Shown piece after piece: positions 1 to 64,000 of a stretch of DNA of 64,000 nucleotides (its first letter is position 1; each line of letters begins with the position of its first letter). Below the pieces are notes generated by a model that was not told the origin of the DNA, did no database searches, and saw nothing but the letters and a program-made list of their open reading frames with translations. Position numbers and translations under genes: made by a program. This stretch comes from an uncultured Fibrobacteria bacterium (GTDB lineage Bacteria; Fibrobacterota; Fibrobacteria; UBA11236), in assembly GCA_963716395.1 (NCBI GenBank), contig OY970309.1, forward strand, positions 352,001 through 416,000, written 5' to 3'.

Positions 1-61
1 TCAGCGCGGCCAGCGCTTCGGGCCACAGCGGGGCCGTTGCATTGTGATCGAAGTAATACAT
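1..61 (-). CDS. Cysteine desulfurase (IscS/NifS family), 5' fragment truncated by window edge
   Basis: Reverse strand from ATG at 61 reads MYYFDHNATAPLWPEALAAL, matching the class-V aminotransferase N-terminal Y(L/F)DHNAT motif. Confidence 0.75.
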   Translation of the reverse strand, partial: MYYFDHNATAPLWPEALAAL

Positions 62-68
62 ACGCCTG

Positions 69-494
69 TCACGCGCGGAACGGGTTTTTCACGGTCACTC
101 CCCGATAGTGGTACCCGTCTTGCAAATCTTCGCTGTATAAGGTGCGGCAGCCGGCGTCGACCGCGGCTTGCAGGATGAGCGAATCGTACCAACTGAATCC
201 GGACAGATGGTGGGTATCGAGCGCGTCGAGATAAAATGAAGCGTTGGGGTGAACCCGGCAAATCGGAATCAGGCTTTTGGAGACGATTTCCCGCAGCTGT
301 TCCGGTTTCAAGGCCGGGCGGAACTTTTTCACCGCGACGTGGATGAATTCCTGAATCACCTGAAAGCTGATGCCGCCTTTCCCTGCGCGGATCGCCAAGG
401 CCCAGAGCCGCCGGGCTTCGGCGTGCCTCGGATCCTGAGCAGGCTGAAATGCGTAGATGAGAACGTTGGTGTCGAAAAAAAACTCAACGCTCAT
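69..494 (-). CDS. vapC: PIN-domain toxin (VapC family)
   Basis: FFDTNVLIY, QVIQEF, SWYDSLI and LYSEDLQ PIN motifs; 141 aa; overlaps the upstream small gene. Confidence 0.9.
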   Translation of the reverse strand: MSVEFFFDTNVLIYAFQPAQDPRHAEARRLWALAIRAGKGGISFQVIQEFIHVAVKKFRPALKPEQLREIVSKSLIPICRVHPNASFYLDALDTHHLSGFSWYDSLILQAAVDAGCRTLYSEDLQDGYHYRGVTVKNPFRA

Positions 495-699
495 TCATTT
501 CATCCCGGGTGTACGGGCCGCCGGTTTTGATGTGCTTGAATTTGTCCAGGAAATGATCCAGGTCGAATATTTTTTCCTGGCCGACGTAAATCCCCAGCCA
601 ATCACGAAAAGCATCATTCAGCGAACGGTTTTCCTTGCGGGCTTTTTCGCGCGCCCGCGCGATCAAGGCTTCTTCGGCACTCAAGGTGATGTTTTTCAT
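484..699 (-). CDS. Antitoxin (RHH-type) cognate to the PIN toxin
   Basis: 71 aa, MKNITLSAEEALIARAR..SLN ribbon-helix-helix-like N-terminus, C-terminal TRDEMNER; overlaps the PIN gene start. Confidence 0.8.
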   Translation of the reverse strand: MKNITLSAEEALIARAREKARKENRSLNDAFRDWLGIYVGQEKIFDLDHFLDKFKHIKTGGPYTRDEMNER

Positions 700-726
700 T
701 GATTCCTCGTATCACGTCTAGTGCGT

Positions 727-740
727 ATAGTGTACACTAT
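727..740. promoter_or_regulatory. Palindromic operator upstream of the vapBC-like pair
   Basis: Perfect 14-bp palindrome ATAGTGTACACTAT 28 bp upstream of the antitoxin start. Confidence 0.6.
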
Positions 741-763
741 TTTCGTGCAATTTGCCAACCGGC

Positions 764-2569
764 TCAAGGCCGGCGAGCCAGGCGCGCGATGACGAATTCG
801 GCCCCCAGATTGCGAAACCCGCCGGCCAGCAAGGCGCGCGACAGGCCCGACCCGGGAAAGCACAGCTCCTTTTCGATGACGAAGTTTTCCCGGGCGCACA
901 GTTCGCGGAAATCGAGCAGACTGAAGAGATGGATGTTGGGCGTTTCGTGCCAGTGGTGCGGTAACGCGCGCGTCACGGGCATGGTTCCGTGCCGGAACAG
1001 CGACAGCCGGTTGCCGATATGCCCGAAATTGGGAAAGGCCACGATGCCCTTGCGCGCCACGCGCAGCATTTCACGCAGCAAGAGGCGCGGGCGCTTCACC
1101 TCTTGCAAGGTGCGGTTGAGTACGGCATAGTCGAAGGCGCCGGCGTCGAACAGCGACAGGCCCCGGTCCACGTCGCTTTGCACCACCGGCACGTTTTTGC
1201 GCAGGCATTCCACAATCGATCCCAAATCGATTTCGATGCCGATGCCCGTGGCCCGCCGCTGCTGAAACAGCGCGTCGATGAACGATCCGTCGCCGCAGCC
1301 GATGTCGAGAATGTGGCTGTCTTTTTCGATGAGGCCGGCCAGGGCTGCGAAATCCGCCGCCGCGCGCTCCGCGGGGCGCGGCCCGATCAGAACCGGCGGT
1401 GCGGCATGGATTGCGGCGCCCGCGTAGGCCGGCCGCTCCAGAAAGCTGTGGATGACTCGCGAGAGGTGGACGACTTCCAGCAAAAAGGCGTCGTGGCCGT
1501 AAGGCGATTCGAGTTCGACCACCGAGGCGACTTTTTTCAACCGCAGCAGCACCTGCCCCAAGGCCCGGGTCTGTTCGGGGGGAAACAACCAGTCCGAAGA
1601 CAACGCCACCAGCAGGTATTCGGAGGTGGAGGCGCGAAAGGCGTTTTCCAGCGAGCCGTAGCGCGACTCCAAATCGAATTCGTCCATGGCATAGGTGATG
1701 TGCAGGTACGAATTGGCGTCGAAGCGGTGGATGAATTGCTCGCCTTGGTGGTTGAGATAACTTTCCACCTCGAATCCGGTTTCGAAACGGCCGGCGTCGG
1801 TTTTCGGCCGTTGCTGCCGCCCGAATTTCTGGTGCATGGACACGGCCGAGAGATAGGTGATGTGGCCGATCATGCGGGCATAGGCCAGACCGCGATCCGG
1901 TGTCACGCCGGTGCCGTAATAGTCTCCGCCGTGGAAATCGGGATCATTCACGATGATTTTGCGGCCGATGATTTCAAACCCCAGCGCCTGGGCCGGCAAG
2001 CCCGCCGAGGCCGCGATGCACACGCATTTGCGCACCTTACCGGGAAAGCTCACCGTCCATTGCAGCGCCTGCATGCCGCCCATGCTGCCGCCCACCACGG
2101 CTTCGAGCGTGTCGATGCCCAGATATTCGATCAGGAGCCGTTGCGCCCGCACCATGTCTTCGACCGTGATGAGCGGAAATTCCGAACCGTAAGGCCGACC
2201 CGTAGCGGGATTCACCGAGGCCGGGCCGGTGGTGCCCTTGCAGCCGCCCAGCATGTTCGAGGCGATCACGCAATAGCGGTTGGTGTCGAGCGCCTTGCCC
2301 GGGCCAATGAGATCGTCCCACCAGCCGGGCTTTTTGTCCTCGGGCGCATGCCAGCCCGCGGCATGCGCATCGGTGGTGAGCGGCGAGCAGATCAAGATGG
2401 CGTTGCTTTGCTCGCGGTTCAAGGCGCCGTAGGTTTCATAGGCGATTTCCAGACGCGGCAGGGTTTTCCCCGACACCAAAACGAATCCCCCGGGCGGCAG
2501 GGGCATTGCGGCCGTCTGGGTTTCGACCCACAGTTTGGAGTCGGAATGGGTGTGAGAGGAAGAACTCAT
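764..2569 (-). CDS. metX: Homoserine O-acyltransferase MetX fused to a C-terminal MetW-like SAM methyltransferase domain
   Basis: GGSMGGMQ nucleophile elbow, RFDANSY, YGHDAFL; C-terminal ILDIGCGDG, AFPNFGH, WHETPNIH (MetW). Confidence 0.9.
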   Translation of the reverse strand: MSSSSHTHSDSKLWVETQTAAMPLPPGGFVLVSGKTLPRLEIAYETYGALNREQSNAILICSPLTTDAHAAGWHAPEDKKPGWWDDLIGPGKALDTNRYCVIASNMLGGCKGTTGPASVNPATGRPYGSEFPLITVEDMVRAQRLLIEYLGIDTLEAVVGGSMGGMQALQWTVSFPGKVRKCVCIAASAGLPAQALGFEIIGRKIIVNDPDFHGGDYYGTGVTPDRGLAYARMIGHITYLSAVSMHQKFGRQQRPKTDAGRFETGFEVESYLNHQGEQFIHRFDANSYLHITYAMDEFDLESRYGSLENAFRASTSEYLLVALSSDWLFPPEQTRALGQVLLRLKKVASVVELESPYGHDAFLLEVVHLSRVIHSFLERPAYAGAAIHAAPPVLIGPRPAERAAADFAALAGLIEKDSHILDIGCGDGSFIDALFQQRRATGIGIEIDLGSIVECLRKNVPVVQSDVDRGLSLFDAGAFDYAVLNRTLQEVKRPRLLLREMLRVARKGIVAFPNFGHIGNRLSLFRHGTMPVTRALPHHWHETPNIHLFSLLDFRELCARENFVIEKELCFPGSGLSRALLAGGFRNLGAEFVIARLARRP

Positions 2570-2671
2570 GGCGGTTTAAGAAGCCTGGAAATTTACATTA
2601 GGCCGTTTTATGGGTACCTCTCGTCCTCGGTCCGCCCCAGGCGGAGAATAACGATTTTGTGAGGTGCTTTG

Positions 2672-3592
2672 ATGCCCGAACTACCCGAGGTCGAAACCAT
2701 CCGCCGGGCGCTGGAAATGCCGCTGTGCGGCCGGCGCATCGGCGCGGCGGAATTCCGCCTACCCCGCCTGTTGCTGGCCGATGCCGCAGACACGGCCCAA
2801 CGCCTGCGCGGCCAGCGCATCGACGCGGTGCGGCGGCGGGGAAAATATTTGATCCTTGAGCTCAGCCGCGACAGCGTGATTTTTCACCTGGGCATGACCG
2901 GCCAGCTGACGGTCGCCCCGGCCCGGGCCCGGGCCGATGCACGCTTTGTAACCACCGTCACGGGTTTGCAAAAAGCCCTGGGCGCGCATCCGGTCGACGC
3001 GCATACGCACGCGCTGATTCATCTCGACGATGGCAGCCGCCTGCAATTCCGCGACCCGCGCACTTTCGGGAAAATCCTTTTCGTTCCGGGTCGCGGTTGG
3101 TCCAGCCACGCCCGCTTGCGCAAGCTGGGCCCCGAGCCCTTGGATCTTTCCGTGGCGACCTTCGTGTCGCGGCATTTTCCCGCCGCCTCGCGCCGTCCCG
3201 TCAAGGCGCTGTTGCTGGATCAAACCTTTCTGGCCGGCGTGGGAAACATCTATGCCGATGAGGCCCTGTTTGCCGCGGGATTGCATCCGCAGGCGCCGGT
3301 GCATACGCTGACGCGGGAAAACGGGCTGGAATTGCTGCGGGCCGTCAAAAACGCCTTGCGCCAAGGCATCCGCCACCAAGGCACCAGCTTTTCCGATTAT
3401 CGCAAGCCGGATGGTTCTTTGGGCCGCCATTACGAACATCTCAAGGCATACGGCCGCGGCGATCAACCATGTTTGCGTTGCGGAACCTTGCTGGTGAAAA
3501 CCGTGGTGGCGCAGCGGGGAAGCGTGTTCTGTCCGCGCTGCCAGCCGGTGCCATCCGGAAAGGCGAATTTTTCGCGGCTGGGGCGCCGATGA
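2672..3592 (+). CDS. mutM: Formamidopyrimidine-DNA glycosylase
   Basis: MPELPEVE N-terminus, RRGKYL, HLGMTG, GVGNIYADE, C-terminal CxxC..CPRCQ zinc finger. Confidence 0.97.
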   Translation: MPELPEVETIRRALEMPLCGRRIGAAEFRLPRLLLADAADTAQRLRGQRIDAVRRRGKYLILELSRDSVIFHLGMTGQLTVAPARARADARFVTTVTGLQKALGAHPVDAHTHALIHLDDGSRLQFRDPRTFGKILFVPGRGWSSHARLRKLGPEPLDLSVATFVSRHFPAASRRPVKALLLDQTFLAGVGNIYADEALFAAGLHPQAPVHTLTRENGLELLRAVKNALRQGIRHQGTSFSDYRKPDGSLGRHYEHLKAYGRGDQPCLRCGTLLVKTVVAQRGSVFCPRCQPVPSGKANFSRLGRR

Positions 3593-3596
3593 CTTT

Positions 3597-3944
3597 TCAG
3601 GCCGACGGACCCGAGGCGGCGGACTCCAACGCTTTCAAGCAATAATTGTTGATGCTTTCCCCATTTTGCCAAGCCTTGATGGCGAGCGTCCGATGCAACT
3701 CCTTGCCCGTTCGCAACAGGAATTTTCCGGAATAACTTTTCCCGGCCGTAGCGACCGGCAGCGGCTTTTTATCCTGTCTATAAAGGGTCAGCGCTTCTTC
3801 CACGGCTCGGCACAGCTCGGCGTAAACCTTGGCTTCGTCCTTCCCGTGCACTCCACCGCGCAACAATCCCGGGCAAACCCCCACGTAACAGCCGTCTGTT
3901 TCGGACCATTCCACGATTTTGAGGTATCGATCGGCTTGTTTCAT
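3597..3944 (-). CDS. hicB: HicB-family antitoxin
   Basis: VEWSETDGCYVGVCPGL..HG N-domain; YSGKFLLR..ELHRTL..GESIN RHH C-domain. Confidence 0.85.
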   Translation of the reverse strand: MKQADRYLKIVEWSETDGCYVGVCPGLLRGGVHGKDEAKVYAELCRAVEEALTLYRQDKKPLPVATAGKSYSGKFLLRTGKELHRTLAIKAWQNGESINNYCLKALESAASGPSA

Positions 3945-4138
3945 ACTTGGCTCTCCTCAATGGCTTCGCGTACCGCCTTCTCCTGATAGCGCTTGGCGTC
4001 CTCTCCCGGGCCGCCGGAAATCGTCACCGGTTCCCGGCATTTCGGATGGGTGAAATTGCGATGGCTTCCCTTGCCGCCGCGATCCGCGAATCCCGCCCGC
4101 AACAAATCGGCGATGAGTTGGCGGACTTTGCGCGGCAC
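3941..4138 (-). CDS. hicA: HicA-family toxin
   Basis: 65 aa basic protein with GKGSHRNFTHP motif; 4-bp overlap with hicB. Confidence 0.9.
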   Translation of the reverse strand: MPRKVRQLIADLLRAGFADRGGKGSHRNFTHPKCREPVTISGGPGEDAKRYQEKAVREAIEESQV

Positions 4139-4145
4139 AAAACTT

Positions 4146-4174
4146 ATGATACTATAATAGTACCACTATTGCAA
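4146..4174 (-). promoter_or_regulatory. sigma70-type promoter of hicAB with a palindromic operator in the spacer
   Basis: Minus strand TTGCAA-N17-TATCAT, 7 nt before the GTG start; inverted repeat AATAGT-acc-ACTATT at 4156-4170. Confidence 0.65.
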
Positions 4175-4323
4175 CCCCGCGCGGCCCTGCGCAACGGCGC
4201 GGTGGAATCATTTCGAAGCTCCAAAAACCCAGATCACCCCCGGGGAAAAACGGGTACTATACCCATGCCGAAGGAGGATTCCGGCGGCCATCAACCGGTC
4301 TATCCGACCGAGGGAGGGGGAAC

Positions 4324-6045
4324 GTGTCCGTTACCAGACTCGCTTTGATGTTCGCCTGCGCCGGGGCGACACAGGCGGCGGGGACGTGGACGCAGGTCAC
4401 AGCCCCGGGACCGCATGATTACGCAGGGCAGATGAATCTGCTTTCCGATGGAACCGTCATGGCCAAAACCACCTTCGGAGGCGACAGCGTCGGCAGCGTC
4501 TGGGATCACCTGTACCCCAATGCCCAAGGCAGCTATGTCGGCGGCTCCTGGACCACGGAAATTCCCGCCATGTACGACACGCGTACTGATTTTTCCTCGC
4601 AGTTGCTGAGGGACGGGCGCTTGTACGTGGCCGGAGGAGAATACGGCACGGGCGGATCGGCCGGTGAGATATACGATCCCCTGACCAACCTGTGGACACG
4701 CACGCCCGCGCCCGGAGCCAAAGTGGGCGACGCCTGCTCGGAAATTCTGCCCGACGGCAAAGTTTTGCAGTCGCTGACGGGCACGGGCACGCATACGGTG
4801 ATTTGGGATCCCGCCTCCAACACGTATGCCCCGGGACCTTCCACCCTCGGAAATTTCGACGAAGCCGCCTGGGTGAAACTTCCGGACCAGAGCATTCTGC
4901 AAGTGGATTTCAACAGCCGGAATTCGGAGCGGTATATCCCGGCGCAGAACCAATGGGTTACCGATGCCCAGGTTCCGGTTAGCCTTTACGATCCCTACGG
5001 CACCGAATCCGGAGCGGCCCTGCTTTTGCCCAATGGGAAGGCGTTTTTTCTCGGTTCACCGGGAACCACGGCGATTTACACCCCGTCGGGAAACGCGAGC
5101 CCGGGAACTTGGGCGGCGGGGCCCGCCATCCCCGACAACCAGGGGACTCCGGATGCTCCGGCGGCCATGATGGTCAACGGCAAAATCCTCTGCGCCGTTT
5201 CCCCCATCCCGACCACGGCCAATCACTTTCCGCCGCCCATCTCCTATTACGAATATGATGATGTCGCCAACGCCTTCACCCGGGTGAGCGCGCCCGGCGG
5301 AGGCATGACGCGCAATGCGGGAAGTTATGTCGCCAATATGCTGGCCTTGCCCAATGGGCAGATTCTGTACTCGGAGCAGGGCATCCGCAACTATTACGTC
5401 TACACCCCGGACGGCTCGACGCTGGCCGCGGGAAAACCCGCCATCACGCGCATCGACCACGGCGGGAGCGATTGCAACTCCGGGTATACCATCACGGGAA
5501 CCCAGTTCAACGGCATCAGCGAAGGCGCGGCCTACGGGGACGACGAGCAGATGAACACCAATTACCCCATCCTTCGGCTGACCTCCGGAAGCGATGTCTA
5601 TTATGCGCGCACCTTCAACTGGAACAGCACCGGCGTGCAGCGCGGCAGCGAGCCGGACACGGCCGCCTTCACGCTGCCCTCGGACTTGCCCATGCAGACG
5701 GCGTATTCCCTGGTGGTTTCGGCCAACGGCATCGCTTCGGATCCGGTCGACTTCACGCCCTGCGCCCCGACCTTGCTTGCCGCTCACGCTATGCAAGCGG
5801 GACTGCAAGGGTTTTCGATCCGGGCCGTGGGCTCGACGCTCCAACTTCGTTTTCAATGGAACGCCAGCGGTCCCACGCGCATGCGGCTGGCCACCCTTGA
5901 CGGCAGGATTCTCTACCAGGAAAACTTTGCGGGCTCGGGTCTGTACACACGGTCCCTCGATAGGAGCCGGTGGGAAAAAGGTGTTTATGTGTTTGCCGTG
6001 AGCGATGCGCGAAGTCAAATCTCCCGGAGACTGGTCATTCCATAA
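4324..6045 (+). CDS. Secreted kelch/galactose-oxidase-like beta-propeller protein with T9SS-type C-terminal domain
   Basis: Signal-like N-terminus; repeated LLxDG/LPNG blades (LLRDGRLYVAGGEY..EIYDP); C-terminal ..TLDGR..KGVYVF..RRLVIP. Confidence 0.7.
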   Translation: MSVTRLALMFACAGATQAAGTWTQVTAPGPHDYAGQMNLLSDGTVMAKTTFGGDSVGSVWDHLYPNAQGSYVGGSWTTEIPAMYDTRTDFSSQLLRDGRLYVAGGEYGTGGSAGEIYDPLTNLWTRTPAPGAKVGDACSEILPDGKVLQSLTGTGTHTVIWDPASNTYAPGPSTLGNFDEAAWVKLPDQSILQVDFNSRNSERYIPAQNQWVTDAQVPVSLYDPYGTESGAALLLPNGKAFFLGSPGTTAIYTPSGNASPGTWAAGPAIPDNQGTPDAPAAMMVNGKILCAVSPIPTTANHFPPPISYYEYDDVANAFTRVSAPGGGMTRNAGSYVANMLALPNGQILYSEQGIRNYYVYTPDGSTLAAGKPAITRIDHGGSDCNSGYTITGTQFNGISEGAAYGDDEQMNTNYPILRLTSGSDVYYARTFNWNSTGVQRGSEPDTAAFTLPSDLPMQTAYSLVVSANGIASDPVDFTPCAPTLLAAHAMQAGLQGFSIRAVGSTLQLRFQWNASGPTRMRLATLDGRILYQENFAGSGLYTRSLDRSRWEKGVYVFAVSDARSQISRRLVIP

Positions 6046-6137
6046 ACGGCGCGGCGGCAATTCGCGTGCCAAGGTTGCAGCGAGAATCCACCGCTGGCGG
6101 ATGGACAAATCGCGGCGGCGGAGGCATACTTGAAAGC

Positions 6138-6467
6138 ATGCTGGATCACGCCGCAAACGTGGAGAAGGCCATCTTGGCGCACCTCGACAATCCCGATTCG
6201 GTGTTGATCCGGCGCGTGACGCGCAACAATCAGATTTGGCTGCACAACTACAAAGTCGAAACCGACAAAACCTGTCGCTGCCAGCTTCCGGGCTGTTCCA
6301 ACGCCTTCATCGTCACCTTGATTCCCAACCAGGTCGTGTATCCGAAATATTGCCCCGGGCACCGCAACGAATTCCGGCGCTCCCGGTTCCGTCGCGCCGC
6401 CGAAGGAATTTTCGTCAACTCCGTGACAGTCATAACATCATTGTCGCCCGTCGACGCCACACCGTGA
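6138..6467 (+). CDS. Hypothetical protein, possible zinc-binding
   Basis: 109 aa ORF from ATG 6138 with CRCQLPGC and YPKYCPGH; stop overlaps the next start (GTGA). Confidence 0.65.
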   Translation: MLDHAANVEKAILAHLDNPDSVLIRRVTRNNQIWLHNYKVETDKTCRCQLPGCSNAFIVTLIPNQVVYPKYCPGHRNEFRRSRFRRAAEGIFVNSVTVITSLSPVDATP

Positions 6468-7105
6468 TCCCGCTTTCCGCGCTGCTCTCCCGCGCCGGGC
6501 GGTTCGGGGGCGTGCAAGCGGGCTTGGCCTGGCTGCGCACCCTGCGCGTGGACTTCGGCGATTCGCCCCGGCCGGGCGCCTCGGGCCTGCTCGCGCTCTG
6601 GCACGAGCAACTGCTCTTGTGCCTACCCGCCTTCACCCATTTGCGCCTGCGGGCCCTGGTATCGCGCAGCCGCGACGGCGCCTGGGCCGCCGCCCTGTGC
6701 CGCGGTTTGGGCTATGAAACGGCGCGCGGCTCCAGTAGCCGCGGCGGCGCCGCGGCCTTGCGGTCTTTAGCGCGCGATCTCGAATCCCGCGGCGGTTGGG
6801 CCGCGGTGGTGGTCGACGGCCCGCAGGGTCCGCCTCGCCGCTGCAAGCCCGGCGTCGTATGGCTGGCGCGCCGCACCGGATTACCGATCACCGTGGTTGC
6901 GGGGACTGCGTCGCCGTCGGGTCGAGCCGGCAGTTGGGACGGCTGCGTAATCCCCGCGCCGTTCGCGCGCGTGCGCCTGCGGCTGGCCGCACCCTGCCGG
7001 CCCGAAACGACGGACGACTTGGACGCCTTGATGGCGGCCCATGCCGCCGGCCGGGCGGCCGGACCGATTCGGACCGGGACCACTAGTAACCTGCGAGATA
7101 CTTAG
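6464..7105 (+). CDS. DUF374 / lysophospholipid acyltransferase family (LpxJ-like)
   Basis: LALWHEQLL, LVSRSRDG, RGSSSRGG, VDGPQGP, KPG and SWD..IPAPFAR motifs. Confidence 0.8.
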   Translation: MIPLSALLSRAGRFGGVQAGLAWLRTLRVDFGDSPRPGASGLLALWHEQLLLCLPAFTHLRLRALVSRSRDGAWAAALCRGLGYETARGSSSRGGAAALRSLARDLESRGGWAAVVVDGPQGPPRRCKPGVVWLARRTGLPITVVAGTASPSGRAGSWDGCVIPAPFARVRLRLAAPCRPETTDDLDALMAAHAAGRAAGPIRTGTTSNLRDT

Positions 7106-7184
7106 GCGTGAGGGCCCGGCTGCGCACGGCGGGAGAATCCGCGGCGAGGCTTTTTTACTTTTCCGCACCGGACCCGGAGGCACT

Positions 7185-7826
7185 GTGATTCCATTTGTGA
7201 CATTCGTGGCATTCGATATCGAAACCACGGGCCTCGATCCCGACCGGGAAGACGTGGTGGAAGTGGCCGGCGCGCGCTTTACCCTGGAGCGCCGCAACGG
7301 CCGACTGGCCGCCAAAGAGCTGGGGCAATTCCAAAGCCTGGTCAAACCGACCAAGCTGATTCCCGACGAAGCCGTGCGCATCCACAACATCACCAATGCC
7401 ATGGTCGAGAACGCCCCGGATCTCAAGCCGACCTTACAAAGCTTTTTCCGGTTCTGCGGTCTGAGCTCGGTGCTGGTCGCGCACAACGCCGCCTTCGACG
7501 CCGGGTTCCTGGGCAAGGCCATCCGCAAATACGGCCTGGTGATGCCGCAAAACCCGATTGTCGACAGCCTCAAGCTGGTGCGCAAAATCCTGCCCGAATA
7601 CACCTCGCACCGTCTGGGCGAAGTGGCGCGCCGACTCGGCGATCAAACCGACCTCTCACTGCAAGCCGGCGATCTGCACCGCGCGGCCTATGATTGCAAG
7701 GTGTTGATGGAGGTGCTGTGCGCCTGCCTGCGCAAGCGCTACCAGGACAAGGATCTAGCCATGGATCAGGCGGTCAAGTCGTTGGAAAGCGTGAGCCCGG
7801 TTCTGCGTTTCGCCCAATTCGCCTGA
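7185..7826 (+). CDS. DEDDh 3'-5' exonuclease (DnaQ-like)
   Basis: FDIETTG, VAHNAAFD, HRAAYD motifs; GGAGG RBS before the GTG. Confidence 0.9.
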   Translation: MIPFVTFVAFDIETTGLDPDREDVVEVAGARFTLERRNGRLAAKELGQFQSLVKPTKLIPDEAVRIHNITNAMVENAPDLKPTLQSFFRFCGLSSVLVAHNAAFDAGFLGKAIRKYGLVMPQNPIVDSLKLVRKILPEYTSHRLGEVARRLGDQTDLSLQAGDLHRAAYDCKVLMEVLCACLRKRYQDKDLAMDQAVKSLESVSPVLRFAQFA

Positions 7827-7849
7827 GCGCCGACCGGAAATCGAAAACC

Positions 7850-8077
7850 TTATTTCAGGGCCTGTGCCTGCTCCAGGGCCGCTTCGATGCCATTCTTGGC
7901 GATAAAGCGCATGCCGGCGCTGCTGACCTTCAATGTCACCCATTTTTTTTGCGAGGGCACCCAAAAGCGTTTTTTATGCAGATTCACCTCGAAAAATTTC
8001 CGGGTATGGTTCATGGCGTGGGAAACCTGATTCCCTTTTTGGCGTTTCTTGCCGGTCACATCGCAGATACGGCTCAT
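7850..8077 (-). CDS. rpmB: 50S ribosomal protein L28
   Basis: MSRICDVTGKK..GNQVSHAMNHTRK..NLHKKRFW. Confidence 0.97.
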   Translation of the reverse strand: MSRICDVTGKKRQKGNQVSHAMNHTRKFFEVNLHKKRFWVPSQKKWVTLKVSSAGMRFIAKNGIEAALEQAQALK

Positions 8078-8163
8078 GGTTGCCTCGTTCGTATCAAAAA
8101 AAACCTTGGGGCAGCGAAGTTAATAAAAGTCGCCATGGGCCCCAAGTCCGGGTTGGGGAAAGT

Positions 8164-9261
8164 TTAGCCTGCAACCGGCCATCCCAGCAGGCGCAAGAAG
8201 CGGGAAACCCCGGGTGCTTCCCGGGGAGCTTGGCGCATTTCCGCTGCTCGGACCAAATACGCCTGCATCCGCATTTCCTTCAATTCCTCCAAAGGAATTT
8301 CCAGACCCAAACCGCCGTCTTCCACCACCTCCTTCAAGAGGGCGTGTTCGGCGAAGTCGCGTCGCGGCACGAACAAAACCGGCGTGCCATGCGTCAAGGT
8401 TTCAGCCACCAAGCCGTATCCCAGCTTACCCAAAACCAAATCCACGCTGGCGGTCAGATCGGCGTAACGCAACGACGGATCTTTTTCGAAGCGGTGGTAG
8501 TTGGGTGACGCACCCTCCAGCGGGTACAGACCCAGAAACTCCCAGTCGGCGAAGTCGCCCAGCCGTTCCCAATGCGCCCCCTCGAAGCCGTAATTTCCCA
8601 GATAGATTAGGCACCACTTTTTGCCGGGGTCGAGACCCAGGCGGCGGGCCAGCGCAGGGCGCTGTGGGTGGCCCGGCCGGCACACGATACCCAATTCAAA
8701 CACCGTACCGGTCAAGGCTGCGCCGAAACCAGGCGCGAGCCGCAGCAGCGCCCCGGCTTCGGCGTAATCGGCGCGCATGCTCTCCAGCAGGGGGCGGTAG
8801 GCGGGCCGCGCCACGACGTAGTCGGCATAAATGTCGACCCAGGAGAAGTTGCCAATCGCCAGCGAGGGCAGACCGGCGCGTTGGGCCAAGGGAAAAGCCA
8901 GCGGGGGAATGTCGGCGATCACGAGATCGACGCCATCGGCGCGCAGGCGTTCGGCCAAGGGCGGCAGCAAGGCGTCGCGCCGCGCGTCGATGTCCGCGTA
9001 ACGTTCCAAAGTGGCGTCGATGTCCACCGAGGTGGAATCGCGTTGCACGCAACCGCAGTCCAGCGCGCAGGCGATGCGGCGGAAAGGCCGGGCCAACTCT
9101 TCGCGGAAAAACGACGCGGGCAGCTCCGTGTACAGATCGATTTCGGTTGCTTGCGGGATGGCTTGCATCAGCGCCGCGGCACGCACGCCGTGTCCGAAGC
9201 CATGGGCCGTCAAAAACCAGGCGATATGCCGCGGCGGATGCGGAAGAAAAGGAGGTTTCAA
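8164..9261 (-). CDS. GT-B fold glycosyltransferase-like protein
   Basis: TAHGFGHGVR, DLVIADIPPL, GNFSW, DLVLGKLGYG..E motifs; overlaps the ispH stop. Confidence 0.7.
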   Translation of the reverse strand: MKPPFLPHPPRHIAWFLTAHGFGHGVRAAALMQAIPQATEIDLYTELPASFFREELARPFRRIACALDCGCVQRDSTSVDIDATLERYADIDARRDALLPPLAERLRADGVDLVIADIPPLAFPLAQRAGLPSLAIGNFSWVDIYADYVVARPAYRPLLESMRADYAEAGALLRLAPGFGAALTGTVFELGIVCRPGHPQRPALARRLGLDPGKKWCLIYLGNYGFEGAHWERLGDFADWEFLGLYPLEGASPNYHRFEKDPSLRYADLTASVDLVLGKLGYGLVAETLTHGTPVLFVPRRDFAEHALLKEVVEDGGLGLEIPLEELKEMRMQAYLVRAAEMRQAPREAPGVSRFLRLLGWPVAG

Positions 9262-10190
9262 ACTTCGGCGAGAATTTCAGGCAGCGAAAAGCGCACCTTT
9301 TCTTCCATCAACACATAGTCTTCGGCCGCCGTGCCCGGAAACTCCCGCTGGATCCACCGCACCACGTCCTGCACCAGATCTTCCGGAGCCGAGGCGCCGG
9401 AAGAAATGCCGATATTGGCCACGTCGTCGAACCATTCGCGCCTTATATCCTCGGGACCGTCGATGAGATAAGACGGCTTGCCCAGGCGCTTGCCCAGTTC
9501 GCATAACCGGTTGCTGTTCGAACTGTTTTTCGATCCGATCACCAGCAACAAATCCGCCCGCTCGGCGATTTCCATCACCGCGCTTTGCCGATTGGTGGTG
9601 GCATAACAGAGATCGCCTTTTTCCGGCCCTTCGATGTGCGGATAGCGCCGCTTCAACGCTTCGATGATGTCCCGGGTCTCTTCGATGGAAAGAGTGGTTT
9701 GCGTGGTATAGGCCAAGGCGTCGTCGGGCCAATCCGGCAGCCGCTCCACATCCTCCACGCCTTCGACCAGCACCATGTTCCCGTCCTCGAGCTGACCCAT
9801 AGTGCCGATGACTTCGGGATGCCCACTATGTCCGATCAGGATAATGCGGCGCTGGCGTTTGCTGTGCCGTTGCACGGAAGAGTGCACCTTCTTCACCAAC
9901 GGGCAGGTGGCGTCGACGGCCAACAATTTGCGGTCTTCGGATTGACGGTACACGCTCATGGGAACGCCATGGGCGCTGAAGATGGCCACCGATCCGACGG
10001 GAATCTCCTTGAGATCTTCCACGAACACGGCGCCTTTTTCCTGCAAACGCGAAACCACGGCTTGGTTGTGGACGATTTCATGGCGTACGAAAACCGGCGC
10101 GCCGAATTTCTCCAGGGCTTTTTCAACGATGCTGATGGCGCGTTGCACTCCGGCACAAAAGCCTCGGGGTGAAGCCAGATAAATTTGCAT
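9258..10190 (-). CDS. ispH: 4-hydroxy-3-methylbut-2-enyl diphosphate reductase
   Basis: PRGFCAGV, HEIVHN, SAHG, DATCPLV, HPEV, LCYATTNRQ, NSSNSNRL, GASAP. Confidence 0.98.
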   Translation of the reverse strand: MQIYLASPRGFCAGVQRAISIVEKALEKFGAPVFVRHEIVHNQAVVSRLQEKGAVFVEDLKEIPVGSVAIFSAHGVPMSVYRQSEDRKLLAVDATCPLVKKVHSSVQRHSKRQRRIILIGHSGHPEVIGTMGQLEDGNMVLVEGVEDVERLPDWPDDALAYTTQTTLSIEETRDIIEALKRRYPHIEGPEKGDLCYATTNRQSAVMEIAERADLLLVIGSKNSSNSNRLCELGKRLGKPSYLIDGPEDIRREWFDDVANIGISSGASAPEDLVQDVVRWIQREFPGTAAEDYVLMEEKVRFSLPEILAEV

Positions 10191-10240
10191 GTCTCAATTA
10201 TAAGTCAAAAGGCTTGGGATGATGGGCGGCCAAGCAGGCG

Positions 10241-11500
10241 TCAACCCGGCCAGGGCAACGCCACGGACAGTTCGCGCCGAAGGGTCGAGACCGCGGCATG
10301 CAGCCGCCGGTTTTCACCCGCAACAAAAGCGCGGCAGGCCGGGGCGGGGTCGGCCGCGGGCCGCTCTAAATCCGCGGCGGATAAACACGTGGCCACACGC
10401 AACAAACCGGCGGCGCGCAACCGCTGGGCGAGCGCGGCCTGGTTCCAGAAATGCGGGCCGACCCAAATGGCGGTTCCGGCCACCAGCGGCTCCCAAAGGT
10501 TGTGCCCGCCGCGCGGCGCGAAGCTCCCACCCACCACGGCGGTATGGCAATGCGGCAGCCGGGCGCCCACTTGCCCGAATACATCGACGAGCACGCGCGG
10601 CGAATCCGGGCGCGAACTCAACCGTTCGAATCCCAGCGGCGACAGGGCGGCGGCGAAACGCGGCATCTCTTGCAAGTACCGCGGAAAGAGGTAGACCGGG
10701 TCGGCACCGCCCAGCGCGGACAAAGCCGGCAGCAAGCCGGGCAATTCGGCCGCATGCAGGGAAAGGAACGCCAAGCCCCGGCGCTGCGGCCAAGGCGGAC
10801 TCTCGGAAACCGTCGCCAAATAATGAAGGGCTCGCAGGTCGCCGCCCGCCGAAACGCGTCGACCGCCGCGGCGATGCACCCGTGCGGCCTCGGACTCGGT
10901 TTGACTTTGAACCCAATCGACGCGGCCCAAAACCGATCGGATCAGTCCCGGACACAAACGACCGAACCGTTCGGCGCGGGGAGTCCAGCGCGCCGAAACC
11001 CAGAACACGGGCACCTGCAAGCGGGCCGCCGCGATTACGTAATGCGGCCACAATTCCATCTCGAAAAGCAGCAGGGCCCGCACGCGATAGCCTTTTAGGA
11101 ATCGCCGCACTAGGCGCGGATGATCCCAGGGCGCCAAAGCCGCAAAAAAACGCGCGCCCCCCGCATACGCCTGAATTTGCCGCGCGAGGAAGTCATATCC
11201 CGTTACGGTCGTGGCGGTGAGCACAAAATCAAGCGGCGCCTCGGCCAGCGCCTGCGCCAGGGCCCAGCTTCCCTTGCATTCGCCCAGCGACGCCGCATGC
11301 AGCCACACCACCGGATGCAAGGCTGGGATCGGAGGCGGGGCGGCCGCCCGTGCGCGCAGCCGCCACCGGGCGGGAATCAGGCGCGTGTGTTTTTCCCACC
11401 ATGCCAAGCACCAGGCCAGAGCCAAGGCCGGCTCCCAGACCAGGCGGTAAACCCACAGCAGCGGCGAAAACGATCGCTTCGGCGGCCGGATCAGCGCCAT
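10241..11500 (-). CDS. waaA: 3-deoxy-D-manno-octulosonic acid (Kdo) transferase
   Basis: WLHAASLGE, TATTVTG, EMELWP, VVGGSF..GGHNLWEP, GPHFWN; start taken at ATG 11500. Confidence 0.85.
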   Translation of the reverse strand: MALIRPPKRSFSPLLWVYRLVWEPALALAWCLAWWEKHTRLIPARWRLRARAAAPPPIPALHPVVWLHAASLGECKGSWALAQALAEAPLDFVLTATTVTGYDFLARQIQAYAGGARFFAALAPWDHPRLVRRFLKGYRVRALLLFEMELWPHYVIAAARLQVPVFWVSARWTPRAERFGRLCPGLIRSVLGRVDWVQSQTESEAARVHRRGGRRVSAGGDLRALHYLATVSESPPWPQRRGLAFLSLHAAELPGLLPALSALGGADPVYLFPRYLQEMPRFAAALSPLGFERLSSRPDSPRVLVDVFGQVGARLPHCHTAVVGGSFAPRGGHNLWEPLVAGTAIWVGPHFWNQAALAQRLRAAGLLRVATCLSAADLERPAADPAPACRAFVAGENRRLHAAVSTLRRELSVALPWPG

Positions 11501-12075
11501 ACCGCCGCGCCCCAAATCAGCAGACAGGCAGAAACGGCATAGACGAGATTGCGCCCTTGCCAGGACAGCGCCCGGCGCCAGGCGACGCGACGACCCGCCG
11601 GCGAAGTGGGTAACCTGGCGGGTACGATGCGCATCGGCCAGGCGGGAACGGCGGCGGCAAAAGCCGCGTATTCCGCGCCGTGCAGGTCACGCAGCCTCCG
11701 ATCTTCCCACCCAGCCAGGGCAAGGTACTGAAGCGCCAGGGCGGAAGACGCGATCAGAAAAATTTCCGGACGCAGACAATTCGCGAAGAGCAGGACTCCG
11801 AAAACCACGCCGAGGTTGGAGGCGTACAGCGGATGACGTAGCCAGCGGTAGGGCCCGCTGCGCACCAGCGTCGGGGCCTGTATGCTTATGGCGTTCCCAT
11901 GCGGCCCCAAATGCGCGCCCGCCCAAACGCGCAACCCGAGGCCCAAGGCCACCAGCCACAAGGCCGAACCGCATAGCGGCGTCGCGGTATGCGCACGCCT
12001 CCAAACCAGCCATACCAAAAGGGCCGCCGGCCCGAACCCGCGACCCGCGAACCACAGCGAGAACAGCCGGGTCAT
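11491..12075 (-). CDS. Isoprenylcysteine carboxyl methyltransferase/PEMT-family membrane methyltransferase
   Basis: Hydrophobic; LVRSGPYRWLRHPLY and EDRRL..HGAEYAAF..VP motifs. Confidence 0.8.
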   Translation of the reverse strand: MTRLFSLWFAGRGFGPAALLVWLVWRRAHTATPLCGSALWLVALGLGLRVWAGAHLGPHGNAISIQAPTLVRSGPYRWLRHPLYASNLGVVFGVLLFANCLRPEIFLIASSALALQYLALAGWEDRRLRDLHGAEYAAFAAAVPAWPMRIVPARLPTSPAGRRVAWRRALSWQGRNLVYAVSACLLIWGAAVWR

Positions 12076-13643
12076 AATTCCAGAATGCGCGGGGCGCAGC
12101 GCTCCGCAAACCAGGGGTGATGCGAAGCGATGATCCCGCCTTGGGGGCGATGGTCGGGAAAGCCCGTTATCTCAGGCTGCATGATGCGGGAGAAAATGGC
12201 TTCGCATTCCGCCTCCGGCAAACCCGTGCCGGGTTCGTCGAGCAGTAAAAAACCGTGTCCGCCGGACAGGACACGCAACAGTGCCAGCCTCTGCTTTTCC
12301 CCGCCGGACAATTCCGTCAGAAAATTTTGCTCCGCCTCGGCCGCCTCGACCTCACCTGGGCGCAATCGCGCTTCGATAAAGCGCAGGCCCAAAAAATCGC
12401 GCCACGCTTCCCAGACGCCCGTCCCGCGGCCGAAAAAGCGCCGCAACCAGGGCCAGAAGTCCGGTTCGAAATCCGCCGGTTGCGGTAAATATCCCATGCC
12501 TGCGTCACTCCACGCCTGCGGCCTCCGTATCATACCGGTTACGGGGAATTCCACGCCGGCCAGAAGACGCAGCAGGGTCGATTTACCCGCGCCGTTGGGG
12601 CCGCGCAAACAGGTCCATCCGCGCAGGGGGATTTCGCCCTGCCATTCCGAGAACAGGGCCGGGGCGCCCGGATAGGCAAAGGCCAGATTCCGAATTTCCA
12701 CCGCCGGGGAAGTCGAAGGCGCGGCCCGGCCCAAGGGAGGCGACGGCTCCGATTGAATTCCGAATTCGCCCAATTCCCTTTCGGCTTGCGCCCCCAGGCG
12801 CAGCCAAGTCCAATGCCGGCCGAATTCCCGCACCGGCTGGTACAGCAGCAACAGCAAGGTCAAAGCTCCGGCAGGTTGCGCCAAACCGCCGAAGCGCGGA
12901 CCCGTCCAAAACACCAAGGTCGCCAGCAGCGCGAAATAAAACCATTCCAGCAAAGCCGGCAGGGAGAGTTGCGCGCGCTGCCAGCGCCATTCGGCGCCGG
13001 AAAAGTTGTTTTGCGCCGTCTCCAATTCGGCCCAGGCCGACGGCACGCGCCGATTTCCGCGCGCCGAATCCAGCCCCGCCAAAAACATCCCGGTCACCTG
13101 ATGGAAGCGCGCCTGGCTGCGGCGCAAGGCGACGGCCAAGCCGTCGAGCCAATGCCGCCGCAAGCGGGCCCCAACCGCCAAAGGCAAAACCAAGAGGAGC
13201 GAAGCGCCGGCCAACAGTGGAGACAACAGCAAAAGCCCGATTAACAGGGACACTGCATGCAATCCCGCCGCCGTGCAGCGCAATACGGCCTCGCGGCCGC
13301 GCACCACCCTTTCCATCTCCAACTGCAGGGCCTTGCCCAGATTTCCACGACCCGGATCGCGATGCCAGGGCTGCGACCATTGATCCAAACCGGGTTTCAA
13401 TCCGGCGAATAAGGAGTGCATTTGCCGGCGGTGAAATCCGGCTTGCGCCGATGCGGCGAGGTATTGCACGGCGGTGCGCAGGCTGACGACCAGAAACAAT
13501 CCCCCCAGCGACGTCCAGGCCGTTCGGTTCTGAATAAGCATGCCCTTGAGTTGGAAAGCGAATGCGCCTTCCAAGGCACCTTGCAGCAATCCCAAAGAGC
13601 CGAATATCAAAGTCCAGGTCAGGAAGCGATTAAAAAACCTCAA
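12072..13643 (-). CDS. ABC exporter, fused permease plus ATPase (divergent MsbA-like)
   Basis: N-terminal TM segments; [27 protein letters not shown]. Confidence 0.75.
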
Positions 13644-13702
13644 TCAACGCACCTCTCCGTTGCAAAACGAAACAACATTCTAAATTTTTTGATGAATACC
13701 CA

Positions 13703-13731
13703 TTGACTTGTCGTTTTTTGTTGATTAAATT
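13703..13731 (+). promoter_or_regulatory. sigma70-type promoter of groESL
   Basis: TTGACT-N17-TAAATT. Confidence 0.65.
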
Positions 13732-13742
13732 CGCATCGCGCT

Positions 13743-13769
13743 TTAGCAATCTTCCGCTTCGTCTGCCAG
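13743..13769 (+). promoter_or_regulatory. Degenerate CIRCE element (HrcA operator)
   Basis: TTAGCAATC-N9-GTCTGCCAG versus consensus TTAGCACTC-N9-GAGTGCTAA (8/9 and 5/9); just downstream of the groES promoter; hrcA is in the same cluster. Confidence 0.65.
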
Positions 13770-13828
13770 CCAATCGGCGGTTGCGAGCAGAAGAAAAGAA
13801 CAAACCAGATAGAGAAGGAGCAGCAACC

Positions 13829-15806
<1,978 letters not shown>

Positions 15807-15835
15807 TCGGATCCGATTCGGAACCGAAGTTCTGC

Positions 15836-15871
15836 ATCCCCCGGTCCGGCTTCGGGCCGGGGGATTTTTTT
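15836..15871 (+). terminator. Rho-independent terminator after groEL
   Basis: ATCCCCCGGTCC-ggcttc-GGGCCGGGGGAT stem followed by a T-run. Confidence 0.8.
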
Positions 15872-15962
15872 AGGGCTCCTCTTCCCATCGGCTTTCGCAG
15901 CGAGAATCCACCGCGGCGGAGACCCGAAGAGTCCGCGCCTGCAAAATGGGAGCGTCACAAGC

Positions 15963-17021
15963 ATGACGGAAAATCCTCTCAACCCGCGCCAAAAACAGGT
16001 ACTGACGGCCATTGTGGATCACTATATCGTCAAAGCCGAACCCGTGTCTTCCAGCCTACTCAGCAAAAGTCCGGTTTTACGCACCAGCAGCGCCACCATT
16101 CGCCATACCATGGCCCAGCTCGAAGAGCGCGGCCTAGTGGAGCAGCCGCATTCCTCCGCCGGCCGCCTGCCCACGGATTTGGGATACCGGGTTTATGTCG
16201 ACGAACTCATGCACCCCGAGACGCTGCATCCGGAAGATCAGCGCGTGCTCGACGAGGCGCTGGGACGGGAATCCGGCGAAGAAGCCCGCATGGCGTATGC
16301 CGCCAAAATCCTGGCCGAACTGACCCTGCTGATGGGCATGGTGGCGCCGCCGCCGGCCCAATCGCGCGGTTGGTTTCGCAACATTTCCCTGGTACCGCTG
16401 GAAGAAGGAAAAGTCGTTCTGGTCTTGACCAGTTCGGAATCCGAGGTGCGATCGCTGATGATGGATTCGGGAATGGAGACTTCGATTTTCCGCCTCGAAG
16501 CCGTGGCCAAACGCTTGAATCAGCAATTGCGCGGAAAACCGATTTCGGATTTGGATCGCCTCATGTCCTCGCCCGCGGAGCGCTCCGTATCCAAAGACGA
16601 GAGCCTTGCCTGGGAGCTCTTGAATCGTTCTATTTTAAAACTCACCGGTACCAAATCGGGCGATGAGGTTTTCCTGTTCGGAGCCAAAAATTTGTTGCAC
16701 CATCAAGAATTCGATAAATTCAGCGATGTCGGTTCGATTTTGGAACTCTTGGACTCGAAAATCGCTCTGGCGCATTTCTTGCGCCAAAAAGCCGATGATG
16801 AGGGCGTACACGTGACGGTGGGCGAAGAGCGCGAAGATGGGGTTCGGTTTCGAAGCCTGTCTTTGATCACCACTTCTTTCACCTTGCGCGGCGGCCGGGG
16901 GACCATCGGGGTGTTGGGGCCCAAACGCATCCCTTACGCCCGTTTGATTCCGCTGGTGGACTATGCCGCCCGCGCCCTGAGCCGAAACCGAGCACCCGAA
17001 CCAGAAAGCGATGCACGATGA
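15963..17021 (+). CDS. hrcA: Heat-inducible transcription repressor HrcA
   Basis: LNPRQKQVL..YI..EPVSS, SSATIRH.M..LE..G..QPHSSAGRLPTDLGYRVYVD; GTIGVLGPKR. Confidence 0.96.
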   Translation: MTENPLNPRQKQVLTAIVDHYIVKAEPVSSSLLSKSPVLRTSSATIRHTMAQLEERGLVEQPHSSAGRLPTDLGYRVYVDELMHPETLHPEDQRVLDEALGRESGEEARMAYAAKILAELTLLMGMVAPPPAQSRGWFRNISLVPLEEGKVVLVLTSSESEVRSLMMDSGMETSIFRLEAVAKRLNQQLRGKPISDLDRLMSSPAERSVSKDESLAWELLNRSILKLTGTKSGDEVFLFGAKNLLHHQEFDKFSDVGSILELLDSKIALAHFLRQKADDEGVHVTVGEEREDGVRFRSLSLITTSFTLRGGRGTIGVLGPKRIPYARLIPLVDYAARALSRNRAPEPESDAR

Positions 17022-17578
17022 CCCCTGAAGAAGTGGAAACCGGATCCGAGAGATCCTCTCAAACCCAAAGTTCCGCACACGGTTCCGAAACAGCCGGGGC
17101 GACCGCCTCGGAAACGGCGGCCTCCGAAGCCGAACACATCGCGGGAGAGTTGCAGGATTTGCGCGACAAACATTTGCGTCTGTTCGCCGAATTCGAGAAC
17201 TTTCGCAAACGGGCGGCCCGGGAAAACTTCGAAGTGATTGCCACGGCCAATGCGCGTCTCATCGGCCAGCTCACCGAAGTGCTCGACAACTTTCAACGCG
17301 CCTTTGATCCCAAGCATCGCGGGGCCGCGGAAGAATTCGAAAAGGGCGTTCGGCTCATTTACGCGCGCCTGCGGGAAATCCTAGAATCCGAGGGTTTGGA
17401 AGAACTCGATCCCACGGGACAGGAGTTCGACCCCGGCGTGCATGACGCCCTCATGCAGCAGGTCAGCGACACCGTCCCCGAAAATCACGTGATCCAGACC
17501 GTGCAAAAAGGCTATCGCCTCAAAGCCAAAATCCTGAAGCACGCCAAGGTCATCGTGTCAAAGGGCAAAGAAACATGA
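17018..17578 (+). CDS. grpE: Nucleotide exchange factor GrpE
   Basis: LRLFAEFENFRKR, VLDNFQRA, FDPGVHDAL, QKGYRL. Confidence 0.96.
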   Translation: MTPEEVETGSERSSQTQSSAHGSETAGATASETAASEAEHIAGELQDLRDKHLRLFAEFENFRKRAARENFEVIATANARLIGQLTEVLDNFQRAFDPKHRGAAEEFEKGVRLIYARLREILESEGLEELDPTGQEFDPGVHDALMQQVSDTVPENHVIQTVQKGYRLKAKILKHAKVIVSKGKET

Positions 17579-17662
17579 ACCTCCGGCTTGGCCGCCCGGC
17601 ATCGCGGCCCGGAAGGAAACGAAAAATGCAGCCAGGAAAATTTCAACGGAAAGGATTTCATC

Positions 17663-19594
<1,932 letters not shown>

Positions 19595-19660
19595 ACCCGA
19601 CGCTTGCCTTCGCCCGCGAAAGCAAGCGGCGCAGGCACGGCGGCGCAAAGAGGATGAGAC

Positions 19661-20779
19661 ATGGCGGCCAAGCGCGATTACTACGAGGTGTTAGGCGTAA
19701 CCAAAGACGCCGATGAGGCGGCCGTTAAATCGGCCTATAAGAAGCTGGCGCTCAAATACCATCCCGACAAGAACCCGGGCGACAAGCAGGCCGAAGAAAA
19801 ATTCAAAGAGGCCTCTGAAGCCTACAGCGTGCTCTCCGACTCAGAAAAGAAGCCGCAATATGATCGCTTCGGACATGCCGGCCTGAACGGGGGCGGCGGA
19901 CCGGGGTTTCAGGGATTCAGCAACTTCGAAGACATCTTTTCCGCTTTCGGCGATATTTTCGGCGGCGATTTCTTCGGCCGAACCGGCGGACGCTCGCCGC
20001 GGTCGGGTCCGCCGCGCGGGCAGGATTTGCAAATCGCCCTCACCCTCAAGCTGCGGGAAATCGCCACCGGCGTGACCAAAAAGATCAAACTCAAGCGCTA
20101 CAACGCCTGCGGCGAATGCGGCGGCGCGGGCGGCACCGGCAAACACACCTGTACGGTGTGCGGTGGCATGGGCCAGGTGCGGCAGGTGCAAAGTTCTTTC
20201 TTCGGTCAGGTCGTGAACGTCACCACTTGCCCCGAATGCGGCGGTTCGGGGCAGCAGATCAAATCGCGCTGCCCGCAGTGCTCGGGCAGCGGGCGGACGG
20301 CGGAAGAAGTCACCATTGCGGTCGACATTCCCGCCGGCGTGGAAGAAGGCCAGTACCTGACCTTGCGCGGTGAAGGCCATCGCGGTCCCAACGGCGGGCC
20401 GGCGGGCGATTTGCTGGTGGCCCTGCATGAAGAGAAAGACGAATTCTTCGAGCGGCGCGGCAACGATTTGCATTGCGAGGTCGATGTTCCCTTCACCACC
20501 GTGGCCTTGGGGGGCGAGATTCGGGTGTCGACGCTCGACGGCGAAGTCGAGCTCAAGATTCCGGCGGGGACGCAAAGCGAAAAACTGCTGCGCGTGCGCG
20601 GCAAGGGCCTGCCCGCCCTCCACCGCGGCGGGCACGGGCATCTTTACGTCAAAATTCATGTGCATACGCCCGCCAGCCTCGACGCCCGCGAAACCGAACT
20701 CTTGCGCGAGCTGCAGAAAATCTGGGAGACCCAGCAGCCCAAGGGCTTCATCCACCGGGCCAAAGCCTTTTTCACCTAA
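19661..20779 (+). CDS. dnaJ: Chaperone DnaJ
   Basis: J domain with HPD, G/F region, four CxxCxGxG repeats. Confidence 0.98.
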
Positions 20780-20802
20780 GCTCGCCCAAGTTCGTCTCAC
20801 CC

Positions 20803-22224
20803 ATGACTCCCGACGAACCGAACCTCGCGGAAAACCCAACCGCCAAGGTGTTCATTCTCGACGGCGACGCAGAATTGAAAAAAGAGGTGTTCGAGTCCTG
20901 GTCGCTGCCCGAAACCCATCTCATGGAAAGCAGCGGCGGACAAAACGCCATTCGCATTCTGAGCCAGGGCGGCATCGCGGTGCTGTTTCTTTCCACCGAT
21001 CTTCTAACCATCGACAATCTCGACATCCCCGCGCTGGCCAAAGAACGCAACCCCGGACTCGAAATTTTCATTCTGGCCGGCGTGCGCGACACGGCCAAGG
21101 CCGAAGCCGCGGTACAACAAGGGGCGCATTCCTTCCTCATCAAACCCGTCAACGTCAAACTGCTCGAATCGCTGGCGCATAAGGCATTATCGCGCTCGGT
21201 GAGCCGGCGCAGCGTGCGCGAGTTGCGCGAGCACATGCTCGAAGACCTGCTGGGCACGTCGCCGGTCATGAAAAAAATTCTGCGCACCGTGCTCAAGGTG
21301 GCCCCCACCAACAGCACCTTGGTCATCGCCGGCGAAAGCGGCACGGGCAAGGAATTCATGGCCAACATCATCCACAGCCTGTCGCAGCGGGCCGAGGAAA
21401 ACTTCGTAGCCGTAAACTGCGGCGCTATTCCCGAAACCCTGGTCGAGTCCGAATTGTTCGGATCGCGCAAGGGTTCGTACACCGGCTCGGTGGGTGACAA
21501 AAAGGGGCTCATTGAAGCCGCCGATCGCGGCACTTTGTTTCTCGACGAAGTGGGCGAACTTTCTTTGCAAACCCAAGTCAAGCTGCTGCGCTTTTTGCAG
21601 GAACGGGAAATACGCCGCGTGGGCGACACCGAGAACCGCTATGTCGACGTGCGGGTGATCGCCGCCACCAACCGCGACCTGCACAAGGCCATCACCCAGG
21701 GAACCTTTCGCGAAGACCTGTACTACCGCCTCAGCATTTTCCATCTGACACTGCCGCCGCTGCGCGAACGCCGCCACTCCATCCCCGGCCTCATCCGCAC
21801 CTTCGTCAAGAAATATGCGGGCCAGCAGAAAAAAGAAATCGCGGGCATGGCTAAAAACGCCGAAGCCGTGCTCATGAATTACGACTATCCGGGCAACATC
21901 CGCCAGCTCGAAAACATCATCGAGCATGCGGTGACCCTCTGCGAAAGCGATCACCTGCTGCTCGGCGATTTACCCGAATATCTGGTCGGACCCGAAAATG
22001 CTCCGCCCCTGTTGGCTTTACCAAAATCAGAGGAGAAACCCATGGACAATCCGGAATCGCTGGTTCCCTTGTCGGAGTTGGAAAAGAACTATATCCGCAA
22101 AGCGCTGGAAGTCTGCCAGCGCAACCACACCGAAGCCGCGCGCCGTCTGGGCATCTCGCGCTCGACGCTGTGGCGCAAGTTGAAAGAGCATGGCATGGCT
22201 GAATTGTCTACGCCCACGGTTTAG
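20803..22224 (+). CDS. sigma54-dependent enhancer-binding protein (atypical receiver + AAA+ + Fis HTH)
   Basis: GESGTGKE, VNCGAIP, ESELFG, LFLDEVGE, FREDLYYRL, YPGNIRQLEN, AARRLGISRSTLWRK. Confidence 0.93.
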   Translation: MTPDEPNLAENPTAKVFILDGDAELKKEVFESWSLPETHLMESSGGQNAIRILSQGGIAVLFLSTDLLTIDNLDIPALAKERNPGLEIFILAGVRDTAKAEAAVQQGAHSFLIKPVNVKLLESLAHKALSRSVSRRSVRELREHMLEDLLGTSPVMKKILRTVLKVAPTNSTLVIAGESGTGKEFMANIIHSLSQRAEENFVAVNCGAIPETLVESELFGSRKGSYTGSVGDKKGLIEAADRGTLFLDEVGELSLQTQVKLLRFLQEREIRRVGDTENRYVDVRVIAATNRDLHKAITQGTFREDLYYRLSIFHLTLPPLRERRHSIPGLIRTFVKKYAGQQKKEIAGMAKNAEAVLMNYDYPGNIRQLENIIEHAVTLCESDHLLLGDLPEYLVGPENAPPLLALPKSEEKPMDNPESLVPLSELEKNYIRKALEVCQRNHTEAARRLGISRSTLWRKLKEHGMAELSTPTV

Positions 22225-22420
22225 AAAGAACCTCTCGAATACATTTCGTAAGCGGGGAAAGCCTTTCGCTGAGCAGCTTTTCCCCGTCAACTGAAAATCT
22301 TGGCGTTCGAAAACCGAACAACTGTCCACAATTTCCGCGGAAGTGAAACTTTTTAGCACGGATTTCTTATGCCTTTTTATCATCAATCCTCTTTTTATTA
22401 CCAAAACTGCCTTAAAGGCA

Positions 22421-22436
22421 TGGCACACCTTTCGCT
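22421..22436 (+). promoter_or_regulatory. sigma54 (-24/-12) promoter
   Basis: TGGCACacctTTCGCT gives GG-N10-GC with TGGCAC, preceded by an AT-rich tract and downstream of a bEBP gene. Confidence 0.65.
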
Positions 22437-22474
22437 TCATTTTTCAAGTAGAATCTCAAGCAAAGAGGTGAACC

Positions 22475-22663
22475 ATGGACGTCCATTACAACTATAAAGA
22501 CAAACGCGCGGTGAACCTCGAACACGTCAGGTCGCCAGGGTTTATTCCTTTATTCGGCGGCCGGCCCAAACGCGAGAAGGTGATTGGCCGCGAAGACGGC
22601 TTGGATTTGAAAATCCTTCTTCACACCTGCGTTTCGGTCGAAGATTTTCTGGCCAAAATCTGA
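22475..22663 (+). CDS. Small hypothetical protein (62 aa)
   Basis: GAGGTG RBS; amphipathic C-terminal helix LDLKILLHTCVSVEDFLAKI; lies behind the sigma54 motif. Confidence 0.65.
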   Translation: MDVHYNYKDKRAVNLEHVRSPGFIPLFGGRPKREKVIGREDGLDLKILLHTCVSVEDFLAKI

Positions 22664-22721
22664 ACCCGAATGCGGGAGCCTTCGACAGGCCCCGTCCGCC
22701 GTAGGCGGACTGCGAGGTCAT

Positions 22722-24047
22722 TCATTCCGCCATTCCGATTTTTTTTAACCCTAAAATTTCCAGAATTTCCGCTTGTATCGACTGGCTTTCGCGCATCAAC
22801 TCGGGATCGCGCAAATCGCCGGGAGACAACCGATCGCGATAACCGCGCATCACGCAATCCTTCAACGACGCGTACACTTCTTCGCTGAACTTCACGCCGG
22901 CATGGGCCGCCCTCCATTCCGGCTCCGTCAATTCCACCCGCAGCCGCAGGCAGGCCGGACCGCCGCCATTGCGCATGCTTTGCCGCAGATTCACGTATTC
23001 CACGCGTGCCACTCCGGCCGCCGCAAGTTTTTCCAATACGGCGCGGGCGCGCACATGGCGGCGACATTCTTCGGCCGCCAGCCAGAGCCAAGCGCCATCG
23101 GGCAAAGTCACGATTTGGCTGTTGAACAAATAGGTGGACACAGCTTCGGCCAAAGTCAATTCCTTCCGGCCCACCGGATGCAGGCGCAATTCCCTGCCGC
23201 AGCGTTTGCGAAAGGCGCGCCGCAGTGCGCGCAAAACTCTGTGGGGTGAGGCAAATCCTTGTTCATGGTAGAGAAAAAAATCCTCGTGGCCCGTGCTGAT
23301 CACGTCGTTGTGAAAGACTCCGGCGTCGACGGCGGCCGGCGCCTGGGCCGCAAACACGGCGGAGATATCATTCAAGCCATGCAAGCGTGCCACGGCGGCC
23401 GAGGCCGCATAGTCTTGGCGCGGCACCTGCCTTCGGGGCATCCGGTCCGGGCCATCTGCGCCGTAAACAAAGAGATGTACCCCGCGGCCCAAAGCCGGCC
23501 CCGAAAAACGCGTGTGATTAGCCGCACCTTCATCGGCCCAACCCATGGCCGCAGGCAAGGGCGCATGATGCACGAATCCGGGTGAAGGAAACACGGCCCG
23601 CAAACAATGCGCGGTGAAATCGGCTTCGAGGCTGCGATGCGGCTGGCGGATCAAATTCGCGGGCGTGAAATGCGCCTTGCCGTCCGCGGCGTCGGCGGAA
23701 GGACACATCGTAGCCGCATTGGCGGTCCACATCGAAGAGGCGCTATAGGCTATGGCCAGCCAGCGCGGCGAGTCGCGCCCGGCCCTTTCGATGACGCGGG
23801 TATCCGCACCCGTAAATCCCAGACGGCGGAGAAAAGCGAGATGAGGCCGCGGCGCCGGCGGCAGCACCATTTGCGGCAGGCCCAGCGCATGCAGCCGCCA
23901 CATTTTATCCAGGCCTTGCAGCGCCGCGGCCCGGGGATTCGCCGTGCGCCCCCGCTGATTTTGGGAAGCAAAATTGCCGAGTCCCAAACCCGCATAGTTG
24001 TGAGTGGGCCCGGTCAAGCCGTCGAGATTGACTTCGAAACGCCGCAT
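22722..24047 (-). CDS. astB: N-succinylarginine dihydrolase
   Basis: EVNLDGLTGPTHNYAGL, SASSMWTANAAT, DEGAANH, GVFHNDVIS, SMRNGGGPACLRLRV. Confidence 0.96.
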   Translation of the reverse strand: MRRFEVNLDGLTGPTHNYAGLGLGNFASQNQRGRTANPRAAALQGLDKMWRLHALGLPQMVLPPAPRPHLAFLRRLGFTGADTRVIERAGRDSPRWLAIAYSASSMWTANAATMCPSADAADGKAHFTPANLIRQPHRSLEADFTAHCLRAVFPSPGFVHHAPLPAAMGWADEGAANHTRFSGPALGRGVHLFVYGADGPDRMPRRQVPRQDYAASAAVARLHGLNDISAVFAAQAPAAVDAGVFHNDVISTGHEDFFLYHEQGFASPHRVLRALRRAFRKRCGRELRLHPVGRKELTLAEAVSTYLFNSQIVTLPDGAWLWLAAEECRRHVRARAVLEKLAAAGVARVEYVNLRQSMRNGGGPACLRLRVELTEPEWRAAHAGVKFSEEVYASLKDCVMRGYRDRLSPGDLRDPELMRESQSIQAEILEILGLKKIGMAE

Positions 24048-24343
24048 GCACTGATTGTAAACGATTCGCCGGCTACTTTGCGGGGAGAAAGCGCGGCAAC
24101 GCAACCTCGGCCGCCTTCGACGGGCTCAGGCCGCGTTCCTCTGCGGCAAAAAAGCCTTCATCCGCAAAGCATTGTGCTTCGAATAAGATTTTGGTTCGCG
24201 CGTACCCCTCACACCCGCTCCGATACCCATCGGCCAGAAGTTCGCCCCACGCAGGGTCTAAGCCCGGTTCCTGATCCTGTCAAGGGATGTCGAAAGCCAA
24301 CGCCTCCATAACGGAGGCGTATTGCGGCGGCAGGCAGTAACTA

Positions 24344-26497
24344 TTAAAAAAGGGCGACGGGGCGCGTATAGGTCTGCCCCTGCACATGCACTCTTACGAA
24401 ATAACCACCCTTGGCCAATCCTGCGGCAGGGATGAGCACGCGGCTTTGGCCACTCGCCACGTTCTGTCGCCACTGCACGCGCCCTTGCATATCGAATAGG
24501 GCAACCTGCGAGGGCTGAACAAAAGGCATTTCGAGAACAAGGTCGGACCCGATGTGGTCCACCTTGAAATCCGCCGAACGGAATGCGGCCGTGTTCAGTT
24601 TGGGATCCACCACGGGCACCGGCGCAAAGGCGGTATCGGTGGAAATATTGTTCAACGTATACCACGCTTCAAACATCGAAGGTTGGCCGCCGGGCGAAGT
24701 CGGCACGCCCCAGGGGGCGTCGCCCGAAGCCGCGCGCAGATTCGAAGCCTGGATGAACACCACACGCGAATTGCCGCTGCCGGAACCGGAGGTATTGGGA
24801 TTCACCGACGGGCGTACCGATGCCGCGGGCATGGAGTTAATTTGCAGAAAAACCCGCAGTGAATCGGGAGACACGCGCACATTGTTGACATTCACGGTCG
24901 TTTCGTTTTGGTCGGCACCCGCTCCATAACTCAATATGCTCAGAAGGTTGGTCCAGGTCCGCACTTTGTAATTTGAAGCGACTCCCGCCGAAGGCCCGAC
25001 CTTTTCAGTGAATTGCAATTCGAAACCGTTCACGCGTGAACGAACGGCCAGCATTTCGAAAATGGTGGTGTCTTTGGGGACGAGCTTGAAAAAATCGTAT
25101 TGCTGTTGGCACCCCCCTGGCGGAAGATCGGATGCCAGCGCTCCAGGGTAGCCAGCACCGCCCCAACACCAGTTGACTGAAGGCGGCGCTCCGTAAATGT
25201 TGTCTCCGCCCGCCTGGCTACCGGCATAAATATCGCCATCGGGCCCGATTTTCAAGCGGCCGATGCCGGCATGAAAACCTCCGGAGAAAAAGAACACCGC
25301 GCCCTGCCATTCATTGTTCACCTTTTCCAGAAAAATGCGCTGAATGCCGCCGAAGGCCACATCGCCCACCAGCATTTGCCCGGCATACTCTCCCTTGGTG
25401 ATGTAAAGCGGCTCGCTGGGAGAATTGGAATTGCTGTTGTTTGCGCTTTGGTCCATGACCACATTGGGCAGCGATTCAGCCACCGGGCCGATATACGGGT
25501 TCAAGGGATCGCAGCGCATGCCATAAAATCGGCCTGGACGATAATTAACCAGCTTGTTGGCGGGATTGTAGCTGCCTTGAATGTCGGTTCCAAAGATCTC
25601 GCCGTCCGGCCCGATCACCAGGCCACTGGGCGAACGCAGGCCGGCGTCGACGACCTGTTGGGTGCCATTGATGGGATCGATTTTCAAAAGCGAGCAGCGA
25701 TCGCGGCCTTGATCCTGGGCCACCGAATTGCCATCGGTGTATTGCGATACCGTACCGGTATAGAGGAAACCCGCCGAATCGCGAATCAGTCCGGCCACGA
25801 AATGATGCCACCTTCTTACGGTACCCGAAGTGTCGGCGGAATTATCGTACTTTACCGGCGGATAGGCCGTAAAGCTTTTATAAGTATTCGGACCCACCGA
25901 ATCACGGCACACCCGCGCATGACAGGTGTTCACCACCTTGATGGGAGGATTGACACTGCTGGAATGAGGCCCGGCGCCGATAAAACGCAACAAGCCGGTT
26001 TTGGTGGTTACGTAAATCGTATCCGAATCATTGGCAGTGGCCCGATGCGCGACGTATAGGCCTAAAGGTTCCCACATGCCGTCGTAAATGTCGGTTATAT
26101 TCGAAGACGAAATCGAATTTCCCGACGTTCCGGTAATCACATAAAGATTGCCCGGCCCTTGGCCATTGGGCGGGCCTTGTACGTCGCCGTAATATCCGGA
26201 GCCTTGGTAGGAGTAATCGCTACCCCAAGTGGCCACCACCATCCGTCCGTCTGATAACCAATCCATGCCACCGAAACGCCAAGTATGGTCAATGGCATTG
26301 CGGAAAGAAACCAAGGTATAGCCGGGATTAATGCCCGGGCCGCTCGGGCTGGGAACCCCGTCAGCACCTCCGAGCGCGGTTGAAGTTCCCAAGGCGCTGT
26401 TTCCCAGGGGCGTTGAACCGCACATTCCGGTTTGCACAAAACACAAAAGCCCCATCCCCAAAAAAATTCCGGTTTTCATAACCATAGATTTACTCAC
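24344..26497 (-). CDS. Secreted beta-propeller protein (sorbosone/glucose dehydrogenase-like blades) with T9SS-type C-terminal domain
   Basis: Signal peptide; GLRSPSG, TDIQGSY, YAGQMLVGD, WQGAVF, GPDGDIYAG; C-terminal LFDMQGR..KGGYFVRV. Confidence 0.7.
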   Translation of the reverse strand: MSKSMVMKTGIFLGMGLLCFVQTGMCGSTPLGNSALGTSTALGGADGVPSPSGPGINPGYTLVSFRNAIDHTWRFGGMDWLSDGRMVVATWGSDYSYQGSGYYGDVQGPPNGQGPGNLYVITGTSGNSISSSNITDIYDGMWEPLGLYVAHRATANDSDTIYVTTKTGLLRFIGAGPHSSSVNPPIKVVNTCHARVCRDSVGPNTYKSFTAYPPVKYDNSADTSGTVRRWHHFVAGLIRDSAGFLYTGTVSQYTDGNSVAQDQGRDRCSLLKIDPINGTQQVVDAGLRSPSGLVIGPDGEIFGTDIQGSYNPANKLVNYRPGRFYGMRCDPLNPYIGPVAESLPNVVMDQSANNSNSNSPSEPLYITKGEYAGQMLVGDVAFGGIQRIFLEKVNNEWQGAVFFFSGGFHAGIGRLKIGPDGDIYAGSQAGGDNIYGAPPSVNWCWGGAGYPGALASDLPPGGCQQQYDFFKLVPKDTTIFEMLAVRSRVNGFELQFTEKVGPSAGVASNYKVRTWTNLLSILSYGAGADQNETTVNVNNVRVSPDSLRVFLQINSMPAASVRPSVNPNTSGSGSGNSRVVFIQASNLRAASGDAPWGVPTSPGGQPSMFEAWYTLNNISTDTAFAPVPVVDPKLNTAAFRSADFKVDHIGSDLVLEMPFVQPSQVALFDMQGRVQWRQNVASGQSRVLIPAAGLAKGGYFVRVHVQGQTYTRPVALF

Positions 26498-27035
26498 GCG
26501 TTAAAAAAGTTTATCGACTAGGCACCCTCGACGTTCACAAACCTATGCGGGCGTCTGGTTTTCAGGAATTCGCCCGCCCAGGAAAGTGAAGACAATCTGT
26601 CTTTAGCTCGACCTTCTCCACCTTCGTCGAGCCCCTTTGCGTCAGTCGGAAGAACCAAATCGACTCCATCTTTCGAGGAAGAACGGAACGAAAGGTTAAC
26701 CAACCCAACTGTCACTTGAGATTCTCGTAAAATAAATCATTCCTCGCAAATCCGCAGGCACTTTTCCGTCGCCCCGAAGAGAATGCGATTAATTCGGGCT
26801 TTTGCGATACCTAACCTCTCTGATTGAAGACGAATTCGATAAGCTCTTACGCCGTGTGACAGGCTTCACCACTTTCCAGAAGGCTATTTTCTAGGCTTTT
26901 CGATAAAATGTTCTCGCCTGCTCCGCGCCGGTCGAGTAAAAAAGGCTTATGGGATGGGTTCAATGATTCTGAAGCAAGTATTGAATCCGAAGCCGGTCGT
27001 CCCGGCCCAGTTTCCACTGCTTCGCTTCATTATTT

Positions 27036-30000
27036 GTGATTGAAATCGCCGTGAACCGCAAACTTTTCTTTCGTCTTTTCCTGCTTTCGGCCCTGGCCTT
27101 TTTCGCCTGGACTTGTAATGTGTCGGATTCGGGCAGCGACACCTTTTTGACCCTTACGGTGGGCGACTCGCTCAAAACTTCGGCGGGGAAGTACGACTCC
27201 ATCCAAATCAAGGTGGCGGTGATTAAAAACTCCGACACCACCTATCAGAAAATTGTGTTCCACGGAACCTACCACGACTCTTCGCAACTGCAAAACCTTG
27301 ACCTGGGACACTTGCCTTCCAATGACTTCACCATCATCCTCTCCGGTTATCGCAATGGATCGTTGGCCGTCATGTTGGAGTTACCCTTCAGCAACGGCCA
27401 GCCCGGCACTCCCAAGGTCGACACTTTGATTGTGCCGCCGGATACCACCCATCCAGGCAACTACCAGCCGCGGATAGGGCTGGCCCCGCCGGACAGCGGT
27501 AACACTTTGTTCCATGCCGTCGAAGGCAAAACCCTGGCTTTCCGTGTCATGGCCCAAGACACCGACGCCAAAGACAGCGCCATTTTGCTTTCCCTCGGCA
27601 ATGTGTTTCCGTTGGCTTGCGGAACCGCCGTGTATGACACGGTCACGGGTAACTTTACCCTCAAACCCGCTTTTGCCTGCGTGGACTCAGGCGGCGATTC
27701 GGTAAAGGCAACGTTGAACTTCGCCGCCAAAGACCGGGGCAATCCGCCGCTTTTCGACACCTTGAGCATACAGGTCATTGTGATGGATTCGAACAGTGCG
27801 CCCAAATGGAAACAGGATTCGGTAAGCGGTCTTGTGGGCAAGCAAGGCAAGCCCATGTCGCTTCGACTCGACAGCCTTTATCTGGGCGATGCCGAAGGCG
27901 ACTCGGTTACATTCACGCCCTCGCTGGGAATAATCACCTCGAACCCGCTGACTTGGTCTTTCACGCCCTCGTTCTCGGATTCGGGAGCAAAAACCGTGAT
28001 CCTTACTTCCACCGACAACCACAAGCCTCCGGCCTGGTCGCAACTGATTCTCAACCTCAGCATAGCCGATTCGATTCGGGCGTTGAAGGTGGTCATCACT
28101 TCGCCTGCCAATGGCTTTGTCACACGTGACAGTGTGATTACCGTGCATTGGAGCGTGAACGGCACGGCGCAAACCAGCGACACCACCGAGCATTTTTCCC
28201 AGGAAGGACCGAACGGCATCAAGCGTTCGTTTCGGGATTCCTTGACCGATAATACCGCTTCGGATTCCATCACCGTAACCTTGGATCGGACGCCACCCGA
28301 TAGACCCGTAGTCAGCGCCCCCACGCCGACCAATAACCCGCGTCCCACCTGGACATGGAAATCGGGCGGCGGTGGCGACGGGTATTTCCGCCATCGGCTC
28401 GACACGGCTTCGTTCGCCGATACACTGGGGGCGAAAGACACCTCGTTCACCCCCGGCGTTGATCTGACTGCCGGAACCCATGTCTTGAATGTCGAAGAGC
28501 GGGACGACGCCGGGAATTGGTCGGCCTTGGCGCAGGATTCGGTGCGTATCGTGCTGACCGGACCGTTGCTTGCCATCACCTCACCTCCGAATAATTACGT
28601 GACACGACAAGCCAGCGTGATCGTAACCTGGACATTGAACGGCACGGCGCAGACTCCTGTGACCAAAAGCTTGAATGCCGGGGCGAATGTGTTGAAGGTC
28701 ACCGGTCAGGACTCTGCGGGGAATCAAGCGTCGGATTCCATCACCGTAATCCGCGACACGGTTCCCCCCAATAAACCGGTGGTTACGGGTCCGGGGCTTA
28801 CGAGTAATCAGAAGCCGACGTGGCGCTGGAAATCCGGCGGCGACAGCGGCAGCGGATACTTTCGCTACCAGCTCGACAATGCCAGCCTGACCGATACGGT
28901 CGGGGTTACCGACACCGCGTACACGCCAGTATCCAATCTTTCCGAAGGCCGGCATGTGCTGTACATTGAAGAACGCGATGCAGTCGGCAATTGGTCGGCC
29001 ATGGATAGCAGCGGAATCGCCACCGTGGACATCACTCCCCCGGCGGTGCAGATCATTTCGCCGGTCGATAGTTTTGTGACTAATCAAGACAGTGTGCAGG
29101 TGCAATGGACAAGCAACGGCATCAATCAACCTGCCAATACCAAAACCTTGAGCGAAGGGGTGAATACCCTCACCGAATCCGCCACCGATTCAGCGGGCAA
29201 TACGGGATCGAAGTCAATCACCGTGACGCGGAGAAGCAATGTCTTGTTCGTGAACGCGGGGGCCAATGCCGGCGGCGATGGAAATTCCTGGACGTCGGCC
29301 TACAAGTATTTGCAAACGGCCCTCGCGCGCTCGGCCAGCGGCCAACAAATTTGGATCGCCAAGGGGACCTATAAACCGGCTCTGGGAGTCACGGGAATCG
29401 ATACGAATACCTATGACACGAGTTTTGTCATGAAAAGCGGGGTGACTTGGCTGGGAGGATTCAAAGGCACGGAGAACGATAGCGGGAAACGGGATTGGAA
29501 TAACAACCAAAGCATTCTGACCGGGGAAAGGGGTAATCCCAATGACAGCACGGATAATTTGGGCACGATTGTTTTAGGAGCAGACAACGCGACTATGGAT
29601 GGGCTGGTGGTTGAGAAGGGTGGTGTTGCAATAGGCACAATGGATTGCCGCGGTAAATCGCCACAAATTACGAATTGTGTTTTTCAAAATAATGCAGGTA
29701 ATGCTGTGATAAACGCCGACCTCAACGCGAATCCTGCAATTAAAAATTGTGGTTTTATAAATAATCAAACAAGTCAGGGAGCAATCTACTTTCTCGGGTC
29801 TCCAACTATTAGTTTTTGCAAATTTCAATATAACAGCGCTGGAGTTGCAGGTGGGGCAATTAGGGGGGAAGGATCCACGATTATTACTTCCTCGATTTTT
29901 GAGGGCAATCAAGCCGGTGAGGGCGGGGCAATAACGATCGAAGATGCGCCAACAGAAACATTTACTATTGCCAATTGCATCTTTATCCGAAACAGTGCAA

Positions 30001-30611
30001 ACGATGGCGGAGCGATTTATGCCTCGGGACTTGGGACTTTCACGAATGATGTCTTTATACAAAACTCTGGAAAGGAATTTGGAGGCGCCGTTAACGCATC
30101 TGCAGTAAACAACGATTTTAGTAATTTTACTAATTGTGCATTTTTCGGTAATGGATCGATTTCGACTTACGGCGGAGCGATTTATGAAACCGGAACTTTA
30201 ATTATCCAAAATTCAATACTATATAACGACACAGCGAATTTTGGGACTGAGATTTTCGCTCAAAGTTTCGAGTGGGATTCCATTACCATCGGTTTCTCGG
30301 ACCTTTCGGGTGGTATTGCCGCTATTGCGGGAGACACGAGTGACATTTCCGGTACTACCCACTATGTAAATGGCATTCCGGTAACGGCCGGCCCCGGCAA
30401 TCTCAACGTGAATCCATCTTTCAAGAACTCCGCGTCACCCGCCGGCCCAGACGGCAAATACCTTACCTCCGACGACGGCTATAATCTCTCTTCCGGCAGC
30501 CCGTGCATCAATGCAGGAAACTCCAGCGCTTCGGGCCTGCCGGCCACCGACATCACCGGCGCGCCGCGCGTGCAAGGCGCCAACGTCGACATGGGCGCCT
30601 ACGAGCAATAG
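27036..30611 (+). CDS. Large surface lipoprotein: Ig-like repeats plus right-handed beta-helix plus DMGAYE (choice-of-anchor Q-like) end
   Basis: Hydrophobic N-terminus ending FAWTC; repeated ITSP..VT..W..NG / SDSITV..D..PP / WKSGG / EERD.GNWS units; GNSWTSAY.YLQ.AL, GGAI/FxxN repeats, RVQGANVDMGAYEQ; exact start uncertain. Confidence 0.8.
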   Translation: MIEIAVNRKLFFRLFLLSALAFFAWTCNVSDSGSDTFLTLTVGDSLKTSAGKYDSIQIKVAVIKNSDTTYQKIVFHGTYHDSSQLQNLDLGHLPSNDFTIILSGYRNGSLAVMLELPFSNGQPGTPKVDTLIVPPDTTHPGNYQPRIGLAPPDSGNTLFHAVEGKTLAFRVMAQDTDAKDSAILLSLGNVFPLACGTAVYDTVTGNFTLKPAFACVDSGGDSVKATLNFAAKDRGNPPLFDTLSIQVIVMDSNSAPKWKQDSVSGLVGKQGKPMSLRLDSLYLGDAEGDSVTFTPSLGIITSNPLTWSFTPSFSDSGAKTVILTSTDNHKPPAWSQLILNLSIADSIRALKVVITSPANGFVTRDSVITVHWSVNGTAQTSDTTEHFSQEGPNGIKRSFRDSLTDNTASDSITVTLDRTPPDRPVVSAPTPTNNPRPTWTWKSGGGGDGYFRHRLDTASFADTLGAKDTSFTPGVDLTAGTHVLNVEERDDAGNWSALAQDSVRIVLTGPLLAITSPPNNYVTRQASVIVTWTLNGTAQTPVTKSLNAGANVLKVTGQDSAGNQASDSITVIRDTVPPNKPVVTGPGLTSNQKPTWRWKSGGDSGSGYFRYQLDNASLTDTVGVTDTAYTPVSNLSEGRHVLYIEERDAVGNWSAMDSSGIATVDITPPAVQIISPVDSFVTNQDSVQVQWTSNGINQPANTKTLSEGVNTLTESATDSAGNTGSKSITVTRRSNVLFVNAGANAGGDGNSWTSAYKYLQTALARSASGQQIWIAKGTYKPALGVTGIDTNTYDTSFVMKSGVTWLGGFKGTENDSGKRDWNNNQSILTGERGNPNDSTDNLGTIVLGADNATMDGLVVEKGGVAIGTMDCRGKSPQITNCVFQNNAGNAVINADLNANPAIKNCGFINNQTSQGAIYFLGSPTISFCKFQYNSAGVAGGAIRGEGSTIITSSIFEGNQAGEGGAITIEDAPTETFTIANCIFIRNSANDGGAIYASGLGTFTNDVFIQNSGKEFGGAVNASAVNNDFSNFTNCAFFGNGSISTYGGAIYETGTLIIQNSILYNDTANFGTEIFAQSFEWDSITIGFSDLSGGIAAIAGDTSDISGTTHYVNGIPVTAGPGNLNVNPSFKNSASPAGPDGKYLTSDDGYNLSSGSPCINAGNSSASGLPATDITGAPRVQGANVDMGAYEQ

Positions 30612-30700
30612 CATTTGCGGGCGCCGCTCATTGCGTCGACCAAAGTTTCGACCAGCATCAATTATCGACCAAAGATTGATTGCGGAGCAAATTCCAAAAC

Positions 30701-31499
30701 CTATTGCAGCAACTTTTCCACGGTTTGTGGGTCGGCCTCCTGATTGCTCACTTCGAAGCCGTCTTTATAAACTTCGTGCAAGACGCGATGTTTATGCGTG
30801 ACGCTGTCCGGCTTGGCATCGAATAGCCACGTTTCTCCTGTTCCATTCACCACCTTGCCGGTGGATTTTCCCGCGGGTGAAAAAGTTTCATAGAAAACCA
30901 CCTTCGCGTCTTCCTTTGAGGGCTTCGGCTGATACGCTGTTTTTTCCTTTAATCGCAAAACTCCGTTTGGAAAGTATTCTTCATCCTCAATCACTTCACC
31001 TTTATGACATTGCGCCACCAATTTCTTATTGCCGTTGGGCCACCATTCCTGCCATAAGCCCTCTTCTTGGCCCGAGTCGTTGTAGTTTTTGATTAAAGAT
31101 GGGTCGGCTCATTGGGGAATCGTAAAATGTTGTGCGAACTCCGATCTGGATATCCATTTACATGATGGGTTTTTTCGACCAACGATATTTCCAAGTGAAT
31201 CCCAGACCAAACAATTTCCGTTTTTTTTCCCGTCCACATAGAAGCAACTGTCGTGTTTTATCCATCGGACAGGCTATCGAATTTGTATTGTTAAAGCTCA
31301 TGGATATCCTGATTAGCCGGCCATTTTGATATTCGGATACGAATATCGTATTCGTTGTCTGAGTTTACAGTTAACACGTAATTCAACTGTTCCATATGGT
31401 TTTGAATATGTTGCCCTGGTTTTTACCGCATTCATATTCATCCGCATGAAAATAGATTTGAAAAAGAAGACGCGATAATCATGCAATGCTGCGATTCAT
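30701..31499 (-). pseudogene. MORN/YwqK-like partner gene copy 4 (Y-type C-half), 5' half frame-disrupted
   Basis: 3' half near-identical to copy 2; 5' half carries recognisable YECGK..YGTVELRVNCKL remnants broken by indels (decay or consensus error). Confidence 0.7.
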
Positions 31500-31868
31500 A
31501 AACCACTCAAATTCCATTTTCGAATTTGTTTCATGAAGGTCATGCAAATATCTGCATAAAAACGTCGTTTCGTCTTTATCTCGATATTTATCTGTTGCGT
31601 TTAAGATTTTTTACGAGTCCCGTAATTATTTAACAACTGTTATCCCCGCCTTCAGCGCATCCGCTTTTTGTTTTACAGACACCGGATCTTCATCACCCGA
31701 TCCGGGTGGCGGCAAAGGCAATTGCGACACAAAGCGCAACACCCATTTGAGAATGTGATTGCCGTTCGGAGATTTCGAAGCCCCCTCGGTAGATTTCAAT
31801 ATATCAAGTATGACCGGAAAATCCGCATCTTCGCGTGTTTGCATCAAGGTGATGATGGCCTGGGTCAA
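31496..31868 (-). pseudogene. Orphan effector C-terminal cassette 4
   Basis: Constant QAIITLMQTRED..KADALKAG block, then a divergent AT-rich tail interrupted by a stop at 31626. Confidence 0.65.
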
Positions 31869-31870
31869 AT

Positions 31871-32653
31871 CTATTGCAGCAACTTTTCCACGGTTTTGGC
31901 GTCGGCCTGTGCGTTGTGGACTCGCAGGCCATTCTTGAAGATTTCTTGCTCCACCCTATAACGCTTTAACGTGCTATCCGGCTCAGCGCTGAAAGTCCAC
32001 AATTCACCGGTTCCATTTATCACCTTTCCAGTTGCTTTTCCGGTCGGGGAAAATGATTCGGAAAAAATTAGGCGCTGGTTCCCTTTACTCGGATCTTCTT
32101 CGCGGGTCGCCTGTTCTTTCAGACGCAAATTACCGTTGGGAAAATACTCTTCGTCCGAAATAATTAACCCTTTATGACATTGCGCCACCAATTTCTTATT
32201 GCCATTGGGCCACCATTCCTGCCATAAGCCCTCTTCTTGACCCGAGTCGTTGTAGTTTTTGATTAAAGATGGGTGGCCGGGGGAGTAAAATATTCTCCCT
32301 CCTTCCAACTTGAATGTCCGTTTACGATAATTATTTACGCAACGATTCTTGACCCAAGCGTATCCCAGACTAACCAATTTCCTTCTTTTTTCCCGTTAAC
32401 ATAAAAACTGCTGTCATTTTTTTTTCATCGCACTATCAAGATTCATATTGAAAACCCATTATATGCTTATCGCCTTTTGAATTCGGATACGCATTATGTT
32501 ATCTGGAATTAGTTTACAATCGACACGTAAGTTCAACTTTTCCATAGGACGTGGATTTTTAATATTTTTCACTCGCACAGCATGTAATATTGCATCCGTA
32601 AACAGTTTGAAGATAGAGCGATAACACAACAAAAACATAAACCTTACTTTCAT
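31871..32653 (-). pseudogene. MORN/YwqK-like partner gene copy 3 (X-type C-half), 5' half frame-disrupted
   Basis: Starts ATGAAAGTAAGG like copy 2; multiple indels; intact 3' half near-identical to copy 1. Confidence 0.7.
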
Positions 32654-33005
32654 ATTCTATCCCATTTTTTGAAAGTAGATAATGCAAATTCGGATAAAAA
32701 CTTCTCGTATTCATTTCGCTCTGCTTGTTGGTCATCGAACATTTCCCTTCGCGAGCTCCGAAATTTTCAATTCTCTTTATCCCCGCCTTCAGGGCATCCG
32801 CTTTTTGTTTTACAGACACCGGATCTTCATCACCCGATCCGGGCGGCGGCAAAGGCAATTGCGACACAAAGCGCAACACCCATTTGAGAATGTGATTGCC
32901 GTTCGGAGATTTCGAAGCCCCCTCGGTAGATTTCAATATATCAAGTATGACCGGAAAATCCGCATCTTCGCGTGTTTGCATCAAGGTGATGATGGCCTGG
33001 GCCAA
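32650..33005 (-). pseudogene. Orphan effector C-terminal cassette 3
   Basis: Constant block plus variable tail IKRIENFGAREGK..LLSKNGIE; stop slipped out of frame. Confidence 0.65.
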
Positions 33006-33007
33006 AC

Positions 33008-33769
33008 CTATTGCAGCAACTTTTCCACGGTTTGTGAGTCGGCCTCCTGATTGCTCACTTCGAAGCCGTCTTTATAAACTTCGTGCAAGACGCGATGTTT
33101 GTGCGTGACGCTGTCCGGCTTGGCATCGAATAGCCACGTTTCTCCTGTTCCATTCACCACCCTGCCGGTAGATTTTCCCGCGGGTGAAAAAGTTTCATAG
33201 AAAACCACCTTCGCGTCTTCCTTTGAGGGCTTCGGCTGATACGCTGTTTTTTCCTTTAATCGCAAAACTCCGTTTGGAAAGTATTCTTCATCCTCAATCA
33301 CTTCACCTTTATGACATTGCGCCACCAATTTCTTATTGCCATTGGGCCACCATTCCTGCCATAAGCCCTCTTCTTGGCCGGAGTCGTTGTAGTTTTTGAT
33401 TAAAGATGGGTGGCCGGGGGAAAAATATTCCTCCCTCCTTCCAACTTGAATGCCGTTATGATAATTATTTAAGCACGATTCTTGACCCAAGCTATCCCAG
33501 CACTTACCAATTCCTTCTTTTTTCCCGTTAAGATAAAAACTGCTGTCCATTTTTTTTTGAGTCGCGCTATCAAGATTCATAGAAAACCCATTAATCTTAT
33601 CGCCTTTGAATTCGGCTACCCACATGTTACCTGGAATTAGTTTGCAATCGACGCGAAGCTCAACTTCTCCATAGGAACGGTGGACTTTTTGTTTTTCACC
33701 GCAAGTGTATTTTGCATGTGAATAGTTTGAGATGACTAACACAACAAAAACATAAAGCCTTACTTTCAT
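33008..33769 (-). CDS. Secreted MORN-variant repeat protein (YwqK-like), putative immunity/partner protein, copy 2 (intact)
   Basis: 253 aa; signal peptide MKVRLYVFVVLVISNYSHA; repeats Y.NGKKEG..W, NYHNGIQVG, EEGLWQEWWPNG, EEYFPNG. Confidence 0.8.
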   Translation of the reverse strand: MKVRLYVFVVLVISNYSHAKYTCGEKQKVHRSYGEVELRVDCKLIPGNMWVAEFKGDKINGFSMNLDSATQKKMDSSFYLNGKKEGIGKCWDSLGQESCLNNYHNGIQVGRREEYFSPGHPSLIKNYNDSGQEEGLWQEWWPNGNKKLVAQCHKGEVIEDEEYFPNGVLRLKEKTAYQPKPSKEDAKVVFYETFSPAGKSTGRVVNGTGETWLFDAKPDSVTHKHRVLHEVYKDGFEVSNQEADSQTVEKLLQ

Positions 33770-34119
33770 AAGCTTCCTATTCCATTTTCGGTAAGTAGAT
33801 TATCAAATTCGGATACAAATTCTGGATTAGCCGCCTGCTTGTGGTCAGCGGACCATTTACCCCTCGCGGCTCCAAATTCCCAGATTCTCTTTACCCCCGC
33901 CTTCAGCGCATCCGCTTTTTGTTTTACAGACACCGGATCTTCATCACCCGATCCGGGTGGCGGCAAAGGCAATTGCGACACAAAGCGCAACACCCATTTG
34001 AGAATGTGATTGCCGTTCGGTGATTTCGAAGCCCCCTCGGTAGATTTCAATATATCGAGTATGACCGGAAAATCCGCATCTTCGCGTGTTTGCATCAAGG
34101 TGATGATGGCTTGGGCCAA
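33766..34119 (-). CDS. Orphan effector C-terminal cassette 2 (intact 117-codon frame)
   Basis: Constant block plus variable tail VKRIWEFGAARGKWSADHKQAANPEFVSEFDNLLTENGIGSL; ATGA overlap with the partner gene; TTG start without an evident RBS. Confidence 0.65.
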   Translation of the reverse strand: MAQAIITLMQTREDADFPVILDILKSTEGASKSPNGNHILKWVLRFVSQLPLPPPGSGDEDPVSVKQKADALKAGVKRIWEFGAARGKWSADHKQAANPEFVSEFDNLLTENGIGSL

Positions 34120-34121
34120 AT

Positions 34122-34887
34122 CTATTGCAGCAACTTTTCCACGGTTTTGGCGTCGGCCTGTGCGTTGTGGACTCGCAGGCCATTCTTGAAGATTTCTTGC
34201 TCCACCCTATAACGCTTTAACGTGCTATCCGGCTCAGCGCTGAAAGTCCATAATTCACCGGTTCCATTTATCACCTTTCCAGTTGCTTTTCCGGTCGGGG
34301 AAAATGATTCGGAAAAAATTAGGCGCTGGTTCCCTTTACTCGGATCTTCTTCGCGGGTCGCCTGTTCTTTCAGACGCAAATTACCGTTGGGAAAATACTC
34401 TTCGTCCGAAATAATTAACCCTTTATGACATTGCGCCACCAATTTCTTATTGCCATTGGGCCACCATTCCTGCCATAAGCCCTCTTCTTGACCCGAGTCG
34501 TTGTAGTTTTTGATTAAAGATGGGTGGCCGGGGGAATAATAATTTTCATCCTTGCCGATTTGGATTCCGTTTCGATAATTCTTTCGAGCAACGATACTTT
34601 CCAAGAGAATCCCAGAACAATACAATCCCATTTTCTTTTCCCATTAATATAAAAACTGCTGTCTTTTTTTCTCCATAGACTATCATAGATTAACTTGCAA
34701 CCCATTCTAATTTCTCCTTTATACTCGGAAACGAAATTACATGTTATCTGAATTAATTCGCAATCGAACTCTAAATTCAACTTTCACCATATAGCGTTTT
34801 TGAACTTTTCTTTTTCTCCGCAAGTATAAGCGCATGCGAAAGCCAAGATGAATAACACATATCAAAAACAGAACAGCCAATTACCAT
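34122..34887 (-). pseudogene. MORN/YwqK-like partner gene copy 1 (X-type C-half), 5' half frame-disrupted
   Basis: ATG at 34887 overlaps the effector end; YTCGEK, DCELI and KDSSFYINGK remnants lie in different frames. Confidence 0.7.
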
Positions 34888-37557
34888 AAGCTTCCTATTT
34901 CATTTTCGGTCAGTAGATTATCTGAATTCGATCAAAAAATCTGGCATTCGCTTCTTGTGGTTCATCTGTTTTCATCCAAATACCCCTTCAGCTGCTCCAA
35001 AATCCTTGAATCCGCTTTATCCCCGCCTTCAGCGCATCCGCTTTTTGTTTTACAGACACCGGATCTTCATCACCCGATCCGGGTGGCGGCAAAGGCAATT
35101 GCGACACAAAGCGCAACACCCATTTGAGAATGTGATTGCCGTTCGGTGATTTCGAAGCCCCCTCGGTAGATTTCAATATATCGAGTATGACCGGAAAATC
35201 CGCATCTTCGCGTGTTTGCATCAAGGTGATGATGGCTTGGGCCAAACCTTCGGGAGGAATATTGCGATACATGGTTTGACGCAGAGAAGTACCCATAAAT
35301 CTTCTGCTTGATGGTTTTTATGTTGAGAAGGTGTTCCGACAGCCAGTGTCTTAAAGTCATGCACGGAATTAATGGCTGAATCCGCACCTTCCATAATCAC
35401 ATCTTCGCCCGCGGCTAGCATGGCAAAGGAATAGTCTTTATACGCCGTGAAGGCGTCGTCGATTTCCTTCACATAATGAGAATCGACGGAGTACAGCAAA
35501 TGCCCTAAAAATTCGCAGCCTTGCTTGGCGTCGACTTCCCAGGTCAAACCGCTGCCGCCGCCCAAACCCCAAGCCAGGCTCCAGGAAAAATGAAAACGAA
35601 ACCGCCCGGCACTATAACTCACATGAAAGGATAAGTCGGCCGCAGCGCCGGCCGTGCCTTTCAGTTCGCCTTCGATCTCGGCCAAATCCGCAAATTCTTG
35701 GTGCGCGTCCGGACTCCATTGCGCCGAGAAGGTTATGCCGGCCGTGCCTTGCACGCCGGCCACCGCATGCACATCGGCTTTGGCCGAGGTTTCACTTTTG
35801 GACTTCGATTCCTGGTTGTCGGATTTCTTGTCCTGGCTCAAATCCACGGCCGGAAAGGAAATGCAGCCGTTGGCCGATAGGCCCACGAACAATCCGGCTT
35901 TGCCGTCTATGCAGATCCGCACCAGGCATTGGCCGTTGTTCTCGCGGCAAGAATTTTGGGCTTTGGGATTGCACAAAGTGGGCAGCAAATCCAATCCTTC
36001 GCGTTGGGGCAGAAAAATCTTGCCTGAAAGTTTGCCCTCGAACAAGGCGAAAGACGCGTCGCCCGAAGCCTGCAAGGAAATTTTTTTGTCTTTGAGATCA
36101 AATTCCGCTTTTCCGCTATAACCCAGGGCATAACGCCCGAGGGCCGCTTCGGGGGTGAACTGAAACACATCGTTAGGGTTGGTTTTTTGATCCGACTTTC
36201 GCGGCCATTTCCAGACGCCGCCGACGACAGGTTCGCTTTCAAATAACTTGGCCTTCAGTTTCCCTTTCCATAGGGATTTGTCCTCCCCGTCACTTTTATT
36301 TCGCTTCAGCAATTTGTCCAGGCGCTTCTGCAAGGATTGATCCGAGGCCTTGACCCATTTCCCGGGAATTTTGCGGCCGTCTTGGCGCCAAGCCGCAGGC
36401 ACGTGCACGAAATCCGTCGGCTGGCCCCAACGCGGGTTTTTCTGCACGGTCAACAATTCATCCAAACCTTTTTCGACATCGCCGCCGGGCTTGCCTTCGA
36501 ACAGTGCTTCCCATTCTTTCCGCACCTTTTCCAATTCCTGGGTGCGCGCTTTGGAATCGCTTTGCTTCCAGGCCTCGGCGGTTTTGCCCCGCAAAGCCTG
36601 GGATTTGTTCACATGGGTCGAAAAGGCATTGAAATCCTCCTGCACTTCCAACATCAGGTATTCTTCATTCCGCGGACTATAAAAAATGCAGCCATCAAAA
36701 TCATCCTCGGTGATTTTCAACCCCCCGCTCTTCACTTCGAGCTTGGGCGAGGATTTTTTGGCCTTGAAGTAGAACGCATCGCCCGGCTTCAGCGGACCCA
36801 TGCGCGTTTTTTCCGGCACACACCATTTGGCCACGGCGGCATGGTCGTTGCGTTTTTTCCCCACGGTTCCGGAATAGGTATTCACCATTTCATCCGATCC
36901 GCTTTGGCCTTTGCGGAATAGTTCGAAATGAATGAGATCGCCGGGCATGAGCCCGTCGGTATCGACTTTGAAATGCACGATGTCGCCGATGGCGGCTTCG
37001 GTGAGAATGCTTTCTGAACTGCCGGGCTTGGTATCGTCTTCGATGTAAGCAAAACCCGGGTTCAAAAGCGCCGGTTCCGCCTCTTGGCTTTGCGCCGCCG
37101 CTGCATCCGCATCCTCGGACTTTTTCCTTTTAGGGTTGGCGCGGGCCAAGGCGCGCGTATAGGCCCAATACAGGGCGTGCACGGCATGGTCGAGATGCGA
37201 GCCGGGAGCGACCACCAGCCACGATTCCCGGTGGTGCGGAATTTCGTGGGCGAGAAGGTGAAGGGGAGAATCTTCGGGGCGGCGCGGATATCCCGTGACG
37301 CGGGGAGGTCCGGTGCGGTACAACTCTTCCAACTCGTTGCGGTTCAACCTTTGCAAAACCCTTTCGAGGTCCAGCTGCGTCTGGTTTTTCAGCCAGGCCG
37401 GGCATTCCTTCGGCAGCCTGGGACAGGGGCCGAGGTAGTGAAATCCCCGTATGCGCGGGCTGCCCCCCAGGTAACGGCAAGGTTTCCAGGGGCAATCTTT
37501 ACAGCAAGGCGCCGGGTAGGGCAAAGCTTCGGAAGGTTCGGAAGCGGTTTCAGGCAT
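34881..37557 (-). CDS. Large putative secreted effector / polymorphic toxin; frameshifts near 35350, 35290 and in the variable tail
   Basis: 778-aa open frame; a protein-like continuation (WLSEHLLNIKTIKQKIYG / TSLRQTMYRNIPPEGLAQAIITLMQTRED..NLLTENEIGSLW) in other frames leads into the repeated block; Gly/Ala-rich amphipathic beta region; function inferred from context. Confidence 0.6.
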
Positions 37558-37639
37558 GGCCCTTCATTTCCTCTAAACGGCCGAACATCTGCTCCGACAA
37601 TCTATGATCCTTTTATCGGAAAATTGCCTTCGCTTGGGA

Positions 37640-39088
37640 TCAAAACCGGGGCGGGGCATCGGGCGGATCGGCTTCGAGGCTGGCTACGGGATCTTGGCAA
37701 TAATCGGCCGCGGTCCAGGCGCCGGGCCGGTGGTTGCCGCTTTCCCCCAATCCTCCGAAAGGCAGTTGGCCGCTGGCGCCGGTCAGCGGCCGGTTCCAAT
37801 TGATCACCCCGGCGCGCACTTCGGCGACAACGCGATCCCAAAGGTCGCGGTGCGCGCTGATCAGACCCGCGGAAAGCCCGAAGCGGGTGGCATTGGCGGC
37901 GGCGATGGCCGCATCGAAATCGCGCACGCGCATCACCTGCAACAGCGGACCGAAAAACTCTTCGTCGGGACGGTCGGACGCGTCCGTCACGTCGATCAAT
38001 CCCGGCGTCAACAAGGCTGCGCTGCGATCGGATCGGGTGAGAGGCACCAACGGTCTCCCACCCGCGGCCCGCAAGCGCGCCTCGGCGGCGAGCAAAGCGT
38101 CGGCCGCCGCCGCATGGATCAGCGGACCCAGGTAAGGCTCGGGCCGATCCGCAGCGCCGCCGACCGTAACCTGCCCGATACGCTCGATCAAGGCTGCGAT
38201 CATCGCTTCGCCCGCCGGGCCGGCGGGAACGATCAAACGCCGGGCGCAGGTGCAGCGTTGGCCCGAAGTGATGTAGGCCGAGGCCACGATGAGTTCGGCC
38301 GCGGCCACGAGATCGGCAGGCTCCCAGACGACCAGCGGATTGTTGCCGCCCAATTCCAGCGCCAGGATTTTTCCCGGCGTCTCCACGAACAGCCGGTTCA
38401 ACGCCACGCCGGCGCGATGGCTGCCGGTGAACAGCAGCCCGTCGATGGCGGCGCGGGCCAAGGCTTCACCCGTTTCGCGCCCACCCGGAACCAGGTTCAA
38501 CACCCCGGCCGGCAAGCCGGCTTCTTCCCACAGCCGCGCGCACAGTTCGGCCGTGCCCGGCGTGAACTCGCTGGGTTTGAACACCACGGCATTGCCTGCC
38601 AGCAAGGCCGGGATGAGATGGCTGTGCGGCAAATGCGCCGGCAAATTGAAGGGACCGAGTACGGCCAACACGCCATGCGGACGATGGCGCAGCACGCCGC
38701 GAAACCCCGCCAGGGTCAAATGCTTTTCTCCGGCGCGTTCCGCTTGCGCGGCCAGGGAGTGATCGGTTTTGGCGATCAAGGTGTCGACTTCCTGCAACGC
38801 CTCCCAATGCGGTTTCCCGGTTTCGTCGGAAACGCGCTCGGCCAATTGCGACCGCGCTTGACGCACGGCCGTTTGAAAGCGTCGCAAAACCTGTATCCGT
38901 GCTTCCCATCCGTTACGGAACCAAAGCGGCTGCGCGGCCCGGGCCGCGGACACAGCGGCATCGACATCGGCGGGATGGGCGGCGCGGCCTTGCCAGATCA
39001 CATCCTGGGTCATGGGATTGCGCGACGCGAACATTTCGCCCCGGCCCTCGCGCCAAACTCCGCCCAGATAGAGTTGCCCCGAATTCAT
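37640..39088 (-). CDS. astD: Succinylglutamate semialdehyde dehydrogenase
   Basis: HRPHGVLAVLGPFNLPAHLP, FKPSE, LFTGS, LELGGNNP, SGQRCTCARRL, EEFFGP, SGNHRPGA..AADYC. Confidence 0.95.
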   Translation of the reverse strand: MNSGQLYLGGVWREGRGEMFASRNPMTQDVIWQGRAAHPADVDAAVSAARAAQPLWFRNGWEARIQVLRRFQTAVRQARSQLAERVSDETGKPHWEALQEVDTLIAKTDHSLAAQAERAGEKHLTLAGFRGVLRHRPHGVLAVLGPFNLPAHLPHSHLIPALLAGNAVVFKPSEFTPGTAELCARLWEEAGLPAGVLNLVPGGRETGEALARAAIDGLLFTGSHRAGVALNRLFVETPGKILALELGGNNPLVVWEPADLVAAAELIVASAYITSGQRCTCARRLIVPAGPAGEAMIAALIERIGQVTVGGAADRPEPYLGPLIHAAAADALLAAEARLRAAGGRPLVPLTRSDRSAALLTPGLIDVTDASDRPDEEFFGPLLQVMRVRDFDAAIAAANATRFGLSAGLISAHRDLWDRVVAEVRAGVINWNRPLTGASGQLPFGGLGESGNHRPGAWTAADYCQDPVASLEADPPDAPPRF

Positions 39089-40147
39089 AATTCCTGCAAG
39101 GTCGCGCCGGGCCGCAGGCCCACGGCGCGCACCGTGTCGCCGACCTTGACGTGTAGGGCGCGCGCGGCCCAGCTTTCGATGTGCACGCCGCCGGGCACCA
39201 AAAGAAAGGGTGCCGCCACGGCGCGAAACCCTTGCGCCCGGGTGTTGGAAAGCAAATGCTTTTCGGCATCGAGCCGGCCGCGGATAATCCGGTCCACCGG
39301 CAAGGCGCGGCTGGCTTGCACCGTGCGGATTTTTTCCAGGGCGCAGCTTACCACCGGCCCGCCTTCGAAAATGTCGACCATGCCAGCGGCCCGAAAGCCT
39401 TCGTCCGTCAACAACTTCAGGGCCGGCTCGGTTTCGGGATGCACCTTGCCGATCGCGGCCTGTGCGGCTTTGGGCAGCAGCGGAAGGTAAATCGGGTGCC
39501 GCGGCATCAATTCGGCGATGAAACGTTTGTCTTTCATCACCAGGCGATCCGCATGTTCCAAATCCATGCCGAAAAAATGGCGGCCCAAGGCTTCCCAAAA
39601 CGGCGAGCGGCCGCGGGCGTCGATGCGGCCGCGCATTTCGGCCAGCACCACGGGATCGAAAAAGCGGCGGTGATCGGCCATGAACAAAAATCGGCCCAAC
39701 GACAGCAGGCGACCGGCCGTGCCGTGGCGGCGGTCGGGTTCGAGAAACAAGGTGCCGATTTCCGAAGGGCCGTTGTGTTCGGCCAGCAGCTTGAGCACGC
39801 GCACCTGCTTGCGCACGCCAAGCGTGGCCGAGGCATGGGTTACCGTGTCGACGCGGTAGGCGTAGAACGGCTCAAAGCCGCCCACCTTGGAAACGATGCC
39901 CGATGTGCCCACCACGCGCCGCGCGGCCAGAATCTTCGAGCACGAAGAGATACGTCTCGCCGCCGGGCTTTTCCGCCATGCGCTCGAAACCGCGCCGCGA
40001 ATCGCCGATGCGTCCGCGCAGCACGCCTTCGTCCTGCGGCAAGGTGGTGAGGCCCACGCCCGCCGAGGCGCTGAGCCGCAGCAGGGCCCGGAGATCACGG
40101 GCCTCGACCGAGCGTAACACATAAGGTACGTCTGGTTTCCGCGTCAT
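39085..40147 (-). CDS. astA: Arginine N-succinyltransferase with a single +1 frameshift near 39931
   Basis: N-part (GVGLTTLP..YLFVLED) and C-part (VVGTSGI, SEIGTLFL, AEMRG, SPFW, DIFEGGP) lie in different frames; removing one T after GAT joins them. Confidence 0.88.
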
Positions 40148-41532
40148 GCGCAGCGGTCCAGGGCCGCTTCCAGCAGCTCGAGCACGCAATCGACGTCGTG
40201 GTCTTCGACCCCGCCCACGGGCGGCAGAAAGCGCACGCGCGCCGGATCGCCGCCGGCCGTGAAGACGATGACGCCGAGATCGAACAGCGTGCGGCACACC
40301 CGCGCGGTGATTGCGGCCGAACCGTCGAAGGGGGTGAAGGCCACCAGCGCGCCCAGGCCATAGGGGCCGCGCACCCATTGCGGATGCCTGCGCTCCAAAT
40401 CCGCCAGGCCCTCGCGCAGGCGCGAGGAAACCCGCATGATACGGCCGTCGGGGCCGAGATAGCCCTCGTGCAGCAGGGCTTTGACCACGCGCAACCCCGC
40501 GCGGATGGCCGAGGTCGAAGCCGTGTAAGTCTGGCTGATGAGGCCGGGTTTGGGGTTCTGGGCGGCCGTGAACAAGGTGGCGCAGGCCTGGGTCATTTTT
40601 CCCAAGGTTACGATGTCGACGTATGGGTCGAGCCCGAAATGCTGGAAGGCGAATAATTCGTCGGTGCGGCCGAAGGTTTGAATTTCATCGGCGATGATGA
40701 CGACACCGGCCCGGCGCGCGGTTTCGAGCAAGGGCACAAAGAATGCGCGCGTGCCCGCCGCATAGCCGCCGGCTTCGCCTTGAATCCACTCGAAGATCAT
40801 GGCGGCATGGGCGTGGGGATGGCGTTCGAGATGGCCGCGCAGCATCGCAACGGCTTCTTCGCTGGACGCCTCGGGCCGGACGGGATCGTAGAACGGCACA
40901 TAGTCCACCGGCAGGTTACGGGGCAGGCCTTCGCGGTAGGCGGGCTTGTCGGTGATTTGCGCCAGGTCCAAAGTGCGGCCCGCGAAGTTGTGGCGAAAGG
41001 CCAGAATCCGACTCGCAGGATGGCGCTTTTGGAAAGCGATTTTCACGGCGTTTTCATTCGCCATGGCGCCGCTGGTGGTCATTACGCCATGGGCAAACTG
41101 GGCGCCGCGACGATTCGCGCCCTGTACCAGGGATTCCAAGAATTCCAATCCGTCACGGTTTTGCTGCAAATGGCCCTGCATCACGGTGTTTTGCAGGGCC
41201 GCGTCGACGCCAGCCTCCAGCAGATCGGGATGGTTATGGCCGAGAAAATGCACGCCGATGCCGGCGATGAAATCGTATTTCACGCTGCCGTCGGCCAGCT
41301 CGACCAAGCATCCGCGGCCGAATCCGCTGCCGAGATACGGGTAATAGGTCGGGCTGCCGCGCACGGCATTGAGCCGGGCCAGGGCCTCTTCGTATTCCAG
41401 CTTGCGTTCGCTGTGCGGGGGACGCACGCCGGTTACGGCCCGCTGCGCGTCGGCCAAAGCCGCCCGCAACAGGCTTTTGGCCTGAACTACGCGCGCATCA
41501 CATGCCAGTTTTTCCGCGTTCAAGGGCTGCAT
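40144..41532 (-). CDS. Class-III PLP aminotransferase (succinyl/acetylornithine aminotransferase, AstC role)
   Basis: YDFIAGIGVHFLGHNHP, SGAMANENAVK, FAGRT, IADEIQTFGRT, DIVTLGK; located in the ast operon. Confidence 0.85.
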   Translation of the reverse strand: MQPLNAEKLACDARVVQAKSLLRAALADAQRAVTGVRPPHSERKLEYEEALARLNAVRGSPTYYPYLGSGFGRGCLVELADGSVKYDFIAGIGVHFLGHNHPDLLEAGVDAALQNTVMQGHLQQNRDGLEFLESLVQGANRRGAQFAHGVMTTSGAMANENAVKIAFQKRHPASRILAFRHNFAGRTLDLAQITDKPAYREGLPRNLPVDYVPFYDPVRPEASSEEAVAMLRGHLERHPHAHAAMIFEWIQGEAGGYAAGTRAFFVPLLETARRAGVVIIADEIQTFGRTDELFAFQHFGLDPYVDIVTLGKMTQACATLFTAAQNPKPGLISQTYTASTSAIRAGLRVVKALLHEGYLGPDGRIMRVSSRLREGLADLERRHPQWVRGPYGLGALVAFTPFDGSAAITARVCRTLFDLGVIVFTAGGDPARVRFLPPVGGVEDHDVDCVLELLEAALDRCA

Positions 41533-41564
41533 GGGCACCCCGTATTTTAACAAACGCGATTCGC

Positions 41565-41602
41565 CTTCCACCCGATTTCGCCCGCGGCCAACTTCATCAG
41601 CA
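41565..41602. repeat. 38-bp direct repeat, copy A (duplicate of the M20 hydrolase 3' end)
   Basis: CTTCCACCCGATTTCGCCCGCGGCCAACTTCATCAGCA, identical to 42203-42240. Confidence 0.92.
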
Positions 41603-41610
41603 GCAAGGCA

Positions 41611-41889
41611 TTAAAAACTTTGCCCAACGAAATTGGAACGAGGAGCCGGCTGCCCTTTTAGCAACCCTTCTGTTGAAAGGTCTTCATCGAGCAATTCCCA
41701 GTGAATCCCGTAGCCCCCCCCACAAATGGTCCATTTGGAACGATTTTCAACCGTAGCATGCAGGAGACGGGGATACCAGGCAAGCGGCACCTCAATGATT
41801 CTTCCATCCATCAAGGCGACGGAAAGTCGGTCATCCGTGAAGGCAACATCTTTCACCCTTTCATCAGAACTCGGGGCGAAAATACCCAT
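41611..41889 (-). CDS. DUF2442-family protein (putative antitoxin)
   Basis: DGRIIEVPLAWYPRLLHAT, GYGIHWELLDEDLS.EGLL. Confidence 0.85.
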   Translation of the reverse strand: MGIFAPSSDERVKDVAFTDDRLSVALMDGRIIEVPLAWYPRLLHATVENRSKWTICGGGYGIHWELLDEDLSTEGLLKGQPAPRSNFVGQSF

Positions 41890-42106
41890 TCCAAGCCTCC
41901 CTGAACTTTTGCGAATGTTCCTCAACCAGCATCAATATTTTATTCAATTCTGTGGAACTAAACCCAAAATTTCTGGCCAAACCAATCGGCGATAACCAAA
42001 ATTTGGCGGAAAAGGCATCTCTATCAACGTGAATGTGAGGCGGCTCATTGTTTTCATGGCTAAAAAAATAAAATCGGTAAGGTCCAATCCTTAAAACCGT
42101 GGGCAT
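41864..42106 (-). CDS. DUF4160-family protein (putative toxin)
   Basis: MPTVLRIGPYRFYFFSHENNEPPHIHV..AKFWL.PI.LA.N.GF..EAWNGYF. Confidence 0.85.
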   Translation of the reverse strand: MPTVLRIGPYRFYFFSHENNEPPHIHVDRDAFSAKFWLSPIGLARNFGFSSTELNKILMLVEEHSQKFREAWNGYFRPEF

Positions 42107-42190
42107 AAGCGATAAATAGAAAAGAGTCGGCAGCCATCTCGGCGGAAAACCATTACGAGGAGATGGCGGAGATTGCGCGTACATGTGTAA

Positions 42191-43435
42191 TCACTGTTGC
42201 ATCTTCCACCCGATTTCGCCCGCGGCCAACTTCATCAGCAACAGGGCGGTCAGGCCGGCGCGTTCGGTCAGGCTCGCAACCGACGCCCATTCGTCGTTGC
42301 CGTGCAATCCGCCCCCCACGGCTCCCAGGGTATCAATATTGGGCAGGCCGAAACCCGCTAATTTGTTGCCGTCGCACACCCCGCCGCTGGGAACCGCCTG
42401 CAAGGCCAGTCCCAATTCTTCTCCGCAACGCAAGGCTGCTTGCAGCAAAAGGCCCGACGCCCCGTCCATGGCTTTCGGCGGCGAAGTGAAATCGCCGAAT
42501 GCCTGCCAGGCAAATCCTTCGCGGCGATTCCACTCCTCGCTTTGGCGCGCGAGGAATTCACGCACCGCCCGCATTTGCCCGTCGTCGTCGACCCGCACAT
42601 TGAAACGCGCGACGCCGAGATCGGCGATGCGGTTCACGGGTCCGCCCCCGTCGATGCGGCCCACGTTCGCGGTGACCCCGGGGTGCCCGGCCGCGAAGGC
42701 GGTGAGTGCCGTGATGAATTCGGCCAACCCGTGCAGCGCATTGCGGCCCGTGACGGCGTCGCGGCCGGCATGCCCGCCGCGGCCGCGCAACACGACCGTG
42801 AAATTTCCCGAACCCTTGCGCCGCGACACCAAGGCCCCGTCGGGCAGGGCCGGTTCGAACAAAAGGCCGAGATGGTTGCGCGCGGCCGCCTCGCGCAAGA
42901 GCGGCGCGGAACCGGGCGACCCCACCTCTTCATCGGGATTGAGCAGGATTTCGAAGCCCGCCTGCGCGGCCCAGGGTGAACACAAAAAAGCCTCGAGCGC
43001 CAGCCATAACACCAAAATACCGCCCTTGGCATCGGCCGCGCCCGGGGCATAGAAACGGTCCCCTTCTTCGCGCAGTAACACCGAAGTTTCCGAATCGCCG
43101 GGGTAAACCACGTCGGTATGGATGCCGAGAAAAATCTGCAGCGGCGCCTCGCGCCCCCGGAAAAAGCGCAGGGCCGGACCCAAAGGCCGCACCGCAACCA
43201 AGCCTTTTTCATCTATGGTTTCCCAGGGGTCGAGCGGCGGGCGTTCGGCGTGGTCGACCAGCGGTGCGAACAGGTTTTCCAAATCGCCAGCAAACCGGGA
43301 CCAACCCGTGTTTTTGGGAACGGGCGAAGACGGCGTAGGCCAGCCGCACCAAGCCCGCCAACGGGGCAGGAGATTCGCAGCCCGCTCGGGAATGTCGCGC
43401 AACCAGGATTGATATTCCGACATGTCCGCCCCCAT
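42191..43435 (-). CDS. M20/M25/M40 metallohydrolase (probable succinylglutamate desuccinylase role)
   Basis: HTDVVY, PGAADAKGG, NPDEEVGS, FEPA, GGHAGRD, GGVCDGN, DTLG..GGGLH..DE; heads the ast operon. Confidence 0.85.
   Translation of the reverse strand: MGADMSEYQSWLRDIPERAANLLPRWRAWCGWPTPSSPVPKNTGWSRFAGDLENLFAPLVDHAERPPLDPWETIDEKGLVAVRPLGPALRFFRGREAPLQIFLGIHTDVVYPGDSETSVLLREEGDRFYAPGAADAKGGILVLWLALEAFLCSPWAAQAGFEILLNPDEEVGSPGSAPLLREAAARNHLGLLFEPALPDGALVSRRKGSGNFTVVLRGRGGHAGRDAVTGRNALHGLAEFITALTAFAAGHPGVTANVGRIDGGGPVNRIADLGVARFNVRVDDDGQMRAVREFLARQSEEWNRREGFAWQAFGDFTSPPKAMDGASGLLLQAALRCGEELGLALQAVPSGGVCDGNKLAGFGLPNIDTLGAVGGGLHGNDEWASVASLTERAGLTALLLMKLAAGEIGWKMQQ
42203..42240. repeat. 38-bp direct repeat, copy B (inside the hydrolase 3' end)
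   Basis: Identical to 41565-41602. Confidence 0.92.
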
Positions 43436-43645
43436 TCATTATGCTTAATTCCGAGGCGGTCGCGGGAGGGGAAAACCCCAAACGGGATAAGCCCGGCGTT
43501 GACCGGGCCTCCCTCAGCGGGTTTTCATTTTATCGAAACGGCGTCGCATGATACGCGTTCCGGCGCAGGACCCTGGCCTGCTCACGCGACTATGCTAGAG
43601 GGTGGCGGGCACTTCTGACAAGGGAATCCCGGCGGCCGGCGCGAC

Positions 43646-44431
43646 CTACATCCCCTGCCAGAATTTAAAGTTCTTTTCCTCGATTTCGCGCAGCGTAGGC
43701 ATGGGAAAAAACCGGTATTGATCCTGATACGCATACATGAATCCGTGCCGGATGCGTTTGAACGAGATTTGATCCACGGGGCAGAACAGCGAAAGGCCTT
43801 TGGTCTTTTTTTCCGGCATGACGCGCAATTCCAGAATCGCGTCCCGCAGTTTGGAGGGATGCAAAAACGGGAACGGCGCCTGGGTGAAGGGGTTGCGCTC
43901 GAAAGCGGCGAGAAACTCCTCGACGTTCAGATCGATTTGCGTGTAGAACAGTTTGGGGCAGCCTTTGGGGCTGCCGGGCTCGGTGATGTGCCGCCCGAAT
44001 TCGGGGAAGTTGAGCGGCGACATGACCAGCATGGAAAGCGGCGCGATTTCGGCGTAGGTGCGCAGAAATCCCGACTCATGCACTTTGTCGTAAGGGCCCG
44101 GCTTCAATTCCAAAATATGGGCTTCGGCGGTCGAGAGGTAAAGCGAGGTGATGGCGTTGAAATCCAAGTGCTCCATCACGCGGTAGGAACAGATGAACTT
44201 GGTACGCTTGGGAGTGCCGTCGGCATGGGGCGTCAGATGCTCCAGGCAGGCGTCGATGGCGAAGTAGGGATGGCGGAATCCGATGTCGATTTCGGCGAAG
44301 ACAAGTTTGCCGCTGTAATGACGGATGGATCCGATGAGATAATGGCGCGCGAATTCATCCGGGGACAATTGCGAAGCCACCAAGGCCTGGTTGGGATAGA
44401 GGATTTGATAGAGGCGGTTGACGAAAGACAT
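43646..44431 (-). CDS. Hypothetical protein
   Basis: 261-aa ORF with AAGGAG RBS and host-like codon usage; no motif recognised. Confidence 0.75.
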   Translation of the reverse strand: MSFVNRLYQILYPNQALVASQLSPDEFARHYLIGSIRHYSGKLVFAEIDIGFRHPYFAIDACLEHLTPHADGTPKRTKFICSYRVMEHLDFNAITSLYLSTAEAHILELKPGPYDKVHESGFLRTYAEIAPLSMLVMSPLNFPEFGRHITEPGSPKGCPKLFYTQIDLNVEEFLAAFERNPFTQAPFPFLHPSKLRDAILELRVMPEKKTKGLSLFCPVDQISFKRIRHGFMYAYQDQYRFFPMPTLREIEEKNFKFWQGM

Positions 44432-44586
44432 AAAAGCCACTCCTTGGAACCGGGTTCATCCGAGGTCAATCCCGCGGAAACCCGGCGCCCTAAAATGAAT
44501 CTACTTCTCCCGGCGGCGCCTCGTCGGGCCGGGCCCGGCCGCGGGACCGCGAAGCTGTAACCCGCCGGCAACGAGACAACTTTTTT

Positions 44587-46662
<2,076 letters not shown>

Positions 46663-46724
46663 ACGCTCCTTCCACGGAATCCGCACCCTGCGTAAGGGTC
46701 GATCGGTTTTGGTATGATAGGTAT

Positions 46725-47720
46725 TTGAACTCCGTCATACAACCGATGAAACCCCCTTCCGCCTCCCCTTGCTTCGTGTTCAACGGCGATGCCGACGGCC
46801 TCATCGCCCAGCACTTGATGGAGCTGAACGGCATGCGCCCTGCGACCCGCATCACCGGACTCAAGCGCGACATCGCCCTCCTGAATCGCCCGCCGCCGGA
46901 CGCCTCGGAATTCGCGGTGTTCGATATCAGCTTCGACGTCAACCGGGCCTTCGTGGAAGCGTGGCTGCGGGGCGGAGCCCGGATGCGCTGGTTCGATCAT
47001 CATGACCCGGGCGAACCTTACGTTCATGCGGGCCTGGAAACCCATATTCACACCGCGCCCGGAGTATGTACGGCCCTCATCGTGCATCGCACCTTGGCAT
47101 CGGCCGATGTGCGCTGGGCCGCGGCCGCGGCTTTCGGCGACAACCTGACCGATACCGCCTCGGCCCTGCTGCTCCCGCTGGCCCTGCCCGCCGAAGATCA
47201 GGCGGCTTTGCGGGAATTGGGGGAGCTGTTGAATTACAACGCCTACGGCGAAACCGAACGCGACGTGCTCTTTCCGGCGGCCGCGGTCGCCGAACGCCTC
47301 GCGCCCTTCGCCGACCCCTTGGTGTTCCATCGCGAAGGCGGACTGATTCCGGCGCTGCGCGATCAATGCCGCCAGGATGAAACCCACTTGCAAGCCTTGC
47401 ACCCCGCGGAGTCGACGCCGACCGCCCGCATTTACCATTTGCCCGCCGAAGCCTGGGCCCGGCGTTTGGGATCGACCTTCGCCAACCGCCTGGTGCACGC
47501 GCATCCCGAAGCAGCCGTGGCCGTGATTCATCCCCTGCAAGACGGTAACCTACAGGTTTCCCTGCGTACGCCGAAAACCGGGGTCAAAATGACGGCGGCC
47601 GAGTTTGCCAAAGAATTCGCCACCGGGGGCGGACGCGCCCGGGCCGCCGGTATCAACCGTTTACCGGCGGATCAAATCGCGCTTTTCCACCGCCGGTTTC
47701 TGCAAGCCTACGGCGCCTGA
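46725..47720 (+). CDS. DHH-family phosphoesterase-like protein
   Basis: FNGDADG, FDIS, WFDHH, GGGRARAAGIN. Confidence 0.75.
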   Translation: MNSVIQPMKPPSASPCFVFNGDADGLIAQHLMELNGMRPATRITGLKRDIALLNRPPPDASEFAVFDISFDVNRAFVEAWLRGGARMRWFDHHDPGEPYVHAGLETHIHTAPGVCTALIVHRTLASADVRWAAAAAFGDNLTDTASALLLPLALPAEDQAALRELGELLNYNAYGETERDVLFPAAAVAERLAPFADPLVFHREGGLIPALRDQCRQDETHLQALHPAESTPTARIYHLPAEAWARRLGSTFANRLVHAHPEAAVAVIHPLQDGNLQVSLRTPKTGVKMTAAEFAKEFATGGGRARAAGINRLPADQIALFHRRFLQAYGA

Positions 47721-47836
47721 CCGGAGTTCGGGTCAAGGGATTGCGCACCCTCGATTTTTTCGCTCGGCGCTCGGCCGGGACCTACGGCGGGCTCAGGCCG
47801 CGACCGCCGTTGGCGAACCGATCAGGAACGGAACCG

Positions 47837-48064
47837 TCAGGCCAATTGATCGAAAATGCCGCTGATTTTGTCGGAGATGGCTTCGTTGACTTCGCCCGAA
47901 TGGTAATACCCGTTGCGCATCCGCTCACGCACATGGGCCAACTTGTTGGCGCGTTCGCCGGAGTTGGCGGCGGACTTCGCGGGCGGCTTGGTTTTTTTGG
48001 CGGCCTGCCCGGCATCGGGTTGTGAACCCCCTCCGCCGACATTCCCCACCGATCCCACATTCAT
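47837..48064 (-). CDS. FlgM-like anti-sigma28 factor
   Basis: 75 aa; low-complexity N-half then ERANKLAHVRERMRNGYY..EAISDKI resembling the FlgM C-terminus; sigma28 promoter upstream. Confidence 0.6.
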   Translation of the reverse strand: MNVGSVGNVGGGGSQPDAGQAAKKTKPPAKSAANSGERANKLAHVRERMRNGYYHSGEVNEAISDKISGIFDQLA

Positions 48065-48122
48065 AGTGCTGCGCGGTCCCTCCGCCGCGATTGGGGTGCG
48101 GACGGACCATCTCCTATTCAGA

Positions 48123-48149
48123 TCATCGGCATTCGGGTCCGGGACTTGA
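48123..48149 (-). promoter_or_regulatory. sigma28 (FliA)-type promoter
   Basis: Minus strand TCAA-N15-GCCGATGA versus consensus TAAA-N15-GCCGATAA. Confidence 0.65.
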
Positions 48150-48171
48150 GCGCAATTTTTAAATTGCCCCC

Positions 48172-49506
48172 ATGTCCCGGATTGCATGCAAATTCGGAGG
48201 TTCGAGCCTCGCCGATCACTCCCAATTCCTACAAGTCCGCAAAATTCTCGACTCGGACCCGCGCCGACGCATCCTCGTGGTTTCGGCCCCGGGCAAACGC
48301 CAAACGGGCGAGAACAAGCTCACCGACCTCTTATACCTATGCCATGACGAGGCGCAGAAAAACATGCCCCTCGACGCGCCGTTCAATCTGGTGCGCGACC
48401 GCTTTCTGGAAATCGAAAAGGGATTGGGTTTGGATGCAGGCATGGGCGCGGCCTTTGCGGAGTTCCGTAACCTGATATCGGCCGGAGTGGGCCGCGACTT
48501 CATCGCTTCGCGCGGGGAATATTTTTCGGGATGGCTCATGGCCGAATTCCTGGGCGCCGAATTCGTCGACCCCAAGGACTGCGTCTTTTTCGACGCGGCC
48601 GGACGTATCGATCCCAAAACCTACGCCGTGCTCGGCCGCCGTTTCTCCGACACGGCCCGGCGCTATGTCATGCCCGGTTTCTACGGTGTCGACGCCAAGG
48701 GGCAGATCAAAACCTTTTCGCGCGGCGGGTCCGACATTTCCGGGTCCATCGCCGCCCGTGCGGCGGGCGCCGAGTTGTATGAAAACTGGACCGACGTGTC
48801 GGGCCTGCTCATGGCCGATCCGCGCGTGGTGGAAAACCCCCACCCCATCGACGTCGTCAGCTATCGCGAAATCCGCGAGTTGTCCTACATGGGCGCCAGC
48901 GTCTTCCACGACGAAGCCATCGCGCCGGTGCGCGAAGCCGGCATTCCCATCAACATCCGCAACACCAACCGTCCCGACGATCCGGGTACGCGCATCGTGT
49001 CCGAATTGCCCGCAGTGACCGTCTACGACATCGCGGGCGTGGCGGGCAAAAAAAACTTCATGATGTTCAGCGTGGAAAAATCGTTGATGAACCGCGAAGT
49101 GGGCTTTGCGCGGCGCTTTCTGGAAATCTTTGAGCGGCGCGGCATTTCCATCGAGCATATCCCGAGCGGCATCGACAGCATGAGCGTCGTGGCCTCGGCC
49201 GAAGAGGTGGGCGACGACGGCGAACTCTTGCGCGAAGACATCCAGCGCATCCTGCAACCCGACAAACTCGAAGTCGAATCCGCCATCAGCCTGCTGGCCG
49301 TGGTGGGCGAAGGCATGGCGCGCCAGGTGGGCATGGCCGCGCGCGCCTTCCAGGCTTTGGCCGAGGCGCAAGTGAACGTGCGCATCATCGATCAGGGCGC
49401 GTCGGAACTGAACATCATCATCGGCGTGCTGAACGCCGACTATGAAAAAGCCATCCGCGCCTTGTACCGGGAGATGACGCAGAAGAATTCGGCGGCGGGC
49501 GGGTAG
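48172..49506 (+). CDS. lysC: Aspartate kinase
   Basis: KFGGSSLA, VVSAPGK, SRGE, FSRGGSDISG, ENWTDVSG, two ACT domains. Confidence 0.93.
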   Translation: MSRIACKFGGSSLADHSQFLQVRKILDSDPRRRILVVSAPGKRQTGENKLTDLLYLCHDEAQKNMPLDAPFNLVRDRFLEIEKGLGLDAGMGAAFAEFRNLISAGVGRDFIASRGEYFSGWLMAEFLGAEFVDPKDCVFFDAAGRIDPKTYAVLGRRFSDTARRYVMPGFYGVDAKGQIKTFSRGGSDISGSIAARAAGAELYENWTDVSGLLMADPRVVENPHPIDVVSYREIRELSYMGASVFHDEAIAPVREAGIPINIRNTNRPDDPGTRIVSELPAVTVYDIAGVAGKKNFMMFSVEKSLMNREVGFARRFLEIFERRGISIEHIPSGIDSMSVVASAEEVGDDGELLREDIQRILQPDKLEVESAISLLAVVGEGMARQVGMAARAFQALAEAQVNVRIIDQGASELNIIIGVLNADYEKAIRALYREMTQKNSAAGG

Positions 49507-49574
49507 CAAAGCCCGTGTCCAAATGCGCGAGGATCGCTCCGCTTGATCGGGCGGGCCAAGGCGAAGCCTTCATG

Positions 49575-50786
49575 CTAAGGGGATTCAATTCCCGCCGGCA
49601 TTTCCAAAATGCCGAATTGCGGAAGCGCTTCCGGCGCCCCATCCGGCAGGCGAATTGAAATCCTTCTGCCATCCACCCGGTATTTCCAGGGGCTTTCAAC
49701 CTCGAAGCGTGAATCCGAATTTTTATTTCCCGGGCGCCGGGAGACGAGGATGACGGAGGTGTGGGAATCGAAAACGCGCAGAACGGGTTTGGCGTCGTAA
49801 TGGGGAGCCTCGAAAAACAGGCGGGTCGCCGGGCCCGGACTGCCGGTGGGTTCCCACCAAAAAAGGCCCTTTCCATGACCATTGGGAACGGCCCGGACGA
49901 TCGAATCGACCTTCCGCAGAAATTGAACCTGCCCGGTGGTATCTTGCGGATAAGGCGTCAAGGGCGCGACGGCGCTATCATAAAAAGCCGTTTCGACCAC
50001 CAAAATATCTTTGTTGTAACGATTCGCCGTGAAATTCAATTCGTCTTGCAAGGCCGTAAGCGTACCCTGCCAATACGGGTAATAGGATTGCCCGATCACG
50101 TCGAAAGGGATCTGCCGGGCGGTGGCGCTGTCGAACCAGTCCCGGGTGGTATTGGTATCGCCTCCGCGATCGAGATGCAGCAGGATCAGCGGCATGGAAT
50201 CCGTCCCGCGTCCCGAATCCACCCCCCGTATTCCGGCCTTTAACAAATCCGCAAGATTATTCCAATGCGGCAATTCGCCATCGGGCCAGAGCATACCGTT
50301 GGTGATTTCGTTCCCGGTTTGCACCATGTCGGGCAACACTCCGGCGGCGCGGCACGCTGCGATGACATTCCGGGAATACTGATACACCGAATCGACCAGC
50401 TCGGCATGGGACAATCCCGACCAGGCGGCGGGAATGGATTGGGTGCCCGCATCCGCCCAGGTGTCGGAGTAGTGAAAATCCAGTAAAAATTTGAATCCTT
50501 CGGCCTTGGCCTCCTGCGCCAAAGCGAGGGTGTATGCCAAATCGTTGGGCAAATTCGTGGGCGTGTAGAAAAGACGCAAGCGAATCCAGTTATACCCGTG
50601 TTGCCGGAAAATTTGCAGCCCCGGTTTCACGACCCCGCTGTCGCGGAACTGTACGCCGCCATCCTCCTGTTGTTTCAGATAAGACAAATCGGCGCCGATG
50701 CAGTATTCCAGGGCGAACGCCGAGCCGGAAAATCCGAAATACGCAACGATGGCAACGATGATGCCTTTGAGGTTAAAAGGACGCAC
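49575..50786 (-). CDS. GH53 arabinogalactan endo-beta-1,4-galactanase, secreted
   Basis: GADLS, NWIRLRLF, LLDFHYSDTWAD, MVQTGNEI, FDVIGQSYYPYW, VVET, GLFWWEP. Confidence 0.9.
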   Translation of the reverse strand: MRPFNLKGIIVAIVAYFGFSGSAFALEYCIGADLSYLKQQEDGGVQFRDSGVVKPGLQIFRQHGYNWIRLRLFYTPTNLPNDLAYTLALAQEAKAEGFKFLLDFHYSDTWADAGTQSIPAAWSGLSHAELVDSVYQYSRNVIAACRAAGVLPDMVQTGNEITNGMLWPDGELPHWNNLADLLKAGIRGVDSGRGTDSMPLILLHLDRGGDTNTTRDWFDSATARQIPFDVIGQSYYPYWQGTLTALQDELNFTANRYNKDILVVETAFYDSAVAPLTPYPQDTTGQVQFLRKVDSIVRAVPNGHGKGLFWWEPTGSPGPATRLFFEAPHYDAKPVLRVFDSHTSVILVSRRPGNKNSDSRFEVESPWKYRVDGRRISIRLPDGAPEALPQFGILEMPAGIESP

Positions 50787-50981
50787 GGCATGTACCCCAT
50801 CCGTTAACCTAGGGACAAGCCGGAAGTTGGGCCGGATAAAATTCCTTGATCTTCATCGTCAATCGGCCGGAACGAATGCGGTTGTTCCCAGGCGGACACG
50901 GGTTCAGAAAAGACCGCCCATTTCAACATCGCGCACATTTCGCCAACAAATTGATGCGGAAGAGTCTACCCTTTACCCTTT

Positions 50982-52077
50982 GATGGGGTGGTTTATTAAT
51001 TCCGTTGCGCATTCTCTATTTGCAGTCCTGGGCCTGGGCCTTGCCTTGGCCGGGGCGCAACTCGTGTCACAAAACCTGCCCGAACCCAGCCCGAGCAATA
51101 CCCTGCTCCCGTGCGAGGCAGAGCAGGGTTTTCAGCTTCTGTTCGACGGAACCTTGGCGAGTTTTCAAAGTCATTACGCGAATTACCAACAGGGGAATGA
51201 TACCAACACCAACATCGATGCCAAGTATCAGTATTGCGCGGCCGACAGTTCGATCTGCACCAACCATACCTCCTCCGCCAATCTTCGCTCGCGCATCAAA
51301 TACGCGGACTTTGATTTGCGCCTGGATTATCGGGATGACAGCGATGCCGGCATTTCCTATCGGGGTTTGACCCGCACCGCGCTCTGGTTTCAAACGGCGA
51401 TTGAATATTCCGTGGATGACCGTACCAACACGAATACGTTCCCCGCGAAAGACATGGCGGGCGGGATTTACGGAATCTTCGCCCCGAATCCGTTGACCTA
51501 CCACACTTACAGCACCGGGCTGTGGAATTCGGTGCGCATCATCGCCAAGGGCGACAGCGTCCAGCAATGGATGAACGACACTTTGGTGTTGGCTTACCGG
51601 TTGTGGGGACCGCGTTGGGATTCGGCGTTTGCCGCCGCCGGCAAGACCGCGGCCAACACTCCGGATTTGGCCCAAAGGATTTCCGGTTGCCAATGCGCCA
51701 TCGATACCGGCTTTATCGGATTTCAAGGCGATCACATCACGTCTTGGCATATCCGCAATTTGCGCATCAACACCAATCCTTCCACCTTGAATTTCGGTCC
51801 CGCGAATTGTTCGACGACGGAAGTTCAAGCCGGCACGACCCACCCCAAATTTTCGCTGGAATCTTTACCCGGCGCCCTGCTGGTACGGTTGAACACACCG
51901 GGGGCGTTGCAGGCCGAGGTGTTGGGTTTGAACGGAAAAACTGCGGCTCAAGTCGGAGTCGAAGCAGGGGGAGAGGTTGTTCGCATCCAGGCCTGGAAAA
52001 ATCCCGGCCTGTATATCCTCTGCGTCCGGGGCGCCAGTAACCGATTGCTGCTGACCGCGAAAATTTTTCTGCCCTGA
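50982..52077 (+). CDS. Secreted DUF1080 (3-keto-disaccharide hydrolase-like) protein with T9SS-type C-terminal domain
   Basis: GFQLLFDG, YADFDLRLDY, WNSVRIIAKG..QWMN, GFIGFQGDH..RNLRI; C-terminal GLNGK..PGLYIL; start approximate. Confidence 0.75.
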
Positions 52078-52114
52078 TTCGTCGGCCTTGTCCCGGTGCC
52101 ATCGGTGCGCGAGG

Positions 52115-53446
52115 TCACTCGCCGGTGTCGACCGGCACTTCGCTTGTCACCTTGCCCCCGAAATGGTTGCTGAGCGACTTGAACAGGCGCGAGAACAGCT
52201 TTTCGACGGCAAGATTTTGCTTCGCGAAATCGCCCTCGACCCGGAACTTGAAAGTGGGGGCGCCCGTGGTATCGCGGTACAAGGTGCCGCGCACCAGCGC
52301 ACTCAGACCGCGGAAATAATGCTCCTGCAAATGCCCGACCAGATCGAGCCGCAACGCGCCGTGCCATAGCAATCCGTCGGACCCGGTCTCCGGCGCGTCA
52401 AGAATCACATGCCCGTTACCCTCCACCGACAGCGGATCGCCGCGAGCCGCCAGGTCCGTGAAAAAGAATTTCCGGCCGCGCAGCCGCCAATGCCCGATGC
52501 GCAGCGAGTCGAAACGCACGTCGCGCAGCGCGGGCATATAATTCCGGATCAGGGCGTCGCTTTGGAAAGGCAGATCGGCCAGGCGCACACCGCGGCCTGT
52601 CAACGAACCGGAGGCGTCGACGGCGTCGGGGTCGGCCAGGTCGGCCTGGAACGAAGCATCGCCCTGCACCTGGCCTTGCACAATTTGATCCGCAGGCAAA
52701 TGCGGTTTGGCCCAGCGTTCCAGATCGAGGCCGTGAAATTCAACCCGACCCAAGACGCGGCCCTCCGCGCCGTAGAGCATGCGACCGCTCAAGGTGAGTG
52801 GATCGGCGTCGACCTGCAGGTCGGCGAGCTCGAAGCGATGGGGATTCCCCCGGAATCGAAAGGAGGCCGCGCGCGCCCAGACGCGGCCCGAATCACCCAC
52901 GCCTTCGGCCTGCACTATTACTGCGGCTTCGGGCCGGAACTGCGCGCGAAGATCGGCGCGGTTCGCGGTCACGACCTGCCCGGGAACCAATTCCGAGATT
53001 TTCACAGCGCGGCCGTGAAAGTCGAAGCCGGTCATGCGCGCGGCCAGAAGCGAGGCGGGGAGTTCCGCTTGCAGAGACCGCGTCCATGCGTCGAGGCGCT
53101 TCCAATGCACGATGATATCGTCGCCGTCGGCGTGCTGAATCGACAGGCGTCCTCGCAGCAATTCTTTCCACGACACGTCGAGATCGAGGCGGCCGATGGT
53201 GCAGGCCGGGGCCGCGCCCACGCGCATACCGCGGAAGTGGAAGAAACCGCGCGGCGTCAGGGTCACCTGTTCGGCCGAGATGCCGATCTGCTTCCAGGCG
53301 CGCAATTGCCTGCGGACAACGGGCAGGCGGGATATATCGGGCGGGAAGAGCCAGCACGCGGCAGCCACCGCCGCTAGAGCCACCAGCAGCCAACGCCAGC
53401 GCGGGAAAATTCGCTTGCGCTTTCTTTTCCGGACGGCTTTGGCCAT
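52115..53446 (-). CDS. Membrane-anchored beta-rich protein (AsmA/TamB-like, tentative)
   Basis: Basic N-terminus, one TM segment, then amphipathic beta-strand pattern throughout. Confidence 0.5.
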   Translation of the reverse strand: MAKAVRKRKRKRIFPRWRWLLVALAAVAAACWLFPPDISRLPVVRRQLRAWKQIGISAEQVTLTPRGFFHFRGMRVGAAPACTIGRLDLDVSWKELLRGRLSIQHADGDDIIVHWKRLDAWTRSLQAELPASLLAARMTGFDFHGRAVKISELVPGQVVTANRADLRAQFRPEAAVIVQAEGVGDSGRVWARAASFRFRGNPHRFELADLQVDADPLTLSGRMLYGAEGRVLGRVEFHGLDLERWAKPHLPADQIVQGQVQGDASFQADLADPDAVDASGSLTGRGVRLADLPFQSDALIRNYMPALRDVRFDSLRIGHWRLRGRKFFFTDLAARGDPLSVEGNGHVILDAPETGSDGLLWHGALRLDLVGHLQEHYFRGLSALVRGTLYRDTTGAPTFKFRVEGDFAKQNLAVEKLFSRLFKSLSNHFGGKVTSEVPVDTGE

Positions 53447-53464
53447 GGTGCGACGAAGCGGCGC

Positions 53465-54313
53465 TCAGCCTTCCTTCGGATCCAAGGCGTCGTTCAAGGT
53501 GTCGTTGAACAGGTTGAAGGCCAGCACCAGCAGGAACAGGGCCGCGGTGGCGGCGGCGAATTGCCACCACACGCCGCGGCCCACGAGTTCGAGGCGCGCG
53601 TCGTCGATCATCACGCCCCAACTGGGAAAGTTCTGCACGCCCACACCGAGGTACGAAAGGATGACTTCGGTTTTGATGGCGAACACGAATACCAGCGAAG
53701 CCTGCACCAACACCAGGTGCAGCACGTTGGGCAGAATGTGGAAGAACAGAATGCGGCCGTCGGTGGCGCCCAGCGAGCGCGCCGCGCGCACGTAATCGAG
53801 TTCTTTTTGCCGGATCACTTCGCCGCGCACCACGCGGCAGGTGCTCACCCAGGAGGTGACGCCGAGAGCGATGCACACCGTGGCCAGACCCTTGCCCGTG
53901 GGCAAGACCAGCGCCAGGGCCAGCAGCAACAGAATGGTGGGCACGGCGTCGAGCGTGGAATAGAGCCACACCACCAGGGCGTCGGCCGCGCCGCGGAAAT
54001 AACCCGAGACCAATCCCAGCAAGGTGCCGAAGGGAATGGCGATGCCGGTGGACACGAAACCCACGATCAGCGCCACGCGCGTGCCCTGGATGGTGCGCGC
54101 CCACACCGAGCGGCCCAGCACGTCGAGGCCGAAGGGGTGCGCGAACGAAGGGGGCGCATAGGCCGCGCCGACGGGCTGGGCGTAATACGACGCCAAAATT
54201 CCGCTCAACGCCAGCAAGCCCACCACGAGATAGGCGGCGATCACGGCCACCGCCAACAGGGCCAGCTTGTCGCGGCCGAAATGCCGGCGCACGCGTTCCC
54301 ACAAATCGCGCAT
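53465..54313 (-). CDS. Peptide/nickel ABC transporter permease (DppC/OppC-like)
   Basis: HPFGLDVLGRSV, YVRAARSLGA..RILFFHILPN, LSYLGVG, SWGVMI. Confidence 0.92.
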   Translation of the reverse strand: MRDLWERVRRHFGRDKLALLAVAVIAAYLVVGLLALSGILASYYAQPVGAAYAPPSFAHPFGLDVLGRSVWARTIQGTRVALIVGFVSTGIAIPFGTLLGLVSGYFRGAADALVVWLYSTLDAVPTILLLLALALVLPTGKGLATVCIALGVTSWVSTCRVVRGEVIRQKELDYVRAARSLGATDGRILFFHILPNVLHLVLVQASLVFVFAIKTEVILSYLGVGVQNFPSWGVMIDDARLELVGRGVWWQFAAATAALFLLVLAFNLFNDTLNDALDPKEG

Positions 54314-55242
54314 TACGAAGCCCTCACGCGCGGATCGAACCAGGCGTAGAGCAGGTCGCCCGCGATGTTGGCGCCGAGATAGAGCACGGCGCCGATGAAG
54401 GTCATGGCCTTGATCACCGGCAGATCCGAGGCGTTGATGGCATTGACGCTCATGTTACCCAGGCCGGGAATGCCGAAGAAATTTTCCAGCAGCAACGACC
54501 CCGTGAAGAGCATGGGCAAATCCATCACCGCCAAGGTCAGAATGGGAATCATGGCGTTGGGCAGCACGTGGCGCGCCAGCACCCGGGGCCAGGCCAGGCC
54601 CTTGGCGCGCGCCGCGATCACGTAGTCGCGCCGCATCTCCTCCAGGAACACGGCGCGGTAGAACCGCACCGTCGACCCGAGCGACGATGCCACCCAAATC
54701 AGGATCGGCAGGGCCAGGTACGGCACGCCGGCCACCCCCGGCTCCCAGCCCGAGATGGGAAACCAGTCGCGGCGGAAGGCGAAGAGGTATTGCGCCGCGA
54801 TGATGAAGGCCAGCATGCTGATGCTCATGCCGCACACCGACAGCACCACCAGCAGCCGGTCGGGCCAGCGGCTGCGGTACAGCGCCGAGGTCAGGGCGAT
54901 GCCGACGGAAAGCAGGGTCGACAGCGCAAAGGCCGGCAACGCCAGCGACAGCGACGGCCAGAGCCCGTCGCCGATCATGGCGGCGATGCGCTGCTTGGTT
55001 TCCCACGAGCGGCCGAAGTCAAGGCGCAACAGTCCGAAGAGATCATCGCGGTATTGCAGCCCCCACGGCCGATCCAACCCCATTTGATGGGTGAGCCGGG
55101 CGATTTCCGCGGCGGTGGCGTTCTTGCCCAGCATGCGGTATACGGGATTGCCGCCCACGACGTGGAACAAAAGGAACAGCAGTAAGGTGATGCCCAGCAA
55201 AGTGGCGGCGGCGTGCAGCAGGCGGCGCGCGAGATAGTTCAT
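54313..55242 (-). CDS. Peptide/nickel ABC transporter permease (DppB/OppB-like)
   Basis: GLDRP..QY, LDFGRS, DYVIAARAKGL..HVLPNA, ENFFGIPGLG, DPRVR. Confidence 0.92.
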   Translation of the reverse strand: MNYLARRLLHAAATLLGITLLLFLLFHVVGGNPVYRMLGKNATAAEIARLTHQMGLDRPWGLQYRDDLFGLLRLDFGRSWETKQRIAAMIGDGLWPSLSLALPAFALSTLLSVGIALTSALYRSRWPDRLLVVLSVCGMSISMLAFIIAAQYLFAFRRDWFPISGWEPGVAGVPYLALPILIWVASSLGSTVRFYRAVFLEEMRRDYVIAARAKGLAWPRVLARHVLPNAMIPILTLAVMDLPMLFTGSLLLENFFGIPGLGNMSVNAINASDLPVIKAMTFIGAVLYLGANIAGDLLYAWFDPRVRAS

Positions 55243-57035
55243 CGCGACTCCAGCCGGGAGCGGCGCAAGGTCGGATCGAGCCGCAGGTATTTCACCGGCG
55301 CCTCAATCACGGCATGCGGCTGGTAATTGTGCACCCAGTCATAGGACAGATATTCGGAAATGCGGTGCGAAATGAAAATCCAGGGGCAATCTTCGGCCAC
55401 GATGGCTTTCATGCGCTGAATCAATTGGAAACGTAGCGGCGAATCGGACATTTCCGCGACGCGGCGGTACAGGCTGTCGTATTCCGGATTTTCGTAACTC
55501 GCGTTGTTCTCGCCCGGTGGATGGTTGGGGCCGTACAAAAGCTGGAGAAAGTTTTCGGGATCGGGATAATCGGCCATCCAGGCCGCGCCGACCAGTTGAA
55601 ATTTGCGCTGGCGCAGCCGTTCCAGATACTCGGGCCAGGTGCAGGATTCGACCTTAACCTTGATTCCCAAGGCGGCCATCTCCTGGGCAAAATACTCTCC
55701 GGCCTGCCGGGCGTCGGTGCTGGCCAAGGTCAGATAGCTGAAGGTCGGCAGCCCGTGGCCCTGCGCGAATCCGGCCGCGGCCAGACGCGCTTTGGCCGCG
55801 GCCAAATCGAAATGGGCATACGGACTGTGAAAGGCGCTGTCATACCCGAACATGCCCGGCGGGAGCAGGCTTTGCGCGGGAATGCCGCGGCCGTTGGCGA
55901 AGCGATCGATGAAGGTTTTGGCGTCGTAGGCGAGTTGCATGGCCTGCCGCAGTTTCCGGTGCCGGCCCAACACCGTATCCTGCATGTTCAGGCAGATATA
56001 GGCCACGTCGAGCTCCGGCATGCGCTGCACACGAATGCCTTGGGCTGCCAGCGCGCCCCGCACGTGGCGGTCGGGCGTCATGGCCTGGCCGTAATTGTCT
56101 TTGGGAATGGCGCTGCGGTCGAGGTTGCCGCGCAGAAAATTGAGCCACATGGGCTGGGCCTCGTTGTAGATGTAGAACTCCACGCGATCGATGAAAGGCA
56201 GCGGCCGGCCCGCGTCGGCCAACAGGCCCGCGGCGCTATCCGCGGCCGTCCCGACGGTGGGATAGAAGCCGTGGTGGTAATTGGGGTTGCGCACGAACAC
56301 CAGCCGCAGGCCGTGCCGCCATTCTTGTAACCGGTACGGACCGGTGCCCACGGGATGATTCAAAAACTCCGGGCCATAATACTCGACCGCTTCGCGGGCC
56401 ACCACCGCGCAATAGGGCATGGCCAATATGTATTGGAAATACGGACAGGGCCGGGTGAGCTCGATGCGGAGGGTAGTATCATTCAAGGCACGTAACCCGG
56501 GAATGACCTGCCGGTACAGGGCCGGGTCCAGCGAATCGGGCAGCGGCGGCAGCCGCCCCGAGGCCCGGCGGAAGGCGTCGAGGCCTTTCACCTTGCCGTC
56601 GAAAATCCACCAGCCGAAGGTCTGGGTGCGCACGTCGACCAGGCGTTTGATGCTGTAGATGAAATCGTGCGCGGTCACGCGCCGCCCTTTGCCTCCGGGA
56701 AAACACGGGTCGTCCTGGAAGCGGATGTCGGAGCGGAAACGGATGGTATACACCGTGTCGCCGGAATCGACCGTGGGCATGGCCGCGGCCAGGCAAGGCT
56801 GCAAGGCGTAGGGACGCGCCAGATATTGATACTCGAACAGGCATTCGTACACCTGGAATTGGCATTGGTTGGAATAGGAATCCGAAGCTTGAGCCGGATC
56901 CAAAGACTTGAGGTTGGCGGCCAACGCCATGCGAAAGGTATTGCCGAGGTGACGCGAGGGCGTGCAGGAGAGCACGCCGGCCAGAACCACGGCCGACCAC
57001 ACCGCACCGCGCGCTCCGGACCGCATGCGGAACAT
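55239..57035 (-). CDS. Peptide ABC transporter substrate-binding lipoprotein (SBP family 5)
   Basis: Lipobox VLSC; SLDP, VTAHDFIYS, HPVGTGPY, WMADYPDPENFL. Confidence 0.9.
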   Translation of the reverse strand: MFRMRSGARGAVWSAVVLAGVLSCTPSRHLGNTFRMALAANLKSLDPAQASDSYSNQCQFQVYECLFEYQYLARPYALQPCLAAAMPTVDSGDTVYTIRFRSDIRFQDDPCFPGGKGRRVTAHDFIYSIKRLVDVRTQTFGWWIFDGKVKGLDAFRRASGRLPPLPDSLDPALYRQVIPGLRALNDTTLRIELTRPCPYFQYILAMPYCAVVAREAVEYYGPEFLNHPVGTGPYRLQEWRHGLRLVFVRNPNYHHGFYPTVGTAADSAAGLLADAGRPLPFIDRVEFYIYNEAQPMWLNFLRGNLDRSAIPKDNYGQAMTPDRHVRGALAAQGIRVQRMPELDVAYICLNMQDTVLGRHRKLRQAMQLAYDAKTFIDRFANGRGIPAQSLLPPGMFGYDSAFHSPYAHFDLAAAKARLAAAGFAQGHGLPTFSYLTLASTDARQAGEYFAQEMAALGIKVKVESCTWPEYLERLRQRKFQLVGAAWMADYPDPENFLQLLYGPNHPPGENNASYENPEYDSLYRRVAEMSDSPLRFQLIQRMKAIVAEDCPWIFISHRISEYLSYDWVHNYQPHAVIEAPVKYLRLDPTLRRSRLESR

Positions 57036-57104
57036 GCGCCCGAAGGTAGCAAAGGCGTTTCCGTCGCGCTTCGAAAACGCCGCTGCGATCGAATTGTATT
57101 TCTG

Positions 57105-58295
57105 TTATTTCGGTTCCGTGCTTGTCGCAGCCGGCTCGGCAGAGACGGGAAGCACCAACATTTCCGACCCTGCGGTATTCCAGCCACGCACCTTATGGCG
57201 GCCGTCGACAGTGATTCCGCCGTTCAACTCGAGCCAGGCCGACAGCCGAACCGAGGAGGCCGCCGCACGGAGGGGCCGTATCGCCGTGGCGTTGGACGGC
57301 AACGCGCTGTCGCGCGTATCTGCGAGGAATTGCTTGACGAAACCGCCCTCGTAATTTTGGCCCGTCAGCAGATTCCAATTGGGATCGAACATCTTGGGAT
57401 CCCAAACATTGTCCGCGCACCAGGCCGACCACCCGATTTGCATTTGCGAAAGCCAGATTTTGAACGGGTCGCCGAAGCTGGACTGTGTGCCGCTGGTGGG
57501 GATGGCCCCGCCCTGGATGTAGCCCCATTCGCTGATGAAGAACGGAACCACCCGGGCCGCAGCCGTGACGGCGCCGTTCGGCCCCCACAATTGGCTGTTG
57601 CTCTGGGGATAGAAATGGGCGCAATAGAAAATATTGGTGCCGACCACGGGGTCGGTGGCGGATCCTCCCAAGGTGGTGTTCCATTGCGGCCCGCCGATCA
57701 GGATCAGGTTTTGCGGAGCCAGGGCGCGCACCGCGTCATACCACGGTTGGGCGTAGCCGTTCTTCCACTGGCTCCAGGTTTCGTTGTCGGAATCTTCGTT
57801 CATGATTTCGAGGATCACATTGGAATAGGTCTTGATCTTGGGTGCGACGTACGTCCAGAACTTCACGACGTTGGCGCTGACGCTATCGGCCGTCGCAACG
57901 TAATGCAAATCCACAATGCAATAGACGCCGTGGGAGACGCACGCGTCCAAGGCAGGCTTGATGTTGTTATTGAAATACCCGTCTTCATTCGCGAAAAAAG
58001 GTTCCGGATCGACGCACAAGCGCAGAACGCGCGCATACCAACCGTTGGCGGCATTGGTCAAAGTGTCGATCATGCTGGAAACGTTCATCGACGATCCCCG
58101 GTTGCCGTTCATCTCCTCCAATCCGGGAAGATCGGCGCCGCGCAAGATCACGACATTTCCGTTCGGATCCTTGATCCATCTTCCGTCGGTATGCAGCCAG
58201 GGTGTTGGAATGCCGAAGGCGGGAAACAAAATTCCCGAGGCCGACAGAATTGCGGCCCACATGCCGGGCCGGCGGCAGATTTTGATCCCGTTCAC
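57105..58295 (-). CDS. GH5 glycoside hydrolase (cellulase family), secreted
   Basis: LHTDGRWIKD.NGNVVILRG, IVDLH, EIMNE, AHFYP, PFFISEWG, GWSAW. Confidence 0.88.
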   Translation of the reverse strand: MNGIKICRRPGMWAAILSASGILFPAFGIPTPWLHTDGRWIKDPNGNVVILRGADLPGLEEMNGNRGSSMNVSSMIDTLTNAANGWYARVLRLCVDPEPFFANEDGYFNNNIKPALDACVSHGVYCIVDLHYVATADSVSANVVKFWTYVAPKIKTYSNVILEIMNEDSDNETWSQWKNGYAQPWYDAVRALAPQNLILIGGPQWNTTLGGSATDPVVGTNIFYCAHFYPQSNSQLWGPNGAVTAAARVVPFFISEWGYIQGGAIPTSGTQSSFGDPFKIWLSQMQIGWSAWCADNVWDPKMFDPNWNLLTGQNYEGGFVKQFLADTRDSALPSNATAIRPLRAAASSVRLSAWLELNGGITVDGRHKVRGWNTAGSEMLVLPVSAEPAATSTEPK

Positions 58296-58418
58296 GCGTA
58301 ACCTCCGATGGAAGCTTTAGTTCCCTTCCACCGGATTTCGGTTCACTGGATTTCCCAGACTCGCCGGACCCGCACTCGACGGCGTCCCCGAATTTCACCG
58401 TTGCGGAAAAAAATCGAA

Positions 58419-60077
58419 TTACCCGCTGCCGTCCCAGGCGCGCAAAATGGCGTAGGCTTCTTCGGCATCGCGCGCGTTGGCGAGCTGCTTGCGCAGACCG
58501 CGGTTCTGCATGAGGCGCGCCGCCGTCGCGAGCAATTGCAAATGCGATCGGTTCTGTTCCTGCGGCGACAACAGCAGAAACACCACCTCGATGGATCCCG
58601 CGGCCTGCGCGTCCACGACGCCGCCCTGGCAAAGCCCGAGCGCCACCAACGGCGCTTCCAGGCCATCGATGCGGGCATGCGGCAGGGCGATGCCCTCGTT
58701 CAAAAACGTCGAACCCTGGCTTTCGCGTTCGCGCAATTTGACCAGCACCTTTTCCGGGTCGAGGCCGGCCTGTGTTTCCGCCAACGCGCGCGTCAACTCG
58801 CCCATCGCCTGCTCCTTGCCGATCGGATCGCGCCACACGCGGATGGCGCCGGGATGCACCCAACGGCCCAGCCCGCCTTCCGCAATCGGAGCCGCGGCGG
58901 CGACGGGCGAAAGGATCGGGCCCGACGTTTCTTCCACGGGCTGCCCCTGCGCGTTGCCGCGCGGGTTGATGACGATGAGGTTGAAGTCTTCGCCGTCGCG
59001 CAACAATTCGCCGGCCACGTCGTTTTGGCCGAACAGCCTGCGCCAGCGCGATTTCGACGACGGCTTGCCGATGATGACGTAACCGATGCGGTACTCTTGC
59101 GCGAAGCGCAGGATGGCATCGGCGATTTTTTCGCCCTTGAAGGTGAAGACGGTGGCGCCCAACTGGTTGGCCAAGGTTAAAATGTCGGCCATCTGCCGCT
59201 GCTGCGCCGCGTCGGCGGTAAGGGCGTCGTCTTGCAGGGTCTGCACGTGCACGGCGTACCAGTTGCGGTTGAGCCGCCCGGCCGTGCGCGATCCGTAACG
59301 CAGCAGCACCGCGTTCTCGCGCGGACGCGAGCCGAGGCACACCATCACCTGATCGGCTCCCGCGCGGTTTTTGTCGTCGGCCGACTCGCGCCGCTTGGCG
59401 TCGAGCTGCGCCGCCAATTCGCGCAGGGTCAGCTCGCGCAACTGCTCGAGATGTGCGTCCTGGAAAAAATGGCTCAGGGCCGTGGTCACCCGCGCCAGCG
59501 GATAAATTTTTCCGGCCCGCAGGCGCTTCTGCAAATCTTCGGGGGAAACGTCCACGTTCACCACCTGATCGGCGTCGGTCAGCACGGCGTCGGGCAGGCG
59601 CTCTTTGACCTGCACGCCGGTGGCGCGTTCCACGGTATCGTACAGGCTTTCGAGGTGCTGCACATTCAGGGTGGCGATGACGTTGATGCCGGCCGCGAGA
59701 ATCTCCTGCACGTCCTGGTAGCGTTTGCCGTTGCGGCTGCCGGGAGCGTTGGTGTGCGCCAATTCGTCGACCAGCGCCACTTCGGGCCGGCGCGCCAGCA
59801 CCGCGTCCAAATCCATTTCTTCGAGCGTGATGCCGTGGTATTCGATCCGGCGCGGCAAAACCAATTCCAAGCCGTCGAGGAGTTGGGCGGTGTCGGAGCG
59901 GCCGTGGGTTTCCACCAGACCCACCACGATATCGACCCCATCGGCCTTGAGCCGCTGGCCCTCCAACAGCATCTGGTAGGTTTTGCCTACGCCCGCGGCA
60001 TAGCCGAGATAAATCTTGAGCCGCCCGCGCCGGTCGCGGCGGATCATTTGCAGAAAAGAAGCGACCTTGTCGGCCAT
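58419..60077 (-). CDS. kdpD: Soluble KdpD N-terminal sensor + Usp domain fused to a PTS EIIA (Ntr/fructose-type) domain
   Basis: GRLKIYLGYAAGVGKTY, VDELAHTN, LNVQHLESL, LRELTL; Usp region; C-terminal RESQGSTFLNEGIALPHAR; no TM or kinase motifs. Confidence 0.85.
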   Translation of the reverse strand: MADKVASFLQMIRRDRRGRLKIYLGYAAGVGKTYQMLLEGQRLKADGVDIVVGLVETHGRSDTAQLLDGLELVLPRRIEYHGITLEEMDLDAVLARRPEVALVDELAHTNAPGSRNGKRYQDVQEILAAGINVIATLNVQHLESLYDTVERATGVQVKERLPDAVLTDADQVVNVDVSPEDLQKRLRAGKIYPLARVTTALSHFFQDAHLEQLRELTLRELAAQLDAKRRESADDKNRAGADQVMVCLGSRPRENAVLLRYGSRTAGRLNRNWYAVHVQTLQDDALTADAAQQRQMADILTLANQLGATVFTFKGEKIADAILRFAQEYRIGYVIIGKPSSKSRWRRLFGQNDVAGELLRDGEDFNLIVINPRGNAQGQPVEETSGPILSPVAAAAPIAEGGLGRWVHPGAIRVWRDPIGKEQAMGELTRALAETQAGLDPEKVLVKLRERESQGSTFLNEGIALPHARIDGLEAPLVALGLCQGGVVDAQAAGSIEVVFLLLSPQEQNRSHLQLLATAARLMQNRGLRKQLANARDAEEAYAILRAWDGSG

Positions 60078-60087
60078 GATCTGCGAT

Positions 60088-60690
60088 CTACCGCAACCGA
60101 TCCAAAGCCAGATTCAATTCCAGCACGTTCACCCGCGGCTCGCCCAAGATGCCCAAATCGCGCCCCTGCATTGCGCCGCGCACAATGTACTCGACCTGAT
60201 CGTCGCCCCGGCCGCGCGCCTTGGCGACACGCGCGACTTGCAGCAACGCGTTCTCCAGGGTGATGTCGGGATCGAGGCCGCTGGCCGAAGCCGTGACCGC
60301 GTCGGCCGGAATCACGGCCGCGGAATCCAAGCCGTTTTCCCGCCGGTAGCGATTGGCGCGCGCGTGGATTGAGTCCATCAGCGCCCTGGAGGTTGGCCCC
60401 AAATTGCTGCCGCCGGAACTGGTGGCGTCGTAGCCGCCGCCCGCCGCCGAAGGCCGCGGGTGAAAGTATTGGGCCGAAGTGAATTCCTGACCCAACAATT
60501 TCGATCCGATGGGGACGCCCTGATCGTTTTCGATCAGCGAACCCCGGGCCTGACGAGGAAACAGCGCCTGAGAAATGCCCCACACCACGACGGGATAAAT
60601 GCCGCTGACGAGAATCAGCAGCACCACGGTGGCAAGAGCGGAGATTTTGATTTCATTCCAAAAATTGATCTTGTTCATGGTTATGCCCAT
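60088..60690 (-). CDS. kdpC: K+-transporting ATPase subunit C
   Basis: [52 protein letters not shown]; alternative start 60678. Confidence 0.96.
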
Positions 60691-62705
60691 CCTAACAGGT
60701 TGACGGCCACGTCGATGATTTTGATTCCGAGAAAAGGGCTGGCGATGCCTCCCAAGCCGTAGATGAGAAGGTTGCGGCGCAGAATCGCCCCGGCGCCCAA
60801 AGGCCGGAACTTGACCCCCTTCAGCGCCAGCGGAATGAGAAGCACGATGATGAGGGCGTTGAAAATCACGGCGCTCAAAATGGCGCTGCGCGGCGAGGCC
60901 AGGTGCATGACGTTCAAAGCCGCGATTTCGGGAAAGGTGCCCATGAGCATGGCGGGAATGATGGCGAAGTATTTGGCCACGTCGTTGGCGATGCTGAAAG
61001 TGGTGAGCACGCCGCGCGTGATCAAAAGCTGCTTGCCGATCTCGACGATCTCGATCAGCTTGGTGGGGTTGGAATCGAGATCGACCAGATTGCCGGCTTC
61101 CTTGGCCGCCTGGGTGCCGGTGTTCATGGCCACGCCCACGTCCGCTTGCGCCAGCGCGGGCGCGTCATTGGTGCCGTCGCCGGTCATGGCCACCAGCCGG
61201 CCGCCCGCCTGCTCTTTGCGGATGAGCGCGAGCTTGTCTTCGGGCGTGGCCTGCGCCAGAAAATCGTCAACGCCCGCCTCTTGGGCGATGGCCGCGGCCG
61301 TGAGCGGGTTGTCGCCCGTAATCATGATCGTGCGGATGCCCATGGCGCGGAAACGCCGGAAGCGATCGGGCAAGCCGCCCTTGACGATGTCTTTGAGGTA
61401 AACCACACCCAGCACCCGGTGCGCGTCAGCTACCAGCAGCGGAGTTCCGCCGGCGCGGGAAATCTTTTCCACTTCCTGATGCACCTGCGGGGGGCAAGGG
61501 CCCTTCGCGAATTTGAGAATGGAATCCGCCGCGCCCTTGCGGATGGATCGGCCTTCGTAATCGACGCCGCTCATGCGCGTCTGCGCGGTGAAGGCCGCGA
61601 ACTCGGCGTTCGGGAGGTCGTGGATTTCGCGCGCGCGAATGCCGTAGTCTTTGGCCAGCACCACAATGCTGCGGCCTTCGGGCGTCTCGTCGGCCAAGCT
61701 GGCGAGCTGCGCCGCATCGGCCAGCTCTTGCGGCGTGACGCCGGGCGCGGGTAGAAATTCCACGGCCTGGCGGTTGCCCAAGGTGATGGTGCCGGTTTTG
61801 TCGAGCAAGAGCACGTCGACGTCGCCGGCCGCCTCGATGGCGCGGCCGCTCATGGCGATCACGTTCTTCTGCAGCAGCCGATCCATGCCCGCGATGCCGA
61901 TGGCGCTAAGCAGGCCACCGATGGTGGTGGGAATGAGGCATACGAACAGGGACACCAGCACGGTGACCGAGAAAAAGATGCCCGCGTACGATCCGAACGG
62001 CCGCAGGGTCATGATGACCGCCAAGAAAATGAGGGTCATGCCCGAAAGCAAAATCGAAAGCGCGATTTCATTGGGCGTTTTCTGCCGCTGCGCGCCTTCG
62101 ACCAGGCCGATCATGCGATCCAGAAAGCTTTCGCCCGCGCCCGCCGTCACCCGAATTTTGACGGCGTCGGAGAGCACGCGCGTGCCGCCGGTCACCGCGC
62201 TGCGGTCGCCACCCGACTCGCGGATCACCGGGGCCGATTCGCCGGTGATGGCGCTTTCGTCGACGGTGGCGGCGCCTTCGATGATTTCGCCGTCGGCCGG
62301 AACCACTTCGCCGGCCACGACCAGAACGATGTCGCCTTTGCGCAACTCCTCGGCCGCCACGCTGCGCGGTATGTTGTTGGCGTCGAGCAAGACGGCATTG
62401 GTTTGGGTGCGCGCGTTGCGCAAGGTCTGGGCCTGCGCCTTGCCCCGCCCTTCGGCGATGGCTTCGGCGAAATTGGCGAAGAGCACGGTGAACCACAGCC
62501 ACAGGCTGATTTGAACGACGAAACCCGCGCTCTCGCCGGTCTGGCGCAGATGGAAAATCTGCACGGTGGTTACGATGGCGGAAATTTCGGTGACAAAGAT
62601 CACGGGATTGCGCACCAGGTGGCGGGGATTCAGTTTTTTCACCGCCTCCCAGGCCGCGGCGAAGAGGATGGCGCGATCGAACAGCGAATTCTTTTTGCGT
62701 TTCAT
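60681..62705 (-). CDS. kdpB: K+-transporting ATPase subunit B
   Basis: [31 protein letters not shown]. Confidence 0.98.
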
Positions 62706-62715
62706 GTCAGGCTCC

Positions 62716-64000
62716 TCAAAAAAGTTTTCCGGAATTCATCATGAAATGTTCCACGATGGGGCCCATGGCCAGCGCCGGCAAAAAGGTCAAGCCGCCCACG
62801 ATGACGATGGTGCCGATCAGCAGGAGCGTGAAGGTGACTCCCGACACCGGGAAGGATCCGGCGCTTGCGGGGGCGATTTTCTTGCCGACCAGATTGCCCG
62901 CCAGCGCCATGGCCGGAATGATCATCCAGAAGCGGCCGATGAGCATGGCACAGCCCATCAAGGTGTTCCACAGCGGCACGTTGGTGTTGAGGCCCGCGAA
63001 GGCGCTGCCGTTGTTGCCCGTGGCCGAACTGAAGGCGTAGAGGATTTCGCTGAAGCCATGCGGGCCCGCGTTGTTCAGCGACGCCAGCGCCGTCTTGCTC
63101 ACCGCGCCGAAGGCGGAAAAACCCAGGATGGAGAAAGCGCCGACCAAGGTGTACAGCACCGCCACCTTCACGTCGTAGCCTTCGATTTTTTTGCCGAGGT
63201 ACTCGGGCGTGCGGCCCACCATGAGCCCGGCGATGAACACCGACAGCACGATGAAGATGATCATGGCGTACAAACCCGCCCCCACGCCGCCGAAAATGAG
63301 CTCGCCCAGCTCGATGTTGAACAAAGGCACCAGGCCACCCAAAGGCGTGAACGAATCGTGCATCGCATTCACCGCCCCGCACGACGCGTCGGTGGTGATG
63401 GTGGCGAAGAGCGCGGAGTTGAAAATGCCGAAGCGCACCTCTTTGCCCTCCAGGTTGCCGTCGGACATGCGGACTCCGAAGTCATGCAGCCTCGGATTGG
63501 GATGGGCCTCAGCCCGCCAGCAAACCATCGCCCCCACCAGAAACAGAATGGTCATGGCCGACCACACCGACCACCCGTGCTTTTGGTTTTTCACCATGCG
63601 GCCGAGGTAATAGGTGAGCGCGCTGCCGAGGGCGAAGATGGACAGGATTTGCACGAAGTTGCTGAGCGGCGTGGGGTTCTCGAAGGGATGCGCCGCGTTG
63701 GCGTTCATGAAGCCGCCGCCGTTGGTGCCCAGCATCTTGATGGCGACCTGCGATGCCATCGGACCTTGGGCTATGGTTTGCGCGAATCCGTCGGGGCCGG
63801 TCACGTGCGTGTAGGCCGCGAAGTTTTGAATCATACCTTGCGAGACCAGAAAAATCGCGTACACCAGGCAAATCGGCAGCAACAGGTACAAGGTGATGCG
63901 CGTCAGATCGACCCAGAAATTGCCCAGGGTTTTCGACGTACCACGCGCGATACTGCGCACCAAAGCGGCCGCAATGGCGATGCCCACGGCGGCCGAGAAA
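62716..64000 (-). CDS. kdpA: K+-transporting ATPase subunit A (5' end outside window)
   Basis: [54 protein letters not shown]. Confidence 0.97.

Follow-up and report, generated by a model that had tools for sequence, protein, structure and literature searches.

Some bacterial toxin loci carry spare copies of the toxin's 3′ end, and the question here is what such copies are for when only a short C-terminal tip and half of the adjoining gene differ between them. We examined this at a locus (locus A) of an uncultured Fibrobacteria genome, within a window of 64,000 nucleotides (the whole stretch of DNA analysed; contig OY970309.1). All features of the array described below are on the minus strand.

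Anatomy of the array

The ORF list and repeat finder placed a large effector-like gene (778-aa ORF, 37557-35224) ahead of four units of ~1.1 kb (A0-A3). A 300-nt repeat containing the homology arm occurs in four copies, starting at 31640, 32777, 33891 and 35017 and spaced by 1137, 1114 and 1126 bp, and additional repeat families span the 3′ part. Block borders in the window were taken from an alignment of the genome's 12 full units. Each unit consists of a 222-bp arm, an AT-rich variable block of ~480-525 bp and a conserved 3′ part. The arm encodes the AQAIITLMQTRED..KADALKAG segment of the large protein, and the arms in the window are 97-100% identical without an indel. Two coding segments share the variable block: the C-terminal ~40 aa of the large protein (hereafter, the tip) and, from a gene whose start overlaps the tip stop, the N-half of a MORN/YwqK-like protein with its signal peptide. 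The GC content of the variable blocks falls to 0.34-0.39, and that of the array is 0.44 against 0.60 for the genome. The conserved 3′ part begins with a segment of ~106-115 bp that is common to all copies and mostly 95-100% identical, the copy in unit B2 of a second locus being lower at 82-84%. The following ~270-300 bp exist as two alleles, with 57-63% identity between types and 91-100% within a type. These C-half types alternate along the array, A0 and A2 having one type and A1 and A3 the other.

The A0 arm (35018..35239, from the repeat finder and unit alignment) is attached to the large gene and leads into a variable block (34530..35017) in which the tip and the signal peptide/N-half of the MORN-like gene are both frame-broken, then into a 3′ part with the type I allele (34114..34529; stop codon 34122-34124). 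The first orphan, A1, has an arm at 33892..34113, an intact arm-plus-tip ORF (33766-34119, 117 aa from an in-frame TTG) and, across its variable block (33416-33891, unit alignment), the one MORN/YwqK-like gene that is intact in the window (33008..33769), which encodes 253 aa with a signal peptide and a type II C-half and whose ATG overlaps the TGA of the tip. In A2 the arm (32778..32999) is followed by a variable block (32279..32777) with a tip that lacks its stop and a frame-broken MORN N-half, and by a type I 3′ part (31863..32278). A3 comprises an arm (31641..31862), a variable block with tip and N-half both frame-broken (31116..31640) and a type II 3′ part (30698..31115), where the array ends.

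A preliminary description had reported this four-unit array with variable blocks at 34535-35020, 33421-33894, 32284-32780 and 31106-31643, and our repeat finding and realignment recovered the array and essentially these coordinates. Its layout of an arm, a tip co-inherited with the partner N-half and a second homology segment also stood. Some points needed revision: the C-half that it called conserved is alike in all copies over the ~106-115-bp segment only, the remainder being the two alternating alleles, and the large gene that it ran from 37557 to ~34881 is indeed followed by arm and tip, but the ORF stops at 35224 and two frame changes intervene. It also missed the breakage of three of the four partner genes and the further loci in the genome.

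A collapsed or expanded repeat was rejected as the source of the array, the variable blocks of the units differing by 30-66%. Unit junctions are spanned by two low-depth soil-metagenome contigs, of which record 1 covers 32779-33335 with four other letters and record 9 covers 34000-34150 with none; their support is weak because they possibly derive from the assembly's own sample.

The large protein and its exported partner

The large protein has no signal peptide, a Cys-rich N-terminal region of ~175 aa and a family core from about aa 290. Against the paralogues at two other loci of the genome (C and D), identity is 89-91% over the N-terminal 175 aa and 39% over the next 125 aa. The protein had no match in Pfam and NCBIfam, and a profile search assigned it to a widespread but unnamed family, which counted 651 cluster representatives at a threshold of E<=1e-3 and 180 at the stricter E<=1e-30. 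Family members P0060 and P0126 carry VgrG (P0126 also PAAR) and P0036 carries Hcp. The 32 long members included two with Phage_GPD, one with Hcp, one with PAAR, seven with PG_binding_1, six with OmpA and one each with LysM, SLT, Amidase_2 and M23.

Homologues were also found on two Cronobacter type VI secretion (T6SS) plasmids (NZ_CP017664.1 and NZ_CP101600.1; ~27% identity to P0005 by tblastn, E 9e-30 and 4e-22), directly 3′ of vgrG within T6SS clusters. As in the window, the effector is immediately followed by genes for exported proteins, and the one that was translated has a lipoprotein signal at its start. Unlike the window locus, these loci lie inside the T6SS cluster and their downstream genes are two of the SUMF1/FGE family rather than MORN-like, with no arms or tip fragments annotated in between.

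The fusions to VgrG, Hcp, PAAR and peptidoglycan-binding domains and the position after vgrG in Cronobacter make a periplasm-acting T6SS effector the most likely identity of the large protein. It would be a cargo effector made in the cytoplasm, and the most likely site of action of the ~540-aa family core, which has moderately hydrophobic segments rich in Gly and Ala, is the target-cell envelope, reached from the periplasm.

The genome encodes TssC and Hcp (3.32 Mb), VgrG (2.68 Mb) and PAAR (0.055 and 1.18 Mb). The effector loci are at 0.39, 1.13, 1.82 and 3.24 Mb, and none of the four adjoins a vgrG, PAAR, Hcp or adaptor gene in this genome. Profile matches to the effector were detected in 14 of 41 related genomes, all within the 25 that are TssC-positive and in 0 of the 16 TssC-negative ones, although these kin are not independent. 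The effector was not found in the 11 same-genus genomes searched.

The partner protein carries a signal peptide and two conserved Cys residues. MORN_2 (PF07661) scores of the window proteins (15.8-17 bits) were under the Pfam cut-off of 29.6, a precomputed PF07661 match was present in 6 of 19 relatives, four of the 19 bear the JGI name YwqK ('antitoxin YwqK'), and a weak profile match linked the partner to the SET7/9 MORN-like domain. A MORN-like gene directly follows the effector at all four loci of this genome and at four of the seven relatives' loci for which downstream DNA was available. The small gene overlapping the effector 3′ end would encode a Sec-exported, disulfide-bonded protein, most likely the cognate immunity protein of the large effector. 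The partner gene directly 3′ of the large gene is broken at all four loci, including locus C with its intact effector ORF, which is odd if it is an essential cognate immunity gene.

YwqJ–YwqK of Bacillus subtilis is an LXG toxin/antitoxin pair with a cytoplasmic YwqK. The window pair is similar in placing a MORN-variant repeat protein, annotated as an antitoxin, beside a polymorphic toxin, and differs from B. subtilis YwqK in the signal peptide, the Cys pair and the sub-threshold MORN_2 score. A 'YwqK family antitoxin' annotation near vgrG is also mentioned for Paraburkholderia (PMC8356804).

Mosaic inheritance and known orphan arrays

A search for homologous arrays, suggested in the preliminary description, revealed three further loci of the same sort in this genome (B, C and D; one with nine units) and none in the 40 relatives searched, so comparative evidence for switching is absent. 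The design recurs at loci C and D, where protein identity is only 44%, the arm measures ~615 bp and the effector ORFs are intact. At loci A and B the cassette of tip and N-half leaves out the toxin core. All 12 orphans share an identical junction. The tips are ~40 aa long, alignable and have conserved hydrophobic positions in common.

Tip divergence tracked that of the N-half (Mantel r=0.79, p=1e-4), and the comparisons with the C-half gave -0.09 and 0.01. Units B3 and B4 have the same tip and N-half with different C-half types, and variable block A3 is related to that of B2 (tip 70%, N-half 87% identity). Tip and N-half are thus inherited together, uncoupled from the partner C-half; as the two are physically contiguous, their co-variation needs no functional coupling. 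The synonymous divergence (dS) was 0.02-0.04 for arms and saturated for cassettes. No sign of positive selection was detected, with dN/dS <1 in the 6 of 21 pairs that were computable. Of 10 pairs of adjacent units, 9 combine different C-half types (shuffle p=0.02).

Several earlier proposals agree with these results: the alignments bear out homologous alleles rather than unrelated toxin domains, the Mantel tests and the B3/B4 pair a tip and N-half that vary together and apart from the C-half, and the partner's signal peptide and Cys pair, with the peptidoglycan-binding and hydrolase domains of large-protein homologues, an extracytoplasmic site of action.

In Rhs and CDI systems, recombination at a short arm can bring an orphan into the expressed toxin gene. 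The kinship of the array to such modules, proposed earlier, holds in that 3′ fragments sharing an arm are each followed by an immunity-type gene. The likeness extends to the conserved 5′ part of the toxin and promoter-less fragments with a short homology arm before a cognate immunity gene (for orphan toxin-CT plus immunity modules see Koskiniemi et al. 2014, PMC3967940, and Zhang et al. 2012, PMC3482391). Rhs and CDI orphans are whole, often unrelated toxin domains with whole immunity genes, whereas here the variation is confined to ~40 aa of a conserved C-terminal element, in homologous alleles, and the immunity gene contains a second anchor. No Rhs/YD repeats or VENN/PxxxxDPxGL-type demarcation motif were seen on reading through the sequence (as distinct from a motif search).

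Arrays of T6SS orphan immunity genes and effector fragments in Vibrio cholerae are described as a recombination-driven mosaic (Kirchberger et al. 2017, PMC5361080), in an account that proposes retained immunity as protection against kin, has whole effector-immunity modules of different types added by displacement, and suggests homology-facilitated illegitimate recombination for their gain. In contrast to the heterogeneous immunity types and independently inserted junctions there, the present arrays contain one family with two C-half alleles and the same junction throughout. A 222-bp effector arm is retained in each orphan, and the immunity gene is only partly included in the exchanged block. 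The array belongs with the known class of orphan toxin-immunity modules, and the label 'candidate new system' was an overstatement for a T6SS-type effector/immunity pair of this kind. What appears new is the sub-genic swapped unit (tip plus half an immunity gene) and the identical junctions.

Origin and present state of the array

Just 5′ of the A0 arm is a diverged stretch (35257..35441) with ~60% identity to locus B and identical DNA on either side. The reading frame shifts twice in its 3′ part, within ~110 nt before the arm; the large ORF ends at 35224 and the A0 arm is in another frame (35317-34991). In the intact relative P0004 the equivalent region reads continuously, as expected. Loci A and B both have a frame-broken large gene. 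In the window, one of four partner genes is an intact ORF and one of four tip ORFs has the expected length, both in unit A1, and across the aligned units the counts are 2 of 12 for MORN genes and 7 of 12 for tips. At all four loci the orphan in position 1, the first, is wholly intact. Frame-breaking changes in the conserved 3′ part were 28 insertions and 0 deletions, mostly outside homopolymers, alongside 66 substitutions, and the arms plus 2.2 kb of large genes had zero indels. This insertion-only pattern suggests consensus error or a heterogeneous population, and the frameshifts may be assembly artefacts. Locus A may be inactive unless they are, its present function being doubtful because the large gene and three of four partner genes are broken in the assembly.

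Judged from sequence, the locus is probably a T6SS effector-immunity locus with a tandem array of orphan modules diversified by recombination. The array would have originated by duplication of one unit of arm, tip and immunity gene, and the putative immunity stop codon of every orphan is a few bases before the arm, at one common junction. Diversification would proceed by homologous recombination anchored at one end on the 222-bp arm and at the other on the ~110-bp mid-gene segment, and with these two anchors the effector's last ~40 aa and the immunity N-half would be inherited as one cassette, apart from the C-half. Gene conversion would keep the arms near-identical, and the cassettes would be old alleles. 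We infer that the tip is recognised by the immunity N-half, and that an orphan recombining into the expressed gene would change specificity.

It is unlikely that the array is instead a decaying relic that unequal crossing-over left behind in an island gained by horizontal transfer, a pseudogene graveyard in which no more than one or two immunity genes (A1, B1) are kept against relatives' effectors. The broken large genes of loci A and B, the scarcity of intact MORN genes and expected-length tips, the AT-rich composition and the lack of an effector match in the 11 same-genus genomes searched would all accord with decay. Bacterial gene decay is deletion-biased, unlike the insertion-only changes here, and the indel-free arms and large-gene sequence and the intact effector ORFs at C and D also argue against it.

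Programmed specificity switching, in which the orphans form a library and RecA-type conversion moves a tip plus N-half cassette into the expressed copy, altering toxin-immunity (kin) specificity at a useful rate, is quite unlikely. Its design would resemble pilE/pilS of Neisseria and vlsE of Borrelia, where conversion is experimentally demonstrated and varies surface antigens against host immunity: one full-length gene accompanies tandem partial copies with conserved segments flanking variable ones. Here, two overlapping genes would be co-converted. Two short homogenised anchors flanking an old, highly diverged cassette, the recurrence of the design in a second, diverged paralogue family within the genome, the recombinants B3/B4 and A3/B2 and the intact position-1 orphans are consistent with switching, and the C-half alternation would limit deletions between neighbouring units. 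Against it, exchange is unseen at the molecule level, the runs found being low-depth metagenome contigs; the expressed copies at A and B are broken 5′ of the arm, a lesion beyond orphan replacement; most orphan immunity halves are frame-broken; and no arrays were found in the relatives searched. We likewise hold it improbable that a dedicated library co-converts a ~40-aa effector C-terminal 'address' and a periplasmic immunity N-half between homogenised anchors. If true, the cell could re-key toxin and immunity together, an antigenic-variation logic in bacterial kin discrimination, and the insertion-only 'frameshifts' and mixed copies would be the footprint of an actively shuffling population, not decay.

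It is very unlikely that the MORN-like protein is an exported partner other than immunity, such as a surface/periplasmic receptor or a recognition module with the giant Ig-like lipoprotein, for which the variable tip would be a docking peptide: an effector without and a partner with a signal peptide are kept in separate producer compartments, as is normal for periplasmic immunity, homologues in Proteobacteria have periplasmic lipoprotein genes at the usual immunity position, and orphan arrays are typical of immunity genes in the V. cholerae account (PMC5361080). Besides the broken partner gene at locus C, this reading draws on the giant Ig-like/beta-helix lipoprotein gene (27036..30611, plus strand) whose orientation is convergent with the array. 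Of the three other members of its family, two neighbour effector loci C and D and the third a PAAR gene, so that all four adjoin T6SS-type genes (three effector loci, one PAAR gene), and such giant genes flank the effector in four of the seven relatives' loci.

Cassette arrays in the window and at the paralogous loci

The window locus (locus A) is probably a T6SS effector-immunity locus with an array of orphan cassettes, possibly inactive at this site. On the minus strand, the ORF list and a three-frame translation showed a 778-aa ORF (37557-35224) followed by four units, one attached to this large gene (A0) and three orphans (A1-A3). Each unit consists of an arm, a tip encoding the last ~40 aa of the large protein, and a MORN/YwqK-like partner gene, divided here into N-half, mid-gene segment and C-half. 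The repeat finder placed a 300-nt repeat at 31640, 32777, 33891 and 35017 (spacing 1137, 1114 and 1126 bp), and the rest of each unit was also covered by repeat families. The claim of the preliminary description that an array of repeat units follows the large gene was borne out by the repeat finder, the translation, the ORF list and a unit alignment. An assembly artefact generating the whole array is ruled out, because the units differ from each other.

The genome is a single contig of 3.75 Mb with four paralogous loci, A to D. Genome-wide there are 13 arm copies, four in the window and nine at 1.1176-1.1267 Mb in locus B (the last one truncated). For the alignment, each window unit was taken to begin with the shared segment, and the eight full units of locus B were included (12 in total). 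The 222-bp arm is 97-100% identical with zero indels in 12/12 copies, the tip (~116-131 bp) is 34-100% identical (mostly 45-69%), and the partner N-half (~360-390 bp) is 47-97% identical. The mid-gene segment (~106-115 bp) is again 95-100% identical, with the exception of unit B2 (82-84%), and the C-half (~270-300 bp) occurs as two alleles, with 57-63% identity between types and 91-100% within a type. The variable blocks of the window, each a tip plus partner N-half, lie on the minus strand at 35017-34530, 33891-33416, 32777-32279 and 31640-31116, within a few bases of the coordinates first proposed for them. The arms have a GC content of 0.51, the variable blocks one of 0.38-0.39 and the array as a whole one of 0.44, vs 0.60 for the genome.

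The large protein of locus B is 97% identical to that of locus A and likewise frame-broken. At loci C and D (44% identical in protein) the large ORF is uninterrupted, with 884 aa at C and 865 aa at D, where it terminates ahead of the tip because the frame shifts. Both loci share the design; their arm is longer (~615-635 bp, 93-95% identity) and their variable block measures ~425-445 bp. At locus D, two unrelated ORFs, one of 256 aa and one of 295 aa that contains hydrophobic segments, neither with a Pfam match, sit at L011:11933-13580, between a broken orphan module and the last intact MORN-like gene (L011:13692-14486). In 40 related genomes, most of them fragmented assemblies unable to hold such repeats, no tandem copies were found. 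Arrays of this kind would be collapsed in MAGs built from short reads.

A putative T6SS effector family and its exported partner

The large protein had no match in Pfam or NCBIfam, and, apart from one weak match, a word-based search returned nothing beyond the copies in this genome. A profile search against 1.84 billion representatives detected 651 proteins at E<=1e-3 (180 at E<=1e-30), which share a conserved core at approximately profile positions 290-835, preceded by variable N-termini. Among the members scanned, P0060 and P0126 carry VgrG (P0126 also PAAR) and P0036 carries Hcp, and a VasX_N match in P0059 stayed below threshold (25.9 bits, cut-off 27). The additional domains in 32 long members were PG_binding_1 (seven), OmpA (six), and LysM, SLT, Amidase_2 and M23 (one each). 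The family extends to Pseudomonadota, including two Cronobacter plasmids on which the homologue is encoded directly 3' of vgrG within a T6SS cluster, followed by two SUMF1-family genes, of which the one translated starts with a lipoprotein signal. Profile matches were obtained in 14 of 41 related genomes, all TssC-positive, and in 0/16 TssC-negative genomes, a comparison in which related genomes do not count as independent and some of the matches span the profile incompletely. TssC, Hcp, VgrG and PAAR genes are encoded in the genome studied here, and none of them adjoins any of the four loci. To our knowledge, T6SS biology in Fibrobacterota has hardly been described. The 11 genomes of the same genus that were searched are much smaller (1.9-2.7 Mb) than this one (3.75 Mb); TssC was found in one of them and the effector in none.

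The large protein lacks a signal peptide, and its core has Gly/Ala-rich, moderately hydrophobic segments; it is most likely a T6SS effector working in the periplasm or envelope of the target, perhaps as a pore-former or as an enzyme. We rejected a T9SS cargo from the sequence pattern, because a signal peptide is absent and the C-terminal pattern is helical in appearance, not that of a CTD-type beta domain. The tip is not an add-on, since 84-97% of the 87 family members aligned have it and its hydrophobic positions are conserved. A PDB sequence search with the effector profile found nothing (best E 0.44). In the ESM Atlas, the nearest clusters (score 0.84 for the locus C protein, 0.97 for the family member P0005) are annotated as 'hypothetical protein'. 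A listing of cluster members gave uninformative names. The N-terminal 175 aa (window 37033-37557), rich in Cys (CCKDCPWKPC...), show 89-91% identity across the four paralogues, against 39% for the part that follows and 39-44% for the rest of the protein. This domain had no further copy in the genome and no Pfam match, and could be a candidate T6SS loading domain.

In this genome the start of the partner gene overlaps the stop codon of the tip. A gene for a ~250-aa protein directly follows the effector in four of the seven relatives' loci with downstream DNA (an eighth, ending at a contig edge, was left out of the count). The partner family is small, with 19 matches, of which four bear the JGI name 'antitoxin YwqK' and six have a precomputed MORN_2 annotation. 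Its members carry a signal peptide, and a conserved pair of cysteines lies close to the N-terminus of the mature protein. With the MORN profile, the PDB sequence search gave weak matches to the MORN-like domain of SET7/9 (E about 0.03), and no relative was found in the metagenome collection queried with the MORN alignment. An exported protein encoded right behind a Sec-independent effector is the usual layout of periplasmic immunity, and for this reason we take the partner to be a putative periplasmic immunity protein.

Cassette history and frame breaks

The junction is identical in 12/12 orphans (partner stop codon, a few bases, arm), which argues that the array would have grown from a single duplicated unit and not through a series of independent insertions. 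An in-frame TTG comes after each partner stop. The arms appear to have been homogenised and the cassettes to be old alleles, because dS is low in the arms (0.02-0.04) and saturated in the tips; saturation also makes the dN/dS of the tips uninformative. Distances between tips go along with those between N-halves (Mantel r=0.79, p=1e-4), and C-half distances correlate with neither tip nor N-half (r=-0.09 and 0.01). Units B3 and B4 have identical tips (100%) and nearly identical N-halves (97%) and differ in C-half type, so recombination at the mid-gene segment has, as judged from the alignment, happened. The C-half types alternate in 9/10 adjacent pairs (shuffle p=0.02).

The interpretation in the preliminary description is partly supported. 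Active programmed switching of the cassettes is unsupported and we regard it as improbable. A promoter/terminator scan gave chance-level results. Four soil-metagenome runs matched 5-20% of the sampled words; the list of matching runs included none of RNA. The metagenome contigs are short and of low depth; they miss the frame breaks of the large gene and are uninformative on the identity of the cassette attached to it. Loose ends at 35009 were read by eye as B6-like and B3/B4-like tips, and by this reading are ordinary locus B copies. An exact 32-mer of the arm had no match in the metagenome collection, and an alignment-based search of genome contigs also gave no match.

The large ORF of the window stops at 35224, and the arm is read in a different frame (35317-34991). 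Compared with locus B and an intact relative (P0004), the frame shifts twice in a diverged stretch of ~185 nt directly before the arm. At this stretch (35257-35441; L009:14700-14880 at locus B), just upstream of identical arms, A and B are only ~60% identical; it constitutes a third variable block, present in no orphan. Only one of the four window partner genes is intact (33769-33008 on the minus strand, 253 aa), and across the A and B arrays 2/12 are (A1 and B1), while seven of the 12 tip ORFs are of the expected length (114-117 aa). Loci A to D have one pattern in common: the variable block next to the large gene has a broken frame or is truncated, and both the tip and the partner gene of the first orphan are fully intact (A0/A1 in the window, B0/B1 in L009, L010:7545-10022 and L011:7700-10229).

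The conserved 387 bp of the partner 3' part, scored in 12 copies against each copy's in-frame type consensus, showed 28 insertion events, all confined to six copies, zero deletions and 66 substitutions. The frame-breaking differences among the near-identical cassette copies (30698-35017; L009:5600-14700) are all small insertions, mostly outside homopolymers. Unlike this part, the arms have no indels, and neither has the alignment of the A and B large genes (2195 nt, 99.4% identity, gap-free). Pseudogene decay in bacteria is deletion-biased, and the insertion-only spectrum, being unlike it, suggests long-read consensus errors over repeated or heterogeneous DNA. Some insertions recur in a second copy (B2/B6 and B0/B2), a point in favour of inheritance. 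Consensus artefact and an unusual mutational process are the two candidate sources of the pattern. At 34597 and 34640, where the frame of the A0 partner jumps, a metagenome contig of ~90% identity does not have the additional bases; it represents a different allele and thus decides nothing on these bases. Overall, genuine and artefactual frameshifts seem about equally probable, and insertion-only frameshifts call for caution when such arrays are annotated in long-read assemblies.

Relation to known toxin loci and flanking genes

The locus falls in a known class, the polymorphic toxin loci with orphan toxin-tip/immunity modules, as in Rhs, CDI and Vibrio cholerae T6SS arrays. In contrast to these, the swapped block here is sub-genic (a conserved C-terminal element of ~40 aa and half an immunity gene) and comes in homologous alleles, one of its two anchors, the second, is internal to the immunity gene, every junction is identical, and the effector and periplasmic MORN-like immunity families are uncharacterised. 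For the V. cholerae arrays, repeated independent insertions have been proposed (PMC5361080). A few keyword-based literature searches, confined to material outside supplementary files, did not find the present arrangement in print. If our reading is true, a large T6SS effector family without a Pfam or NCBIfam model would gain its first functional frame, as a periplasm-acting family with lineage-specific immunity families. The determinants of immunity specificity would then be a short element at the toxin C-terminus and a single half of the immunity protein, providing a compact, testable model for toxin-immunity diversification with the toxic core unchanged.

Giant Ig-like/beta-helix lipoproteins have exactly four paralogues in the genome (tblastn), at window 27036-30611 (+), at genome 1177454-1180570 (-), from 1812707 onwards (L010:689-4952) and from 3231675 onwards (L011:657-4241). 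Effector loci A, C and D each have one of these genes as a neighbour, and the remaining one is ~440 bp away from a gene with a PAAR domain. In relatives, too, Ig-like giants (Big_2, Big_13, PKD, cadherin-like) sit beside the effector homologue, at 4/7 loci. These lipoproteins may be T6SS-associated adhesins, and their recurrent pairing with the effector is a further lead. Upstream of the window effector, the genes at 37640-41571 (-), with a GC content of 0.655, resemble by eye those of the arginine succinyltransferase pathway (aldehyde dehydrogenase, N-succinyltransferase and aminotransferase), and the lower-GC island starts directly after them.
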